Shown here: positions 1-60,715 of the stretch, piece after piece
Numbering within the stretch: the stretch's first letter is position 1
Layout: each line of letters starts with the position of its first letter
IMG/VR virus record: IMGVR_UViG_3300047548_000197
Source: an uncultured virus (IMG/VR IMGVR_UViG_3300047548_000197)
Lineage: Duplodnaviria; Heunggongvirae; Uroviricota; Caudoviricetes
Length of the DNA stretch: 60,715 nt
Direction: 5' to 3' (one strand)
Made by a program: the position numbers and the translations under genes
The notes under the pieces: model-generated
Databases searched by the model: none
What the model was told of the DNA's origin: nothing
The model's input: only the letters and a program-made list of their open reading frames with translations

Positions 1-195
1 AATAATCCAGACTGGGTTACTTATGACAAAGACTTTGCACTGATGTCTGCTATTTGGTTCTGGAACAAAAACAAACTGAACAAAGAAGCAGATGCTGGTG
101 ATATTAAAACAATGACAAGAAAGATAAATGGTGGATATATTGGTCTTGAAGATCGTATCAAGCACTATAATGAGGCTATCCACTTACTAACATAA
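1..195 (+). CDS. C-terminal part of a glycoside hydrolase family 19 (chitinase-like) endolysin, 5' truncated by window edge
   Basis: Frame 1 translates NNPDWVTYDKDFALMSAIWFWNKNKLNKEADAGDIKTMTRKINGGYIGLEDRIKHYNEAIHLLT*; SAxWFW and T-x-x-INGG-x-x-GL-x-DR are GH19 hallmarks; TAATG overlap with next gene. Confidence 0.85.
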   Translation, partial: NNPDWVTYDKDFALMSAIWFWNKNKLNKEADAGDIKTMTRKINGGYIGLEDRIKHYNEAIHLLT

Positions 196-848
196 TGAAG
201 AATTTTATACATCATGATTTTGCGAAATTAGAACGTGATACAAGCCCTGATGGTACCCGTTTATACAGGACTCCATCAGGGCTTTCTTATCCAAGTGTTA
301 CTACAATCACAAAACAAGCGACTGAAGACGGTATCCGAAAATGGAGACTTCGTGTTGGCGAAGAAGAAGCCAACCGTGTTTCTGCCAAAGCCAGTGCACG
401 TGGCACAAGAATTCACTCACTGTGTGAAAACTATTTGTTGGGTAATGAGATTGTTCCAGACATGTTTGACGCAGAGATGTTTGGTTCTATTAAATTTTTA
501 CTAGATCAGATCGACAACATTCACTGTTTAGAAACTCCACTGTATTGTGATCACTTTGAAGTTGCTGGTACAGTAGATTGTATCGCTGAGTTTCAAGGTA
601 AGTTGTCTGTGATTGACTTTAAGACAGCAAGCAAACCAAAAGATCGCGATGACATCTATCATTACTTTATGCAGTGCGCAGCATACTCTGTTGCGTTTGA
701 AGAACGCACTGGAATACCAATTGGTCGCCTTGTAGTTATCATGGCTGTTGATAACGATGACCCTAGATGGTTTATTGAGAAACGCGATAACTGGATTGGT
801 GGTTTCAAGAAATTAAGATTAGACTACAAGTACAAAAATGGCATCTAA
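195..848 (+). CDS. PD-(D/E)XK exonuclease (lambda-exo/Cas4-like, common in T4-like phages)
   Basis: YPSVTT, RGTRIH, AGTVDC, IDFKT, YFMQ..AY motifs. Confidence 0.85.
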   Translation: MKNFIHHDFAKLERDTSPDGTRLYRTPSGLSYPSVTTITKQATEDGIRKWRLRVGEEEANRVSAKASARGTRIHSLCENYLLGNEIVPDMFDAEMFGSIKFLLDQIDNIHCLETPLYCDHFEVAGTVDCIAEFQGKLSVIDFKTASKPKDRDDIYHYFMQCAAYSVAFEERTGIPIGRLVVIMAVDNDDPRWFIEKRDNWIGGFKKLRLDYKYKNGI

Positions 849-1308
849 TATTTTATTCATAGAATCTGTTCTATCACCTGATCACTGCGAGAGATTGATT
901 AGCGATTTTATGATAGAACAAGTTGGTCCATCTCTAGACTATAATAAACTAGAACGTAAAAAAGTCACTGACAATACAATTGTAGTTGCTCTTGCTAAGA
1001 AATATGGTTTTGTTTATGACAGAGCATTTATACTTCGTTATAAGCAAGGTGACAAGAGCCCATTGCATGTTGATAATGTTTTTGTCAATAACTCCAAAAT
1101 AGAATCACACGGCTGGATAAAGAGTGTTATTGTTTTCTTGAATGATAACTTTGAGGGTGGTGAGTTGGTGTATCCAGATCAAGGAGTTACCATAAGACCA
1201 AAGGTTGGTAATATGGTCGTTGCTCCAGCTGATAGTAGTTCTCCGCATTATGTTACAGAGACTACCTCTGACCGTTATGTTCTTGTGTTACGTTTAGTTG
1301 ACATGTAA
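838..1308 (+). CDS. 2OG-Fe(II) oxygenase (prolyl-hydroxylase-like)
   Basis: HxD (LHVD), FLNDNFEGGEL, distal His (PHYV) and Arg (DRY). Confidence 0.85.
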   Translation: MASNILFIESVLSPDHCERLISDFMIEQVGPSLDYNKLERKKVTDNTIVVALAKKYGFVYDRAFILRYKQGDKSPLHVDNVFVNNSKIESHGWIKSVIVFLNDNFEGGELVYPDQGVTIRPKVGNMVVAPADSSSPHYVTETTSDRYVLVLRLVDM

Positions 1309-1326
1309 TAAATATATAAGTATAAT
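1298..1326 (+). promoter_or_regulatory. Consensus sigma70 promoter driving the tmRNA
   Basis: TTGACA (1298-1303), 17-nt spacer, TATAAT (1321-1326); spacer also contains ATAAATA (late-promoter-like). Confidence 0.85.
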
Positions 1327-1332
1327 ATAAGT

Positions 1333-1640
1333 TATTGCTGTAATTCCTTCAAAGCGAAGGACTTCTGGACGGGGGTTCGACTCCCCCCATCTCCACCAAA
1401 AGCATCTATTCCCTTTAGTGAAACCCAAATGCTAGGGTGTAGCATTACTAAAGGGCGCAATGGGTGTTTTTGATGGGGATGCCATGGTTTCGACAGGGGT
1501 AGATAGTAGCGACGGCAGCACGGTAGGCGATGACCGTAAATCAAGCAAACTAAGTAAATGCAAACGACAACGTTTTCGCATTAGCAGCCTAATCACTGCT
1601 TAGGGTTTCGGTTGGTTTCCTCGTAACAGAATAACCAACC
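1333..1640 (+). ncRNA. ssrA: Circularly permuted (two-piece) tmRNA; tag peptide ANDNVFALAA
   Basis: T-arm and acceptor 3' end GGGGGTTCGACTCCCCCCATCTCCACCA (ends 1398) precedes the 5' end GGGGATG (1475); 7-bp acceptor stem with G3:U70; tag ORF 1560-1592 GCA AAC GAC AAC GTT TTC GCA TTA GCA GCC TAA; outer ends approximate. Confidence 0.93.
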
Positions 1641-1708
1641 ACTTTAAAGTATTGCCACAGCGGGTGCCAATATTATGAACAACAATATTTTTAAAGGAAA
1701 ATTATAAA

Positions 1709-2269
1709 ATGAAAATGGCTTTAGCCTCAGCTTTGTTATTTGTATCTGGTGTTGCATCTGCTCAATCATCTATGAGCGTTAATTATGCAGTTCAAAATGA
1801 TGACTCTCCTGCAGTACAAAAACATGTTACTGCATTGAAAGTCCAGACTAAGTTAACAAAGTCTATTGATGGTGATTTGGGTATCTCAGCTACTACTGCT
1901 GATGTTGCAAACACTATCACTAATCGTTATGAAGCAGGATTGATTTATAGCCTTCCAGTATCCTCTAGCGTAACAGCTTCTGTTCGCGGTGGTCTTGGTA
2001 CCAAGCAAGCATCTGGCAAACCAGATTATGCATACTACTCTGTCGAACCTGCAGTTTCTTTCAAACTACCAGTTGAAGGTTTTTCTGCTAAAGTTGGTTA
2101 CCGCTGGCGCGATGGCTTTAATGATTTAGCAAAAGACACTAACCAAGCAACTCGTATGTCTTTGACATATGCTTTGACTAAGTTGGACAAAGTAACTATC
2201 GGTCACGATATTCAACGTGGCGATAGCGCGAACAAGACTACTTCACTTCAGTACTCTCGTTCTTTCTAA
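1709..2269 (+). CDS. Outer-membrane beta-barrel protein
   Basis: Sec signal peptide (..VASA|Q), alternating amphipathic strands, C-terminal YSRSF Bam-type signal. Confidence 0.75.
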   Translation: MKMALASALLFVSGVASAQSSMSVNYAVQNDDSPAVQKHVTALKVQTKLTKSIDGDLGISATTADVANTITNRYEAGLIYSLPVSSSVTASVRGGLGTKQASGKPDYAYYSVEPAVSFKLPVEGFSAKVGYRWRDGFNDLAKDTNQATRMSLTYALTKLDKVTIGHDIQRGDSANKTTSLQYSRSF

Positions 2270-2273
2270 TAGC

Positions 2274-2299
2274 AGGGTGGCTTGTCCACCCTTTCTTTT
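2274..2299 (+). terminator. Intrinsic terminator
   Basis: AGGGTGG-cttgt-CCACCCT followed by TTCTTTT. Confidence 0.7.
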
Positions 2300-2312
2300 A
2301 TAGAGGAATAAA

Positions 2313-2516
2313 ATGAAATACCTTATCACTACAGCGTTTCTATTGGCAATGTCAGTTAGCTGGGCAGCAGAACCGACTAAAAAGCCAGAGCCTGTCAAGA
2401 AAGAGCAGAAAGCCCCTGCTAAAAAGAATTGTGATATGTTGAAGGACAAAAACTGCGATAAAGCACCTCCATCAGCAAACAAGCCAGTGCCTAAGAAAAA
2501 GGCAGAAGCAAAATAA
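2313..2516 (+). CDS. Small secreted Lys/Pro-rich protein
   Basis: GAGG RBS, signal peptide ending SWA, two Cys in mature part. Confidence 0.7.
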   Translation: MKYLITTAFLLAMSVSWAAEPTKKPEPVKKEQKAPAKKNCDMLKDKNCDKAPPSANKPVPKKKAEAK

Positions 2517-2604
2517 TCTACTGATCAATCAGACTAGCAAAAAGTCCACCTGATACGGGATCGGGGTGTGGAAACACACCCTTTAACTAATTAAGGAGAT
2601 AATT

Positions 2605-3117
2605 ATGCACTTACGTGTAACTATTATTTTAGCCATCGCGGCATTGAGTTTATTGACTTTGGTTTCTTCTAATCCACCTAGAGAAAAAATCATAGAAATA
2701 ACTTATAATTCATTAACACAAGAATCACAAAAACAAGTTGATTGTCTTGCACAAAACATTTATTTCGAAGCTGGTCATGAACCACATGAAGGAAAGATGG
2801 CTGTTGCTCTTGTGACACTAAACAGATTACAAGATCCTAGATTTCCAAAAGATATTTGTTCTGTAGTCAAACAAAAGGTAAAATCAACGTGTCAGTTCTC
2901 TTGGTTCTGTGAACGTAAAAAGAACATCAAAGAAGAAGTTTATGATTCTTCTAAACAGATGGCTATATACGTTTATGCTAACTATGAAAAGTTAAAGGAC
3001 ATTACTCATGGAGCGCTGTTCTATCATGCTGATTATGTGAATCCCCGTTGGAGAGGATTAGAAGTGACAACTAAGATAGGTAGACATATTTTTTATAAAG
3101 AAAGAGAACGCATATGA
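2605..3117 (+). CDS. SleB-like cell wall hydrolase (Hydrolase_2)
   Basis: CLAQNIYFEA, VALVTLNR, CQFSW, GALFYHADYV.P.W, IGRHIFY; N-terminal hydrophobic segment; AAGGAG RBS. Confidence 0.92.
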   Translation: MHLRVTIILAIAALSLLTLVSSNPPREKIIEITYNSLTQESQKQVDCLAQNIYFEAGHEPHEGKMAVALVTLNRLQDPRFPKDICSVVKQKVKSTCQFSWFCERKKNIKEEVYDSSKQMAIYVYANYEKLKDITHGALFYHADYVNPRWRGLEVTTKIGRHIFYKERERI

Positions 3118-3671
3118 TGTCCAAAATGAATTTACAATTAAAAGAAGAAACATCTCGCCACTCATTCTTCCTAATGATGGAAGAAGTTAATCTAGCTAGT
3201 TGTAAGCAAGCAGTTGAATGGATTTTCGAAGCAAACTTTGCTGAAGAACGTCCAGAGATGTTAAACTTGTTAATCACAAGTCCAGGTGGTGATTTAAATG
3301 CCGCATTTGCTTTAATTGATGTTATGCGTGGTTCAGCCATTCCAGTTCGTACAATTGGTTTAGGTCAGATTGCTTCTGCTGGTTTAATGATCTTTATTGC
3401 TGGTGATAAGGGGTTGAGACTATTGACACCAAATACTTCTATTCTTTCTCATCAATACTCTTGGGGTGCTATTGGTAAAGAACACGAATTGTTTGCCACT
3501 GTTAAAGAATTTGACTTGACTACCAAGAAAATGATCGCTCATTATAAAAAATGTACTGGTCTAACTGAAGCCAAGATTCGCGAAGTATTATTGCCACCAC
3601 AAGATGTTTGGTTGAGCCCAACTGAGGCAAAGAAACTTGGTTTGTGTGATGATGTTAAAGATTTATCATAA
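3114..3671 (+). CDS. clpP: ClpP-family protease proteolytic subunit
   Basis: ITSPGG, GQIASAG (catalytic Ser), SHQ (His), DVWLSPTEAKKLGLCD. Confidence 0.9.
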   Translation: MMSKMNLQLKEETSRHSFFLMMEEVNLASCKQAVEWIFEANFAEERPEMLNLLITSPGGDLNAAFALIDVMRGSAIPVRTIGLGQIASAGLMIFIAGDKGLRLLTPNTSILSHQYSWGAIGKEHELFATVKEFDLTTKKMIAHYKKCTGLTEAKIREVLLPPQDVWLSPTEAKKLGLCDDVKDLS

Positions 3672-3672
3672 T

Positions 3673-3897
3673 ATGGAACGTAATATTTTTATTATTTGTT
3701 TGACTATTTCATTATTGTCATTAATGGGTTCTGTTAGTTATTATAAGATTGCAGAACTAAAATCATTAGAGAAGAATATTGAAACTGCCATTGCAAAGGG
3801 TATTGACCCATTAGCCGTTAAATGTGCTTATAATAATAGCACTACTAATGTGTGTTTATCGTATAGTATCTCCCAGAGCCAAACCCCTAAAAAGTAA
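3673..3897 (+). CDS. Small membrane-anchored hypothetical protein
   Basis: ATG 3673 just after clpP stop; N-terminal TM helix; two Cys near C-terminus. Confidence 0.65.
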   Translation: MERNIFIICLTISLLSLMGSVSYYKIAELKSLEKNIETAIAKGIDPLAVKCAYNNSTTNVCLSYSISQSQTPKK

Positions 3898-3915
3898 TAC
3901 TTTAGGTTTACTTTT

Positions 3916-3942
3916 AAAGACCCTACCGAGTGTGGGGTCTTT
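3916..3942. terminator. Hairpin, likely terminator
   Basis: AAAGACCCTAC-cgagt-GTGGGGTCTTT. Confidence 0.65.
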
Positions 3943-3954
3943 CACATTTAGTTG

Positions 3955-3983
3955 TTGTCTTTTATTGCATCTTGCTGTATAAT
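3955..3983 (+). promoter_or_regulatory. Early sigma70-type promoter
   Basis: TTGTCT-17 nt-TATAAT; same TTGTCTTTT..TG-TATAAT pattern recurs at 54287 and 59254. Confidence 0.8.
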
Positions 3984-4012
3984 AACTCTATTGTGATTGA
4001 GAAAGGTTTGTT

Positions 4013-4708
4013 ATGAAATTGCTTAGCACTGGTAATCCAAAGTTGTTGAAGGGTCAAAAGAAAGGTTATATGTCTTTCGTCCTCCACTTGTCTCCTGCCG
4101 ATGTTTCTGGTTACGAGACTTGCCCCAAGCGCACTGCTGGATGTACTGCTGCATGCTTGAACACTGCTGGTCGTGGTGGTATGTTCAAGAAGGGTGAAAA
4201 CACTAACGTGATTCAACAAGCCCGTATTCGCAAGACCAAGATGTTTTTCGAGAATCGCGATCAATTCATGAAAGACTTGGTTGCTGATATCAAACTGGGT
4301 ATCAAGCAAGCTGAGAAAAAAGACATGATTCCAGCGTTTCGTCTCAATGGTACATCTGACCTAAGCTGGGAAAAATATGAAGTTGCAGATGGCAAGAACA
4401 TTTTCCAGTTGTTCCCTGAAGTGCAATTCTATGACTACACCAAAGTGCGCAACCGTAAGGTGTCTCACCTGACTAACTATCACCTGACATTCTCTAAGGC
4501 TGATGGAAACGACATGGATGTTCGTTTGGTTGCATCGACTGGTATGAATGTGGCTGTTGTCTTCAAAGAAGTGCCAGATACTTACATCGGACGTACAGTT
4601 ATCGATGGTGATGAAACCGACTTGCGATTCCTTGACCCTAAGGGTGTAGTTGTTGGTCTCAAAGCCAAGGGTAAAGCTAAAAAAGACACAACTGGTTTCG
4701 TAGTTTGA
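4013..4708 (+). CDS. GP88-family protein (Cys-cluster, radical-SAM-like)
   Basis: TCPKRTAGCTAACL, FRLNGTSD, QFYDYTK, DGDETDLRFLD. Confidence 0.7.
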   Translation: MKLLSTGNPKLLKGQKKGYMSFVLHLSPADVSGYETCPKRTAGCTAACLNTAGRGGMFKKGENTNVIQQARIRKTKMFFENRDQFMKDLVADIKLGIKQAEKKDMIPAFRLNGTSDLSWEKYEVADGKNIFQLFPEVQFYDYTKVRNRKVSHLTNYHLTFSKADGNDMDVRLVASTGMNVAVVFKEVPDTYIGRTVIDGDETDLRFLDPKGVVVGLKAKGKAKKDTTGFVV

Positions 4709-4733
4709 CTTGCAACGCTGATTAAGGTATAAT
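4705..4733 (+). promoter_or_regulatory. Early sigma70-type promoter
   Basis: TTGACT-17 nt-TATAAT, 6 nt before ATG 4740. Confidence 0.75.
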
Positions 4734-4739
4734 AGAATC

Positions 4740-5075
4740 ATGCAGATGATACACACTTCACTTGGTAAATCTAAGAAACGTAAACCAACAGCAAAGCAAC
4801 GCGAGTTGGATGCATCGTGGGAAAAGTTGATGAAGAAGTACGAACCAAAGAAGCCACTGAAGGTTGTGAAGCCAATCAGTGAGCCTAAACCCTTCATCCG
4901 TGAAACACCAAAGATTCCAAGTCTACCATTCTCTGGTGGAGTCTGTGCCAAGAAACCAAACCCAGTATATACAGGTTCTGCCATCAAGGGTATTGGAACG
5001 ATGCATAAGTCGAATGCAGTTCCAGTATTCTCTGATGAGCAAGCTATTGAAATTGCAACTATGAGGAGAGGATAA
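4740..5075 (+). CDS. Conserved basic hypothetical phage protein
   Basis: Lys-rich; C-terminal YTG..GIGTMHKSNAVPV motif seen in T4-like phage hypotheticals. Confidence 0.75.
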   Translation: MQMIHTSLGKSKKRKPTAKQRELDASWEKLMKKYEPKKPLKVVKPISEPKPFIRETPKIPSLPFSGGVCAKKPNPVYTGSAIKGIGTMHKSNAVPVFSDEQAIEIATMRRG

Positions 5076-5108
5076 CGAATTGCCTTGCAATATCGTTTAA
5101 GATATAAT

Positions 5109-5321
5109 ATGAATTATGTAGCTAAACACAATCAACTTTGCGCCGAGAGAATGAAAATGGATCGGTTCTTTACTATGTTCTTGGACAAGTTTGGTAGTAA
5201 GATGGATCCAGAAAAACCCAATACTCCTCAATGGAAACTGTATCGAAAGAAACACGAGGAATATGGTAAACTTTCTCAGGAAATCCGCAATGTAGAATAC
5301 TGGATTAAAAAGAATGTTTAA
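5109..5321 (+). CDS. Hypothetical protein
   Basis: ATG 5109; overlaps gp33 start. Confidence 0.6.
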   Translation: MNYVAKHNQLCAERMKMDRFFTMFLDKFGSKMDPEKPNTPQWKLYRKKHEEYGKLSQEIRNVEYWIKKNV

Positions 5322-5529
5322 ATCGTCAAACGAATTTTCACTGCACATCGAGCAGATGGTAAAAGATCGAAAACTCAATCACATGGATGCGGTCTTAGAA
5401 TATTGTAAAGAAAATTACATTGAGCCTGATGATGTTTCTTCACTCATCAACAAGTCTCTTCGTGATAAAATTGAAATGAATTTCCGTGAACTCAACTATC
5501 TTCCAAAACAAGCGCAACTTGATATCTAA
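5314..5529 (+). CDS. gp33: Late transcription coactivator gp33
   Basis: FSLHIEQMV...MDAVLEYC...INKSLRDKIE..LNYL; synteny 33-59-32. Confidence 0.85.
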   Translation: MFKSSNEFSLHIEQMVKDRKLNHMDAVLEYCKENYIEPDDVSSLINKSLRDKIEMNFRELNYLPKQAQLDI

Positions 5530-5707
5530 TATCGGTATTGGTATATTCGCAGCGATGTGGATTGGTGTTGGGTTTTACTTTTTAAATTCTATACCCAAAC
5601 AACCCGTTGTAGTTTACAACTGTGAATTATCTGAAATCTCTCCAGATTTTCCACCAGCAGCACGTGAAGCGTGCAGAAATATGAGAGCACAAAGTGGACG
5701 GTTATAA
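5486..5707 (+). CDS. Small membrane hypothetical protein (start uncertain, TTG 5519 possible)
   Basis: TM segment followed by YNC...ACR. Confidence 0.55.
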   Translation: MNSTIFQNKRNLISNIGIGIFAAMWIGVGFYFLNSIPKQPVVVYNCELSEISPDFPPAAREACRNMRAQSGRL

Positions 5708-6314
5708 AGCATATAGGTATTACCTAGCATTAAAATTACACTTTACCACAGACAAGTTTAACGTCTTCGAAAACAGAGGAAATGTTAAAATGTCAAGAGA
5801 TTCGTTCAACTCTAGAAATGATCGATATATCTTTGAAAAATTGTCGAATAAGTATGATACAGACCGTGATATCATACAATTCTATGTAGCGAACTTTGCT
5901 TATGGTGATGAAGCTGCTATTTACGAAGGATCGCAGTCTGTAGAAAATCTAACTGAGTGGACCAAACGCAAACAATCTATTACAAAGAATTTTATAGATG
6001 ACCTTGCCAATGTTGTAACTCATTTAGAAACTACTAAGATAGAATTCAATAAACTGTTCAATGCCGATTCTGGCGACATTCCAGTTCTTCTGACACTTTA
6101 CTTGTCAGGCAAGGTTTCTATAGAGTCTATGAGAATGATAGATGATATTGAGCCATACTTGTACAAGTGGGAAACAACACCTGTAATGTTTGCATTTGAA
6201 TCACAACTTAGACGCATTAAAAAGTTGACTGGATTCGTTAAATACGATAGAATTAAAGCTGAAAAGATTTTCCAGCACTTCAAGGAAGAATTTGTAGAGC
6301 AACAAAATGGGTAA
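5694..6314 (+). CDS. gp59: Helicase loader gp59
   Basis: AYRYYLALKLHF, RNDRYIFEKLS; position between gp33 and gp32. Confidence 0.85.
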   Translation: MDGYKAYRYYLALKLHFTTDKFNVFENRGNVKMSRDSFNSRNDRYIFEKLSNKYDTDRDIIQFYVANFAYGDEAAIYEGSQSVENLTEWTKRKQSITKNFIDDLANVVTHLETTKIEFNKLFNADSGDIPVLLTLYLSGKVSIESMRMIDDIEPYLYKWETTPVMFAFESQLRRIKKLTGFVKYDRIKAEKIFQHFKEEFVEQQNG

Positions 6315-6519
6315 GACTTACCACAAACAATCTAATCGCTACGATGATGATAATCCCTCTAGCCGTTCGGGGAAACACGCCAAACATTCAAACAATAGAA
6401 AGTCTGGTGGTATGAGAACGCTAAATAGTTATGTAGAGGATGACCAATTCTATGACGACACATTCGAGGATGATGTTGGACTAGAAGACGAAATTTCGAT
6501 ACAATACAATAAATCTTAA
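6307..6519 (+). CDS. Hypothetical protein, basic N-terminus and acidic C-terminus
   Basis: Open frame coupled to gp59 stop. Confidence 0.6.
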   Translation: MGKTYHKQSNRYDDDNPSSRSGKHAKHSNNRKSGGMRTLNSYVEDDQFYDDTFEDDVGLEDEISIQYNKS

Positions 6520-6544
6520 TACTACGTTTATACAAGGAAAATAT

Positions 6545-7465
6545 ATGGATATTCAAACACTTCGCAAAATGCGCAACTCTGACTTCGGTGCTATCTCTAA
6601 CGCATTCGAAAAGATTGCCAACCCTCAGACCGAAACTAAATCTTTTGCTGATGATCGCTTCTGGCGTTTAGAAGGCGACAAGGCTGGTAACGGTACTGCC
6701 ACTATTCGATTCCTACCAAAGACTGACTCTGACGAACTACCATGGGTGAAAATCTTTTCCCACGGTTTCCAAGGTCCAACTGGTAAGTGGTACATCGAAA
6801 ACTCTCTTACTACTCTCGGCGAGAATGACCCTGTTGGTGAATTGAACACTCAACTGTGGAACACTGGTACTGAGACAAACAAAGAAATTGCACGTAAACA
6901 AAAGCGTAAGCTGGCGTTCATCTGTAACATTCTGGTTGTTTCTGACCCAAAGCATCCTGAGAATGAAGGTAAGGTATTCCTGTTCAAGTTCGGTAAGAAA
7001 ATCTTCGACAAGATCATGGACAAGGCTCGCCCTACATTTGAAGATGAGAAACCAGTCAACGTCTTTGACTTTGATCAAGGTGCTAACTTCAAACTTCGTA
7101 TGCGTAAGAAAGATGGTTATGCGAACTATGACGAATCAGTATTCACTGAGCCATGCCCAATTTCTTCTGATGATGAAGAAATCGTTCGTGTGTTGTCTGC
7201 TCGCCATACTCTGGCAGAATTCACTGATCGTAAAAACTTCAAGTCTTACGATGAGTTGAAGAAGAAGCTGAATGAAGTTCTTTCTGGTGACTCTTTTGCA
7301 CCTAAGTCTGCAGCTGAAATGGCTGAAGATGAACGTCCAAGTGCTCCAGCACCAGAAGCAAAGTCTGCTCCAGCGTTCACACCAAAGGCATCTAAACCAG
7401 CTCCAATGGAAGATGATGACGATGATGTGATGTCTTACTTTGAGAAGATCGCTAAAGAAGAATAA
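6545..7465 (+). CDS. gp32: Single-stranded DNA-binding protein gp32
   Basis: DDRFW, GNGTATIRFLP, WYIENSLTT, FKFGKKIFDKI, acidic tail. Confidence 0.97.
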   Translation: MDIQTLRKMRNSDFGAISNAFEKIANPQTETKSFADDRFWRLEGDKAGNGTATIRFLPKTDSDELPWVKIFSHGFQGPTGKWYIENSLTTLGENDPVGELNTQLWNTGTETNKEIARKQKRKLAFICNILVVSDPKHPENEGKVFLFKFGKKIFDKIMDKARPTFEDEKPVNVFDFDQGANFKLRMRKKDGYANYDESVFTEPCPISSDDEEIVRVLSARHTLAEFTDRKNFKSYDELKKKLNEVLSGDSFAPKSAAEMAEDERPSAPAPEAKSAPAFTPKASKPAPMEDDDDDVMSYFEKIAKEE

Positions 7466-7484
7466 ACTTTTATCTCTAAAAGTT

Positions 7485-7510
7485 AAAAGCCACCTTTCGG
7501 TGGCTTTTTT
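7485..7510. terminator. Bidirectional intrinsic terminator between convergent operons
   Basis: AAAAGCCACC-tttc-GGTGGCTTTTTT. Confidence 0.9.
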
Positions 7511-7513
7511 GTA

Positions 7514-9313
7514 TTATGCGTATTTTCTTTGCATGTATCTCGATAACGTAGAGTCTTGATTTCGTATCGGAGATTTAATAAACTGATTCTGAACTGTGCT
7601 GTTAGTCACTGGTGCGTTAACCACATTTGTTTTGTTTCCACCAGAAGACTTAGAAGCTGCGCCAGCATTTTCACCAGACTTAGCATAAACTAAACCAGCT
7701 TGTCCCATCGCAGCACCCATAGCTGCAATCTTTTCTGTTGGAAGAGCAGCAATAGCCTTAATCTTATCAGTATCAATAGCAGAGAATGCTGTCATACCAC
7801 CAGCCAATTTCTCTATACCAATACCTGCCTTTTCGATGTTCTCACCTTTGTCAGCAAGACGCATTATTTGATCCATGGCAGAACCACCTGGAGTTACTGC
7901 TCCAAGTAAACCACCAACCAAATTGCCAACACCAGCCACTGCAGTACCTGCACCAAAAGCGGCAAGACCACCAGCAATAGCCAACAGACCAGCACCAACT
8001 TTTAGTAAGTTGCCACCGTCGACTTCACTTAGACGTTCTACAGCACTAACAACAGAGTCTATAACTTCAACGATGGCGTCAGAGATTGCTCCGATGATAC
8101 CCATAACAACCTCGCCAACAGCTGTGATAACTTCTGGTAATTTTTCAATAGCTGCAACGAATACATTCTGAACAACATCTGCTATTTTGATTAAAACTGG
8201 AGCGAATGCTTCCATGAATGGTGCAGCATATCCTAGTGCTTTACCGATACCCATAATTGCTAGTGTTGCTGCGCCAAGACCAACTATAGTTGCTGGATTA
8301 GCCATTGCTGCTAATCCCATAGCTAGTCCACGTAGGAAACCAGCAATACCTCTACCTGCTCCACCACCTAATCTAGCTAAACCATTACCTAGTTTTTCTA
8401 GACCCTTTCCGATACCTCCAAGCAAACCACCACCTGAATCACCAGAAGCAGCAGAAGCCTTTTGTTCTGATCCACCACCTCTTGTGTTTTCTTCGATTTT
8501 AGATAGCAAGTCAGATTGAGCAGAAATTGCCTTTGTTTGTTCGGCTGCCATTTCTTGCTGTTCGCCTTGACTAGCAAATGCTTGTGATGGTGTTTCAGAT
8601 ACAGTTGCTAGGGCTTTAGAGCCTAAATCAAATTTAGAATACTCAGATTCAAAACCTTTTTTCTTATCGAGAAGTTTAGCCATCTCTGGGTTTGTTTTGG
8701 CAATCTGTTCAGCGCTGTACTTTCCACCAGTGTCTGAAACCATCTTATCGATCTGGGCTTTATTCTTATCTGCATCTTTCTTGATTGCATATGCAGATTC
8801 GAAATTACTAGACAATTCTTTTTCGGTGCCTTTAAAACCAAGAGCTTTTTGTTCGGTGGCAAATCTCTGCTTTTCTAACTTCTTATCATTGATACCTAAA
8901 ATGTTAGTATTTTGTAAAAATGACTTTTTGATATTTTCACCAGAGAACTTTTCTTTTATATTTGAGAATGTGCTCTTTACTTTTTCCAATGGAGTCTTAA
9001 AGGACTTCATACCTTCCATGACTTTGGCCAGTTCTTCTTCTCTCTTTTTACGGTCAGAGATATCATCTTTCATCAACTGAAGTTGCTCTTGTTGCGCTTT
9101 TAGAGCGTCTTTCTGAACCTTTAAAGAGTCTGACTCAATTTTTTCTTGGCGATCACCATCATCATCAATTTTTTTAGTCTCCATAAGAGTTGCTATTTGA
9201 GCAAGTTGAGCTTCTTCTAGCAATGCTCTTATAGAGAATAGCTGTTCATTAGCCACTGCTTGTGCGTTAAGCATGGCTTGAAAACTTTTTGGTGATGCGG
9301 TTATAACTGTCAT
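7514..9313 (-). CDS. Tape-measure-like protein (gp29 analogue)
   Basis: Coiled-coil N-half, Gly/Ala-rich hydrophobic helices in C-half, 599 aa; follows gp26/gp51-like genes. Confidence 0.7.
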   Translation of the reverse strand: MTVITASPKSFQAMLNAQAVANEQLFSIRALLEEAQLAQIATLMETKKIDDDGDRQEKIESDSLKVQKDALKAQQEQLQLMKDDISDRKKREEELAKVMEGMKSFKTPLEKVKSTFSNIKEKFSGENIKKSFLQNTNILGINDKKLEKQRFATEQKALGFKGTEKELSSNFESAYAIKKDADKNKAQIDKMVSDTGGKYSAEQIAKTNPEMAKLLDKKKGFESEYSKFDLGSKALATVSETPSQAFASQGEQQEMAAEQTKAISAQSDLLSKIEENTRGGGSEQKASAASGDSGGGLLGGIGKGLEKLGNGLARLGGGAGRGIAGFLRGLAMGLAAMANPATIVGLGAATLAIMGIGKALGYAAPFMEAFAPVLIKIADVVQNVFVAAIEKLPEVITAVGEVVMGIIGAISDAIVEVIDSVVSAVERLSEVDGGNLLKVGAGLLAIAGGLAAFGAGTAVAGVGNLVGGLLGAVTPGGSAMDQIMRLADKGENIEKAGIGIEKLAGGMTAFSAIDTDKIKAIAALPTEKIAAMGAAMGQAGLVYAKSGENAGAASKSSGGNKTNVVNAPVTNSTVQNQFIKSPIRNQDSTLSRYMQRKYA

Positions 9314-9450
9314 CGCTTACTTTCTAATCTTTGTTTTTCTTCTTCTAGATACTGTACTAGCATCGCAACATAAACATCTCTCTCGAATGGAATCATATTT
9401 TCTAGTTCATTCAATGAGTATTTGTGATACTGCATCAATGCAAAGTTCAT
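9310..9450 (-). CDS. gp51: gp51-like baseplate hub assembly protein (short ORF, probably expressed as frameshift fusion)
   Basis: Manual translation MNFALMQYHKYSLNELENMIPFERDVYVAMLVQYLEEEKQRLESKR*; ATGA overlap with tape-measure start; absent from ORF track. Confidence 0.8.
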   Translation of the reverse strand: MNFALMQYHKYSLNELENMIPFERDVYVAMLVQYLEEEKQRLESKR

Positions 9451-9488
9451 TTTATAGAAGTTGAACAGCGATTCATGACAAAGATTTA

Positions 9489-10211
9489 TTAAAAAAAACT
9501 TTGCATTCCTTCTAGGACTTTCTTGTGTTGCTTACCGCAAACAGGACATCCATATTCAACTTCTTTACTAATACGTGGCATTGTAGAAAAGAACTCTTGT
9601 ACTTTAACGAACTGCTCAGAAGTTAAATTATTCAAGAACTGAATCAACTCTTCTTTCTTTTGTTCCTTACCGTAGAAGATCTCATCTCCTTGATAGATGT
9701 AATCAATAGACTCTGCAACTACAGAGAATACTGCATCTAAATCATTGCCGTTTAAATTTTCTAACTGCTTCATTATATCTAATGTTGGATACTTTAGAAC
9801 AACTCCAACATCTCCGAACAGCTCAATCTTGTTTGTGTGTGATGGAACTTTTACTACTTCTAATTTTGTCAGATCAATAGAAATCTTAACACGAGCCTTG
9901 TCGTTGTCTTCTCCATGGTCATTATCGCATGGGAATAATAAGTCAATAACTTCACCAACAGATTTTGCTCTAATTTGGGTAAAGATGTATTCTAAATCGA
10001 ATGTCGCTAGTTTATCGACGTCAACCTTGTCAATCAAACAAGATTTAATTACTGACTTCAAACTATCAACCATGATAGTGACATCTTCTGATTGTTGCGC
10101 GATAAGAAGAGCCTTTTCTTCTTTAACGAGAAACGGACGATATTTAACTGAAACTCCAGTTGAAGGTACTACCAAATTGTAGGTTGGTGTACTCATTATA
10201 GGTAAAGACAT
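9489..10211 (-). CDS. gp26: gp26-like baseplate hub assembly protein
   Basis: YRPFLVKEEKALL, FDLEYIFTQIRAKSVGE, CPVCG, EGMQSFF. Confidence 0.88.
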   Translation of the reverse strand: MSLPIMSTPTYNLVVPSTGVSVKYRPFLVKEEKALLIAQQSEDVTIMVDSLKSVIKSCLIDKVDVDKLATFDLEYIFTQIRAKSVGEVIDLLFPCDNDHGEDNDKARVKISIDLTKLEVVKVPSHTNKIELFGDVGVVLKYPTLDIMKQLENLNGNDLDAVFSVVAESIDYIYQGDEIFYGKEQKKEELIQFLNNLTSEQFVKVQEFFSTMPRISKEVEYGCPVCGKQHKKVLEGMQSFF

Positions 10212-10213
10212 AA

Positions 10214-10630
10214 TTATTCTCCTTTAGTCATATTCTTGATCATTTTGTTCAACTCAGCAGTGCTACCAACAAAGATAGCATTGTTATTAGTCACTTGCTT
10301 AGACGCTTCTCCTTTTTCTGGAGTGTCTAACTTTTTCTTCTGTTGATGTATATCCATAAGTTGTTGGTTAACATCAGCCAGTTGTTTCATTAAGTTACCC
10401 ACAACTTCAAATGCTCTTGGGTGTTCAGATTGTTTAGCTACTTCTAGTGCATGTTGCAGCGCTGCCTTACCAGAAGTTAACAACTCACGTAAATTTCCTC
10501 TTGCTGCATCATAATCATCTTCTATTTTAGAATTAGAAGGTACAACAAGTTCACCATCTTTAGTCACTACATCTGTCACGTTTGATGGTGCTACATCAAA
10601 CACACTAGACAGGTTATCATCAATCTTCAT
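10214..10630 (-). CDS. gp16: Terminase small subunit gp16
   Basis: DDY..AR.NL, HPRAFEV, NNAIFVGSTAEL. Confidence 0.85.
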   Translation of the reverse strand: MKIDDNLSSVFDVAPSNVTDVVTKDGELVVPSNSKIEDDYDAARGNLRELLTSGKAALQHALEVAKQSEHPRAFEVVGNLMKQLADVNQQLMDIHQQKKKLDTPEKGEASKQVTNNNAIFVGSTAELNKMIKNMTKGE

Positions 10631-10633
10631 AAA

Positions 10634-11287
10634 TTACCTTTTAAGTTTACCAATCAAACTTGGAAGTTTAGTGACTGCATAAGAACCAGCAGCACCCATT
10701 AAGAACTTTCCAACTTTACCATACTTATCAACAAGGCTCTTGTCTGTTGCGCCACCAGCAGCTGATGTGGATACAGTTTTAGATGTCCAGTGTTTATATT
10801 GCATTGTCACATTTAATTTTAGAGTGTCCTTAGAAGAATAATCTAGAGCCACTGCTCCGATATTCTTTGGATAACACTCAAACAGTTCTACTTCATAACG
10901 AGAATTATCATTTATGTCTTGAACTTGAATCTTCATAGATCCGATATAGTCTTTATAATAACTGAATGTTCTATCGTATGGATTTTGAATCAATCCCATC
11001 CAAGCATCAAAGAAGAACTTAACTTCCATGTCTTGATCCATATAGAACGACAAGTTAATATTGTCAAATAACTTCTCGTATGGCACTTCTCTAATCTCGC
11101 CAAAAACTCTGTTTGGTGTGGTAGAAAGATTGAGACCTGGAAGTTGTGCTTGATCGCAGAACATCAAAATCTTTTGCATGTTACCGATAGCACTCATACC
11201 AATAGGTGGTGTTATTTCAACAGCATAGTGAGACCCTCGAGCCAGCCCACCAGTCTTTACTTGAGCGATGAAATCTTTTAAAGCCAT
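10634..11287 (-). CDS. Tail-tube-fold baseplate protein (gp54/gp19-like)
   Basis: LARGSHY, CDQAQLPG, FFDAW, LFECYP, tube-protein pattern. Confidence 0.75.
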   Translation of the reverse strand: MALKDFIAQVKTGGLARGSHYAVEITPPIGMSAIGNMQKILMFCDQAQLPGLNLSTTPNRVFGEIREVPYEKLFDNINLSFYMDQDMEVKFFFDAWMGLIQNPYDRTFSYYKDYIGSMKIQVQDINDNSRYEVELFECYPKNIGAVALDYSSKDTLKLNVTMQYKHWTSKTVSTSAAGGATDKSLVDKYGKVGKFLMGAAGSYAVTKLPSLIGKLKR

Positions 11288-11886
11288 TAGCGTTTTCTCA
11301 TAATTCGTCTGGATTCTGCCCAGACTGCTTGTTTATCCAACTTGACGAATTTCTCTACAGGTAGAAGCATAGCAGTAGTCCAATCATTGGCATCTACTTT
11401 TCTGAACTGGCTTCTAACATGATCACCCAAGTATCTTTTCACGCATGGTTGAGCAGCAGCAAATTTGGAAACTCCATCTATAACTGCCCAAGAATACTTT
11501 AATCTTGTCAACTCATCCATTCTATTATTTGTTCTGAACATCATTAAGTTATCCAACAAACCAACTCTTAGTTGATATGGAAGATAATGCATATTCAATC
11601 CATAGAAACCGTCTTCTGTTCTTCTGTATGGGAAAACCAACGGGAATCTATCGTAATACGGTAGTTTATCTTTAGTCTTTGGATCATACATGAACATATA
11701 AAGATGCCCAGCTTGGATCCTATTTTCTAGCTTGTCTGGGTTTGTAGCCAGTAGCTTTTGTGGCGTGAGGTTTTCCCCAGCCAGCATTCTGACTTGTTGA
11801 TCGAACCAACTTCTTGATCTCTTGGCAGCTGTAGCCAAGTCATAGCGGTTACGTTCGAATACGTCTTTTACGGGTTGTTTTGCCAT
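11287..11886 (-). CDS. gp2: DNA end protector gp2
   Basis: YDPKTKDKLPYYDRFPL, GLNMHYLP, CVKRYL. Confidence 0.9.
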   Translation of the reverse strand: MAKQPVKDVFERNRYDLATAAKRSRSWFDQQVRMLAGENLTPQKLLATNPDKLENRIQAGHLYMFMYDPKTKDKLPYYDRFPLVFPYRRTEDGFYGLNMHYLPYQLRVGLLDNLMMFRTNNRMDELTRLKYSWAVIDGVSKFAAAQPCVKRYLGDHVRSQFRKVDANDWTTAMLLPVEKFVKLDKQAVWAESRRIMRKR

Positions 11887-11890
11887 TTAA

Positions 11891-12337
11891 TTATTTAGGT
11901 TGTTTGAGACCGAGTTCATATTCTGTTATGATCTTAAATTCCCACCCACGATCCTTGGCATACTCAGTTGCAGCTTTCCACTTGGCTTGGTTTTTTAAGA
12001 ATGTCATTGATTCTGTTAGATAACGCTTGGTTTGTTTCCCTGGATACACAGGTGGAATCGTTTGAGCAGCTGGTTTTATCTCAACCAGATATGTTTTTAG
12101 AATACCGTCTGTTGTGCGAACTTGTATTTTAAAGTCAACAAAATAACGGTGGATATAGTTATCGGTTGGGCAACGATATGGGATTATGGTTTCCTCTGAA
12201 CTCCATTTGACTATGTTCGGGTTTTTATCGCACCAATTTGCAAAACGAGTCTCCCAACTAGACCTCATTATGATATTTGATGGGTCTCCTGTGTATTTCT
12301 CTGGAAATACAGGTGTGTACTTTCTTTTATGGAACAT
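11891..12337 (-). CDS. gp4: Head completion nuclease gp4
   Basis: RSSWE, WSSEE, HRYFVDF, EIKP, NQAKW, FKIITE. Confidence 0.93.
   Translation of the reverse strand: MFHKRKYTPVFPEKYTGDPSNIIMRSSWETRFANWCDKNPNIVKWSSEETIIPYRCPTDNYIHRYFVDFKIQVRTTDGILKTYLVEIKPAAQTIPPVYPGKQTKRYLTESMTFLKNQAKWKAATEYAKDRGWEFKIITEYELGLKQPK
11892..11898 (-). promoter_or_regulatory. Late promoter CTAAATA before gp2
   Basis: Variant of T4 TATAAATA, 5 nt before ATG. Confidence 0.65.
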
Positions 12338-12372
12338 AAATAATAGAAGATAATTTCATACCCTTTATTTAG
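12336..12372. promoter_or_regulatory. Pair of late promoters: ATAAATA (+, 12336-12342) and CTAAATA (-, 12372-12366)
   Basis: Located at the divergence point of the two late operons. Confidence 0.65.
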
Positions 12373-12383
12373 AAGAACACCCG

Positions 12384-13886
12384 ATGGCAACAGTCGCAGA
12401 ATTAGAGTTACAATACGCTCAAACGCAAACTGCCTTAGACGCAGAGAACGAGAAGAATAAAAAGATTCGAGATGAAGCTGACGCACTTCGCGACAAGGCG
12501 AGACAATTACGTCAGGGTGGAGACGTTGCTGGCGCTAATCAACTGCGCGATCAAGCAGAGGCACTTGAAGCAACTACAACTAGCACAGCTGCAGACGCCA
12601 ATCAAGCTAAGTGGAGAGAATTAGAAGCTGCAAAAAATGCTGAATATGAGGCTTCTCAGAAAGCTAAGTATGAAGCTGAGCGAGCTTCTGAACAAAAAGT
12701 TACCGAAGCTGCTCCATCTTCTACATCTGCAGGCGCAGCAGCTGCTTCTACGAGCGAGGGGACATCTTCTAGCACTACTGCTTCAGAACAAGCAGCGCCA
12801 GTACAAGAACCCGCTTCAGCAGCAACATCTTCTCCAACAGCAACTCCGACTACAGCTAAGTCTTCTACTAATGCAAACAAGTATGAAGTCAAGAATCATA
12901 TGTATCCAGATGACTTAATGTCAGACGAATCAAAGTATGGTAAGCATTATGTTATTTTCTATATTAACGTAGCAAGTGATTCTAAGTTAGTTAATGGAAA
13001 GAATGCTGCAGCAACGGTCAATGATATGACGCCAAGAGATGCTGGAGATATGGTTGGAAGTAAAATGACCAAAACTGGCTTGATTGCTTCTAATGCCACT
13101 GTTAATACAATCGGAGGCGTAGCAGCTGGTTCTATTGCATTGGGCGGTGGTATAAAAGGTGCGGCAAAGGGTGCAGCAATAGCAAACATTGGAACAGTTG
13201 GTGTTGGCGTTGCATCAACACTAGCTCCAGAAGTTCTTCGTGGTAAGAAACGACTAAAGACTGCGATTGCCTTACACGTACCTAACCAGCTACAAATTAG
13301 ATACGGTGTTCAGTGGTCAGATGAAGATACTGCTATATTGGCTATGGCATCAGAAGGTGGAGAAGAAATCGTTAAGGCTTTGAGTGGAGACAAGAACAGT
13401 GATGTTACTGGTGTTGGTGCCGCAATTATAGCAAACTTAGCGCTATCTAAAGGACCAAACGCTGGAGCAAATTCTGCAGCACTTGGTTTGGCGGCAAACC
13501 CAAAGAAAGAACAAGTATTTAAAGGTGTTGATTATAGATCATTCCAGTTTGAATATCAGTTTTTCCCAAGAAGCATCAACGAAGCTAGAAATGTTCTACG
13601 AATAATCGAAGAATTTAAATATCATATGCATCCTGAATTCAAGGATGACAACAATTTTGTTTATGTGTATCCATCTGAGTTTGACATTTTTTACTACCAG
13701 AACGGTAAAGAAAACCCAAACCTACACAGACATACCTCTTGTGTTTTAACAGAAATGAGTATTAACTATACACCTAACGGTTCGTTCAATACTTTCGCTA
13801 ATGGTATGCCAACACAGATTAACGTACAATTATCATTCAGAGAACTGGCTCTATTGACAAAAGATAAAATCAAGGCTGGACTATAA
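12384..13886 (+). CDS. gp48: Baseplate tail-tube cap gp48 with N-terminal extension
   Basis: NPKKEQVFKGVDYRSFQFEYQFFPRS, YPSEFDI, CVLTEMSINYTP, LSFREL. Confidence 0.88.
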   Translation: MATVAELELQYAQTQTALDAENEKNKKIRDEADALRDKARQLRQGGDVAGANQLRDQAEALEATTTSTAADANQAKWRELEAAKNAEYEASQKAKYEAERASEQKVTEAAPSSTSAGAAAASTSEGTSSSTTASEQAAPVQEPASAATSSPTATPTTAKSSTNANKYEVKNHMYPDDLMSDESKYGKHYVIFYINVASDSKLVNGKNAAATVNDMTPRDAGDMVGSKMTKTGLIASNATVNTIGGVAAGSIALGGGIKGAAKGAAIANIGTVGVGVASTLAPEVLRGKKRLKTAIALHVPNQLQIRYGVQWSDEDTAILAMASEGGEEIVKALSGDKNSDVTGVGAAIIANLALSKGPNAGANSAALGLAANPKKEQVFKGVDYRSFQFEYQFFPRSINEARNVLRIIEEFKYHMHPEFKDDNNFVYVYPSEFDIFYYQNGKENPNLHRHTSCVLTEMSINYTPNGSFNTFANGMPTQINVQLSFRELALLTKDKIKAGL

Positions 13887-14377
13887 TGTATTTTAAAGAA
13901 TTTCCTGAAACTCTTTATGATTTCAATATCGCTGGAAAAGACAAAGTTATGTTGGTTAAAGACATAACTAGAAATATCAGATTCCGTCGCGATGTATTGG
14001 CTAACATAACTCTCTACGATTTATACGATATCGTTGATGGAGAGACACCAGAGATTATTGCTGAGAAGTTTTATGGTGATGCTCAGTATCATTGGATTGT
14101 TATGCTTGCCAATGATCGTTATGACTATGTCGCAGATTTTCCTATGACATATAATGTTCTATGGGAATACATAAAAGCAAAATATGGAGATCAAAAATAC
14201 TACCCACACCATTGGGTTTCTCCTTCTGGTTATATTGTTGATTCTGATTTTCCAGGTGCATTGCCGATATCAAACATCAAATACGAAGAAGACCTTAACG
14301 AGAGCAAAAGAAGAATAAAGATAATTTCACCATCTCTTATTAGTTCTATATTAAAGAATTTCGCTGAAGAACTATAA
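13886..14377 (+). CDS. gp53: Baseplate wedge gp53
   Basis: MYFKEFP, GETPEIIAEKFYG..HWIVMLAN, YEEDLNESKRRIKII. Confidence 0.92.
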   Translation: MYFKEFPETLYDFNIAGKDKVMLVKDITRNIRFRRDVLANITLYDLYDIVDGETPEIIAEKFYGDAQYHWIVMLANDRYDYVADFPMTYNVLWEYIKAKYGDQKYYPHHWVSPSGYIVDSDFPGALPISNIKYEEDLNESKRRIKIISPSLISSILKNFAEEL

Positions 14378-15660
14378 TGACAACAAACACTAATTCTATT
14401 AGGTTTGCTGGTGATGTCAGTGTCACTAAAGCAAGAATAACATCGAGTACTGGATTTTTCCAAGATATAACTGCACAGGTTATAACTATCCAAGTATACG
14501 AGGATTTGTTTTCCCCATTTATTTCTGGAAGTTTGATTTTAAAAGAATCTATAGATTTTGTTAACTTATTTCCATTTATAGGCGAAGAAACCTTAGAATT
14601 AGAGATAACAACACCTGCTATCAAGACTGGTAGCATCAAAGGCACTTTTTATATCTACAAATTAACTGATAGAGAACTTGTTGGCGATCGTTCTGTTGTG
14701 TATCAACTACACTTTATATCACCAGAAGCTGTTATTGATCTTAATAAGAAAATTAGTAAAATCTACTCTGGTAATGTTGGAGATATTGTAACTGATGTCG
14801 TTAAGGATAAATTAAATGGTCTACAAAGCAGCAAGCGATTAAAAGTAGAACCAACGACACAAGACACTTCATTCATATCAAATTTCTGGTCTCCAGTTAA
14901 AATTATCACTTATGCTACTGAGAATGCTGTTAACAGAAACGGTTCTCCTAGCTACACATTCTTTGAGAACAGAGATGGGTTTAATTTTGTTAGTTTAGAA
15001 TCACTTTACGATCAAAAAGTGTATCAAGACTTTGTTTATGATAGATACAGCAGAGACAATGTTGCTGGCGGTGGCACAGTTAGAAACGTAGAAAAAGATT
15101 TTAAAAGAATCACCAGCATAAACATAGCAACTGGTTTTGATTATATGGACAGAATCATGGGTGGAGCATTCGCTTCAAAAGCTATATCTTATGATTTAAC
15201 GAACAAGAAGTATAATGTCAAGATATACACAATGTTTGACAAATACACTAAACAGTACCACCTAAACAAATTCCCAATAACATCTGACAAGCTAGTGTTT
15301 AGATCGAATGCATTGTTGGTCAACTACCCAAGACAATTAAATACATTCAATGGATTTGAAGATACAAGTAACATTAAAACTTTCCAAGAGAGACTTTCTC
15401 TAATGAAACTTGCAGAGTCTAATAAGATTAGTATTACAGTCCCAGGTCGAACTGATTATACTGTTGGTCAATTAGTCTCAGTTTCTTTACATAAAGTAGA
15501 ACAGATAACACAAGACGATCGTGATATTAGAGACAAGATGTTTTCTGGTAAGTATTTGATTTCTGCTATCAATCACCATATAACTAAAAAAGAACATGAG
15601 TGTCATATGGAATTGATTAAAGAAAGTTTGGAATTAGATTTGAATAAGGTTAGAAAATAA
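14377..15660 (+). CDS. Baseplate hub protein (gp27/gpD-like)
   Basis: YEDLFSPFISG, FFENRDGFNFVSL, VPG..GQ, SGKYLISAINH; located between gp53 and gp5. Confidence 0.75.
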   Translation: MTTNTNSIRFAGDVSVTKARITSSTGFFQDITAQVITIQVYEDLFSPFISGSLILKESIDFVNLFPFIGEETLELEITTPAIKTGSIKGTFYIYKLTDRELVGDRSVVYQLHFISPEAVIDLNKKISKIYSGNVGDIVTDVVKDKLNGLQSSKRLKVEPTTQDTSFISNFWSPVKIITYATENAVNRNGSPSYTFFENRDGFNFVSLESLYDQKVYQDFVYDRYSRDNVAGGGTVRNVEKDFKRITSINIATGFDYMDRIMGGAFASKAISYDLTNKKYNVKIYTMFDKYTKQYHLNKFPITSDKLVFRSNALLVNYPRQLNTFNGFEDTSNIKTFQERLSLMKLAESNKISITVPGRTDYTVGQLVSVSLHKVEQITQDDRDIRDKMFSGKYLISAINHHITKKEHECHMELIKESLELDLNKVRK

Positions 15661-18600
15661 TGTTTTATACTGGCGTTGTAGAAAATAGAAACGATCCACT
15701 AAGTCTTGGTCGTTGTCAAGTTAGAGTTGTTGGGTTACACACCCATGACAAAACTCAACTTCCAACTAACCATCTTCCATGGGCTATTCCATTACAGCCA
15801 GTAACATCTGCTGCGATGAATGGTATTGGTCAAACGCCAATTGGTCCAGTTGAAGGTACAACAGTTATTATCACTTATGCCGATGAAGACCAGCAGTATC
15901 CTATAATGCTTGGAACTGTTGGTGGTATTGCAAGAACACCAACTGCTATTGGTTCTGATGATGATGGTGAAATCACAGAGAAAATAAAAGACATTCAACT
16001 TAGAACTATAGTTGGACCAGTTACTGGTAAGAAGTTAACATTCATAGATCCTGAGTTGGGTAGAGTCGACTTGACTCGAAGTCTAAAAGCCAACATGCGA
16101 GTTATTGGCTTTGGTATTCCAGAAAACACATTCATCGTTAGTATTGACAGTGGCACTGAGATAACTATTAGTTCTGCAGTCACTGGCTATGGCGAAAACA
16201 TAATCTCATTTAAAGAAGCGCCAACTAACTTAGACGCAGTGCTACAATCTAAAGTCGAAGGAGTTCTAACTACATCGACTGGAGAACCAGTACTTTCTGG
16301 TAGCGGTAAACCTATCGTTATATCAGACAGTCCAGTTAAGCAAACAGATACTAATCAATCAATCCCAACGATTCCACCAAAGAGATCTACTCCAAACGAA
16401 GCAAAGGCAAAAGAAGGTATCAAAGCACTTCTTGCTGCTTGTGATAAAGTAGGTCTTACTACAAAAGAACAAAAGTGTGCTCTACTTGGTATTGCTGGTG
16501 GCGAGAGTGCTTGGATTCCACAACAAGAAGCGTATAATTACTCTCCAGCTAGATTGAAAGAGGTGTTTTCTTTTGCAACACCAGAGCAAGTAGAAAAGTA
16601 CTCAAATGCCAAGAAAAAGGGTATGTCAAGAGAAGAATTCTTCTCATGGGTGTATGGACCAACTACTCGTGGTAAAAACTTTTTGGGTAACAAAACAGAT
16701 GAAGACGGTGGTAAATATTACGGACGTGGATTTATTGGTTTAACTGGCAGAGAAAACTATACACTATTCCAGCAAAAAGCTAAGGAATTTGGTATAACTC
16801 TTGATCTCGTTAACAATCCAGATTCTTTAGATACAGACATTAATGTGTCAGCAGTTGTTGCTGCTCTCTACTTTAAGATAAAGGTTCCGCCTAAGGTTAA
16901 TCCTAGTGCACATCCTGGTTATTTTGAAGCAGCAAAGAAAGCTGTTGGTTTTAACGTACCAAACATCGCTGCAGCAAAAAGACAATTCTATGAATACTTT
17001 TATGGTGAGAATTCATACGGTGGTGTAGAAAAAGATGCTGGTGCGCCGATAGCAGTGCCACCACAAACAGAAGATGGCGTTGTTAAGCCTGGACCTTCTC
17101 CTGAGTCTGTCAAACGTGGTACAGATAATACAGGATTTAGAGATCCAAATAACAAATATCCACTACCAGATTATATCAATGAACCAGACACAAACCGTCT
17201 TGCTCGAGGTATTATAGAAGGTACAGTTATCAATAAGAAAGACGCTACTCGTGTTCAAGGCGTACCAACTGCTTCTGGTAGTATTTGGGATCAACCACAA
17301 GCACCATTCGGCGCAAAGTATCCATTCAATAAAGTTTATGAAACTGAGTCTGGTCACATTCAAGAATTTGATGACACTCCAGGTCAAGAGCGAATTCATA
17401 CATACCATCGTTCTGGCACTTTCACTGAAATTGATTCTCAAGGCACACAAGTAAACTATATTGTGGGCGACAATTTTATCTTGATGGAAAGAAATGGATG
17501 CGTACACGTTGCAGGTGAGTGTAACATAACAGTAGATGGAACCACAAACATCTTTGCTCGCTCAGACGCTAATATTGAAGTTTCTCAAAACGCGAATTTG
17601 ACTGTTGGTAATAATCTAACTGTTGGCGCTGCGAATGATATTTACATGGCAGCTGGTGGTGATGTGCTGATTAAAGCTGGCGGTGATTTTAATATACAAG
17701 CTGCAAATATCAACCAAAAGTCTGTGAACATGAATTTAGAATCATCGGCAGATATGAATATTTTAGCTGGTGCTACACTACATGCTGACTATGCTGAAGG
17801 GCAGTTTGGTAATGGCGCGAGTGGCGCTGTTGATGTAGAACTAACACCACCTGCTGTTGGAATACCAGTAAATTCTGTAGTTCCATATCTAATCCCACCA
17901 GAAAGACAATTTGAAGACAAGTCTTCTATTGAGACACCAGATGAATGGGATACACCAGAAGGGCGTCAGCAGTCGAATAAAGAAACATTGCAAGGCGTTC
18001 CTAATGCTCCAGCACCAGTTGCTTCTGAAAGTGCGCCAATTCCTAGTGGCGGCGTCACAACTAAGATTCCAGTTGATTGTCAAGTTATCTACACAACTAC
18101 AAACTTCACTAACGACTTTGTTTTATCTAAGAACTTTAGTCTAGGTATGGTCATTGATGGTGGCGTTGGTGGTAAACATAAATTGGTCGACCAAATGCTA
18201 AGAGAATCTAAGACTGGTCCAGAAAGACTTTATACAGTCGGAGAGATCGTTTGTAACTTAGCTCAGGCTTGCCAAAATATTCTTGAGCCAGCACTAGAAA
18301 TACTTCCAGGTGGTATCGGCGGATATAACAAACTATGGAGAATCAACTCTGGTTATAGACAGGTTGGTGGTATTTCTACTCCTCATTCTGACCACTGTAA
18401 AGGTTTGGCGTTTGATATTGGTATTCTAGGTAATGATAAGATTAACAAGACATATGAGCTTGTTCAAAAGTTTGAAAAACTAATGCCTTATGATCAGATT
18501 ATTCTAGAGTATCGTTATCCAGAATCTACTTGGATTCACATATCTTACAGACCTAAAGGTACTAGAAAGATGGCTTTCACTATGGTTAATGATGCTATTT

Positions 18601-18677
18601 ACCACAGAAACTCTGCTGGAATTCCTGAAGGATTCTACTTACACGACACTATTCCACCAAAGGCTAAGAAAGCATAA
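15660..18677 (+). CDS. gp5: Central spike gp5 with GH19-like and peptidase M15-like domains
   Basis: OB-fold GVVENRNDPLSLGRCQVRV; YYGRGFIGLTGRENY; YPFNKVYETESGH..EFDDTPG; beta-helix repeats; C-terminal SGYR..SDH..GLAFDI..WIHISY. Confidence 0.92.
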   Translation: MFYTGVVENRNDPLSLGRCQVRVVGLHTHDKTQLPTNHLPWAIPLQPVTSAAMNGIGQTPIGPVEGTTVIITYADEDQQYPIMLGTVGGIARTPTAIGSDDDGEITEKIKDIQLRTIVGPVTGKKLTFIDPELGRVDLTRSLKANMRVIGFGIPENTFIVSIDSGTEITISSAVTGYGENIISFKEAPTNLDAVLQSKVEGVLTTSTGEPVLSGSGKPIVISDSPVKQTDTNQSIPTIPPKRSTPNEAKAKEGIKALLAACDKVGLTTKEQKCALLGIAGGESAWIPQQEAYNYSPARLKEVFSFATPEQVEKYSNAKKKGMSREEFFSWVYGPTTRGKNFLGNKTDEDGGKYYGRGFIGLTGRENYTLFQQKAKEFGITLDLVNNPDSLDTDINVSAVVAALYFKIKVPPKVNPSAHPGYFEAAKKAVGFNVPNIAAAKRQFYEYFYGENSYGGVEKDAGAPIAVPPQTEDGVVKPGPSPESVKRGTDNTGFRDPNNKYPLPDYINEPDTNRLARGIIEGTVINKKDATRVQGVPTASGSIWDQPQAPFGAKYPFNKVYETESGHIQEFDDTPGQERIHTYHRSGTFTEIDSQGTQVNYIVGDNFILMERNGCVHVAGECNITVDGTTNIFARSDANIEVSQNANLTVGNNLTVGAANDIYMAAGGDVLIKAGGDFNIQAANINQKSVNMNLESSADMNILAGATLHADYAEGQFGNGASGAVDVELTPPAVGIPVNSVVPYLIPPERQFEDKSSIETPDEWDTPEGRQQSNKETLQGVPNAPAPVASESAPIPSGGVTTKIPVDCQVIYTTTNFTNDFVLSKNFSLGMVIDGGVGGKHKLVDQMLRESKTGPERLYTVGEIVCNLAQACQNILEPALEILPGGIGGYNKLWRINSGYRQVGGISTPHSDHCKGLAFDIGILGNDKINKTYELVQKFEKLMPYDQIILEYRYPESTWIHISYRPKGTRKMAFTMVNDAIYHRNSAGIPEGFYLHDTIPPKAKKA

Positions 18678-18961
18678 TGCCAAACTTAACATATAAAGGC
18701 GCGATGAGTAAGGGTTTGGATGGTCCACCAACAGCCCTTACTGCTAAAATCCAATGTGTTAAAACTTATGTTGGTGGAGTGTTAGTAGGCGTAGTTGGTG
18801 ACCAGTTTGCGCCACACCTAGGGCATATTGGAGCACAGAGACAAATAACAGCTGGCGCTGCAAAGACTTTCTTCGAAGGTTTTGCAGCTGCGAGAGTAAA
18901 TGATCCAATTGCTGATGGCGACCAAGTTGCAGACGGCAATGCAAAAACCATAATAGAATAA
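18677..18961 (+). CDS. PAAR spike-tip protein (gp5.4-like)
   Basis: AAARVNDPI, His residues, follows gp5. Confidence 0.82.
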   Translation: MPNLTYKGAMSKGLDGPPTALTAKIQCVKTYVGGVLVGVVGDQFAPHLGHIGAQRQITAGAAKTFFEGFAAARVNDPIADGDQVADGNAKTIIE

Positions 18962-18962
18962 C

Positions 18963-18969
18963 CTAAATA
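18963..18969 (+). promoter_or_regulatory. Late promoter CTAAATA before gp25
   Basis: 6 nt before ATG 18976. Confidence 0.65.
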
Positions 18970-18975
18970 ATAGTT

Positions 18976-19368
18976 ATGGCAAGAAACACAAGAATATTCT
19001 CTGATTTAGACTTTAACTTCACTGCACATCCAGTGACGAAAGATATTGCACGCCGATATGATGATAATGCGATCAAGGCAGCGCTGAAAACTTTGATACT
19101 TACTAAAAACTATGAGAGACCATTCCACAGCGAAATTGGTTCTCCCGTTATGGCTTTGCTATTCGAACCAGCCACTCCAATGTTGGAAGCGACTTTACGA
19201 AGAGCAATTATTGATGTCATAAACAACTACGAACCAAGAGTTGAAGTTATAGATGTTATCGTCTCATTATTAGAAGACGAAAATTCTGTTGACATAACCA
19301 TAGAATTTAAGATCGTTAATACAGAGAGACCTTTAACTCTTGATATAACTCTAGAGAGAACACGATAA
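18976..19368 (+). CDS. gp25: Baseplate wedge gp25
   Basis: FSDLD, ERPFHSEIGS, NYEPRV. Confidence 0.95.
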   Translation: MARNTRIFSDLDFNFTAHPVTKDIARRYDDNAIKAALKTLILTKNYERPFHSEIGSPVMALLFEPATPMLEATLRRAIIDVINNYEPRVEVIDVIVSLLEDENSVDITIEFKIVNTERPLTLDITLERTR

Positions 19369-21200
19369 TGGCTAACAAAAAGATTAATGTAACAGAATTA
19401 GACTTTGATGCAATCAAGTCTAACATCAAAGAATTTTTAAGCGGACAAGAACAATTTCAAGATTATGATTTTGAAGGTTCTGCGATGTCCGTGCTGATGG
19501 ACACACTAGCCTACAACACACACTACAATGCATTGTACAATAACATGACGATTAACGAAATGTTCTTGGACTCTGCCAGAAAAAGAAGCAGCGTAGTTTC
19601 TCTAGCCAAGCATCTTGGCTACACACCACGTTCAGCCAAATGCGCTTCTGCTACAGTTAATATCACAGTTGCAGGCGGTACTTCTAGCCCGACAAACTTA
19701 ACAATTCCAGCCTTCAGTCAATTTAATACTACTGTTGATGGAACATCTCTGACATTTTTCAACAGAGGTTCTATTACAACTAACCGTAATGGAAACACTT
19801 ATACATTCACTGGTGTTGAAATCCACGAGGGTGCACCACTATCTAATAAGTTTTTAGTTAGCAACGGTGCAAGATATATTGTGCCAAACGCTGATATTGA
19901 CTTAGACACATTAACTGTTAGAGTTCAGGAAAGTTCTACATCTTCTTTCTACGAGACATATTCTCGTGCAGATACATTAGTTAAAGCTACACCAGATTCT
20001 AAATTATACTGGATCAAAGAGATCGACGATAGTCTTTATGAGTTAACATTCGGTGATGGTAATTTGGGTAAGGCTCTTTCTAATGGTAATGTGATTCACA
20101 TCGAATATTTTGTTTCCAGTAAAGAAATAGCCAATGGCGCTAGAGCATTCACATATAATGGTTCAACTCTATTGAGTGGTTCTACTATAACTATTACTAC
20201 TACTTCTCCAGCTTCTAATGGATCTGATAGAGAAGACATAGAGAGTATTCGATTCAATGCTCCAAAAATGTACTCAGCACAAAACCGTGCTGTTACCCCA
20301 GATGATTACAAGGCTCTTATCTATGCATCTGTGCCAGAAGCCAAGTCAGTTTCTGTTTGGGGTGGTGAAGATAACAACCCACCAGTTTACGGTAAAACTT
20401 TTATCTGTGTCAAACCAAAGAATGCTTCTAAGTTGACATCGGTTCAAAAAGCATCTATTATTTCCAGCGTGTTGTCTCAGCGTAGCGTTGTTTCTGTTAC
20501 TCCAGAAATTTTAGATCCAGAATATATTAACATCGCTCTAGATGTTACAATCTATTACAACGAGCAAGAAACTACAAAGACTGCTTCTGAGATAGAAACA
20601 ATCGTTACAAACGCAATCTTTAAATACGATGATGATGACTTGCAGAGATTCGATGGTATGTTTAGATTCTCTAAACTAAGTAGAATTATTGACGCAGCAG
20701 ACCCATCTATTGTCAGCAACATTACTACTGTTCTATTAAGAAGAAGATTGATTCCTCGCTATAATGTTAGCGCTCAATATATCTTGAACATCATTAACCC
20801 AATCTACGCAGATGGACAGGGTGAATCTGGTTCATTCTTAACAACTGGTTTCTTTATTGCTGGTAGCGATGAAGTTCACTATATGAACGATGATGGTGTT
20901 GGATATGTTAGACTGTTTAAGTATGGTCCAAACGCTATCAAACAATATGTAAATAACAGAATCGGTACTATTGACTACGCTAACGGTATCGTAGACATTA
21001 GAAACTTACACATCACAGCATTGGCTGATATCGACTTTGAGATTTCTATTAAACCACAATCTAATGATGTGGTCTCCGCTCTAACCCAAATCGCTGAAAT
21101 TGCCAGAGATCACTTGACAATTAAAGCAATTTCTGATAAGGCAGCTACTGGAGATCTTCGTGGCGGATACAATTACGTCTTTAGCACAAGCAGATCATAA
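19368..21200 (+). CDS. gp6: Baseplate wedge gp6
   Basis: LDFDAIK, DYDFEGS, LAYNTHY, QNRAVTPDDY, WGGEDNNPPVYGK. Confidence 0.95.
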   Translation: MANKKINVTELDFDAIKSNIKEFLSGQEQFQDYDFEGSAMSVLMDTLAYNTHYNALYNNMTINEMFLDSARKRSSVVSLAKHLGYTPRSAKCASATVNITVAGGTSSPTNLTIPAFSQFNTTVDGTSLTFFNRGSITTNRNGNTYTFTGVEIHEGAPLSNKFLVSNGARYIVPNADIDLDTLTVRVQESSTSSFYETYSRADTLVKATPDSKLYWIKEIDDSLYELTFGDGNLGKALSNGNVIHIEYFVSSKEIANGARAFTYNGSTLLSGSTITITTTSPASNGSDREDIESIRFNAPKMYSAQNRAVTPDDYKALIYASVPEAKSVSVWGGEDNNPPVYGKTFICVKPKNASKLTSVQKASIISSVLSQRSVVSVTPEILDPEYINIALDVTIYYNEQETTKTASEIETIVTNAIFKYDDDDLQRFDGMFRFSKLSRIIDAADPSIVSNITTVLLRRRLIPRYNVSAQYILNIINPIYADGQGESGSFLTTGFFIAGSDEVHYMNDDGVGYVRLFKYGPNAIKQYVNNRIGTIDYANGIVDIRNLHITALADIDFEISIKPQSNDVVSALTQIAEIARDHLTIKAISDKAATGDLRGGYNYVFSTSRS

Positions 21201-23350
21201 TGGCATTAACAAAACCTAAGATTTCAACTCTGGTAGCAAATCAGCTACCAGAGTTTGTACGAGAAGAATACGATACATTCGTTTCGTTCTTAGAAGCGTA
21301 TTACACGTATCTAGAATCTACACAAGTCGACTTAAAGACTCTGAGAGATTTAGATAGTACACTAGACAGTTTCATCAAACACTTTAGAAATGAATATGGG
21401 TCAAACATTCCATATTCTACTGTTAGTGAAAGATTCTTACTACAGCATATTAAAGATCAGTACAAAGCAAAGGGTTCTGAAGCATCATTTAAGTTGCTAT
21501 TCAGAATTTTGTTTAACAAGGAAGTGTCTATTGACTATCCTTCTAAACAAATGCTTCGCGCATCTGACGGTAAATGGAACCAAGACGTTTCTGTTTTTGC
21601 CAAGATATTGACTGGTACACCAAACGATGTTGTTGGTAAATTAGTTGATGTTATCACACCAAATAAAATTATTCGTGTTCTAGTTGATAGAAGACAAGAC
21701 GTTGAAGTTGAAGTTGAACGAACAATTCGTTTGTCTGATACTGTTTATGAATTTCTAATCGATCGTCGATTCTTTGGTAATGTTTCAGTTGGCGACAGAC
21801 TACGTTACAGAAATGATGCAGAGGGTGTTTACTTTACTGCTGAGATTTTAGCAACAACAACTGCTCTAGAAGTTCAACAAGCAGGTTCTGGATTTAAAGT
21901 TGGTCAGCTGTATAATATCCGTAACTTTAACGGTTATGGTTCTATTCTAAAAGTTTCTAAAGTTAACTCTACTGGTGGTATTGAACTAGCTCAATTCATT
22001 AAATACGGTATAGGTTACAGCACAGACTTTACAACTACAATTTCTGCTCAGTCTGGTCAGGATGTTTCTGGTACATCTGGTACTGTTATTCAGCGTATTG
22101 GTTCTAATCTTAATATTTCAGAAGGTTTGGATGGTTATTCTGAAAGCGGTACAATCAACACGTTTGACTACGCATTCGATCCAGCGAACCCAACTGCCCC
22201 TGCCATTGACGGTACTTATGCAGGTAACGTGCTTAGAGAATTCGGTATTTCTACTATCGACTCTAAAGTAACAGACAGCAACCCAGCTATCATTAAAGTT
22301 AAACTTGGTGCTCTTGCAAAGTATCCAGGTTACTATATTAACAACGATGGTTTCTTGGATGACGCGATTTATATCCAAGACTCTAGATACTATCAAGCGT
22401 TTTCTTACGTTATTAAGATCGACGAGACTCTAGATCGTTATAAGACTGCAGTCAAGAACTTGATTCACCCAGCTGGTATGGCTATGTTTGGTGAATACGA
22501 TATTCGTAACGAATTCGACATCAGCTTAGAACTAGAATCTCTAATCAGAATCTTGACTCTTTCTAAGAGTGAAGAAGTTACTGCTGAAAACTTAATTGAG
22601 ATAAAACACTTTAGCAAGTATCTAGACGATTATGTGAGAAACTACAATAATGCTCTAGAAGGGCATGTAGTTATCCCATTCGACGAAATTGGTACTGGTA
22701 TGGACAGAACTTATCCATACTTGTTAGTTGGAAAGAACATTATAAACACTACACCAAACTACGATGGTTTGGTCGAAGGTCATGAAGTGTTTATGTCTTC
22801 TGAAGTTGGTGAAGGTCTAGATCGTACTGGTCCATTCTTTGATTCTCATAAGACTATCACGATAACAACGCTAAATTATGATGGTGATTTAGATCAAGAA
22901 AATGTTATGCCAGTTGATGAAACTGGGTACGGTATGGAAAGAACTTATCCGTACATGACATTTAATAAATTAGTTGATGAAACTGTAGCGAACTATGATG
23001 GGGTTTATGACCCACAATCTGTTGTCATGATCGAACCAGAATATCCAATGTTAGATGGAACCAGAACTGGTTTAGCTATCATTGATATGGAAAAATTATT
23101 AGACGCTCATATTCTTTATGACGGTGGAACTAACTACGAACACGTAGTTATGGAAGATGTAACGGGATCCGACCTAAATAGAACAGTCCCCGCATTCATA
23201 TTAGAGAAGATTATTGACCCTACAATTTCTGGTATTGATATCAGTGAAGTTGTAGACTCAGGTGGTATTATCGAGTTTAACCCTTACGGTGAAGCTGGCT
23301 TTTTCTTAAATGATAGTGGATTGTACGTCGGAACAGAAATTTTATTCTAA
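21200..23350 (+). CDS. gp7: Baseplate wedge gp7-like protein with C-terminal repeats
   Basis: QLPEFVREEY, YKAKGSEASFKLLFRILF, IQDSRYYQAFSYVIK, HPAG. Confidence 0.78.
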   Translation: MALTKPKISTLVANQLPEFVREEYDTFVSFLEAYYTYLESTQVDLKTLRDLDSTLDSFIKHFRNEYGSNIPYSTVSERFLLQHIKDQYKAKGSEASFKLLFRILFNKEVSIDYPSKQMLRASDGKWNQDVSVFAKILTGTPNDVVGKLVDVITPNKIIRVLVDRRQDVEVEVERTIRLSDTVYEFLIDRRFFGNVSVGDRLRYRNDAEGVYFTAEILATTTALEVQQAGSGFKVGQLYNIRNFNGYGSILKVSKVNSTGGIELAQFIKYGIGYSTDFTTTISAQSGQDVSGTSGTVIQRIGSNLNISEGLDGYSESGTINTFDYAFDPANPTAPAIDGTYAGNVLREFGISTIDSKVTDSNPAIIKVKLGALAKYPGYYINNDGFLDDAIYIQDSRYYQAFSYVIKIDETLDRYKTAVKNLIHPAGMAMFGEYDIRNEFDISLELESLIRILTLSKSEEVTAENLIEIKHFSKYLDDYVRNYNNALEGHVVIPFDEIGTGMDRTYPYLLVGKNIINTTPNYDGLVEGHEVFMSSEVGEGLDRTGPFFDSHKTITITTLNYDGDLDQENVMPVDETGYGMERTYPYMTFNKLVDETVANYDGVYDPQSVVMIEPEYPMLDGTRTGLAIIDMEKLLDAHILYDGGTNYEHVVMEDVTGSDLNRTVPAFILEKIIDPTISGIDISEVVDSGGIIEFNPYGEAGFFLNDSGLYVGTEILF
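22610..23215 (+). repeat. About five degenerate 39-aa tandem repeats (NYDG....H.V....E.G.G.DRT.P) in gp7-like protein
   Basis: NYNN/NYDG/NYDG/NYDG units exactly 39 aa apart, fifth more divergent. Confidence 0.8.
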
Positions 23351-23360
23351 AGGAGATTAT

Positions 23361-23810
23361 ATGAATCTACAAGAACAAGAAATGCTAACAATGAAGGGCG
23401 AACTTAAAGTCGTTCTAAAGGATGCATTCGGTAATATTAAAGACGAACGTGATATCAAGAACTTAGTTGTTACTGTTGGTAAGAACTACATTGCTTCACG
23501 TATTGTTGGTGTTGCAAACGACATCATGTCACACATGGCTATTGGTACTGGTACTGCAACTCCAGCCGTGGCAAACACTACATTAGGCACTGAAGCTGGT
23601 CGTGTTACATTGGCTTCTGCTTCTGCTGCAAACAACCAAGTTACTTACACTGCCACTTTCCCAGCTGGTACTGGTACTGGTGCCATCACTGAAGCTGGTG
23701 TTTTCAATAACACTACTGGTGGTATCATGCTATGCCGTACAACTTTCCCAGTTGTTAACAAAGCTGCTGGTGACTCTATTGCTATCACTTGGGTTGTTAC
23801 AGTAAGCTAA
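23361..23810 (+). CDS. Virion structural protein (tail-fibre collar-like)
   Basis: AAGGAG RBS; NLVVTVG, MAIGTG, ITEAGVFN. Confidence 0.75.
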   Translation: MNLQEQEMLTMKGELKVVLKDAFGNIKDERDIKNLVVTVGKNYIASRIVGVANDIMSHMAIGTGTATPAVANTTLGTEAGRVTLASASAANNQVTYTATFPAGTGTGAITEAGVFNNTTGGIMLCRTTFPVVNKAAGDSIAITWVVTVS

Positions 23811-23824
23811 TCAGGAATTTATAA

Positions 23825-26407
23825 ATGGCGACTTCATCTCTATTGAAATCTGCATTACATAACTCTATCGCAGAGGGTTTATATAATGAAATTCAAAACC
23901 GTACCGCTCGTTACTACTATTTTCTAGGTAGAACAATTCAGTGGACTGGTGATGACACAGTGCCGCCATTTCCAGTCGACAGTTTTGATTACGAATTAAA
24001 AACTCGTTCTGAAATTATCACAATGAAAGAAATTAAGTCTACAGACGTAGCTTTCGTTGTGCCACGTGTTGACTGGGTAACTGGCACTGTTTATGATATG
24101 TATGACGATCAATATAGCGATGAAGTGCAAGGTATTGACGTAATTTCTGGTGGTTTTGGATATTCAGATCCTCCTACAATCACAATTACTGGCGGTGGTG
24201 GATCTGGAGCTACAGCAGAAGCTATTGTATTAGATGGCGTTGTTGTTGCTATTGATTTACTAACACGTGGTCGTGGATATACATCTAGCCCAACAGTAGA
24301 AATTGCTGGCGGTGGTGGTGAAGGATGTGCTGCAGCGGCGGTGGTTGTAAAAGGATATTCTGGAACTCAACTTCTAGAAGACACAAATAACTACGTTATC
24401 ACAGACGAATTTAACGTATACAAGTGCCTTGATAATAACAATGGTGCTGCTTCGACATATAAACCTATCGGTACTGTCGTTGATCCTGTTATTATGCCAG
24501 ATGGTTACATGTGGAAGTACTTGTATAGTATTCCAATTGCCTTACGTAACAAGTTTTTGACTGATGCTTATATGCCAGTCGTTAACTCTCTACGTTCACA
24601 GTTTTATTCTAACGGTGAGATTCAAAACACAATTATTGAATCTGGTGGAGAGAACTATACTTTCGCTTCTATAGTTGTTCAAGGTGACGGTTATAGAGCA
24701 TCTGATCCTCTGTTGCTGCAAAACGTAGCGATATCTAGTGGTGGCGCTGATTATACATCTGGCGCGACAGTAGCCTTTGAACCGCCATTTGCAGGTGCGA
24801 ACCCATGGGTTGAAGACATTGGCGTATTGCTTGGTCAAAAGATTGAACACGAAGGTAATATCTACGAAGCAACTCTATCTGGCTCATTAGCTTCTCCTGC
24901 TCCAACACATAAGAGTGGTGAAGTTAAAAATGGTACTGCTGTTCTTAAGTACATCGGTTCTACTGTGACTGGTCAAGTAACAGTTTCTGGTGGTCATGTT
25001 ACTGGAATTATCTTAAATGGTTCTGTTTATGACGTGAACATTATTGACGGCGGATCTGGTTATACAGCTGTCCCAGACGTTACAATCTCTGGCGGTGGTG
25101 GTACTGGTGCTCTAGGTCAAGCTGTTATGCAAGGCACTAGCGTTGCGTATGTTGTTGTTCAAGACTCTGGTGATAATTACACATCTGCGCCAGACATTGT
25201 ATTTGGTACTGAATGGGAAGCTGCCACAGCTTACGCAGTTAACCAACAAATTTTCTATTCTAACAGATTGTACACAGTAACATCTGCTGGAACTTCAGGT
25301 ACTACTGCTCCAACTCATACATCTGGTTCTGATTCAAATGGAACTGTAGTTTTACAGTATGTTGGTAGTCCAGCAACTGGTACTATCTCACTTAAGTACG
25401 GTTCTGGATACTCATCTCTTCCAGGTGTTTCTATTCAACCAGTTTCTGGTGGTAGTGGTGCTACTGCTTACTGTCAAGGTGTTAAATCATCTGCCAAGTT
25501 AATTCCAATTTTAGATGCTGGACAAATCGTTGGTGTTTCTATTGTTGAAGGTGGTATTGGTTATACATACGCCAACATCTCTATTGCTGGTGATGGCACA
25601 GGCGCGATTATAACTTCTGACTTATCTCCAGGCGATATTAATACACTACAAGCAAACACTGAATTGTTGACAACAGATGGTCGTATCATGGCATATCCAG
25701 TTATTTCTGGTGGCTTTGGATACGGCACACCACCAACAATCACTATTGAAGGTGATGGTGAAGGTGCTGAGGCTGTTGCTCAAGTAGAAGCTGGTAAAGT
25801 TATCAAGATAACACCAACACAATACGGTATTGGATATCGTTGGGCTAAAGTAACTATTACTGGTGCTGGTGAAGGTGCTACTGCTCGCGCTGTTATGGCT
25901 CCATTCGGTGGACATGGTAAAGATCCTATTAATGGTATGTTTGCCAGAACACTGATGTTCTACTCAAATATTTCCAAGGACAAGAACCAAGGTTTTGAAG
26001 TTAATAACGACTTCCGTCAATTGGGTATTATTAAAAACCCAAGACAGTACGGTAAAACAGCGCTATTAAAAACATCATTGGGTTCAGGATGTTATGTTAT
26101 TTCTGGATATGTTGATGTTAACAACTTTAGCCAAGATATGCTAGTAACTATGGGTTCTGCTAGTGGTCCAAGATTTAGAATTGTTGCGTTGACTTCTACT
26201 GGCGCTTTGTTACAATCTTTAGACAACGCTGTACCTCAAGTTGGTTCTGTATTCCAGAACGAAGAAGCAGAAGCGTTTGCTGCTTCTGGTGTTAGCAACC
26301 CAACAGTAGACAAATACTCTGGTGACTTGCTATTCATTGACAACAAACAAGCATTCACTCCAACTGCAGACCAAACTGTTACATTAAGAACTGTTATCAG
26401 ATTCTAA
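23825..26407 (+). CDS. gp8: Baseplate wedge gp8 with large repeat insertions
   Basis: VVPRVDW..GTVYDMY, VYKCLDNN, DGYMWKYLY, NDFRQLGIIKNP, SGDLLFIDN. Confidence 0.88.
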   Translation: MATSSLLKSALHNSIAEGLYNEIQNRTARYYYFLGRTIQWTGDDTVPPFPVDSFDYELKTRSEIITMKEIKSTDVAFVVPRVDWVTGTVYDMYDDQYSDEVQGIDVISGGFGYSDPPTITITGGGGSGATAEAIVLDGVVVAIDLLTRGRGYTSSPTVEIAGGGGEGCAAAAVVVKGYSGTQLLEDTNNYVITDEFNVYKCLDNNNGAASTYKPIGTVVDPVIMPDGYMWKYLYSIPIALRNKFLTDAYMPVVNSLRSQFYSNGEIQNTIIESGGENYTFASIVVQGDGYRASDPLLLQNVAISSGGADYTSGATVAFEPPFAGANPWVEDIGVLLGQKIEHEGNIYEATLSGSLASPAPTHKSGEVKNGTAVLKYIGSTVTGQVTVSGGHVTGIILNGSVYDVNIIDGGSGYTAVPDVTISGGGGTGALGQAVMQGTSVAYVVVQDSGDNYTSAPDIVFGTEWEAATAYAVNQQIFYSNRLYTVTSAGTSGTTAPTHTSGSDSNGTVVLQYVGSPATGTISLKYGSGYSSLPGVSIQPVSGGSGATAYCQGVKSSAKLIPILDAGQIVGVSIVEGGIGYTYANISIAGDGTGAIITSDLSPGDINTLQANTELLTTDGRIMAYPVISGGFGYGTPPTITIEGDGEGAEAVAQVEAGKVIKITPTQYGIGYRWAKVTITGAGEGATARAVMAPFGGHGKDPINGMFARTLMFYSNISKDKNQGFEVNNDFRQLGIIKNPRQYGKTALLKTSLGSGCYVISGYVDVNNFSQDMLVTMGSASGPRFRIVALTSTGALLQSLDNAVPQVGSVFQNEEAEAFAASGVSNPTVDKYSGDLLFIDNKQAFTPTADQTVTLRTVIRF

Positions 26408-26413
26408 TAAATA
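26407..26413 (+). promoter_or_regulatory. Late promoter ATAAATA
   Basis: Intergenic, upstream of the 2093-aa gene. Confidence 0.6.
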
Positions 26414-26447
26414 ATGTATAACAAATAATTTTTCGAGAGTAAAAAGA

Positions 26448-29400
26448 ATGATAGATTTCAACACAGAACCGTATAATGATGACTTTGAAGAAGGTAAAAA
26501 GTTTTACCGAATCTTGTATCGCCCTTCATTTGCAGTTCAAGCACGTGAACTTACTCAAATGCAGACTATTCTGCAGAATCAAATTAAGAGACATGGCGAT
26601 GCTATCTTTAAGCAAGGTGCTATGGTCATTCCAGGTCAAGCGTCTGTTGAAACTGTAACACAACAAAACCAAGGTTCTGATTACGTTAAATTAGTTTCCT
26701 TGTACTCTGGCGTTGCAGTCGAAACATTTTTGACTAGCCTTAAAGATCAGATTATCATTGGTTCTAGCGGCGTGAAGGCGCAAGTTATCAAAACTCAAAG
26801 CGCTGAAGAATCTGATCCAACAACATTGTATGTCCGTTATCTAAACTCAGGTAATGATGGACAAACAAAAACATTCTCAAACTCTGAAGTTATTCAGACT
26901 GAAGACGGTGCTTACTCTTTCCAAGCTGCTTCTACTGGAGCAGTCGGTAAAGGTTCTTTGGCCACAGTTAAAGAAGGTGTCTACTACATCAATGGTCACT
27001 TCTGTTTAGTTGAAGAACAAACAATTATTCTAGAAAAATATTCAAATAGCCCAACATACAGAGTTGGTTTGGATGTTAGTGAGAAAGTTATTACTCCAGA
27101 AGAAGACGAAACTCTTTTGGACAATGCACAAAACAGCTACAACTTTGCTGCTCCAGGCGCTCACCGTTACTACATTGAGTTGATTCTTATTAAGAAAGCA
27201 CTTGATGATACAGACGATCAAGACTTTGTAGAATTGATTCGTGTTAACAATGGTACTGTAGACACAATCGTTAAGACAACAGAGTATTCTTTGATTGGCA
27301 AAGAATTGGCTCGTAGAACTTACGACGAATCTGGTGACTACACTGTAAAAGAATTTGCAATCGATATCAGAGAACACCGTAACAACGATCGTGGCGCTTG
27401 GGCTCAGAACACTAGCTATTTGATTGGTGATATTGTTGCACACGGCGGTAACTTATACGTTGCGAAAAACAGCGGCTCATCTGTAACAACTGCTCCAACT
27501 CATACAACTGGAACTGCATATGACGGTCCAGGTTCTACAGGTATCAACTGGGAATACACAGAAGCTCCAGCTTACAACCGTGGTATCTACTTGAATGGCG
27601 ATGAAACAAAACTAGCTATCGGACTAGAAGCTGGTAAGGCATATGTTCGCGGTTATGAGATCGAAAAAGACTCAACAACATATCTTCCAGTATCAAAGTC
27701 CAGAGAATACGCTCAAGCCGTTGACGCTATTATTCCAGCCACTGTTGGTAATTATGTTCTTGTTAAGAACGTGAACAACTTGCCACCAGTTGACTCATAT
27801 GACACAATTCGTTTGTATGATCAAATAACAGGATCTAGCGGTCGCGGTACTGCAGTTGGTAACAATATTGGTACTGCCCGTATTCGCTTTATTGAATGGC
27901 ACACTGGCTTGCCGTTTAACACATCTTCTGTTTATAAACTTGGTCTATTCGATGTTCAAATGAACAACGGGTTTGACTTCAACCGCGATGTAAAATCATT
28001 CTACTACAGCGTTTCTGGAGATCCTCAGTTGAGCTTCTCTGCTGATATTGATCCAGTAACATCTACTCTTTCTGGTTCTGTTAGCGCTTCTGGCGGTACA
28101 CTAACTGGTGTTGGAACATCATTCCAGACAGATCTTTCTGCAGGTGATTACATCGTAGTCGACGGACAGATGGTTCGTATTACTGCTAATCCATCTAGCC
28201 AAGAAGCAGCGACTGTTCCATCTACATTCTCGTTCACAGGCAAAGCATATAGCTTGGCAACAACAGAAATTGTAGAACCAGGAAATAACTCTCTGTTGTT
28301 CCCACTACCATACTACGCTGTTAGATCTATGCGTCAAGCTGGTACTGGTGGTATCAACGACACTAGCTATACATGCTACCAAAAGATTACCCAGACTGCA
28401 ACTGGCACATCAGTTACATTCTCTATCTCTGGTACATTTGCTTCTTACGCAGAAACAGACAACTATATCTTTATTGATAACGATGCCACTGCAGGCGGTG
28501 AAGTATTCACACCAGACTCTGTGACTCCATCTGGTTCTAACTTGACTGTATTGGTTCCATCTGGCAGAGCAAACCGTTCTATCTCTGTTATTGCAGCTGT
28601 TGTTCGTTCTGGTTCTTCTTTCGAGAAAACAAAGACTCTAACAACAGCAACACCAATGACTTTGACTAGCGCTTCTGACGCCAAAGCATCTACTATCTTG
28701 CTAGAACACGCTGACGTGTTTAGATTGATTAGTGTTAAAATGGCTAGTGGTTTTGCGTTTGGTTCAACTCCAGCGCCAGAAGATTACACAACAGACATCA
28801 CAGACTTCTACGAGTTTGATGATGGTCAACGCACAACACACTATGATCTAGGTAGACTAATTCTTAAAGCGTCTTATAGCGCTCCAAACAGCCCAATCAG
28901 AATCCAGTACGAATATTTCGAACATGGTGTTGGTGACTACTTTGATGTTAACTCTTACACAAACATTGATTACAAGTCAATCCCCGCTAACTGCCGCGAT
29001 GCAATTGACTTTAGACCACGTGTAGCCAACAAGAGCGCTGGTTCTACTAGAAACTTTATTGGCACAGGTTCTTCTCTAACATCAATTCCAAAACGTGGTA
29101 TTGACATCCTAGCAGACTTTAGCTACTACCTTGCTAGAAAAGATAAGATTGCTATCGACTTCAACGGTAAATTCTTCTCTGTTGCTGGCGTATCATCTCT
29201 AAATCCAGGTGACCCTCAAGATCCAGCTTTGGGTATGGTGTTGTATAACATCACACTAGAACCATACACATTTGGCACTAAGTCAAACAACGTTAATGTT
29301 CAGAAACTAGAAAACAAGCGTTACACAATGCGCGACATTGGTAAGCTAGAAACTAGAATCAACAACTTAGAATACTACACTTCTCTTTCTCTACTAGAGC

Positions 29401-32400
29401 AAGAAACTCAGTCTCTTAAGATAACAGACGAGTACGGTCTAGACAGAACAAAGAATGGTTTCATTGTAGATAACTTTACTGGTAACAATATCGGTAACGT
29501 CGGCTCTCCTGACTACTACTGTTCTATTGACATGAACAATGGTGAGTTGCGTCCATTCTACACTATGAAAAACGTTAATCTGTTGGAAAAGAACTCTACT
29601 GATATCCAACGCGATAGTTCTAACTACCAGATCAATGGTGATGTTATCACATTGCCTATCATTGCAAACAAAGTTTTGGTCAAGCAAGAATATGCTTCTA
29701 GACTAGAAAACATTAACCCATTTGCAATCTTTACATTCTTGGGTAACGTTAGCATCAACCCACCTTCTGATGATTGGTTTGAAACTAACAAAGTTGCTCC
29801 AGACATCATTAATGTAGAAGGTAACTACAACTTGATTCGCGAGTTGGCAATCAAGTCTGGCACTATCCAAGAAAACGGTTATGGTACTGTTTGGGGTGCT
29901 TGGAAAGATGAGTGGATTGGTCAACCAATTTCTCAAGGTACACGTAGCTACTCTGCTGATCGTCGTAGTGGCGATGGCGGTGCTGCCCTTGATGCAAAAT
30001 TCGGTGTTGGTCCAGAAGCAGGTGGCTGGGCTATCCGTCAAGTTGTAAGTGAAGTTTTGGCTACACCAGTTGGTCAATCAAGAACTGGCATCAGAACTAA
30101 GTTAGCGACAAAGACTGATTATCAACAAGTTGGTGAACGTGTTGTTTCTACTGCAACAATTCCTTACATCCGTTCTAGAAATATTCTAGTTCAGGTAAAG
30201 GGTATGAAGCCAGAAACACGTTTCTATCCATTCTTTGATGACATCGACATTTCTTCTTTTGTTACACCATCTATTAAAATGGTGTACACAGCTGGAGTTG
30301 GTGTATTTGACACTGACACAAACGTTGGTGGCGCTTCTTCTGAAACAAAGCGTAGAATTAACGGTGATTCTCAAGTTTGCTTGAACCGTGGTGATGTTAT
30401 TACCAACTCTCTAGAAACTGCTTCTGCCGTAGTTATTAGCAAGTCTATCGATCCAGAAACAGATACATTAACTCTAGAATTGGCTAACGTTAAAGGTACA
30501 TTTGCAGTTGGGCAGTCATTCTCTGGTTCTGTTTCTGGAGCAACAGGTACTGTTGTTTCTGTATCAACTCCAACTACTCTGGTTTCTAACAAGAACGGTG
30601 AAGTTAACTTCTTGTTCAATATCCCTAACACAGATTCAGTTAGATTCCGCACTGGTTCTAGAGAATTGAAGTTGGTAGACACTCCAACTGTTAACGGACA
30701 ATTCACATCTCGTGGTCGTGGTATGTACAGAGCACAAGGTGTTCTAGAGACTAAACAATCTATCATCAACGCTGTTCGTAACGCAGAGTTGGTTAAAGAA
30801 GTTATTGGTCCAAACGACGATCCAGAAGCTAGACAAACAATCTACCAAACATCTGAGCGCGTTGTTTCAGACACAGGTTGGTACGATCCACTTGCTCAAT
30901 CATTCTTGGTTCAGCAAAAGGGTGGTGCTTTCTTGACAAAGATTGATGTGTTCTTTGCAACTAAAGATGTTGCAGTGCCAGTTTCTCTTGAAATCAGAGA
31001 GATGGTAAATGGATATCCAGGTAAGAATATTCTTCCATTCTCTAGAGTTACTCTAAAGCCAGAAGTTGTTAACGCTCCAGTTGCTGGCGAAGACCCAGTT
31101 GCTGCTGGTTACACTGCTGTTACTCTAGACAATGTATCATACGCTGACTACAATACAGCAACATCGTTTACATTCGAAACTCCTGTTTACGTTCAAGACA
31201 ACGCTGAATACTGTTTTGTTCTACTGTCTGATTCAAACAACTACAAGGTTTGGATCTCTAACGTAGGTGATACGATTCCTGGAACTAGCAGAACTATTTC
31301 TGAGCAGCCTTATGCTGGTGTTATGTTTAAATCACAAAACGCTTCTACATGGACAGCTGATCAGAACCAAGATATCAAGTTCTCTATTTACAGAGCACAA
31401 TTTGACACTAGCGTTATCGGTAACGTAGAGTTTGTTAACGACGTTCTACCATACGTTGAGATCGAAAACGATCCATTCCAGACTGTTGTAGGTTCTACAA
31501 CAGTTCGTGTATGGCACAAAGACCACGGTATGACTGTTAGCTCTAGAGTTGTTATCGACAGCGTTGCTTCTGCAATCAACGGTATTCCAGCATCAGAGTT
31601 CAACAAAGAACACTTGATTTCAAACGTTGATATGAATTCTTATACTATCGCAACTACTACTGCAGCTACATCTACTGGATATGCTGGTGGTCTGGGTGTT
31701 AGAGCCACTGCAAACATTCAATACGACGTATTGGTTCCATCTGTTCAGATGCAAACATTCTCTGATACAAACGCTTCATTCTCAGTGAAGACTACATCAG
31801 GTAAGTCTGTTGATGGTGGCGAAACTCCTTATGTGATTGATACAGGATTCTCTCCTTGCTTGGTTAAGGACAATAACTACTTCTACACTCCAAGAGTTAT
31901 TTCTTCTGAACCAAACGAAAACAGCTTGATGTCTGGTAACAAGTCATTGACATTCTCTGCTCGTTTGCAAACTTCTAACGATGCAGTGTCACCAGTTATT
32001 GATACTGCTCGTACAAGTTTGATTGCTATCTCTAACAAGATCAATAGCCCATCAGAGTCTAATGTCAACGTATCAGCGTTAGACGTTAAGCAGATTTTCT
32101 CTCACACAGACGGTGTGTTTAACTTTACCGCTGGTGGTACTATAACATCTACAGACGCTGAAGTTAGAACTGCAATGGCTATTGCTTCTATCGGCAAGTA
32201 CATCACTATTGCTGGCGCTACAACTGGTGCTAACAACAAGACTGTTCTAATCACTGGTTACGCAGACGATGGCACAACTGGCACCTTGACTCTAGACACA
32301 ACTTTCACTGCTGAGAGTTCTGTTAGCGGTACAACTGTTTCAATCAGAGAACTGTTCTTGGATGATATTTCACCTAACGGCAGCTCATCTCTAAGCAAGT

Positions 32401-32729
32401 ACGTTACTTCTGCAGTCAAGTTGGAAAACGTATCTACTAATGTTAGAGTTAAGTTTGCTGCAAATATCCCTAACTCTTCAGATGTACTTGTATACTACAA
32501 GACTTGTGTTGGCGACAAGACTAAATTAACAACAACTAAATATACACTGGCAACACCAGATTCCAATTTAGTTAAAGTTCAGAATGGAAATGAATCGTTC
32601 TACGACTGTGATTACACTATCGATAACATGGCTCCATTCGACAATATCGTTGTTAAGATTGTAATGAAGTCAACAAATAGTTCAGCCGTTCCTAGAATTA
32701 AAGATTTAAGAGTTATTGCTTGTGCGTGA
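26448..32729 (+). CDS. Large VrlC-like (DUF4815-type) baseplate/tail structural protein
   Basis: PYNDDF, QARELTQMQTILQNQ, APGAHR, RRTYDESGDY, YTMRDIGKLE.RI.NLEYYTSL, DPLAQSF, PRIKDLRVIA. Confidence 0.85.
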   Translation: MIDFNTEPYNDDFEEGKKFYRILYRPSFAVQARELTQMQTILQNQIKRHGDAIFKQGAMVIPGQASVETVTQQNQGSDYVKLVSLYSGVAVETFLTSLKDQIIIGSSGVKAQVIKTQSAEESDPTTLYVRYLNSGNDGQTKTFSNSEVIQTEDGAYSFQAASTGAVGKGSLATVKEGVYYINGHFCLVEEQTIILEKYSNSPTYRVGLDVSEKVITPEEDETLLDNAQNSYNFAAPGAHRYYIELILIKKALDDTDDQDFVELIRVNNGTVDTIVKTTEYSLIGKELARRTYDESGDYTVKEFAIDIREHRNNDRGAWAQNTSYLIGDIVAHGGNLYVAKNSGSSVTTAPTHTTGTAYDGPGSTGINWEYTEAPAYNRGIYLNGDETKLAIGLEAGKAYVRGYEIEKDSTTYLPVSKSREYAQAVDAIIPATVGNYVLVKNVNNLPPVDSYDTIRLYDQITGSSGRGTAVGNNIGTARIRFIEWHTGLPFNTSSVYKLGLFDVQMNNGFDFNRDVKSFYYSVSGDPQLSFSADIDPVTSTLSGSVSASGGTLTGVGTSFQTDLSAGDYIVVDGQMVRITANPSSQEAATVPSTFSFTGKAYSLATTEIVEPGNNSLLFPLPYYAVRSMRQAGTGGINDTSYTCYQKITQTATGTSVTFSISGTFASYAETDNYIFIDNDATAGGEVFTPDSVTPSGSNLTVLVPSGRANRSISVIAAVVRSGSSFEKTKTLTTATPMTLTSASDAKASTILLEHADVFRLISVKMASGFAFGSTPAPEDYTTDITDFYEFDDGQRTTHYDLGRLILKASYSAPNSPIRIQYEYFEHGVGDYFDVNSYTNIDYKSIPANCRDAIDFRPRVANKSAGSTRNFIGTGSSLTSIPKRGIDILADFSYYLARKDKIAIDFNGKFFSVAGVSSLNPGDPQDPALGMVLYNITLEPYTFGTKSNNVNVQKLENKRYTMRDIGKLETRINNLEYYTSLSLLEQETQSLKITDEYGLDRTKNGFIVDNFTGNNIGNVGSPDYYCSIDMNNGELRPFYTMKNVNLLEKNSTDIQRDSSNYQINGDVITLPIIANKVLVKQEYASRLENINPFAIFTFLGNVSINPPSDDWFETNKVAPDIINVEGNYNLIRELAIKSGTIQENGYGTVWGAWKDEWIGQPISQGTRSYSADRRSGDGGAALDAKFGVGPEAGGWAIRQVVSEVLATPVGQSRTGIRTKLATKTDYQQVGERVVSTATIPYIRSRNILVQVKGMKPETRFYPFFDDIDISSFVTPSIKMVYTAGVGVFDTDTNVGGASSETKRRINGDSQVCLNRGDVITNSLETASAVVISKSIDPETDTLTLELANVKGTFAVGQSFSGSVSGATGTVVSVSTPTTLVSNKNGEVNFLFNIPNTDSVRFRTGSRELKLVDTPTVNGQFTSRGRGMYRAQGVLETKQSIINAVRNAELVKEVIGPNDDPEARQTIYQTSERVVSDTGWYDPLAQSFLVQQKGGAFLTKIDVFFATKDVAVPVSLEIREMVNGYPGKNILPFSRVTLKPEVVNAPVAGEDPVAAGYTAVTLDNVSYADYNTATSFTFETPVYVQDNAEYCFVLLSDSNNYKVWISNVGDTIPGTSRTISEQPYAGVMFKSQNASTWTADQNQDIKFSIYRAQFDTSVIGNVEFVNDVLPYVEIENDPFQTVVGSTTVRVWHKDHGMTVSSRVVIDSVASAINGIPASEFNKEHLISNVDMNSYTIATTTAATSTGYAGGLGVRATANIQYDVLVPSVQMQTFSDTNASFSVKTTSGKSVDGGETPYVIDTGFSPCLVKDNNYFYTPRVISSEPNENSLMSGNKSLTFSARLQTSNDAVSPVIDTARTSLIAISNKINSPSESNVNVSALDVKQIFSHTDGVFNFTAGGTITSTDAEVRTAMAIASIGKYITIAGATTGANNKTVLITGYADDGTTGTLTLDTTFTAESSVSGTTVSIRELFLDDISPNGSSSLSKYVTSAVKLENVSTNVRVKFAANIPNSSDVLVYYKTCVGDKTKLTTTKYTLATPDSNLVKVQNGNESFYDCDYTIDNMAPFDNIVVKIVMKSTNSSAVPRIKDLRVIACA

Positions 32730-32955
32730 TAGACTGAAGGTTGCTGGTCATGATAGCCTAGTTAGGGATGTCTCTAACGGGGCTATCATAAATACTGATA
32801 AGACCGAAGTTCAAAGGTATCTACAGAGAAGAGAAGAAGCCAGAATCCAAAAGGAAAAGATGGATCAAATTTCTCATAATACCAAAGAGATAAATAATAT
32901 AAAGAATGAATTGCAAGAGATAAAATCTTTGATTCTCCAAATTTTGCAAAAATAA
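32716..32955 (+). CDS. Small conserved coiled-coil hypothetical protein (start possibly GTG 32722)
   Basis: KVAGHDSLVRD..GAIINTD motif, typical follower of VrlC-like genes. Confidence 0.7.
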   Translation: MLVRDRLKVAGHDSLVRDVSNGAIINTDKTEVQRYLQRREEARIQKEKMDQISHNTKEINNIKNELQEIKSLILQILQK

Positions 32956-32966
32956 AGGATCCTTAA

Positions 32967-34154
32967 ATGGCAGTTATTACATTAAGAGGTACTAAAGGAA
33001 GTCCGCTGACTAACGCTGAAGTCGATGCAAACTTTAGTAACCTGAACAACGAATTAGCCACAAAATTAACAGCTGTTGATTATAATGCAGCTGATATCTT
33101 AACTAAACTTAAAACAGTTGACGGTAGCGGTTCTGGTTTAGATGCCGACTTACTAGATGGTTATAGCGCGTCTGTATTGCTACCAGCTGGTGCTGATAAA
33201 AGCTCTGCAGTAGTTCGTGATGCTTCAGGTAACTTTGAAGCCAACGTAATCACAGCTGCTAATTTCTCAGGTAAGTTTTCTGGCGAAGCAGCTATCACCA
33301 GCGGTTTGATCCAAGGTATCACAGACTTGGCAATCGCAGATGGTGGTACTGGCTCATCTACATCAGCTGGCGCTAGAACTAACTTGGGTCTAGCCATTGG
33401 TTCTGATGTGCAAGCATGGAATCTAGAGTTAGATGCCCTAGCTTCTACAACATCTGCAGCCAATACATTACCTTACTATACAGGTCTTGGTACTGCTGAT
33501 ACTACTAGCTTGACACCATATGCCAGAACTTTGTTAGACGATGGTGATGCAACTACTGCGCGTGCCACTCTTGGTCTAACAATCGGTACGCACGTTCAAC
33601 CGTACGACTCTGATTTATCTGCGCTATCATCTCTTCCAGGGACTGGTATCGTAGTTAGAACATCAGATGGCGCTGCCACAGTTAGATCTGTAGTTGCAGG
33701 TAGTGGTATTTCTATATCAAACGGTGATGGTGTTTCTGGTAACCCAACAATCAATGCAAACGTAACATCTGTTCAAGGTATGACAGGCGCTGTTACTGTT
33801 AACGTACCTGTAACATCTGTTCAAGGTATGACAGGTGCTCTAACTGTTACTAACATCGGCGGTAACGCTGGTTCTGCTTCTAGCGTTGCATGGGGTAACG
33901 TGTCAGGTCGCCCTGGACACCTTTCTCAGTTTACCAACGACTTGGGTAACTATGGTGCTTGGGTTCCGCATAATACTAAACACAACGACCAAGGATGGAC
34001 ATGGGGTCGCTCAGGTGGCGCTGGTAACCACGCACACCAACCTGGAAACCACCATTCAAACAACTGTTGGTCTAGATTACACTTAGATACTGGTAGTTAT
34101 ATGGATCCACACCACCATTTTACTAACTGCAGAAACTGTAACTGTAACTGCTAA
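32967..34154 (+). CDS. Tail fibre protein with His/Asn/Cys-rich C-terminal tip
   Basis: [45 protein letters not shown] repeats; ends NCRNCNCNC; late promoter ATAAATA at 32890. Confidence 0.85.
33762..33835 (+). repeat. Exact 26-bp direct repeat GTAACATCTGTTCAAGGTATGACAGG, 48-bp period
   Basis: Copies at 33762-33787 and 33810-33835. Confidence 0.9.
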
Positions 34155-34166
34155 TAGGAATCAGAA

Positions 34167-35144
34167 ATGAAATATGTAAAACATAAACAACATATTAGAA
34201 GATACGCTGATCCAGCGATGAAATTTATAGATGATGCTTGGGTTCTAGCTCATGTCGAAGCCGCTAAAATTGAAGGTGTTGATTACTCAGTCATTGAAAA
34301 TAGCCAGACATTGTTCGCTGCGCACGAGGGCGCACCAGTAAATTTCAAATATAACATCACAAAAGATGATAGTGTATTGACTATCATCTTAAGAAATGAA
34401 ACTGAAAATAGACAGCTTGTTGATATTAGTATTGATCTAAACAATTTTGCTAATCTAGCTGGGCAATGTGTTTATACTATCAATCCTACTACGCTAAAGA
34501 AAAATATAGAAGAAAATCGTAGTGAATGGATGACATCTATTTCTACTGAAATAGAAACACCATTCTTACCGAAAGAACCAGAAAATATCAATAAAGTTGA
34601 TATCATCAATGCATATGGTTCTACTTTGGCAACAAAGTCTAAGGTAATGTATGCTCCTGAAAACGTGTTTTCTTTCTTTGTGACCAAAGACAACCCAACT
34701 CCAGAAGATATAGTTTTGGTTTTGATTGTTCCTCAAGAAATTGAAAATATAAGCGAAGATCTTCCATATGATGATCTAAACGGTAATCCATACGCTGGTG
34801 TTGATACAACTGGTTGGGCAACACACAGTGTAGATGTTGATACAGAACTAGAATTTGGTGGAGTTGTAGGCAAACTGCACGAAAGCCTAATGGACGCTAT
34901 TGATATCTTGAACGTAACTCAATCAGAAACAGCAGTCACCGTAACTGTTCAAGCAGCTGATGTTGATTATATCTACCTAGAACAAGTCTCTGGTTTCTTG
35001 GCAAAAACTAAGATTCCTGTAGTGAACGGCACTGCTGAATTCAAAGTGTCAACTATTGGTCTAGATGCTGGAGATGAGATCGTCACAAAGATCGGTTATA
35101 AATATTGGTCTAACCACCGAACATTAACTTATACATTAGTTTGA
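34167..35144 (+). CDS. Hypothetical protein, possible fibre-associated/chaperone with beta-rich C-terminal domain
   Basis: AGGA RBS, directly follows fibre gene; no recognised motif. Confidence 0.6.
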   Translation: MKYVKHKQHIRRYADPAMKFIDDAWVLAHVEAAKIEGVDYSVIENSQTLFAAHEGAPVNFKYNITKDDSVLTIILRNETENRQLVDISIDLNNFANLAGQCVYTINPTTLKKNIEENRSEWMTSISTEIETPFLPKEPENINKVDIINAYGSTLATKSKVMYAPENVFSFFVTKDNPTPEDIVLVLIVPQEIENISEDLPYDDLNGNPYAGVDTTGWATHSVDVDTELEFGGVVGKLHESLMDAIDILNVTQSETAVTVTVQAADVDYIYLEQVSGFLAKTKIPVVNGTAEFKVSTIGLDAGDEIVTKIGYKYWSNHRTLTYTLV

Positions 35145-35146
35145 AC

Positions 35147-35166
35147 AAGGGGTCTTATGACCCCTT
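35147..35166 (+). other. Intergenic hairpin (weak terminator or processing/stability element)
   Basis: AAGGGGTC-ttat-GACCCCTT with no long U tract. Confidence 0.6.
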
Positions 35167-35182
35167 ATAACATGGAATAGAT

Positions 35183-36565
35183 ATGGCTATATTTGAAATT
35201 AAAGCATGGGATCCCAGCGATCAAAAACACAAAAAGTTCTCATACGATACTGAGGTAAACATTATCTCTGATCACAGCGGTGAGAATATTTTTCTAGACT
35301 CTGTTACCACACCAACCAAACAAGTTGCTAAAATCGTGTCAGGTAAAGGTGATCTAAAGATCATCAAAATCCAACTTGGTCTTTCTTGCAACTTTTCATG
35401 CGAATACTGCAATCAAAGATTTGTACCTCATGCAGATTCAACAAACCCAGAAGACGTATCTCCATTTGTCAATAACATGAAGACATGGTTCGATGGTGGA
35501 CCAGATGGTTCTGGTAAAGGCACTAGAATAGAGTTGTGGGGTGGTGAGCCATTTGTGTATTGGAAAACTATGAAACCACTGGTTGAAGAGATTTTCAAAA
35601 AATACCCTGAAGTTGAATTTTCAGTTATAACTAACGGCAGTTTGTTGGACCAAGAAAAGATTTTATGGTTAGACAAGTATAACTTTTCTATTTCAGTTTC
35701 ACACGATGGTCCAGGGCAGTTTGTCAGAGGTCCAGACCCACTACAAGACCCAGAATCTAAAGAAGCTATTATTCAAACTTACAAAAAGTTTGCTCCCAAA
35801 GGTAAGTTTAGCTTCAATGCAATGATCAATGCTAAGAACATTAGCCGAGCTTCTATTGAAGAATATTTCATTAAATTTATTTCTGAAAATATTAGTCATG
35901 AGTATACACAACACTTGGTTATCGGAGAAGGCACGTTCGTAGATGCATACGATGAAGGTGGTGCTCAAAATTCCTTGTTGGATGAAGAACAAGAAGTTCA
36001 GTTTAGAAACCTTTCATTGAGTGAGTATCGCACGGGTAAAGTAACCAAGTTTATCACTTCTCACGACAAAGTGACTGATTTTATCAAGTCCGTTGCTACA
36101 GGTGTTAGACTAGACTCAGTCACACAAAAGTGTGGTATGGACAAGAAAGAAAATATCGCAGTAGACTTAAATGGTAATGTTTTGACCTGCCAGAATGTCA
36201 GCGCTGTTTCTACAAACCCATCTGGTATTTCTCATCTAGTTGGTAATGTATCAGATCTTAACAATGTCAACCTAAAAACTTCTACGCATCTAAGTGAACG
36301 CGAAGAGTGTCCAAAGTGCCCAGTAGTTCATATCTGTAAAGGTGCTTGTATGTTCTTGACTGGCGACTTGTGGGAGATCTCTTGTAATAACGCATTTAGC
36401 GATAACATCGTGGCATTCAGCGTTGCATTTGAGCAGATGACAGGATGTATCCCAGAGTACATCGATGGTCCATTGAGACAAGACCGAAAAGATATCTATT
36501 GGTGGACTCATGGTAAGCCAGAAACTAAAAGAAAGAATAAAGTTATTCCAATTCTTGCAGCATGA
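35183..36565 (+). CDS. Radical SAM protein with SPASM domain (peptide/protein maturase type)
   Basis: CNFSCEYC, WGGEP, ITNG, VSHDG; SPASM Cys set CG..GNVLTC..CPKCPVVHICKGAC..C. Confidence 0.93.
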   Translation: MAIFEIKAWDPSDQKHKKFSYDTEVNIISDHSGENIFLDSVTTPTKQVAKIVSGKGDLKIIKIQLGLSCNFSCEYCNQRFVPHADSTNPEDVSPFVNNMKTWFDGGPDGSGKGTRIELWGGEPFVYWKTMKPLVEEIFKKYPEVEFSVITNGSLLDQEKILWLDKYNFSISVSHDGPGQFVRGPDPLQDPESKEAIIQTYKKFAPKGKFSFNAMINAKNISRASIEEYFIKFISENISHEYTQHLVIGEGTFVDAYDEGGAQNSLLDEEQEVQFRNLSLSEYRTGKVTKFITSHDKVTDFIKSVATGVRLDSVTQKCGMDKKENIAVDLNGNVLTCQNVSAVSTNPSGISHLVGNVSDLNNVNLKTSTHLSEREECPKCPVVHICKGACMFLTGDLWEISCNNAFSDNIVAFSVAFEQMTGCIPEYIDGPLRQDRKDIYWWTHGKPETKRKNKVIPILAA

Positions 36566-36873
36566 GCTTTATAAAACAACACCTGATTGAAATATCTCAA
36601 TACCCAAGAGAGATGGGCAGGGACGGTAGAGAAGAGTGGTTTTATATGAAAGACTACTTTTTCTACGACTCGAATACCAAAAAATATGGGCACCGAGATA
36701 CGGTTATACCAGTTTCTTCTTTTATAAATAAAGAAGAGATACCAGAACCTGAATTTATGAAAGAACTTATAAATAAAAAGGTTTATGTTATAAAACGAAT
36801 AATGAATTTCCAAGACTACACGCAAAAGTGGGTCTTTGACACAACAAAGCTAGGAGAAAGCAAAAATGACTAA
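36562..36873 (+). CDS. Hypothetical protein
   Basis: ATGA-coupled to radical SAM gene, overlaps next gene. Confidence 0.6.
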   Translation: MSFIKQHLIEISQYPREMGRDGREEWFYMKDYFFYDSNTKKYGHRDTVIPVSSFINKEEIPEPEFMKELINKKVYVIKRIMNFQDYTQKWVFDTTKLGESKND

Positions 36874-37810
36874 GCACGTAAAATGGGTTATCGCTCACGA
36901 GCCTATTGGCTTATTCTTAAAAGTAGCAGAGCGTTTCGCTAAAGAAGTAAACGAGAAAACAAACGGTGCATTTGACATCGAAGTTCTTTCTTTGACTGAC
37001 TACACAAACAAGTATAATGGCGGTCAAAAGATCACCAAAGATGCGTTAATGAAGTTGGTCGATAATGGCACTATCGAAATGAGCCATATCTACACTACTT
37101 GGTTAGCTGACTACAACAAAGACTTACATGCTCTAGATCTACCATTCTTGTTCCGCGATCACGCCCATGCGGATGCTGTTCTAGAAGGTGAGATTGGCAC
37201 TGAACTATTGGCTGGTGTTGCCAAGAATTCTAACACACACGCTATGTCTTTCACTTACTCTGGTGGATACCGTGTTGTTCCAGCTAACTTTAAGGCTGAT
37301 ACTGTAGAAGCATGGCAAGGTCGTACTGTTCGTACTAGCCGTTCTCCAGTTGCTGTAGAGACTTTTAAGTTGTTAGGCGCTGAACCAAAAGAACACATTG
37401 CTCTAGAAGAAATGAACGCTGCAGCAGATGCAGGTTTGATCGAAGCTGGTGAATCCACTTACGTTCGCGTGTTCCCACTAGATCAACACAAGTCTTTCAA
37501 AGTTGTTAACGATACAGCACACAGCTTGTTCTTGACATCTATCATCGTCAACCAAGACTTCTTTAAACAGTTCGATGCTGAAACTCAAGAGATCTTGTCT
37601 ACTGCTGCGTTCAATGCTGCTCGCGCTGAACGTCGCGAATCTGTTGCAGACATCCCAAACATCTTGGCTCAATGTAAAGCTGAGGGTGTTGAAGTTGTTA
37701 AGATGACTGTTGAACAAGAAGCACGTTTTAAACAAGTTACTGCACCAGTCTATGATAAGTTTGCAGACTACTTTACTACAGGTCTAGTTGAAAAGATTCA
37801 ACTACATTAA
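36866..37810 (+). CDS. TRAP transporter substrate-binding (DctP-like) protein lacking a signal peptide
   Basis: FAKEVNEKTNG, LDLPFLFRDHAHADAVLEGEIG, GRTVR, FKLLGAEP, TAHSL; N-terminus has no hydrophobic leader. Confidence 0.85.
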   Translation: MTKHVKWVIAHEPIGLFLKVAERFAKEVNEKTNGAFDIEVLSLTDYTNKYNGGQKITKDALMKLVDNGTIEMSHIYTTWLADYNKDLHALDLPFLFRDHAHADAVLEGEIGTELLAGVAKNSNTHAMSFTYSGGYRVVPANFKADTVEAWQGRTVRTSRSPVAVETFKLLGAEPKEHIALEEMNAAADAGLIEAGESTYVRVFPLDQHKSFKVVNDTAHSLFLTSIIVNQDFFKQFDAETQEILSTAAFNAARAERRESVADIPNILAQCKAEGVEVVKMTVEQEARFKQVTAPVYDKFADYFTTGLVEKIQLH

Positions 37811-37827
37811 TCTGAAGTGATAAATAC

Positions 37828-37850
37828 AAGGGAGCTTCGGCTCCCTTTTT
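37828..37850 (+). terminator. Intrinsic terminator with CUUCGG loop
   Basis: AAGGGAGC-ttcg-GCTCCCTTTTT. Confidence 0.85.
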
Positions 37851-37864
37851 CGTTTAGGAATATT

Positions 37865-38905
37865 ATGAAACCAGAGATTCTATACTATAACACACACGAA
37901 GTGCCTAGAATTATTCTAGAGTCTAAACAAAAGATTCTACCATTTCTAGCCAATAATTATTCAGATGACTTGTTAAACGCTTACAATAAACATGGGCTTA
38001 ACAAGCACAATATGATCTATGATAGATCTCAGAGTATTCCACACTATCTTAACATAAAGGCATCGGCACATCCGATGCTGGCGAGAGATGACAATTTCTC
38101 TATGTCATTTTTCGAGGTTTGCGAACGAAGAGCGAAAGAACTTGTTGATAGAAACAAAAACATTTATGTTATGTGGTCTGGTGGAATCGACAGCACCTTT
38201 ATTTTATTTTTGTTAAACAAGTATGCTGCAAGGGGTCAAGTTAAAATCTACGGTACTTACAATTCTATAATCGAGTCTGGTGACTTGTTTGATAGAAGGT
38301 TACGACATGAATTTGAATATGATATAGAAACCCCAACAGATAGCCAATTTGCATATAAACAAACAGATTGTATTTTTGTTAGTGGTATGTGTGGCAATCA
38401 ATTGTTTGGTCCAACAGATGATTTCTTTTCTAATGTTCCTAACGCTATGTTTCACCACACACTGGGTACTCCAGAGACTATCTACGAGGGAATCCAAGGT
38501 AACATAGATCAAGAGTTGTTAGACTTCTTAGAACCTATGATTAAGAACTCTCCAAGAAAGTTAGAAACCGTCAATGACCTAAGATGGTATTGTATTTTTA
38601 ACTTAGACTGGTATACCGCTGTGTACGAACATAGAATACTGGCAGAGCAAAGTCGCGCTAAACGAGTCGTTCCTTTCTTCGACACGAATGAGTTTCAACA
38701 GTGGGCTATAACAACCAAAGAACCATTCACTAAATTCAAAGGTAACCCTAATACTCATAGATGGCAGATGAGGCAGATTTTAGATGAGCATTTTGATGAA
38801 GCTCACTATGCTTGGAATAAAGAAAAGAAAATATCAAACTTCAACGTCTATAGACCACAGTGGCTGTTCTTGCTAAACGATTTCTACAATGTTCTTGATG
38901 ACTAA
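37865..38905 (+). CDS. PP-loop ATP pyrophosphatase (asparagine synthase C-terminal/adenine nucleotide alpha-hydrolase-like)
   Basis: VMWSGGIDST, FVSGMCGNQLFG, PFF....FQQWA; AGGA RBS before ATG 37865. Confidence 0.8.
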   Translation: MKPEILYYNTHEVPRIILESKQKILPFLANNYSDDLLNAYNKHGLNKHNMIYDRSQSIPHYLNIKASAHPMLARDDNFSMSFFEVCERRAKELVDRNKNIYVMWSGGIDSTFILFLLNKYAARGQVKIYGTYNSIIESGDLFDRRLRHEFEYDIETPTDSQFAYKQTDCIFVSGMCGNQLFGPTDDFFSNVPNAMFHHTLGTPETIYEGIQGNIDQELLDFLEPMIKNSPRKLETVNDLRWYCIFNLDWYTAVYEHRILAEQSRAKRVVPFFDTNEFQQWAITTKEPFTKFKGNPNTHRWQMRQILDEHFDEAHYAWNKEKKISNFNVYRPQWLFLLNDFYNVLDD

Positions 38906-38915
38906 ATAATAAATA
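38902..38915 (+). promoter_or_regulatory. Tandem late promoters CTAAATA/ATAAATA before gp13
   Basis: Motif match, intergenic. Confidence 0.65.
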
Positions 38916-38932
38916 ACACTCAGGAAAATAAC

Positions 38933-39670
38933 ATGGCGGTAAGCACTAGAGAACAACTAAAAGAATATGCGCTTAGAGCGCTGGGTGCACCTGTTGTCGA
39001 AATTAACGTAGATAATGTCCAGTTAGAAGACAGAATAGACGAAGCTATCGAACACTGGAGACAATACCACTGGGATGGTTCTGAGAAGGTTTATTTAAAA
39101 CACCAAGTGACTGCAGAAGATATCGCAAATCAATATCTTCCAATGCCAGACTTAGTTTATGGCGTTACTCGTGTTATTCCTTTCTCACACTCATCTTCTT
39201 CTAAGAGTCTATTCGACGTTCAGTACCAACTGAGATTGCACGACTTATATGACTTGACATCAACTTCTATCATCTACTACAAGACTATTATGAGTCACTT
39301 GTCTTTGTTGGATATGGAGCTGAATGGCGCAACGCTTTATCGCTTCAATAGAATCCAAGGCAGATTGATGTTGGATGTGAATTGGGAATCAGATGTGCAA
39401 GAAGGGCAATACGTGGTAGTAGAATGTTATCGCGCTCTAGACCCAACAACATACACTAAGATGTGGAATGAATCTTGGTTAAAACATTACGTAACTGCAC
39501 TATTCAAAAAGCAGTGGGCTATAAACATTAAGAAGTTTTCTGGAATTCAACTTCCAGGCGGTGTTATCTTGGACGGCGATAAGTTGTACGACGAAGCCGT
39601 TACAGAGATCAAAGATTTAGAAGACGATCTGATGAACAAGTCTGCTCCACTAGACTTTTTCTTGGGATAA
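38933..39670 (+). CDS. gp13: Neck protein gp13
   Basis: LRALGAPVVEINV, WLKHYVTALFKKQW, QLPGGVILDG. Confidence 0.93.
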   Translation: MAVSTREQLKEYALRALGAPVVEINVDNVQLEDRIDEAIEHWRQYHWDGSEKVYLKHQVTAEDIANQYLPMPDLVYGVTRVIPFSHSSSSKSLFDVQYQLRLHDLYDLTSTSIIYYKTIMSHLSLLDMELNGATLYRFNRIQGRLMLDVNWESDVQEGQYVVVECYRALDPTTYTKMWNESWLKHYVTALFKKQWAINIKKFSGIQLPGGVILDGDKLYDEAVTEIKDLEDDLMNKSAPLDFFLG

Positions 39671-39672
39671 TA

Positions 39673-40329
39673 ATGGCAACAAATCCATACTTTTCACACG
39701 GCACTACCAATGAGAGAAATCTCATTGAGGATATCATCATCGAATCGTTGAAGATGTATGGTAATGATGTTCTTTACATTCCAAGATCTCTGGTATCAAA
39801 AGATGAAATTCTTGGCGAAGACAGATTAAGTAAATTTGAACACGCTGTTCCGCTAGAGATGTATTTTGAAAACATCGACAACTTTGATGGACAAGGCGCA
39901 TTCGTTCAAAAGTTTGGTCTTATGATGGAACAGTCTGCAACGCTTGTAGTCTCTCGCCGTAGATGGGAGCAAGTCGTTGGGTCACAAAACATTTCTATAC
40001 TACCTAATCGCCCAGCTGAAGGTGATTTGATATTCTTTCCTCTGACAAAGGGATTGTTTGAGATCAAGTTTGTCAAACACCAAGATCCATTCTATCAAAT
40101 AGGAAAGTTGTACGTGTACAAATTGCAAGTAGAACTATTCCAGTACTCATCAGAGATTATTAATACTGGTGTTGCTGAAGTTGATGCCTTTGAAAATCTA
40201 AAAACATTTGATGTAGACAAAGCACCAGATATCGATGTACAAGAATCATACGGCGATAACAATGCATATAAAACTCAAGCAGCTGATGTATTGTTCAATG
40301 AATCAAACCCATTCGGTGAGGTTGCCTAA
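39673..40329 (+). CDS. gp14: Neck protein gp14
   Basis: YGNDVLYIPR, RPAEGDLIFFP, PFYQIGK, ESNPFGE. Confidence 0.93.
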   Translation: MATNPYFSHGTTNERNLIEDIIIESLKMYGNDVLYIPRSLVSKDEILGEDRLSKFEHAVPLEMYFENIDNFDGQGAFVQKFGLMMEQSATLVVSRRRWEQVVGSQNISILPNRPAEGDLIFFPLTKGLFEIKFVKHQDPFYQIGKLYVYKLQVELFQYSSEIINTGVAEVDAFENLKTFDVDKAPDIDVQESYGDNNAYKTQAADVLFNESNPFGEVA

Positions 40330-41075
40330 TGTTAAACGGTAATGTTTTTTATCACGGAATAATTAGAAAGTCTATCGTAGCATTCGGTAGACTGTTCAGT
40401 GACATCTATATCGACAGAAAGCAAGGCGACTCTGTGACTGGCGCGACTGTGCAAAGATTACAAGTTCCTCTTGCATATGCACCAAAAGAAAAGTGGTTGG
40501 TTAGAATAGATTCAGATCCAAACCTAGACAACAACACATACGTTTCTCTACCAAGGATGTCTTTTGAGATCAATGGATACTCTTATGATCCAACTCGTAA
40601 GATGAATCGTATGCAACAAATCAAGTGTGGTGGTGGTTTGGGTTCAGTACCAACTCTGTATACTCCAGTGCCATACAACATTGATATTTCTTTGTATATC
40701 TTGACAAAGACTCAAGAAGATGGTCTACAGATATTAGAACAAATTCTCCCAACATTCACTCCAGAGTACACACTAACTATCAATGCTGTACCAGACATGA
40801 ACGTTAAATTAGATGTTCCTATCATATTGAATAGTGTAAGCGTATCCGATGAGTATGATGGTGACTTTCAAACACGTAGATTCGTAACACACACTCTACA
40901 ATTCCAAATGAAAACCAACATATTTGGTGGAATTGGCAGCAAAGAAGTTATTCAAACAGTCAACGCGAATGTCGGTAATAATGCTGACTTGACTAATCCA
41001 AATCAAACATATACTGCAACTGGCGATCCAGCTACAGCACAAGTAACTAGCGAGAGTTGGGAAGACACATTCTAA
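40329..41075 (+). CDS. gp15: Tail terminator/sheath stabiliser gp15
   Basis: FYHGIIRK, VPLAYAPKEK, LPRMSFE, QILEQILPTFTP. Confidence 0.93.
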   Translation: MLNGNVFYHGIIRKSIVAFGRLFSDIYIDRKQGDSVTGATVQRLQVPLAYAPKEKWLVRIDSDPNLDNNTYVSLPRMSFEINGYSYDPTRKMNRMQQIKCGGGLGSVPTLYTPVPYNIDISLYILTKTQEDGLQILEQILPTFTPEYTLTINAVPDMNVKLDVPIILNSVSVSDEYDGDFQTRRFVTHTLQFQMKTNIFGGIGSKEVIQTVNANVGNNADLTNPNQTYTATGDPATAQVTSESWEDTF

Positions 41076-41078
41076 AAT

Positions 41079-42656
41079 ATGGCTGAGATTTATAATAGTA
41101 ACGCTAACCTTAAAGCGGCTGGCGTTACAGTTGAGTTTACACCACAGAATATCCAAGAGTACATTAAGTGTTCTCAGGATCCGATTTACTTTATTGAAAA
41201 CTACTGCCAGATCGTTACTCTAGATCACGGTCTAAAGTTATTCAAACTGTACGACTGTCAGAAAAATAAAGTAAACATCATTCACAATAACCGTCGCGTT
41301 ATTCTTATGGAAGGGCGACAGCAAGGTAAAACTACTACTTCTGCTGCTTACATCCTTTGGTACACCTTATTCCAAGCAAACAAAACTGTTGCTATTCTAG
41401 CCAACAAGGCTACTGCTGCCCGTGAAGTTTTGGATCGTTACCAAACAATGTATGAGTTACTACCAAAGTGGATGCAACAAGGTGTTACTACTTGGAACAA
41501 AGGTGACATTGAACTAGAAAACGGTTCAAAGGTATTCACTGCTGCCACTGGTAAGTCTGGTATTCGTGGTAAGTCTGTTAACATGCTTTACGTTGACGAA
41601 GCTGCGATTATTCCAAACAACGTTGCTGAAGAATTCTTCACATCAGTATATCCAACTATTTCTGCTGGTCAAACTACCAAGATTCTATTGAGTTCAACTC
41701 CACTAGGTTATAACCACTTTTGGAAGTTTTGGAATGATGCAGAAAATGGTCGTAATGGTTTTGTCCCACTATTCATTCCTTACTGGGAAATTCCAGGTCG
41801 AGATGAAGCATGGGCGAACGAACAAAAAGCCATGCTTGGCGACCTCAAGTATAACCAAGAGGTTTTGTGTAAATTCTTGGGTTCTAGTTTAACCCTAGTC
41901 AATGCCGATGTTATTGCTAGAATGTCAGTAGATACTATTCAGTATAGTAAAGATGGTCTAGATGTCTATGTGAAACCACAAGCTGGACACACTTACTGTA
42001 TGATAGCCGACGTTGCCAAAGGTGTTGGTGGCGACTACTCAGCTTTCCAAGTTATTGACATAACAGAAACACCTTACAGAATTGTTGCAAAGTACAGAAA
42101 TAACGAAATCAGTCCACTGCTGTATCCAAACGTAATCTACAAAGTTGGTAAAGATTACAACGAAGCGTTTGTGTTATTAGAGATTAACATCTCTGAGCAG
42201 GTGGCGCATATTTTGTATCAAGAATTAGAGTATGAGAATATTTTGATGGTTACCAGAACAAATGGTGGACAGGTTGTTTCTGGTGGATTTGGTGGCGGTA
42301 AAACACAACTTGGTGTTGTCACTGACAAGAAAATCAAGCGAATCGGATGCCATAACTTCAAAGCTATGGTAGAAGAAAATAAACTTATTATTAATGACGC
42401 AGACACGATATCTGAAATCTCGACATTTATCGAAAAGAAAGGTTCGTATGAAGCAGATGAAGGTTATCATGATGATTTGGTTATGCCTTTAGTCTTGTTT
42501 AGCTGGTTGTCTACAAACAGTTATTTTAAAGACCTAAATAACATAAACCTAAGAGAAATTATGTATAAGAAGCAAATTCAGGCAATTGAAGAGGAATTGA
42601 CTCCATTCGGTTTCTATGATGATGGACAGCCAGAATCAGACCCCTTAGACTTTTGA
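41079..42656 (+). CDS. gp17: Terminase large subunit gp17
   Basis: RQQGKTT Walker A, YVDEAA Walker B, SSTPLG, HDDLVM. Confidence 0.97.
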   Translation: MAEIYNSNANLKAAGVTVEFTPQNIQEYIKCSQDPIYFIENYCQIVTLDHGLKLFKLYDCQKNKVNIIHNNRRVILMEGRQQGKTTTSAAYILWYTLFQANKTVAILANKATAAREVLDRYQTMYELLPKWMQQGVTTWNKGDIELENGSKVFTAATGKSGIRGKSVNMLYVDEAAIIPNNVAEEFFTSVYPTISAGQTTKILLSSTPLGYNHFWKFWNDAENGRNGFVPLFIPYWEIPGRDEAWANEQKAMLGDLKYNQEVLCKFLGSSLTLVNADVIARMSVDTIQYSKDGLDVYVKPQAGHTYCMIADVAKGVGGDYSAFQVIDITETPYRIVAKYRNNEISPLLYPNVIYKVGKDYNEAFVLLEINISEQVAHILYQELEYENILMVTRTNGGQVVSGGFGGGKTQLGVVTDKKIKRIGCHNFKAMVEENKLIINDADTISEISTFIEKKGSYEADEGYHDDLVMPLVLFSWLSTNSYFKDLNNINLREIMYKKQIQAIEEELTPFGFYDDGQPESDPLDF

Positions 42657-42671
42657 GAAATCCTGTAAAAA

Positions 42672-42678
42672 CTAAATA
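42672..42678 (+). promoter_or_regulatory. Late promoter CTAAATA before gp18
   Basis: Motif match, intergenic. Confidence 0.65.
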
Positions 42679-42731
42679 AAATGTAGACATAAAATTGTCT
42701 AGAGTAAAACTATTAAACAAGGAGAACAACA

Positions 42732-44891
42732 ATGCCGTTCCAACTATCTCCAGGCGTTGCAGTCACAGAAAAAGATTTTTCTTCAATCGTTCCAGCAGTA
42801 TCTAGCTCTGCTGGCGGTTTTGCTGGAAGATTTCAATGGGGTCCAGTATTGGCTCCTACAACAGTGTCTTCAGAAAACGAATTAGTTCGTATTTTTGGTA
42901 AGCCTGTAGAAGAGAACGCTGCTGATTTCTTTACCGCTGCAAACTTCCTGTCTTACACAAACAATCTAATCGCTGTTCGCGCTGACGCTGTTAATGCTCG
43001 CAACGCTGTTACAATTAAAACTGGCTTTGTAAATGCAATTACAATGACTAACCAAGGTAACGGTTATACAACTGCTCCTATTGTAACATTCTCTGCACCA
43101 CAAGTGTCTGGTGGTATCAATGCTGCAGGTACTGCCCAGCTTTCTGGCGGTGGCGTTACTGCTGTTACTATCGCTGAAGGTGGCACTGGTTATACAGCAG
43201 CAACTTGCGTATTCAGTATTCCAGAAAGAGGTAACAACAGAGCAACTGGTACTGTTACTGTTGCAAACGGGGCTGTTACTGGAATTGTTATCACTAACGC
43301 TGGTAGTGGTTATCTAAACCCACCAACTATCACTTTCTCTGGTGACGGTATCAACGCCCAAGCTGGTACTGTTACACTATCTGCTTCTAGTGTTATTGGT
43401 ATTACAATGACACAGACTGGCACTGGTTATACTGCTGCTCCAACTATCACTATCACTCCACCAACTACTGGTTTGGGTGCTACTGCAACTGCTACAATTA
43501 TCACTAGCGGTATCAAAGTTAAGAATTCAGAAGATTACCTACAAAACTATATCGGCGGTGCCGCTGTTGTTGGCACTTGGATTGCAAAATATCCAGGTTC
43601 TCTAGGAAACTCTATCTACGTTGGCGTTTGTGACGCAGGTGAGTGGGCAACATGGGATCACTCTGACGAATTTGATTCTGCTCCAGCAACTTCTGATTAC
43701 GCTGCTTCTGTTTCTGGCTCTAATGATGAACTACATATCATCATTATCGATGCCGATGGTCGTTGGACTGGAACTCCAGGTGCTATTCTAGAAAAGTTCC
43801 CATTCGTTTCAAAGGCTTCTGATGCCAAGAAATCAGATGGCACTAACAACTATTACAAAGACGTTATCAACTCTCGTTCTCAGTATGTATGGTGGGCAGA
43901 TCACCCAGCTGAAGCCCAAAATTGGGGTAATGCTGCAGCAAACACTGCGTTCAATAACGTTGGATACCATGACTATCGTTTGTCTGGCGGTCTAGATGAT
44001 TATGCCTCTACTGATGGTAATTTAATGACAGCATGGGAATTGTTATCTGATGACACTTCTTATGACATCAGCTTGATTCCACTAGGTAAAGCATCTGCAA
44101 CTGTTGCAACTTACGTTATCAACAATGTTGCTGAGGTTCGTAAAGATTGCGTGGTTTTCGTTTCTCCAGAAAATGTAAGCACTGGTGCTATCATCATCGG
44201 TAACGGCACTGCCATAGACGACATCATTGATTATCGCGATGCTTTGCCATCTACTTCTTATGCTGTGATGGACTCTGGTTTCAAATACCAATATGACCGT
44301 TATAACGACAAATATCGTTGGGTTCCACTAAACGGTGATATCGCTGGTTTGTGCGCACGCACTGATTACACTAACGACGCTTGGTTCTCTCCAGGTGGTC
44401 TAAACCGTGGTCAAATCAAGAACGTAGTTAAATTAGCCGTTCACCTACACAAGACTGAACGTGACTTGTTGTACAAGAAAGGCATCAACCCAGTTGTTAC
44501 TTTCCCAGGCGAAGGTACTGTTCTGTTCGGCGACAAGACATTGTTGAGCAAGCCAAGTGCGTTTGATCGCATCAACGTTCGTCGTTTGTTTATCGTTCTT
44601 GAGAAAGCAATCGCTACTGCTTCTAAGTATCAGTTGTTTGAATTCAACGATGGTTTCACTCGCGCTCAATTCAAGAACATGGTTGAACCATTCCTACGTG
44701 ACGTACAAGGTCGCCGTGGTATCACAGACTTCGTTGTTAAGTGCGACGAATCTAACAACACTGGTGAGGTTATTGACCGTAACGAATTCGTTGCCGATAT
44801 CTTCGTTAAACCAAACCGTTCTATCAACTTTATCAGCTTGAACTTCGTGGCTGCTCGCTCTGGTATCAACTTCAGCGAAATCGGCGCTTAA
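42732..44891 (+). CDS. gp18: Tail sheath gp18
   Basis: LSPGV, FQWGP, YDRYND..RWVPLNGD, FDRINVRRLF. Confidence 0.97.
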   Translation: MPFQLSPGVAVTEKDFSSIVPAVSSSAGGFAGRFQWGPVLAPTTVSSENELVRIFGKPVEENAADFFTAANFLSYTNNLIAVRADAVNARNAVTIKTGFVNAITMTNQGNGYTTAPIVTFSAPQVSGGINAAGTAQLSGGGVTAVTIAEGGTGYTAATCVFSIPERGNNRATGTVTVANGAVTGIVITNAGSGYLNPPTITFSGDGINAQAGTVTLSASSVIGITMTQTGTGYTAAPTITITPPTTGLGATATATIITSGIKVKNSEDYLQNYIGGAAVVGTWIAKYPGSLGNSIYVGVCDAGEWATWDHSDEFDSAPATSDYAASVSGSNDELHIIIIDADGRWTGTPGAILEKFPFVSKASDAKKSDGTNNYYKDVINSRSQYVWWADHPAEAQNWGNAAANTAFNNVGYHDYRLSGGLDDYASTDGNLMTAWELLSDDTSYDISLIPLGKASATVATYVINNVAEVRKDCVVFVSPENVSTGAIIIGNGTAIDDIIDYRDALPSTSYAVMDSGFKYQYDRYNDKYRWVPLNGDIAGLCARTDYTNDAWFSPGGLNRGQIKNVVKLAVHLHKTERDLLYKKGINPVVTFPGEGTVLFGDKTLLSKPSAFDRINVRRLFIVLEKAIATASKYQLFEFNDGFTRAQFKNMVEPFLRDVQGRRGITDFVVKCDESNNTGEVIDRNEFVADIFVKPNRSINFISLNFVAARSGINFSEIGA

Positions 44892-44901
44892 GAAGTAAGA
44901 G

Positions 44902-44908
44902 ATAAATA
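44902..44908 (+). promoter_or_regulatory. Late promoter ATAAATA before gp19
   Basis: Motif match, intergenic. Confidence 0.65.
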
Positions 44909-44927
44909 AAGGAACAAGGAGATTTAA

Positions 44928-45515
44928 ATGGCAAATATCGCTGATTTTAAGGCACAAATGATTGGGGGCGGTGCTCGCCCTAATCAATTCCGTGTTGAAC
45001 TAACATTCCCAGCGTTTGTAACACTGGGTGCAGTTGCGGGACAACGTGCTCAATTCTTATGTAAGGCAGCAACGCTACCAGCTTCTACTATCGAAACTAT
45101 TCCAGTTTTGTATCGTGGTCGTCCAGTAAACTTCGCTGGTGAACGCACTTTCCAACCATGGTCAGTCACTGTGTATAACGATACTACATTCGGTATTCGT
45201 AATGCTCTAGAACAATGGCAGTCTGGTATCCAGAACTACGACACTACTAGCGGACGTGTTAACCCAGCTGATTACCAAGTTGACCTAGCTGTTCACCAAC
45301 TAGATCGTAATGGTGCAACTGTCAAGACTTATAAGTTTGTAGACGCATTCCCAACTGTAATTGGAGCTATTGGCTTGGATTATGAACAACAAAATGCCAT
45401 CGAGCAGTTTGATGTTGAATTCCAATACAACTTCTTCACTTCTAACACTGGTGCGACTTCTGGCTTTGGTGTCAATGTTTCTATTGATACACCAGTTGGT
45501 TCTCTACCTATCTAA
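44928..45515 (+). CDS. gp19: Tail tube gp19
   Basis: GGARPNQF, AGERTF.PW, QLDRNG. Confidence 0.95.
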   Translation: MANIADFKAQMIGGGARPNQFRVELTFPAFVTLGAVAGQRAQFLCKAATLPASTIETIPVLYRGRPVNFAGERTFQPWSVTVYNDTTFGIRNALEQWQSGIQNYDTTSGRVNPADYQVDLAVHQLDRNGATVKTYKFVDAFPTVIGAIGLDYEQQNAIEQFDVEFQYNFFTSNTGATSGFGVNVSIDTPVGSLPI

Positions 45516-45535
45516 GATAAACTAAAAACTTAATT

Positions 45536-47209
45536 ATGAATATTTTTGGGTTCGAGATAAAACGTAAAGACCAAGCTGCGCCTCTGAGTATTGTTGCTCC
45601 GAGCGCAGCTGATGGTGATGGCGCAACTGTAGTAAACACCAGTTTTGGAGTCAATTCTGGTGGTTATTATGGCATGGTCATCGACTTAGATAGCATCGTA
45701 AAAAACGAGAATGATTTAATTCGTCGTTATCGCGAAACTGCGCAGTACAGCGATTGTGATGGTGCTATTGATGATATTGTTAATGAATCTATAGTGGCTG
45801 ATGGAGTGCATCCACCAGTCAGTATTGTATTAGACGATGTTAATGTTTCTTCTGCAATCAAGAAAAAGATCTCAGAAGAATTTGCAAAAGTCTTAAAGAT
45901 TTTAAAATTCAACGATCGTGCACACGAGTTATTCCGTAATTGGTACATTGACGGAAGATTGTATTTCCATATCTTGATTGACGAAAAGAATGTCAAGCAA
46001 GGTATCGTAGAACTTAGATACATTGATCCTCGTAAAATTCGTAGAATTAAAAACATTGTAAAAGAAAAGAACGCTCAAGGACTAGAAGTTGTAAAGACAG
46101 TCGAAGAGTTTTATCTTTACAATGATAAAGGTATCACTGACTCAGCTACACAAGGGGTAAAGATGTCCCTTGATTCTGTGTTGTATGTACCATCTGGTTA
46201 CATTGACCAGAACACTGGCATGATGATGTCTTATCTACACAAGGCAATCAAACCAGTAAACCAACTAAAACTTATCGAAGATGCCCTAGTCATCTATCGT
46301 ATTTCACGTGCTCCAGAGCGTAGAATTTTCTACGTTGACGTTGGTAACTTACCAAAGCTAAAAGCTGAACAGTATGTTAACGACATCATGAACAAGTTCC
46401 GTAACAAGATTGTTTATGACGCAACTACTGGTGAAACACGTGACGATCGTAAACATCTTTCAATGATGGAAGACTTCTGGATGCCACGTCGTGAAGGTGG
46501 TAAAGGTACAGAAATTACTACACTTCCAGGTGGTCAAAACCTTGGCGAGATTCAAGATATTGAATACTTCCAATCCAAGTTGTACCACTCACTAAACGTG
46601 CCAATTAGCCGTTTGCAAGAACAGCAAGGTTTTTCTATTGGTCGTTCAACTGAAATCAGTAGAGAAGAAATCAAGTTTAATAAGTTTATCGTTAGACTGC
46701 GTAGAAAATTCTCTACAATGTTTACTGATGCGCTACGTATTCAGTTAATTGCAAAGAATATCATTCGCCCAGAAGAGTGGGATGATATCAAGCAAGACAT
46801 TCGTTACGATTTTGTTGAAGACAATCACTACTCAGAACTAAAAGATTCAGAAGTATTGTTACAACGTGTTAACATGTTAGCTCAGTTAGATCCATTCGTT
46901 GGCAAGTACTATTCAAAAGAATGGGTTCGCAAGAATGTTCTTCAATTGAAAGATGATGAGATTGAAGAAATCGAAAACCAAATCGAATCTGAACAAGCTG
47001 ACCAACTATCACACGCTGAACAATTGGGCACACTAGATGGCGCTCAACAAACAGCTGCACAAAACTTTATGGCGCAGAACATGGTTCATCCTGAAGGACA
47101 AGATGGTGGTGACCAAGGTGCCGATGCTGCTCCGCAAGATGAGCAACCAGCAGACGACCAAACACAACAAACAAATAAACAGCCGACTAAAGGCAAATGG
47201 CCAAATTGA
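45536..47209 (+). CDS. gp20: Portal protein gp20
   Basis: WYIDGR, YRISRAPERRIFYVDVGNLP, EDFWMPRREGGKGTEITTLPGG. Confidence 0.97.
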   Translation: MNIFGFEIKRKDQAAPLSIVAPSAADGDGATVVNTSFGVNSGGYYGMVIDLDSIVKNENDLIRRYRETAQYSDCDGAIDDIVNESIVADGVHPPVSIVLDDVNVSSAIKKKISEEFAKVLKILKFNDRAHELFRNWYIDGRLYFHILIDEKNVKQGIVELRYIDPRKIRRIKNIVKEKNAQGLEVVKTVEEFYLYNDKGITDSATQGVKMSLDSVLYVPSGYIDQNTGMMMSYLHKAIKPVNQLKLIEDALVIYRISRAPERRIFYVDVGNLPKLKAEQYVNDIMNKFRNKIVYDATTGETRDDRKHLSMMEDFWMPRREGGKGTEITTLPGGQNLGEIQDIEYFQSKLYHSLNVPISRLQEQQGFSIGRSTEISREEIKFNKFIVRLRRKFSTMFTDALRIQLIAKNIIRPEEWDDIKQDIRYDFVEDNHYSELKDSEVLLQRVNMLAQLDPFVGKYYSKEWVRKNVLQLKDDEIEEIENQIESEQADQLSHAEQLGTLDGAQQTAAQNFMAQNMVHPEGQDGGDQGADAAPQDEQPADDQTQQTNKQPTKGKWPN

Positions 47210-47219
47210 GGAGAACTAA

Positions 47220-47402
47220 ATGACTGATACTGTGAAAGATCTTATTTCTGCTATTGTTACAGGTAATGCTGTTGATACAGAATCTGCATTCAATGCCGCT
47301 ATGGCAGAAAAATTATCTGTGAAGCTAGATGATATGAGAGTACAAGTTGCTCAAAATATGTTCAATGTCCAACAGACAGAAACAGAGGCAGAAGCTGAGT
47401 AA
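47220..47402 (+). CDS. Prohead core protein (gp67-like)
   Basis: Small acidic helical ORF right after portal; GAGGAG RBS. Confidence 0.65.
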   Translation: MTDTVKDLISAIVTGNAVDTESAFNAAMAEKLSVKLDDMRVQVAQNMFNVQQTETEAEAE

Positions 47403-47851
47403 TGAATTATAAACAGTTTGTTGGTTCAATGAATATACACAGCAAGTCTGTGGGTAAGCCATCAACTGATCATGTTGTAGAAGAAGTAGTTAAAGAAGCC
47501 TACGAAGAAATTCCATCTTCAAAGGTAGCAGAAATAATCAAAGAACATCATGATGTTAGAGTAACAGATACTCTGATAGAGTCATATGTTGAGTTAGCTG
47601 CTTCTAATATTTTTTCAGTAGACCCTGTTATCTGTGAACTGCGTAAATACAACAAAATTGATAGATTAGTTGAGAACAAGATACATTATGTTCTGTCAGA
47701 CAAAACAATTGTAGCAATTTCAGAACAAACTCAAGAACGCCTAAATAATTTGTTACAGAATCAAAAAGATATTATTGAGTATATGAGAGAGTCAAAAGAA
47801 AACTTTCTGTATGTGCTCGATAAATTAGAGGAACAAAATGGCACTAACTAA
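47402..47851 (+). CDS. Hypothetical head-module protein
   Basis: TAATG-coupled, between portal and protease. Confidence 0.65.
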   Translation: MNYKQFVGSMNIHSKSVGKPSTDHVVEEVVKEAYEEIPSSKVAEIIKEHHDVRVTDTLIESYVELAASNIFSVDPVICELRKYNKIDRLVENKIHYVLSDKTIVAISEQTQERLNNLLQNQKDIIEYMRESKENFLYVLDKLEEQNGTN

Positions 47852-48269
47852 AAGCATTTTAAAACTAACAGAAACAGAAGCTGTTGTTAAAGTCGCAGGT
47901 AATGGCGGCACTGCTACTATTGATATTCAAGCAGACATTTTAGACAGCAACCAAGCTATCTCTGGCGCAACACAAACAGTTAATATTACTGGTGTTCGTT
48001 GGGGTGGTGAGAATGCCAATGTTATTGCAGTTTCTAGAAACTCAACAAGAGTTTTGACACTACCAACTGAACAAGCTGATATGATTTCTTTTGATGGTCA
48101 AGAGTTGCCATCAGAGAATACAGCGAACACATTCGACATTGAAGTCGCGCAAACTGGTACTGGTTATGTAGAGTTATATTTAAAACTACGTAAAGTTTCT
48201 GGATATGCACCTAAAGTAGAAGACGCAGAATTCGGTTCTTACGACAACACAACTACAGTAGGAAGCTAA
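47838..48269 (+). CDS. Hypothetical virion structural protein
   Basis: GAGG RBS, beta-rich, late promoter CTAAATA at 47741. Confidence 0.65.
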   Translation: MALTKSILKLTETEAVVKVAGNGGTATIDIQADILDSNQAISGATQTVNITGVRWGGENANVIAVSRNSTRVLTLPTEQADMISFDGQELPSENTANTFDIEVAQTGTGYVELYLKLRKVSGYAPKVEDAEFGSYDNTTTVGS

Positions 48270-48270
48270 A

Positions 48271-48924
48271 ATGAAACTTATCAGAGAAGAAGTTCTAGAC
48301 ACAAAATTTATCGTTGAAGAAAAACTAGGTAAAAGTAAACAATATTTTATCGAAGGTATTTTTCTTCAATCAGAACTAATAAACCGTAATGGTAGATCTT
48401 ATCCAGAGCAAATCATGGATAAAGAAGTTGCAAGATATATGGAATCATATGTTAAAGCAAATCGCGCTTACGGTGAACTTGGCCACCCAGACACACCATC
48501 TATTAACTTAGACAGAGTGTCTCATCTTATTGTTGATCTTCGTAAAGAAGGTACCAACTATATCGGTAGAGCAAAGATTCTTGAAACACCAATGGGTAAT
48601 ATTGCACGTGGTCTATTAGACGGTGGAGCAAACCTTGGCGTTTCTAGTCGTGCTCTTGGTTCTCTACAGATGAACAAAGAAGGTGTTCAAGTTGTACAAG
48701 ACGATTTTATGCTTTCAACAGCCGCTGATATCGTTGCCGACCCATCTGCTCCAGATGCTTTCGTTAGAGGCATTATGGAATCTAAAGAGTGGGTATTTGT
48801 TGATGGAAAGTTTGTGGAAAAACATATTGATGCTGTCAAGTCTTTAATTAAGAAAACTTCATCAAAGAATTTAGAAGAAGCAAAGGCTTACGCTTTCAAG
48901 AAATTTCTGAGTGAAATCAGATAA
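48271..48924 (+). CDS. gp21: Prohead protease gp21
   Basis: NRNGRSYP, GELGHP, GVSSRALGS, DIVADPSAPDAFV. Confidence 0.96.
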   Translation: MKLIREEVLDTKFIVEEKLGKSKQYFIEGIFLQSELINRNGRSYPEQIMDKEVARYMESYVKANRAYGELGHPDTPSINLDRVSHLIVDLRKEGTNYIGRAKILETPMGNIARGLLDGGANLGVSSRALGSLQMNKEGVQVVQDDFMLSTAADIVADPSAPDAFVRGIMESKEWVFVDGKFVEKHIDAVKSLIKKTSSKNLEEAKAYAFKKFLSEIR

Positions 48925-48934
48925 ATAATAAATA
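48921..48934 (+). promoter_or_regulatory. Tandem late promoters ATAAATA before gp22
   Basis: ATAAATAATAAATA. Confidence 0.65.
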
Positions 48935-48969
48935 ATTTAATAGAACTATTCCAGTTACAGGAGAACACG

Positions 48970-49953
48970 ATGTCAATCGAACAAAAAATCGCTAAACTTC
49001 TAGCTGAATCTAAGGAAGCTCAAATTGAAGAGCAATTGTCCGAAGATCTAGTAGAAGATGAGTTAGACGAAGAAGCTCTAAAAGCTCCGTCTGCTGCACA
49101 GAACCCAGACAACGCACGTAATGATGTTGAAGATGAAAAGTCTGCTGAAGGTGGTACTTCTAAGAAGGCTAACAAAGTAACAGCAAACGCATCTGCACAA
49201 GACGCAAAGCCAACAGTTAAAGAAGAATTGTCTGTAGACGTTTCTGCTGATGTTGCTGCTCTAATCAACGGCGAAGAATTGTCAGAAGAATTTAAAACTA
49301 AAGCTGCAACTATTTTTGAAGCAGCTGTAGTATCTAGAGTTAAGCAAGAAGTTGCTAAACTAGAAGAAGCATTCGAAGCTAAGTTGGATGAACAACTAGC
49401 ACAGAATATCGAGGGAATTGTTGAACAAGTTGATGGATATCTTGGCTATATTGCCGAGCAGTGGATGGCACAGAATGAATTAGCCCTTGAGCGTGGTATG
49501 AAGGCGGAAATCCTAGAAGGATTTGTTGCTGGACTAAAAGGTTTATTCGAAGAACACTATATCGAAGTTCCAGAAGAGAAGTTTGATGTACTAGGTTCTT
49601 TAGAAGAACAGATTGAACAACTAAGCGCTAAGTTGGACGAACAAGTAGCAGCCAACGTTGAGTTGACAAAAACTGTCAGCGAAATGACTCGTAACGAAAT
49701 CGTTACAATGGCATGCGAAGGTTTGGCGGCAACTGAAGTCGAGAAGTTGAAAGGTCTAGCAGAAGAATTAGTCTTTGAAGATTCTGAATCTTTCAAAGGT
49801 AAAGTTCAAACAATCCGCGAAAATTATTTCGTCGCAAAACCAGCAGCAGAAGTATCTTCTGTTGTATCAGACGCTCCAGTAGAAGCATTGTTCGAGGAAA
49901 AGAAAGTTGACCCAACAATGGCAAAGTATCTACAAGCACTAAACCGCAAATAA
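48970..49953 (+). CDS. gp22: Prohead scaffold gp22
   Basis: LSEEFKTKAATIFEAAV, VDGYLGY..EQW, LFEEHYI. Confidence 0.93.
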   Translation: MSIEQKIAKLLAESKEAQIEEQLSEDLVEDELDEEALKAPSAAQNPDNARNDVEDEKSAEGGTSKKANKVTANASAQDAKPTVKEELSVDVSADVAALINGEELSEEFKTKAATIFEAAVVSRVKQEVAKLEEAFEAKLDEQLAQNIEGIVEQVDGYLGYIAEQWMAQNELALERGMKAEILEGFVAGLKGLFEEHYIEVPEEKFDVLGSLEEQIEQLSAKLDEQVAANVELTKTVSEMTRNEIVTMACEGLAATEVEKLKGLAEELVFEDSESFKGKVQTIRENYFVAKPAAEVSSVVSDAPVEALFEEKKVDPTMAKYLQALNRK

Positions 49954-49979
49954 TCTCAACAATTTAAAAGGAAAATAAA

Positions 49980-51257
49980 ATGACTGCATCACGTCAACAA
50001 CTAATGGAAAAATGGGCACCGATTCTAAACGCAGAATCTGCTCCATCTATCAAAGACAACTACCGTAAGGAAGTTACTGCTGTTCTTTTGGAAAACCAAG
50101 AACGCGAAATGGCAAAGCAAGCTCAAGCATTGTTCGAAGCTACTCCAGCTAACGCTGGTGGCGACGGTATCGCTTTGGGTGGTGCTGGTACTAACGCAAA
50201 CATGGCTGGTTACGATCCAGTTCTAATCAGCTTGGTTCGCCGTGCTGCTCCACAGATGATCGCTTATGACATCGCTGGTGTTCAGCCAATGACTCAACCA
50301 ACTGGTTTGATCTTCGCTATGAAGAGCAAGTACACTAACCAAGCTGGCGCTGAAGCTCTATTCAACGAAGCAGACACTGACTTCTCTGGTGCTGGTACTC
50401 ACGCTGGTTCTAACCCAGTTGACGGTACTTACACTACTGGTACTCCAGTTTCTACAGCTACTGCTGAAGATCTAGGTGGCGCAACAGCGTTCAACCAAAT
50501 GGCATTCTCTATCGAGAAGACTACTGTTACTGCACAAACTCGTGCTTTGAAAGCAGAATACACTATTGAATTGGCTCAAGACTTGAAGGCAGTTCATGGT
50601 TTGGATGCTGAAGGCGAATTGTCTAACATCTTGTCTTCTGAAATCACTGCAGAAATCAACCGCGAAGTTGTTCGTACTGTTTACTCTGCTGCTAAGGCTG
50701 GTGCCCAAGTTGGTACTGCTACTGCTGGTACTTTCGACTTGGACGTTGACTCTAACGGTCGCTGGTCTGTTGAAAAGTTCAAGGGCTTGATGTTCCAAAT
50801 CGAACGTGAAGCAAACGCTATCGGTCAACAAACTCGTCGTGGTCGTGGTAACTTCATCATCACTTCTGCAGACGTTGCTTCTGCATTGGCGATGGCTGGT
50901 GTTCTAGACTACACTCCTGCTTTGGCTGGTAACAATGGTCTAAATGTTGACGACACTTCTACTACTTTCGCTGGTGTTCTAAACGGCAAGTACAAAGTGT
51001 ATGTTGATCCATACTCTGCAAACGTTTCTGCTAGCCAGTTCTTCGTTGTTGGTTACAAAGGTACTTCTGCCTTTGACGCTGGTTTGTTCTACTGCCCATA
51101 CGTTCCTCTACAAATGGTTCGTGCAGTTGATCCAAACACTTTCCAACCAAAGATTGGTTTCAAGACTCGCTACGGTATGGTTGCAAACCCATTCACTAGC
51201 ATGGCTTCTGGCCAAAACGTATACTACCGCAAGGTTAAAGTTACAAACTTGATGTAA
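49980..51257 (+). CDS. gp23: Major capsid protein gp23
   Basis: KWAPIL, GVQPMTQPTGLIFA, RALKAEY..ELAQDLKAVHG, FQPKIGFKTRYG. Confidence 0.98.
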   Translation: MTASRQQLMEKWAPILNAESAPSIKDNYRKEVTAVLLENQEREMAKQAQALFEATPANAGGDGIALGGAGTNANMAGYDPVLISLVRRAAPQMIAYDIAGVQPMTQPTGLIFAMKSKYTNQAGAEALFNEADTDFSGAGTHAGSNPVDGTYTTGTPVSTATAEDLGGATAFNQMAFSIEKTTVTAQTRALKAEYTIELAQDLKAVHGLDAEGELSNILSSEITAEINREVVRTVYSAAKAGAQVGTATAGTFDLDVDSNGRWSVEKFKGLMFQIEREANAIGQQTRRGRGNFIITSADVASALAMAGVLDYTPALAGNNGLNVDDTSTTFAGVLNGKYKVYVDPYSANVSASQFFVVGYKGTSAFDAGLFYCPYVPLQMVRAVDPNTFQPKIGFKTRYGMVANPFTSMASGQNVYYRKVKVTNLM

Positions 51258-51292
51258 TCAAGTAAGATAGAACCTACGTAAGATAGGTACTC

Positions 51293-51317
51293 AAAGGCTC
51301 CTTCGGGAGCCTTTTTT
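51293..51317 (+). terminator. Intrinsic terminator after gp23
   Basis: AAAGGCTCC-ttcg-GGAGCCTTTTTT. Confidence 0.9.
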
Positions 51318-51322
51318 AATTC

Positions 51323-51329
51323 CTAAATA
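51323..51329 (+). promoter_or_regulatory. Late promoter CTAAATA before gp3
   Basis: 5 nt before ATG 51335. Confidence 0.65.
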
Positions 51330-51334
51330 ATTTT

Positions 51335-51868
51335 ATGGCTACAACACTTACCTGTCCTCTTCCAGCAAACTTAAATCCATTGTCACCAAATGGGTTCAAT
51401 TTTGCCATTCAAAAATTACCAAGCGTATCATTCTTCTGTCAGCAAGTAAACCTTCCAGGGATTTTGATTGGTTCACCAGAGTTTGGAAACCCATTCCACA
51501 CAACACCAATTCCAGGTGAGTCTCTTACTTACGATACTTTGAATGTTCAGTTTTTGGTAGACGAAAGTATGGAGAACTACAAATCCATATACAACTGGAT
51601 TATTGCATTGGGATTTCCTAATGACTACAATCAGTACGTTAATTTTATCAATGAAGACCAACGTGGTGTTGTTTCTGAATTAGCTAAAAACTATTCTGAT
51701 GCAACTCTAGAAATCTTAGGGTCTAACAATAAAGCTATTCAAACAGTTAGTTTTATTGATCTATTTCCAATTTCTTTGGAATCTCTTAACTTCCAATCAA
51801 CAAATCAAGACGTGCAATACCTAGTAGGTAACGCTACATTCAGATACAGTTATTACAAATTTAATTGA
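51335..51868 (+). CDS. gp3: Tail tube terminator gp3
   Basis: FFCQQVNLPG, FLVDESMENY..IYNW, SDATL, FIDLFPISL. Confidence 0.9.
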   Translation: MATTLTCPLPANLNPLSPNGFNFAIQKLPSVSFFCQQVNLPGILIGSPEFGNPFHTTPIPGESLTYDTLNVQFLVDESMENYKSIYNWIIALGFPNDYNQYVNFINEDQRGVVSELAKNYSDATLEILGSNNKAIQTVSFIDLFPISLESLNFQSTNQDVQYLVGNATFRYSYYKFN

Positions 51869-51893
51869 AATTATTACAATTATGTAGTATAAT
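51865..51893 (+). promoter_or_regulatory. sigma70-type promoter for uvsY-uvsW
   Basis: TTGAAA-17 nt-TATAAT. Confidence 0.7.
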
Positions 51894-51917
51894 GTCTACA
51901 TAATTTTTGAGGATATT

Positions 51918-52355
51918 ATGAATATTGAACAGCTACAAGATGAATGGGACAAAGACTGTTCCATTAATGATAACTTTCTCGGCGAACAAGCCACAGCAAC
52001 CCCAAAGCTACACGCAAAATATCTACGATTACTCGTAGGGGTTAAACTCAAACACACAAAACTTTCATCAGACCATAACCAACTTCGCAAGAATAAGTTT
52101 AGGTACTACAGGGGTGAACTCAGCCGCGATGAATTGAATGAACTCGGCTGGGTACAGTGGCAAGGTATTAAGCCACTAAAGAATGAGATGGACGAATTCC
52201 TTCAAGGGGACTCAGATCTAAATACAATGAGAGTCAAGATTGAGTATCTTGAAACAATGATATACCTTCTTGAGTCTATATTAAGTCAAATCAAAGCCAG
52301 AGATTGGCAGATTAAAACACACGTGGAATGGAAAAAGTTCCTAGCTGGAATGTAA
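51918..52355 (+). CDS. uvsY: Recombination mediator UvsY
   Basis: WDKDC.I, PKLHAKYL, YYRGE, RDWQIK..EWKKF. Confidence 0.9.
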   Translation: MNIEQLQDEWDKDCSINDNFLGEQATATPKLHAKYLRLLVGVKLKHTKLSSDHNQLRKNKFRYYRGELSRDELNELGWVQWQGIKPLKNEMDEFLQGDSDLNTMRVKIEYLETMIYLLESILSQIKARDWQIKTHVEWKKFLAGM

Positions 52356-53842
52356 TGAATGTAATAAAAGTAGAAAAGCTAGACGAAGTTTACGTCAGAG
52401 TATTCAGTGACCCTTCTGTTGAACAGGAGATCGCTGATTTCTTCACATATGAATATCCAGGTGCAAAATACACTCCTCAATACAGAGCAAGATTGTGGGA
52501 CGGTAAGGTGCGTCTATATGATCAAGTAAGAAAAACTCTGTACATTGGATTGTTGGATTATGTTGTCAAGTTTGCTGAACGCAATCAATACAAAGTAGAA
52601 CTAAAAGACAACTTTGCTCCAAACAACAATATAACAACAGAACTTGTTGAAGAGTTTGCCAAATGGTTAAATCCACATGGACGTGGCAAACCAATTGAGA
52701 TTAGAGATTATCAAGTAGAAGCTGTACAGACTGCTCTTAACAAAGAGCGTGTATTACTACTATCACCAACTGCATCAGGTAAGTCGTTCATCATCTACAC
52801 AACAATGCGTTGGCATTTGAATGAAGGACGTAAGTGTATTCTTATTGTTCCAACAACTTCGCTAGTTGAACAGATGTACGCTGACTTTGAAGACTATTCA
52901 TCAGCAAATGGCTTTGATGTTGGCACCCACTGTCAAAAGTTATACAGCGGGTTTCCAAAAGAATTTACCAAGCATGTGTTGATCACAACTTGGCAATCTA
53001 TCTACTTGCAACCAAAGTCATGGTTCAAGCAGTTCCATGTTATGTTTGGAGATGAGGCTCATAATTTTAAAGCCAAGTCACTAACTGGTGTTATGGAAAA
53101 GATGGACACCATTCAATATCGCATTGGCACAACTGGTACACTAGACAATAAAAAGATTCATCAGTTAGTTCTTGAAGGTATCTTTGGTCCAGTACATCGC
53201 GTGACAACTACCAAAGCGTTGATGGATTCTGGAAAATTGACTCAACTAAATATAACGTGTCTTATATTAAAATATAGTGAGTTGATTCGTAAAGAACGTA
53301 ATAAAAACACGTACCAAGAAGAAATGGATTGGCTAGTTACGAACGAAAAGCGTAACAAGTTCATCAGAAATCTGGCAGTAAATTCTAAAGGTAATACGCT
53401 CGTTCTTTTTCAATACGTTGAAAAACACGGTAAAGTTCTCTACGATCTTATAAAAGATAAAGTACACGATGACAGAAAAGTCTTTTTTGTGTATGGTGGA
53501 ACAGACACAGCTGATAGAGAAGCAGTTCGTCACATCACAGAAGGTGAAGACGATGCAATTATCATCGCATCTTATGGCACGTTCTCCACTGGTATCAACA
53601 TACCATCCATCGAGAATGTTATCTTTGCGTCGCCATCAAAATCAAAAATTAGAAATTTACAATCCATTGGTCGTGGTTTGCGTTTAAAGGACGGTAAGGT
53701 TTCTTGTAAACTTTACGACATTGCAGATGACTTGCATTGGAAGTCTTGGAAGAATCATACACTAAATCATGCTGCTGAGCGTTACAAGACATACGCTGAA
53801 GAACAATTTAAACTAAAACTTGTGGAAGTTGACTTACAATGA
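52355..53842 (+). CDS. uvsW: DNA helicase UvsW
   Basis: WDGK, SPTASGKS, DEAH, GTTGT, FSTGINIP, LQSIGRGLR; ATG overlaps uvsY stop. Confidence 0.96.
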   Translation: MNVIKVEKLDEVYVRVFSDPSVEQEIADFFTYEYPGAKYTPQYRARLWDGKVRLYDQVRKTLYIGLLDYVVKFAERNQYKVELKDNFAPNNNITTELVEEFAKWLNPHGRGKPIEIRDYQVEAVQTALNKERVLLLSPTASGKSFIIYTTMRWHLNEGRKCILIVPTTSLVEQMYADFEDYSSANGFDVGTHCQKLYSGFPKEFTKHVLITTWQSIYLQPKSWFKQFHVMFGDEAHNFKAKSLTGVMEKMDTIQYRIGTTGTLDNKKIHQLVLEGIFGPVHRVTTTKALMDSGKLTQLNITCLILKYSELIRKERNKNTYQEEMDWLVTNEKRNKFIRNLAVNSKGNTLVLFQYVEKHGKVLYDLIKDKVHDDRKVFFVYGGTDTADREAVRHITEGEDDAIIIASYGTFSTGINIPSIENVIFASPSKSKIRNLQSIGRGLRLKDGKVSCKLYDIADDLHWKSWKNHTLNHAAERYKTYAEEQFKLKLVEVDLQ

Positions 53843-54192
53843 ATGATGTCTATGTTGTGTTGAAACTTGTTTCTGGAGAGACGTTGATGTCTGTCTTAGG
53901 GGCTGAGGATGAAAATTTTGTTCAGCTGAATAATCCTCTTGTGATCAAGTCTGTGCCATCTCTTGCAGATGGTAGAGAACATCTTGCAGCTGCTCCATTC
54001 TGCCCGTTTACTGAAGATTCTGAATTCATCTTGGACAAGAGAGATGTAATGTTTATCAAAAATCTGGCTGAGCCATTTATAAAAACATACATCAGGCTGA
54101 CAGAGTCAGAAGAAGATGAACGTCCTGAGAGAGAAGCAGAGGATGACGGATCCTACAGATTCATAATGGACGGTAACGATACGATTAATTGA
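53839..54192 (+). CDS. Conserved hypothetical protein (Sm-like fold likely)
   Basis: LKLVSGE..., NPL, acidic tail; usual neighbour between uvsW and gp55. Confidence 0.7.
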   Translation: MNDVYVVLKLVSGETLMSVLGAEDENFVQLNNPLVIKSVPSLADGREHLAAAPFCPFTEDSEFILDKRDVMFIKNLAEPFIKTYIRLTESEEDERPEREAEDDGSYRFIMDGNDTIN

Positions 54193-54222
54193 TCTATATC
54201 TTTATCAACCCTAACACCCTGA

Positions 54223-54251
54223 ATTATGCCTCAAGTCAAATAAAAAAGCAA
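54223..54251 (-). promoter_or_regulatory. Leftward sigma70-type promoter, antisense to the uvsW operon
   Basis: Minus strand TTGCTT-17 nt-CATAAT. Confidence 0.55.
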
Positions 54252-54286
54252 ATGTATTTTGCAATGCTTTGGCTACAAAAGAAAGT

Positions 54287-54315
54287 TTGTCTTTTCACAC
54301 TTGTTGCTGTATAAT
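54287..54315 (+). promoter_or_regulatory. Early sigma70-type promoter for gp55 operon
   Basis: TTGTCT-17 nt-TATAAT. Confidence 0.8.
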
Positions 54316-54351
54316 ACTTGATAACTTGAACTACAAGAGGAACGCCCATGT

Positions 54352-54918
54352 ATGGCTCACTACGTAAATAACAAAGATTTTTTAGATGCACTAATTAAGT
54401 ATAGAGACTCTGTGGAGTTGGCTAAACAAGAAGGCAGACCCAAGCCAATCATTAGCAACTACATCGGTGAATGCATCTTAAAGATCGCCAATCACCTTTC
54501 GTACAAGCCAAACTTTATCAACTACTCATATCGCGATGATATGATTCTCGACGGTATCGAGAACTGCATTCAGTACATTGATAACTTTAACCCAGACAAG
54601 TCCAGCAATCCTTTTGCATACTTCACCCAAATTATTTACTATGCATTCTTGCGTAGGATAGCAAAAGAAAAGAAACAATCATACATCAAAGGCAAGTTGA
54701 TACAAGACATGCCCTTTGAGATGTTTGAACTTCAAGAGCAAGACGAAGGTACAGGATACCACAATGCTTATCTTGAATTTATGCAAGCCAATCAGACGTT
54801 TGACGATACGTTTATTGAACGCAAAAAAGAAAAGAAAAAGAAAAAGCAACCAAACTTAGATGAATTTATTGATGATGGAGTAGATGATGTCAAAGAGCGT
54901 GAGGGACTTGATCAATAG
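54352..54918 (+). CDS. gp55: Late sigma factor gp55
   Basis: HYVNNKDF, YIGECILKIA, NPFAYFTQIIYYAFLRRI. Confidence 0.96.
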   Translation: MAHYVNNKDFLDALIKYRDSVELAKQEGRPKPIISNYIGECILKIANHLSYKPNFINYSYRDDMILDGIENCIQYIDNFNPDKSSNPFAYFTQIIYYAFLRRIAKEKKQSYIKGKLIQDMPFEMFELQEQDEGTGYHNAYLEFMQANQTFDDTFIERKKEKKKKKQPNLDEFIDDGVDDVKEREGLDQ

Positions 54919-56068
54919 CCTTAGTAATGGCGGTATTGAACGAGCAATAGCATACAGACCCGCTAGGGCTAGAGCGATTAGAGCAAGAAGTGGTAGAACT
55001 CTAAAGCGTAGAACAATTTCTGCAGATGATAATTATTTGAACTTGAATACATATATGAACAATCAAACTGACAACAAAATCTTTCTTGGCGTTAACGACT
55101 TTGATGATCTAATCACATCAGAAATTTTAAAGCGTCGCGTTGATGCAAACCAACGCACACTCCACCGTGATACAACTGTGCTTGCCAATCGTCGCACATG
55201 GGCTAATTGGGTTGAACAAAACTTTGACGGTGATTTGATTGTTCAAGGTGGTTCTTCTTCTGGTTTTATCGTTATTGAAGCAACCAACGAATATATCACA
55301 TACAGCGTTAGTTCAAACTCAACTAATGTTCGTGCATATGGTAGCCAAGAGTTTGTCACTGAGATTATCGAGATGGTTGAAGACGCATTCTCTGTTGTCA
55401 CATCCCACATCGAGTGGGTTTACGGCAGCGATGGTCATTCTGTGAGCGTCCCTCTTAACCGTGATCGTTTGCCAGTTGCTGAGATGTATCCATTCCTTAA
55501 TGGTGAATCTCTGGAAAGCTACTACGATCGATATATGAATTCTTCAGCAAACATCTTGCTGTTGATTGGTCCACCTGGAACTGGCAAGACTACATTCATC
55601 CGTGGCTTGCTGTCTCACCGCAACGCATCAGCCATCGTTTCTTATGATTCTCAAATCCTTGAGAAGGATGGTTTCTTTGCACGCTTTATCGAAGACGACA
55701 CTGAAATCATGGTGTTGGAAGACAGTGATGCATTCTTGAAGTCTCGTAGCGACGGTAACACAATGATGCACCGCTTCTTGAACGTGGGTGATGGTTTGGT
55801 TACAACTCGCGGTAAGAAGATGATCTTCTCTACAAATTTGCCAAGCATTCGCGATGTTGATTCTGCCTTGGTGCGTCCAGGTCGTTGTTTTGACATCGTT
55901 ACCTTTGATCAGTTGGATACATCACAAGCCAAAGTATTGGCTGACAAACTTGGCGTCGCTGCGCCAACTGACAGTGCCACTGGCAAGTACAGCATTGCTG
56001 AAATTTTCAACAAGCAATCTGATGGTGTCAAGAATTCAAAGAATTCCAGAAAGGTTGGTTTTTATTGA
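54884..56068 (+). CDS. AAA+ ATPase (start uncertain, alternative ATG 55055)
   Basis: GPPGTGKT, VLEDSD, FLNVGDG, FSTN, DSALVRPGRCFD. Confidence 0.88.
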   Translation: MMSKSVRDLINSLSNGGIERAIAYRPARARAIRARSGRTLKRRTISADDNYLNLNTYMNNQTDNKIFLGVNDFDDLITSEILKRRVDANQRTLHRDTTVLANRRTWANWVEQNFDGDLIVQGGSSSGFIVIEATNEYITYSVSSNSTNVRAYGSQEFVTEIIEMVEDAFSVVTSHIEWVYGSDGHSVSVPLNRDRLPVAEMYPFLNGESLESYYDRYMNSSANILLLIGPPGTGKTTFIRGLLSHRNASAIVSYDSQILEKDGFFARFIEDDTEIMVLEDSDAFLKSRSDGNTMMHRFLNVGDGLVTTRGKKMIFSTNLPSIRDVDSALVRPGRCFDIVTFDQLDTSQAKVLADKLGVAAPTDSATGKYSIAEIFNKQSDGVKNSKNSRKVGFY

Positions 56069-56232
56069 TGTATAAAGTTACATACTACACATCTGGGTCA
56101 ATGGTGGCTTTTAAGTGGTTTAACACGTTTGGTGAAGCTAGTCAGTTTTCACTAACTGTTAGAACTGGAGACGTCATTGAAATTAAATTATACAAGGAGA
56201 TTCCTGATGGACAATCAACACAAACAAATTAA
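56068..56232 (+). CDS. Small hypothetical protein (54 aa, not in ORF track)
   Basis: TGATG-coupled; MYKVTYYTSGSMVAFKWFNTFGEASQF... Confidence 0.6.
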   Translation: MYKVTYYTSGSMVAFKWFNTFGEASQFSLTVRTGDVIEIKLYKEIPDGQSTQTN

Positions 56233-56431
56233 AGGCTATCGTGATCTTTCTCAAGATGAGATTAATCTTATGAATGAGATCAAAGCCAAAGGTGCTGAAC
56301 TTGGAGAATTGGTTGAACGTCTACGCTCACAACCTACTCTGGATCAGCGTTGGATTAGTATCGGTGCAACAGACTTACAAACTGGTCTGATGGCTCTTGT
56401 TCGTGGTGTAGCACAACCAACATCATTCTGA
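56207..56431 (+). CDS. acb2: Anti-CBASS cyclic-nucleotide sponge Acb2 (T4 Vs.4 family)
   Basis: MDNQHKQIKGYRDLSQDEI..MN.IK and RW..IG.TDLQTG.MALVR.VAQP.SF; AAGGAG RBS. Confidence 0.9.
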   Translation: MDNQHKQIKGYRDLSQDEINLMNEIKAKGAELGELVERLRSQPTLDQRWISIGATDLQTGLMALVRGVAQPTSF

Positions 56432-56439
56432 GGAATTGC

Positions 56440-57498
56440 ATGAAGGTAGCGTTAATAACTGATCAACATTTTGGTGCTCGCAACGACAGCATCACATTCT
56501 TAGATTTCTTTGAGAAGTTTTATCAAAATGTATTTTTTCCTACGTTGGATAAAAACAATATTAATACTGTTCTTATTCTTGGTGATACTTTTGATCGCCG
56601 TAAGTACGTAAACTTCTACGCTCTTGATAGAGCCAAGAAAATGTTCTTTGATGAACTTGAGCGTAGAGGAATTCGAGTTCATATGTTGGCAGGTAATCAC
56701 GATACTTACTTCAAGAATACCAATGATGTCAACTCACCAGACTTATTGTTGAACGAGTATGCCAACATAGATGTTATCTCTAAACCAGAAACCATCGTCA
56801 TTGATGGTGTTTCTATTTGTATGATTCCTTGGATCTGTACAGATAACTACTCTGAATGCGTTGACCATATGAAAAGTACAAAAGCCGAAATTTGTATGGG
56901 TCACTTTGAAATTGCTGGCTTTGCTATGTACAGAGGTATGGAATCACATGATGGACTTTCTAAAGAAACATTCGACAAGTTTGACATGGTTTTTTCTGGG
57001 CATTATCATCACAAGTCTGATGATAAGCAGATCTACTACCTCGGAAACCCATATGAGCTTACATGGCAAGACTATAACGATCCCCGAGGATTTCACTTGT
57101 TTGACCTCGACACAAGAAACCTCGACTTCATTCGCAATCCTTATCGAATGTTCGAGAGAATTGAGTACGACGACAAGGATAAAGAACCCTTCGACCTTGA
57201 CAAATCAGATCTAACAGGCAAGTATGTTAGATTAGTTGTTGTCAATAAAACTGACTATTACAAGTTTGATAAGTTTATTCAAAAGTTGTATAATAAAGGA
57301 TGTCAAGATATCAAAGTTGTCGAAGATATGTCTGAGTTTAGTGACGGCGAACTTGATGATGAAAATATCAATCTAGAAGATACGCTTTCTGTTCTTGGTC
57401 ACTACGTTGATTCTATCGAGACTGATATGGATAAAGAAAAGATTAAAACATACATGCGCAGTTTATACACTGAAGCAGTTAACATTGAGGTTGTTTAA
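56440..57498 (+). CDS. gp47: Recombination endonuclease subunit gp47 (Mre11-like)
   Basis: TDQHFG, GDTFD, GNHD, GHFE, SGHYH. Confidence 0.96.
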   Translation: MKVALITDQHFGARNDSITFLDFFEKFYQNVFFPTLDKNNINTVLILGDTFDRRKYVNFYALDRAKKMFFDELERRGIRVHMLAGNHDTYFKNTNDVNSPDLLLNEYANIDVISKPETIVIDGVSICMIPWICTDNYSECVDHMKSTKAEICMGHFEIAGFAMYRGMESHDGLSKETFDKFDMVFSGHYHHKSDDKQIYYLGNPYELTWQDYNDPRGFHLFDLDTRNLDFIRNPYRMFERIEYDDKDKEPFDLDKSDLTGKYVRLVVVNKTDYYKFDKFIQKLYNKGCQDIKVVEDMSEFSDGELDDENINLEDTLSVLGHYVDSIETDMDKEKIKTYMRSLYTEAVNIEVV

Positions 57499-59216
57499 TG
57501 ATTGTTTTCGAAAGTATTGAATGGAAGAATTTTCTATCAACTGGTAATTCTGCTAACAAAATCTTACTGAACAAATCAACAACCACTCTTATCATTGGCA
57601 AGAACGGTGAAGGTAAATCCACTGTTCTAGATGCCTTGTGTTTTGCTTTGTTTGGTAAACCATTTCGTAATATCAACAAGGGACAACTGATTAACTCTAT
57701 CAATGGTAAGAACTGTCTTGTTGAAGTTCAATTCAGTATTGGTGCCAAGAAGTACAAAGTTATTCGTGGTATCAAACCCAACAAATTTGAAATTTGGGTT
57801 GATAGTGTTTTAATGAACCAAGATGCTGCTGCCAAAGACTACCAAAAAGTTCTTGAGCAACAGATTTTAAAGTTGAACTACAAAACCTTCACACAGGTTG
57901 TTATCTTGGGTTCAGCTTCATTTGTTCCATTCATGCAGTTGTCTCCAAGTCAACGCCGAGAAGTTATTGAAGACATTCTTGATATTCGTATCTTCTCGAC
58001 TATGAATCAGTTGTTGAAAGAAAAAGCCAATGAAACACGTGACACTATCAAGAGGATTGAAGGGGAGATTGCAACTGCGAAGACTAAGGTTGATGGACAA
58101 TCGTTACTCATTAAAACTCTTACAAACGCCAAGTCAGAAGCTATTGGATCTCTACTATCTAAGATCGAAGCTAATAACTCAGAAATACAGCGAAGCGAAA
58201 CAGCGGTGGCTGAGACACTTGCTGAGATTACCTCACTCCAACTACAAACTGCTAACAAGAGTAAGGTTGATAGTGACATTGAAAAGGCAAAGGGGTTTAA
58301 AAATAAACTACTTTCCATCGTCGAGCAACACAAACATCATGCCGAATTCTTTGATGAGAACAGCGTATGCCCGTCCTGCTCACAAGGCATTCCGCACGAT
58401 CATAAAGAAACCATTGTTCAAGAACTAAACGCCAAGATTGAATTTGAGAACAAGAGATTGTCTGATTTAGAAGATATCTTTACCAAGTTGAATAACGACT
58501 TGTCAGACATGAACACTGTTCTAAAAGAGATCACTGATTTAAATATCAAACTTTCAACGCTGAACGCCAACATCTCTATGTTGAACAAATTGAACAAGAC
58601 TCTTCAAGCTGAAGTCGAAGAATCGACTATGGACACAGCCAATGTTGATGAAGAAAAGCGTAAGCTGAAAGAATTGGCAAGTGCTGCCATGGAATTGATC
58701 AAGCAGAAAACTACTCTACAAGAACACCGTAACCTTGAAGAAGTAGCAAACTTGTTGTTAAAAGACACTGGTATCAAAACTGCTATCATTCGTGAATACT
58801 TGCCAGTTATGAACAAGTTGATTAACAAGTATCTGAATGCCATGGATGCTTACATCCACTTTGAGCTTGATGAGAACTTTAATGAGATTGTCAAGTCTCG
58901 TCACCGCGATGAGTTTACATATGCAAGTTTCTCTGAAGGTGAAAAGATGCGTATCGACTTATCAATCTTGTTTACATGGCGACAGATCGCCAAGATGAAA
59001 AACTCAGTGAACACAAACTTGTTGCTATTAGACGAGATTTTTGATTCAAGTTTGGACACAGCTGGTACTGATTACTTCTTGAATCTAATGAATACTCTTG
59101 GAGAACACTCGAATGTCTTTGTTATCTCTCACAAAGGCGACCAGTTGTTCGATAAGTTTAGAAGTGTGATCAAGTTTGAAAAACGAAACGACTTTTCAGT
59201 TATTGCAACTAACTAA
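57498..59216 (+). CDS. gp46: Recombination endonuclease subunit gp46 (Rad50-like)
   Basis: GKNGEGKST, CPSC hook, FSEGEKMRID, LDEIFD, VISH. Confidence 0.96.
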   Translation: MIVFESIEWKNFLSTGNSANKILLNKSTTTLIIGKNGEGKSTVLDALCFALFGKPFRNINKGQLINSINGKNCLVEVQFSIGAKKYKVIRGIKPNKFEIWVDSVLMNQDAAAKDYQKVLEQQILKLNYKTFTQVVILGSASFVPFMQLSPSQRREVIEDILDIRIFSTMNQLLKEKANETRDTIKRIEGEIATAKTKVDGQSLLIKTLTNAKSEAIGSLLSKIEANNSEIQRSETAVAETLAEITSLQLQTANKSKVDSDIEKAKGFKNKLLSIVEQHKHHAEFFDENSVCPSCSQGIPHDHKETIVQELNAKIEFENKRLSDLEDIFTKLNNDLSDMNTVLKEITDLNIKLSTLNANISMLNKLNKTLQAEVEESTMDTANVDEEKRKLKELASAAMELIKQKTTLQEHRNLEEVANLLLKDTGIKTAIIREYLPVMNKLINKYLNAMDAYIHFELDENFNEIVKSRHRDEFTYASFSEGEKMRIDLSILFTWRQIAKMKNSVNTNLLLLDEIFDSSLDTAGTDYFLNLMNTLGEHSNVFVISHKGDQLFDKFRSVIKFEKRNDFSVIATN

Positions 59217-59220
59217 CCGC

Positions 59221-59246
59221 AAACCCTGTCTCTGACAGGGTTTTTT
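59221..59246 (+). terminator. Intrinsic terminator
   Basis: AAACCCTGTC-tct-GACAGGGTTTTTT. Confidence 0.88.
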
Positions 59247-59253
59247 ATTGGTG

Positions 59254-59282
59254 TTGTCTTTTATACGGTTTTGGTGTATAAT
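59254..59282 (+). promoter_or_regulatory. Early sigma70-type promoter
   Basis: TTGTCT-17 nt-TATAAT. Confidence 0.8.
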
Positions 59283-59300
59283 TCTATCTGGAGATACATT

Positions 59301-60715
59301 ATGCACACTGCAACATCAGACCTATCCGCTAAACTTCTTGCAACAGAAAACCTAACTGTTGTTCGCGCCACAACACGTACTGCATCTTTTGATATCAGAT
59401 CACGTGTGTTAACTTTGCCACTTTGGAAAGACATGACGCCAGAGATTGAAGACATGTTGATCGCTCACGAAGTTGGTCACGCTCTTTACACAGGCGAAAA
59501 GTACATCGAACCCATCGAAAAGAATCCTCGCATTATGACATACCTTAATGTGCTGGAGGACGTGCGCATTGAAAAACTAATCAAACGTAAGTATCCAGGT
59601 CTGCGTAAACGCATGAGTGCTGGTTACAAACAACTTAACGATCGTGACTTTTTTAAGGTTAAACAAGTCCAATCATTTGACAAACTTTTGTTGATTGACA
59701 AAATCAACATGTACTACAAAGCTGGTTTTGATTGTGGTGTTAAGTTCAATTCTATTGAGCGTGAGTTCGTAGATCGTGCTGAACGATGTGAGACTGTTGA
59801 AGAAGTCATTGAACTGGCTCATGAAATTTATGAGTTTTCAAAAGATCAGATCAAGCAACAAAAAGAACAGCGCCAGCAAAACTCTTCTAAGTCATCTATT
59901 CCTGAAGATCAAGAAGAAGAAGATGACCAAGATGATCCAAGCCAGACATTTGGTTATTCAGAAGATCAAGAAGAAGATGATCAAGAAGATGAAGCCCCTG
60001 CTTCTAATGATTCGGATGACTCTGACACAGAGCAAGACTCTGACGATCAGCAACAACCAAATGGTAAACCAAGCGGTGAACAAGAAGAGACTGAAACCCC
60101 TGCTGAAGCAAACCAAGATACATCTGAAGATGAACTTGAGTCTCTAACAGACAAGGCATTTAGTCAGCAACTGGAAAGTTTGGCTGATGACAGCACTCAT
60201 TATTTCTACTGGAAATACGATACACATTACCAAGAAGATCCTGTTATCTCTTACAAGACTATATTGAACGAGATTAAAAAGACTTGGACTATTGACGATA
60301 TGCCATACCGTAATAGTTGGTATCAACAGATGGTCACACGTCAAAAGGAAATTGATGCAGACTTTGAGAAATTCAAAAGTGAATCTGTGCGCACTGTGAA
60401 TTACCTTGTCAAAGAATTTGATATGCGTAAGTCTGCTCAGATGTACAAGCGTGCACAAACTTCTAAAGTTGGTTCGCTGGACATGCGTAAAATTTGGTCG
60501 TATAAACTAAATGACGACTTGTTCAAACGTGTGACTGTGTTGCCCACTGGTAAAAATCACGGTATGATTTTCTTGTTGGACTGGTCTGGTTCCATGTCTA
60601 ATGTTATCACAGAAACGCTACAACAAGTTATTAACTTGGCTATGTTCTGTTCAAAGGTTCAGATTCCATACCGTGTTTTGGCTTTTACATCTCAATATCA
60701 CTTGAAGACAATAGA
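59301..60715 (+). CDS. CobT-like metallopeptidase + VWA protein, 3' truncated by window edge
   Basis: GGAG RBS; MHTATSDLSAKLLATENL.., HEVGH, NVLEDVRIE, acidic linker, KNHGMIFLLDWSGSM MIDAS. Confidence 0.85.
   Translation, partial: MHTATSDLSAKLLATENLTVVRATTRTASFDIRSRVLTLPLWKDMTPEIEDMLIAHEVGHALYTGEKYIEPIEKNPRIMTYLNVLEDVRIEKLIKRKYPGLRKRMSAGYKQLNDRDFFKVKQVQSFDKLLLIDKINMYYKAGFDCGVKFNSIEREFVDRAERCETVEEVIELAHEIYEFSKDQIKQQKEQRQQNSSKSSIPEDQEEEDDQDDPSQTFGYSEDQEEDDQEDEAPASNDSDDSDTEQDSDDQQQPNGKPSGEQEETETPAEANQDTSEDELESLTDKAFSQQLESLADDSTHYFYWKYDTHYQEDPVISYKTILNEIKKTWTIDDMPYRNSWYQQMVTRQKEIDADFEKFKSESVRTVNYLVKEFDMRKSAQMYKRAQTSKVGSLDMRKIWSYKLNDDLFKRVTVLPTGKNHGMIFLLDWSGSMSNVITETLQQVINLAMFCSKVQIPYRVLAFTSQYHLKTI

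Follow-up and report, generated by a model that had tools for sequence, protein, structure and literature searches.

A fiber-enzyme cluster among the tail genes of a T4-like phage

The window, a 60,715-nt stretch of DNA from an uncultured virus, derives from a T4-like phage and carries the cluster studied here among its tail genes. Its ORF list contained six co-directional plus-strand ORFs, as the initial annotation had described them and at the same coordinates. They encode a 395-aa tail-fiber-like protein (32967..34154), a 325-aa protein (34167..35144), a 460-aa radical SAM enzyme whose SPASM domain is complete with seven Cys (35183..36565), a 103-aa protein (36562..36873), a leaderless DctP-family (TRAP-type) binding protein of 314 aa (36866..37810), and a PP-loop ATPase with an Asn-synthetase-like C-domain shape (listed as 362 aa, 37817..38905; more likely 346 aa, 37865..38905). 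A 2093-aa DUF4815/VrlC-like gene (26448-32729) and then a small structural gene (32716-32955) precede the cassette, and gp13/gp14/gp15/terminase genes follow it. The domains assigned in that annotation were also recovered: the enzyme matched Radical_SAM (PF04055, 33.2 bits; cut-off 29.5) and SPASM (TIGR04085, 33.7; cut-off 27), the DctP-like protein matched PF03480 (150.8 bits, 6.6e-44), and the SGGIDST loop of the PP-loop protein was invariant in 17 relatives.

The fiber ends in a conserved Cys tail

The fiber protein matched phrog_697 (9.2e-16) plus seven 'tail fiber' families of PHROG, and its end was read as ...NNCWSR...[14 protein letters not shown]. The codons of the NCRNCNCNC tail at its C terminus, where the enzyme is proposed to act, occupy 34125..34151 on the plus strand, and His-rich stretches lie directly before the tail ([15 protein letters not shown]). 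The protein consists of a conserved shaft (residues 1 to ~300), a hypervariable distal part, and, at the very end, N-C-x-C-N-C, which is invariant. Across 26 aligned relatives, N390, C391, and C393 were invariant and N394 and C395 nearly so, while the ~70 residues ahead of the motif were hypervariable. Only the Cys tail stays fixed in an otherwise variable fiber end.

Cys-tailed fiber-like proteins ranged from 81 to 891 aa and carried three to eight overlapping motifs at the very end. Among 101 distinct tails, the x residue was Asn in 75.8%, Asp in 9.6%, and Ala in 6.2% of positions (91.6% together), an N-x-x-C motif was present within each N-C-N-C stretch, and the last Cys was the exact protein end in 68 tails. 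In JWF-type fibers, a self-cleaving Hint domain begins right after the Cys run (Pfam, 47.5 bits; cut-off 32.1), so that cleavage would expose the same kind of C-terminal end. At two loci (L214 and L215), a Peptidase_S74 chaperone domain ended in the Cys motif; since such domains are usually cleaved off, this position does not fit the reading of the motif as a mature tip.

The Cys tail tracks the SPASM enzyme across phages and prophages

The enzyme matched phrog_1802 at 2.7e-68. Its CX3CX2C motif (C69/C73/C76) and seven SPASM cysteines (C317, C336, C376, C379, C385, C389, and C401) were invariant across 13 relatives. Relatives 38-65% identical to it were then fetched from phages and prophages. 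Of the 155 fetched loci with an enzyme ORF, 112, among them the window's contig (L003), were eligible in having 4500 nt or more of upstream DNA. At 104 of the 112 eligible loci, a fiber-like ORF upstream of the enzyme and on its strand ended in (xC)n, with n of at least 3; two others had an internal Cys run capped by a Hint domain and three a shorter NCxC end. No tail of any kind was found at the remaining three eligible loci, which counts against modification of the tail by the enzyme. As background, (xC)n ends occurred in 4 of 2471 opposite-strand ORFs of the fetched loci and in none of their 1420 other genes. Many of the loci are kin, so that locus counts are not independent events; when the enzymes were dereplicated at 90% identity, the tail was kept in 70 of 77 clusters. 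Chance would hardly produce such a Cys tail.

At a wider scale, the enzyme matched 2589 proteins at E<=1e-10, and at least 590 of 596 candidate stretches from IMG/VR and 210 of 293 from GTDB genomes were confirmed. The pairing ranged over T4-like phages, siphovirus JWF, Ralstonia phage RSP15, and prophage-like regions of Burkholderiales and Alphaproteobacteria, and the order fiber, unknown, enzyme was common to the cultured phages JWF and RSP15. Three or four small Cys-tailed proteins stood in tandem ahead of a single enzyme at L051, L060, and L203, resembling multi-precursor peptide clusters. Thus the link between Cys-tailed fiber and SPASM enzyme, suspected from this one phage, is kept far beyond it, and within the family of 38-65% identity homologous enzymes did not, as a group, occur independently of (NC)n-type fibers. 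No Cys tail was found within 8 kb of more distant enzyme relatives (35% identity; L210-212). In the literature, we did not find the pairing of a Cys-tailed phage fiber with a radical SAM enzyme described.

One to three 2OG-Fe(II) oxygenases lay between fiber and enzyme in 73 of the 155 loci, and their presence in this slot fits a tailoring-cassette layout. Radical SAM enzymes are oxygen-sensitive, and the occurrence of oxygen-dependent oxygenases in many cassettes counts against modification of the tail by such an enzyme.

The 325-aa protein gave no match in Pfam, PHROG, or NCBIfam. A family HMM found it in 121 of 164 loci, and it is the third core member beside fiber and enzyme. Its predicted model (pLDDT 77.5) best matched the fold of intimin (1f02_I; Z 9.4, rmsd 2.5 over 80 residues), by which residues 242-325 are predicted to form an intimin/invasin-like Ig domain; no recognized fold was found for its N-terminal part.

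The 103-aa, DctP-like, and PP-loop proteins look like a separable add-on

The DctP-like protein also matched NF037995 (114.7; cut-off 50) and DctP chains of the PDB, down to 7.7e-20. Its residue 22 aligned with residue 49 of chain 4p47, indicating that it begins at the first conserved strand without a hydrophobic leader. It resembles TRAP DctP binding proteins in its strong PF03480 match but differs in lacking a leader and any DctQ/DctM partner: these families had no match among the window ORFs scanned, and the remaining ORFs matched structural PHROGs. Arg156, presumably the carboxylate-binding position of the DctP family, is present in 17 of 19 relatives from phages. The 103-aa gene travels with the PP-loop gene, and its product appears to be a private partner of the PP-loop enzyme. 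Its predicted model, though confident (pLDDT 91.6), had no fold match: Foldseek gave none at E<=0.001, and the highest VIA Z was 3.1.

Family matches of the PP-loop protein were weak (QueC-like, PAPS reductase, LarE). An archaeal Asn-synthase-related cluster of the Atlas matched its structure at TM 0.60, and nitrile synthetase was the only PDB match (E 0.0035). The listed start of this gene probably needs correcting. The ATG at 37865 (346 aa) is a more likely start than the GTG at 37817 (362 aa), because the Atlas record begins there, AGGA lies 8 nt upstream, and a UUCG-loop GC-rich hairpin with a U-run occupies 37828-37847 on the plus strand between the DctP and PP-loop genes (terminator scan, sequence, and RNA fold; -15.8 kcal/mol, z -2.12). 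This hairpin looks terminator-like or RNA-stabilizing. In its SGGxDST loop and Asn-synthase-like shape, the protein is akin to AsnB-like amide ligases such as CmoY, lasso cyclases, and beta-lactam synthetase, but it differs from them in lacking a glutaminase domain. CmoY is a phage AsnB homolog reported to activate a carboxyl group by adenylation and to join glycine to it (PMC12783734). A tblastn search of 50,697 phage records (E<=1e-5) gave no match to the PP-loop protein, which indicates that it is not a close relative of CmoY.

The first reading of the locus had joined all six genes into one RiPP-like pathway maturing the fiber. In its full form, the PP-loop enzyme would adenylate a fiber carboxylate (the C terminus or Asp), either following the radical SAM reaction or in parallel with it, the activated group would be amidated, cyclized, or ligated, and the DctP-type and 103-aa proteins would be substrate-binding partners. 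The tail-SPASM half of that reading was supported, whereas membership of the DctP and PP-loop genes looks doubtful, as the trio and the enzyme module also occur apart. That the modified end is the tip by which the mature virion binds its receptor, as the first reading had it, is no more than possible. Among 28 distinct eligible PP-loop-anchored loci, the enzyme adjoined in 22, which favors a single pathway, and was missing from the flanks in 6, although these contigs are fragments ~10% complete; one trio-only locus had NrdA/B, glutaredoxin, DUF2061, NifU_N, and Fe-S_biosyn genes as neighbors. Conversely, six T4-like relatives (L020-22, L030, L033, L034) carried fiber, 325-aa gene, and enzyme without the trio, and a PP-loop gene (L224) lay far from the enzyme module (L030) on a single 165-kb contig. 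The trio was also absent from JWF, RSP15, and the prophages, and distant PP-loop relatives were paired with TctC-type binding proteins in unrelated contexts.

Gene arrangement speaks for one pathway at several loci. The trio is interleaved inside the fiber module in L004, L036, L182, L203, L208, and L220 (between 325-aa gene and enzyme in L004, L036, and L220), and PP-loop and 103-aa genes stand beside the enzyme in other orders and without DctP in L214, L215, and L220. Arg156 would be suited to binding a carboxylate, for instance the C terminus of a protein. Trio parts (31 loci) and 2OG oxygenases (73 loci) never occurred together among the 155 enzyme-anchored loci, as though a single slot could take one or the other, but this exclusion runs along phylogenetic lines, and at L210 a PP-loop gene occurs together with a 2OG oxygenase. 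Fusions of the 103-aa protein to other proteins did not turn up, which is weak evidence against the single pathway. Since the trio occurs without the enzyme and the enzyme without the trio, a role of the trio in fiber maturation is only possible; we give an additional action of the trio on the fiber a probability of about one in three and regard the complete six-gene pathway as doubtful. The 103-aa protein, DctP, and PP-loop ATPase are separable and look like an add-on.

In the window, the 103-aa gene shares its first 4 nt with the end of the radical SAM gene and its last 8 nt with the beginning of the DctP gene. These overlaps couple the trio translationally to the enzyme, favoring the six-gene pathway and counting against keeping the trio apart.

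Related maturases suggest a probable thioether

The best NCBIfam matches of the enzyme were peptide maturases (PapB, nif11, and DynA), whereas its scores stayed far below the equivalog cut-offs. PapB of freyrasin (NF047865) led at 1.1e-17 over residues 60-390, but at 64.3 versus a cut-off of 340; anSME reached 42.1 versus 349. QhpD, a SPASM radical SAM enzyme of quinohemoprotein amine dehydrogenase maturation, forms Cys to Asp/Glu cross-links within a protein subunit; its model (TIGR03906) matched at 6.7e-13, but with a score of 48.1 versus 453, and it acts on a subunit of a periplasmic enzyme rather than on a fiber. PapB and the SCIFF ranthipeptide enzyme CteB share SPASM architecture and Cys-rich substrates with this system, and those substrates are leader-containing peptides recognized via a RiPP recognition element (RRE). 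No RRE was detected in the enzyme or its neighbors (Pfam; 103-aa model without fold match). In a PDB profile search, 8vpo, which we take to be the entry linked with a paper on cyclopropyl synthases, was the best-scoring solved chain, followed by CteB (5wgg, 2.7e-9). The rank of 8vpo counts against a settled thioether chemistry for the enzyme family.

The nearest precedents are CrpC/CrpA and NxxcB. CrpC of Methanococcus voltae, as described in PMC13692751, is a radical SAM enzyme with seven SPASM cysteines that installs ranthionine thioethers on CrpA, a full-size Cys-rich protein encoded next door, possibly helped by its paralogous neighbor CrpB; in that paper's interpretation, a set of seven cysteines keeps one iron of an auxiliary cluster open to a substrate Cys. 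The window's enzyme likewise has seven SPASM cysteines and a full-size protein with a Cys-rich end encoded nearby. CrpA, however, is a functionally uncharacterized cellular protein of an archaeon rather than a virion part, CrpC has a predicted RRE, and the CrpC family model (TIGR04463) reached 26.6 versus 525. NxxcB, a streptococcal radical SAM RiPP enzyme of the NxxC subfamily, joins the Cys sulfur to the beta-carbon of the upstream Asn in N-x-x-C and tolerates Ala, Gln, and Asp besides Asn, according to PMC9389541. The N-C-N-C runs of fiber tails, with N/D/A at 91.6%, match this acceptor range. NxxcA is a short secreted one-motif peptide, unlike a fiber-like protein with its several motifs, and no NxxcB model was among the enzyme's NCBIfam matches.

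The enzyme could instead act on the Cys tail by another chemistry, which we regard as rather unlikely: conversion of Cys to formylglycine (as by anaerobic sulfatase maturases), carbon-carbon cross-links, epimerization, or preparation of a metal or iron-sulfur site, with alternate Cys side chains facing the axis of a trimeric fiber. T4 fibers have His-x-His metal sites, to which such a tail can be likened, CxC repeats are typical metal ligands, and the His-rich stretches precede the tail in the window's fiber. The lack of any equivalog assignment and the presence of anSME and 8vpo (a cyclopropyl-synthase entry by its listing) among the nearest solved relatives also leave room for it. Against it, the SPASM cysteines number seven, not the eight by which both clusters of anSME are fully ligated, and Asn/Asp/Ala at alternate positions better match thioether acceptors than a pure metal site. 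Those SPASM enzymes with Cys-rich substrates that have been characterized to date give thioethers, according to PMC13692751.

It is very improbable that adjacency does not reflect an enzyme-substrate relation, the enzyme targeting the 325-aa protein, a small molecule, or the host from a shared recombination-tolerant slot: fiber-gene neighborhoods are accessory-gene hot spots, the 325-aa protein is nearly as constant a neighbor as the tail, and enzyme relatives at 35% identity have no Cys-tailed neighbor, but the tail motif itself, not just the fiber gene, tracks the enzyme far above background, across myo-, sipho-, and prophage backgrounds and changed gene orders, and at some loci tandem Cys-tailed proteins precede one enzyme.

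Proposed modification of the fiber end

From the observed gene order, domains, conserved tail, and co-occurrence, we favor with moderate confidence a conserved module of fiber, 325-aa protein, and enzyme that modifies the (Asn/Asp/Ala-Cys)n tail of the fiber, the trio being a separate kit. The SPASM enzyme would act post-translationally on the fiber's own C-terminal tail, most likely joining Cys sulfur to a carbon of neighboring Asn/Asp/Ala in a thioether. The 325-aa protein, with its predicted adhesin-type Ig domain, may be a fiber-bound structural partner or an adaptor presenting the tail to the enzyme. The trio would consist of a protein that binds carboxylates, a ligase that works by adenylation, and a small partner; in this T4-like lineage it would have been inserted into the fiber cassette and be expressed together with it. 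The thioethers would staple the distal end of the fiber in a form that resists redox change and proteases. Because the pairing of tail and enzyme recurs in many phages, these phages probably modify their fiber ends chemically.

Organization of the fibre cassette in the window

The window holds the late structural region of a T4-like myovirus, with baseplate hub and wedge genes, a PAAR protein gene and the gene of a 2093-aa DUF4815/VrlC-like protein lying 5′ of the cassette, and with gp13-, gp14- and gp15-like genes lying 3′ of it, followed by those for terminase, sheath, tube, portal, prohead protease, scaffold and major head protein. The ORF listing of the window bore out the six co-directional ORFs and the coordinates that the initial annotation had claimed. 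All on the + strand, these encode a predicted tail fibre with a Cys-rich end (32967-34154, 395 aa), a core partner (34167-35144, 325 aa), the radical SAM/SPASM enzyme (35183-36565, 460 aa) and three further proteins, hereafter the trio: a small protein (36562-36873, 103 aa) whose ORF shares 4 and 8 nt with the ORFs on either side, a DctP-family protein (36866-37810, 314 aa) and a PP-loop protein (37817-38905, 362 aa as first read). The PP-loop gene is present, but its annotated start at 37817 is probably wrong, and the gene probably begins at ATG 37865. A hairpin with a U-run at 37828-37847, whose GC-rich stem has eight perfect base pairs and closes on a UUCG loop, lies in the 54-nt gap after the DctP gene, which argues for the later start. 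Judged from its sequence, the hairpin may be a terminator-like or RNA-stability element, and it would raise DctP expression above that of the PP-loop gene.

The T4 late-promoter motif TATAAATA matched three times in the window, all within the cassette, versus 3.87 matches expected by chance, and was not taken as evidence. Sigma-70 promoter-like sites were likewise at chance level in a scan of the window (39 observed versus 40.2 expected), and a nucleotide search of phage records with the cassette returned matches of 50-72 nt only. Apart from the cassette, the window encodes an 84-aa protein with an Acb2/Tad1 hairpin domain (56177-56431; PF24729, 2.2e-20), a family of anti-CBASS/anti-Thoeris nucleotide sponges. 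Its early/middle region, distant from the cassette, encodes a ClpP-like protease (3114-3671; PF00574, 1.2e-27) and a 2OG-Fe(II) oxygenase (838-1308; PF13640, 1.3e-9) of the kind found within the fibre cassette of other phages.

Cys-tailed fibres recur next to the radical SAM enzyme

A translated search of phage records detected full-length relatives of the enzyme in two cultured phages, Achromobacter phage JWF (42% identity) and Ralstonia phage RSP15 (48%). In JWF, the genes run from the fibre-like gp028 through a 240-aa unknown to the enzyme, and gp028 holds ...NCNCDCNCNCSC with a Hint domain starting immediately after it. The RSP15 order is a "side tail fiber" ending ...NTNCQCGN, a 271-aa protein that resembles the window's 325-aa protein at its C terminus, a 288-aa unknown, the enzyme and a VrlC-like gene.

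The enzyme family comprised 2589 proteins at E<=1e-10 out of 7271 candidates. Using a 13-member enzyme alignment, we fetched loci from IMG/VR (the best 80 of at least 590 confirmed stretches, at least 596 having matched) and from GTDB genomes (the best 80 of 210 confirmed stretches), the latter matches falling mostly in Burkholderiales (Limnohabitans, Polynucleobacter, Paraburkholderia) and some in Alphaproteobacteria. The co-occurrence sample consisted of 164 loci (numbered with L), 155 of which had an enzyme ORF and 112 of which had at least 4500 nt upstream, including the window's own contig, L003. A locus was scored as tailed when an ORF of at least 75 aa, located upstream on the same strand, carried an (x-Cys) run of three or more in its last 30 residues. 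Such an ORF was found in 104 of the 112 eligible loci, so that the co-occurrence of fibre tail and SPASM enzyme, which the initial annotation had proposed to check, was confirmed; the same test was positive for 4 of 2471 opposite-strand ORFs and for none of 1420 other genes. Among the remaining loci, a Hint domain caps an internal run in two (L001 and L116; L130 has a like internal run), three had a shorter NCxC end (L002, L009, L016) and three had no tail (L077, L094, L122); immediately upstream of the enzyme, L122 has a stretch rich in Asn and Cys that carries an acidic extension. A stricter count on a greedy gene set gave 93/112, a lower figure because some fibres were masked by spurious ORFs that overlapped them. 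As the loci are related to one another, the pairing counts do not represent independent events; after single-linkage dereplication of the enzymes, most clusters still contained a tailed neighbour (70/77 at 90% identity, 32/36 at 70%, 6/8 at 55%). The pairing persisted across different virus types and gene orders, and the core module of fibre, 325-aa protein and enzyme recurs.

Other arrangements of radical SAM genes were also encountered. Two alphaproteobacterial prophage-like loci (L133 5764-8161 and L134 5666-8164) carry two tandem radical SAM paralogues of 340-362 aa and 468-478 aa, which come after a Cys-tailed fibre and a 325-aa homologue. Ralstonia phage RP12 (L240, 493-7218) has three radical SAM genes with 24% identity to the window's enzyme, and upstream of them are genes for a 126-aa His/Tyr/Trp-rich protein without Cys and a 296-aa protein that is a weak BFVD structural match to the 325-aa protein. 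This distant cluster may be a different protein-modifying cassette.

The Cys tail is a conserved terminus of fibre-like proteins

The fibre ORF matched one structural and seven tail-fibre PHROG families, and its gene sits between baseplate/VrlC-like and neck genes. Cys-tailed carriers ranged from 81 to 891 aa, and 122 of the 126 distinct ones joined one similarity cluster of fibre-like proteins, and the idea of a tail carried by unrelated protein bodies was rejected. Among 101 distinct tails, the run was 3-8 repeats long, the residue alternating with Cys was Asn at 75.8%, Asp at 9.6% and Ala at 6.2% of positions, and the last Cys was the exact protein end in 68. In an alignment of 26 T4-like relatives, the first ~300 residues were conserved, the following ~70 were hypervariable and the terminal N-C-x-C-N-C was fixed, with N390, C391 and C393 invariant and N394 and C395 nearly so. 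Both the invariance and the composition of the tail are evident from these proteins, and the N-x-x-C motif occurs in the tails many times over.

Variants of the tailed gene were found in several loci. In L051 (4549-5473), L060 (4371-5542) and L203 (5932-6543), one enzyme is preceded by three or four small proteins in tandem (92-167 aa), all with an (N-C)n end, an arrangement that, by analogy, resembles multi-precursor peptide clusters. A Hint domain begins one residue past the run in three loci (47.5 bits versus a cut-off of 32.1 in L001, weaker in L116 and L130); Hint domains self-cleave, and such cleavage would turn the internal run into a new C terminus. In L203 (5160-5681), L123 (3025-3930) and also L120, a conserved extension starting G/S-K-I-I-C-x-K-L-Y comes after the (N-C)n run. 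This extension had no Pfam match and may, like the Hint domain at the corresponding place in JWF-type fibres, cap the run or serve in processing. Furthermore, L214 (4416-5342) and L215 (4561-5466) encode fibres with a Peptidase_S74 intramolecular chaperone domain, ending C-x-N-C-S-C-G-x-K. The adjoining genes, whose order is reversed, encode a radical SAM enzyme of 47% identity, a PP-loop protein and a 103-aa homologue. In these fibres, the C-x-N-C-S-C motif is shorter than the usual tail and lies at the end of the Peptidase_S74 domain, a position that fits a modified mature tip less well.

The enzyme belongs to the SPASM maturases but to no named family

The radical SAM and SPASM assignments of the initial annotation both stood. 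PF04055 scored 33.2 bits (cut-off 29.5), and the CX3CX2C motif, the site of the SAM-binding [4Fe-4S] cluster, is kept, C69, C73 and C76 being invariant in 13 and in 22 relatives. TIGR04085 scored 33.7 (cut-off 27). The SPASM pattern for two auxiliary clusters is CX9-15GX4C, a gap, CX2CX5CX3C, a gap and C, and in the enzyme family seven SPASM Cys are invariant, namely C317 (then G331x4C336), C376x2C379x5C385x3C389 and C401. The cluster-binding motifs are therefore intact.

The top curated (NCBIfam-type) matches were PapB (1.1e-17), nif11-type (4.6e-17), DynA, HxsB, QhpD-type, CcpM, anSME and SCIFF models of peptide and protein maturases, all of them far under the equivalog cut-offs; an NxxcB model was not among the family matches. 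The enzyme scored 64.3 bits with the PapB-family ranthipeptide maturase model NF047865, which requires 340, and 42.1 bits with the anaerobic sulfatase maturase model TIGR03942, which requires 349.45; it is a member of neither, and by its sequence it would at best work like a PapB-family maturase. A profile search of solved structures matched 8vpo (5.1e-16), CteB 5wgg (2.7e-9) and anSME 4k37 (2.1e-8), with only the radical SAM core aligned; 8vpo is presumably, from its listing, tied to a paper on cyclopropyl synthases. Since the family matches fall under their cut-offs and the structural alignments cover the core only, homology puts the enzyme among the SPASM maturases and leaves its chemistry unfixed. 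Because no equivalog threshold was reached, the enzyme lies, on sequence grounds, outside every named maturase family (NxxcB being compared by description) and appears to define, within the SPASM maturases, a family of its own whose substrate class would also be new. No PqqD or RRE Pfam match was found in the enzyme, in the 325-aa protein or in the 103-aa protein.

An adhesin-type partner and accessory oxygenases

The 325-aa protein matched no family in Pfam, PHROG or NCBIfam. With an HMM built from its relatives, homologues were detected in 121 of 164 loci, where the gene mostly comes right behind that of the fibre, and conservation was limited to the last ~90 residues. Its model (pLDDT 77.5) contains an intimin/invasin-type Ig domain at residues 242-325, best matched by 1f02_I (Z 9.4, rmsd 2.5, 80 residues) and by invasin 1cwv_A (Z 8.6); the N-terminal part had no fold match, and BFVD gave uncharacterised phage proteins. 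The position of the gene and the adhesin-type domain suggest that the protein is a fibre-associated structural partner, or else an adaptor or chaperone. A Cys-tailed fibre, an Ig-domain partner and a SPASM enzyme form a conserved three-gene module.

One to three further proteins lie between fibre and enzyme in 73 of the 155 enzyme-anchored loci, and representatives of them matched the 2OG-Fe(II) oxygenase families PF13759 and PF13640. Parts of the trio occur in 31 enzyme-anchored loci, and no locus of that set has both trio parts and oxygenases; this split tracks phylogeny. L210, from the PP-loop-anchored set, has both the PP-loop gene and a 2OG oxygenase.

A leaderless DctP protein, a PP-loop ATPase and a small protein

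The third protein of the trio had been called an SGGIDS ATPase and the second a signal-less DctP, and both calls held. For the DctP-like protein, PF03480 scored 150.8 (cut-off 23.4; 6.6e-44) and NF037995 114.7 (cut-off 50), and TIGR00787 stayed under its cut-off (114.6 versus 175). The protein has no leader and begins at the first conserved strand, and no DctQ or DctM partner was matched among the window ORFs scanned; therefore, it shares the DctP fold, but in this window it is no part of a transporter. Seventeen of 19 relatives keep Arg156, at what we take to be the carboxylate-binding position of the DctP family. Conservation of the leaderless DctP far exceeds that of its neighbours: in phages whose radical SAM enzymes are only 55-65% identical, the DctP N termini are nearly identical, which suggests strong constraint or recent exchange.

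In the PP-loop protein, S121, G122, G123, D125, S126 and T127 are invariant in 17 relatives, and the loop lies within weak N-terminal matches to models of QueC-like, PAPS reductase and LarE proteins. The AsnB-like reading of this protein survived in part: the invariant SGGxDST supports the PP-loop superfamily, but the asparagine synthetase B/lasso cyclase family PF00733 was not supported, with no Pfam match at E<=0.01. Asn_synthase, NAD_synthase and QueC families are represented among its Atlas structure neighbours. The only link to the asparagine synthetase family is its Asn-synthase-like shape, with an Atlas TM of 0.60 to an archaeal Asn-synthase-related cluster, a value under the Atlas bar. 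A tblastn search found no match in 50,697 phage records. Given this and the missing Pfam Asn_synthase match, the protein is not a close relative of CmoY, a phage DNA-modifying ligase (PMC12783734). The 103-aa protein was modelled (pLDDT 91.6) as a beta-rich domain with one long helix, for which there was no solved-fold counterpart (best Z 3.1), a result that speaks neither for nor against a PqqD-like recognition element; no fused forms were found among longer proteins, which is weak evidence.

Association of the trio with the fibre module

That the trio also acts on the fibre is, in our judgement, doubtful. Its genes overlap or abut the enzyme gene and each other in the window, and in L004, L036, L182, L208, L203 and L220 the trio, or the PP-loop and 103-aa genes, even lie between the 325-aa gene and the enzyme, whereas six VrlC-like-bearing T4-like relatives (L020-22, L030, L033, L034) have the fibre, the 325-aa gene and the enzyme with no trio within 3-7 kb, and JWF, RSP15 and the prophages have no trio. 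Conversely, 28 distinct PP-loop-anchored loci had sufficient flanking sequence and a PP-loop homologue that is close; the enzyme adjoins in 22 of these and is absent from the flanks of the other six, three of which keep DctP and the 103-aa protein (L176, L194, L213) and three the PP-loop gene only (L209, L222, L224). On one 165-kb contig, the enzyme module (L030) and a PP-loop gene (L224) are far apart. Moreover, one trio-only locus lies among NrdA/B, glutaredoxin, DUF2061, NifU_N and Fe-S_biosyn genes, and distant PP-loop relatives adjoin TctC-type binding proteins. A search for the enzyme in five trio-only contigs found none, these being 0-11% complete fragments of genomes that may carry it elsewhere.

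In L196 (9051-9732; also L176 and L200), which carry the trio without the enzyme, NifU_N (IscU-type, 2.6e-54) and Fe-S_biosyn (IscA-type, 4.4e-16) genes directly follow the PP-loop gene, and a DUF2061 membrane protein gene precedes the trio. The neighbours in trio-only contigs could hint at a sulfur- or Fe-S-related role of the trio.

Proposed thioether maturation of the fibre tip

To our knowledge, radical SAM/SPASM cross-linking mostly concerns small peptide natural products, with very few proteins so far. QhpD is one protein-acting case; it is also near the enzyme, of which PapB is the best model match and CteB a close structure match. CrpA is another protein cross-linked by this chemistry (PMC13692751). 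CrpC/CrpA and NxxcB/NxxcA are the known systems nearest to the proposed one. CrpC and CrpA likewise involve a protein substrate but come from an archaeal source. For NxxcB and NxxcA, compared with the phage proteins by description, motif and acceptor range are as in the fibre tails, but the NxxcA substrate is a peptide.

The fibre tail is, with good probability, the substrate of the enzyme. We propose that the enzyme would bind the tail, that a tail Cys would ligate the open iron of an auxiliary cluster, an arrangement discussed for CrpC in PMC13692751, and that the 5′-deoxyadenosyl radical would take a hydrogen from a neighbouring Asn, Asp or Ala. Formation of a C-S bond would follow, hydrogen abstraction and then C-S bond formation being the mechanism that PMC9389541 describes for NxxcB and sactisynthases. 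Repeated along the overlapping N-x-x-C motifs, these steps would yield a compact thioether ladder at the fibre end. The bridges may lie inside a single chain or link the chains of a trimer, and the end may touch the receptor, the 325-aa protein or a metal. Taken as a whole, we consider this mechanism reasonably likely; that the product is a thioether is an even call.

A broader proposal is that several phage enzymes modify the phage's own virion in a post-translational pathway. The radical SAM thioether ladder on the terminal (Asn-Cys)n tail, possibly linking the three chains of the fibre, would then be finished by lineage-specific sets acting on the same end: 2OG oxygenases in some phages and, in the T4-like lineage, a PP-loop ligase fed by the cytoplasmic DctP-type protein together with the 103-aa partner. 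The product would be a chemically unique, covalently locked fibre terminus with a role in adsorption or particle stability. That all these parts hold together is quite improbable.

Returning to the three-gene module, the literature searched, with subscription-only papers and bioRxiv supplements outside its scope, gave no description of a radical SAM enzyme acting on a phage fibre. No such description was found in the literature on JWF and RSP15 either, a term search of PMC9959647 giving 0 matches. A cyanophage paper (PMC12801897) mentions a phage "radical SAM maturase", which it regards, in a different setting, as a gene for antibiotic synthesis. If enzymatic modification of the fibre tail is correct, a large family (2589 proteins; at least 590 IMG/VR stretches) would cross-link a structural protein of the virus particle, and the recurrent orphan "radical SAM" annotation in phage genomes would be accounted for. 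Enzymologists would gain a family of protein-sized substrates that are easy to express and contain a simple repeat, and tail-fibre biology would gain an enzymatic maturation step.
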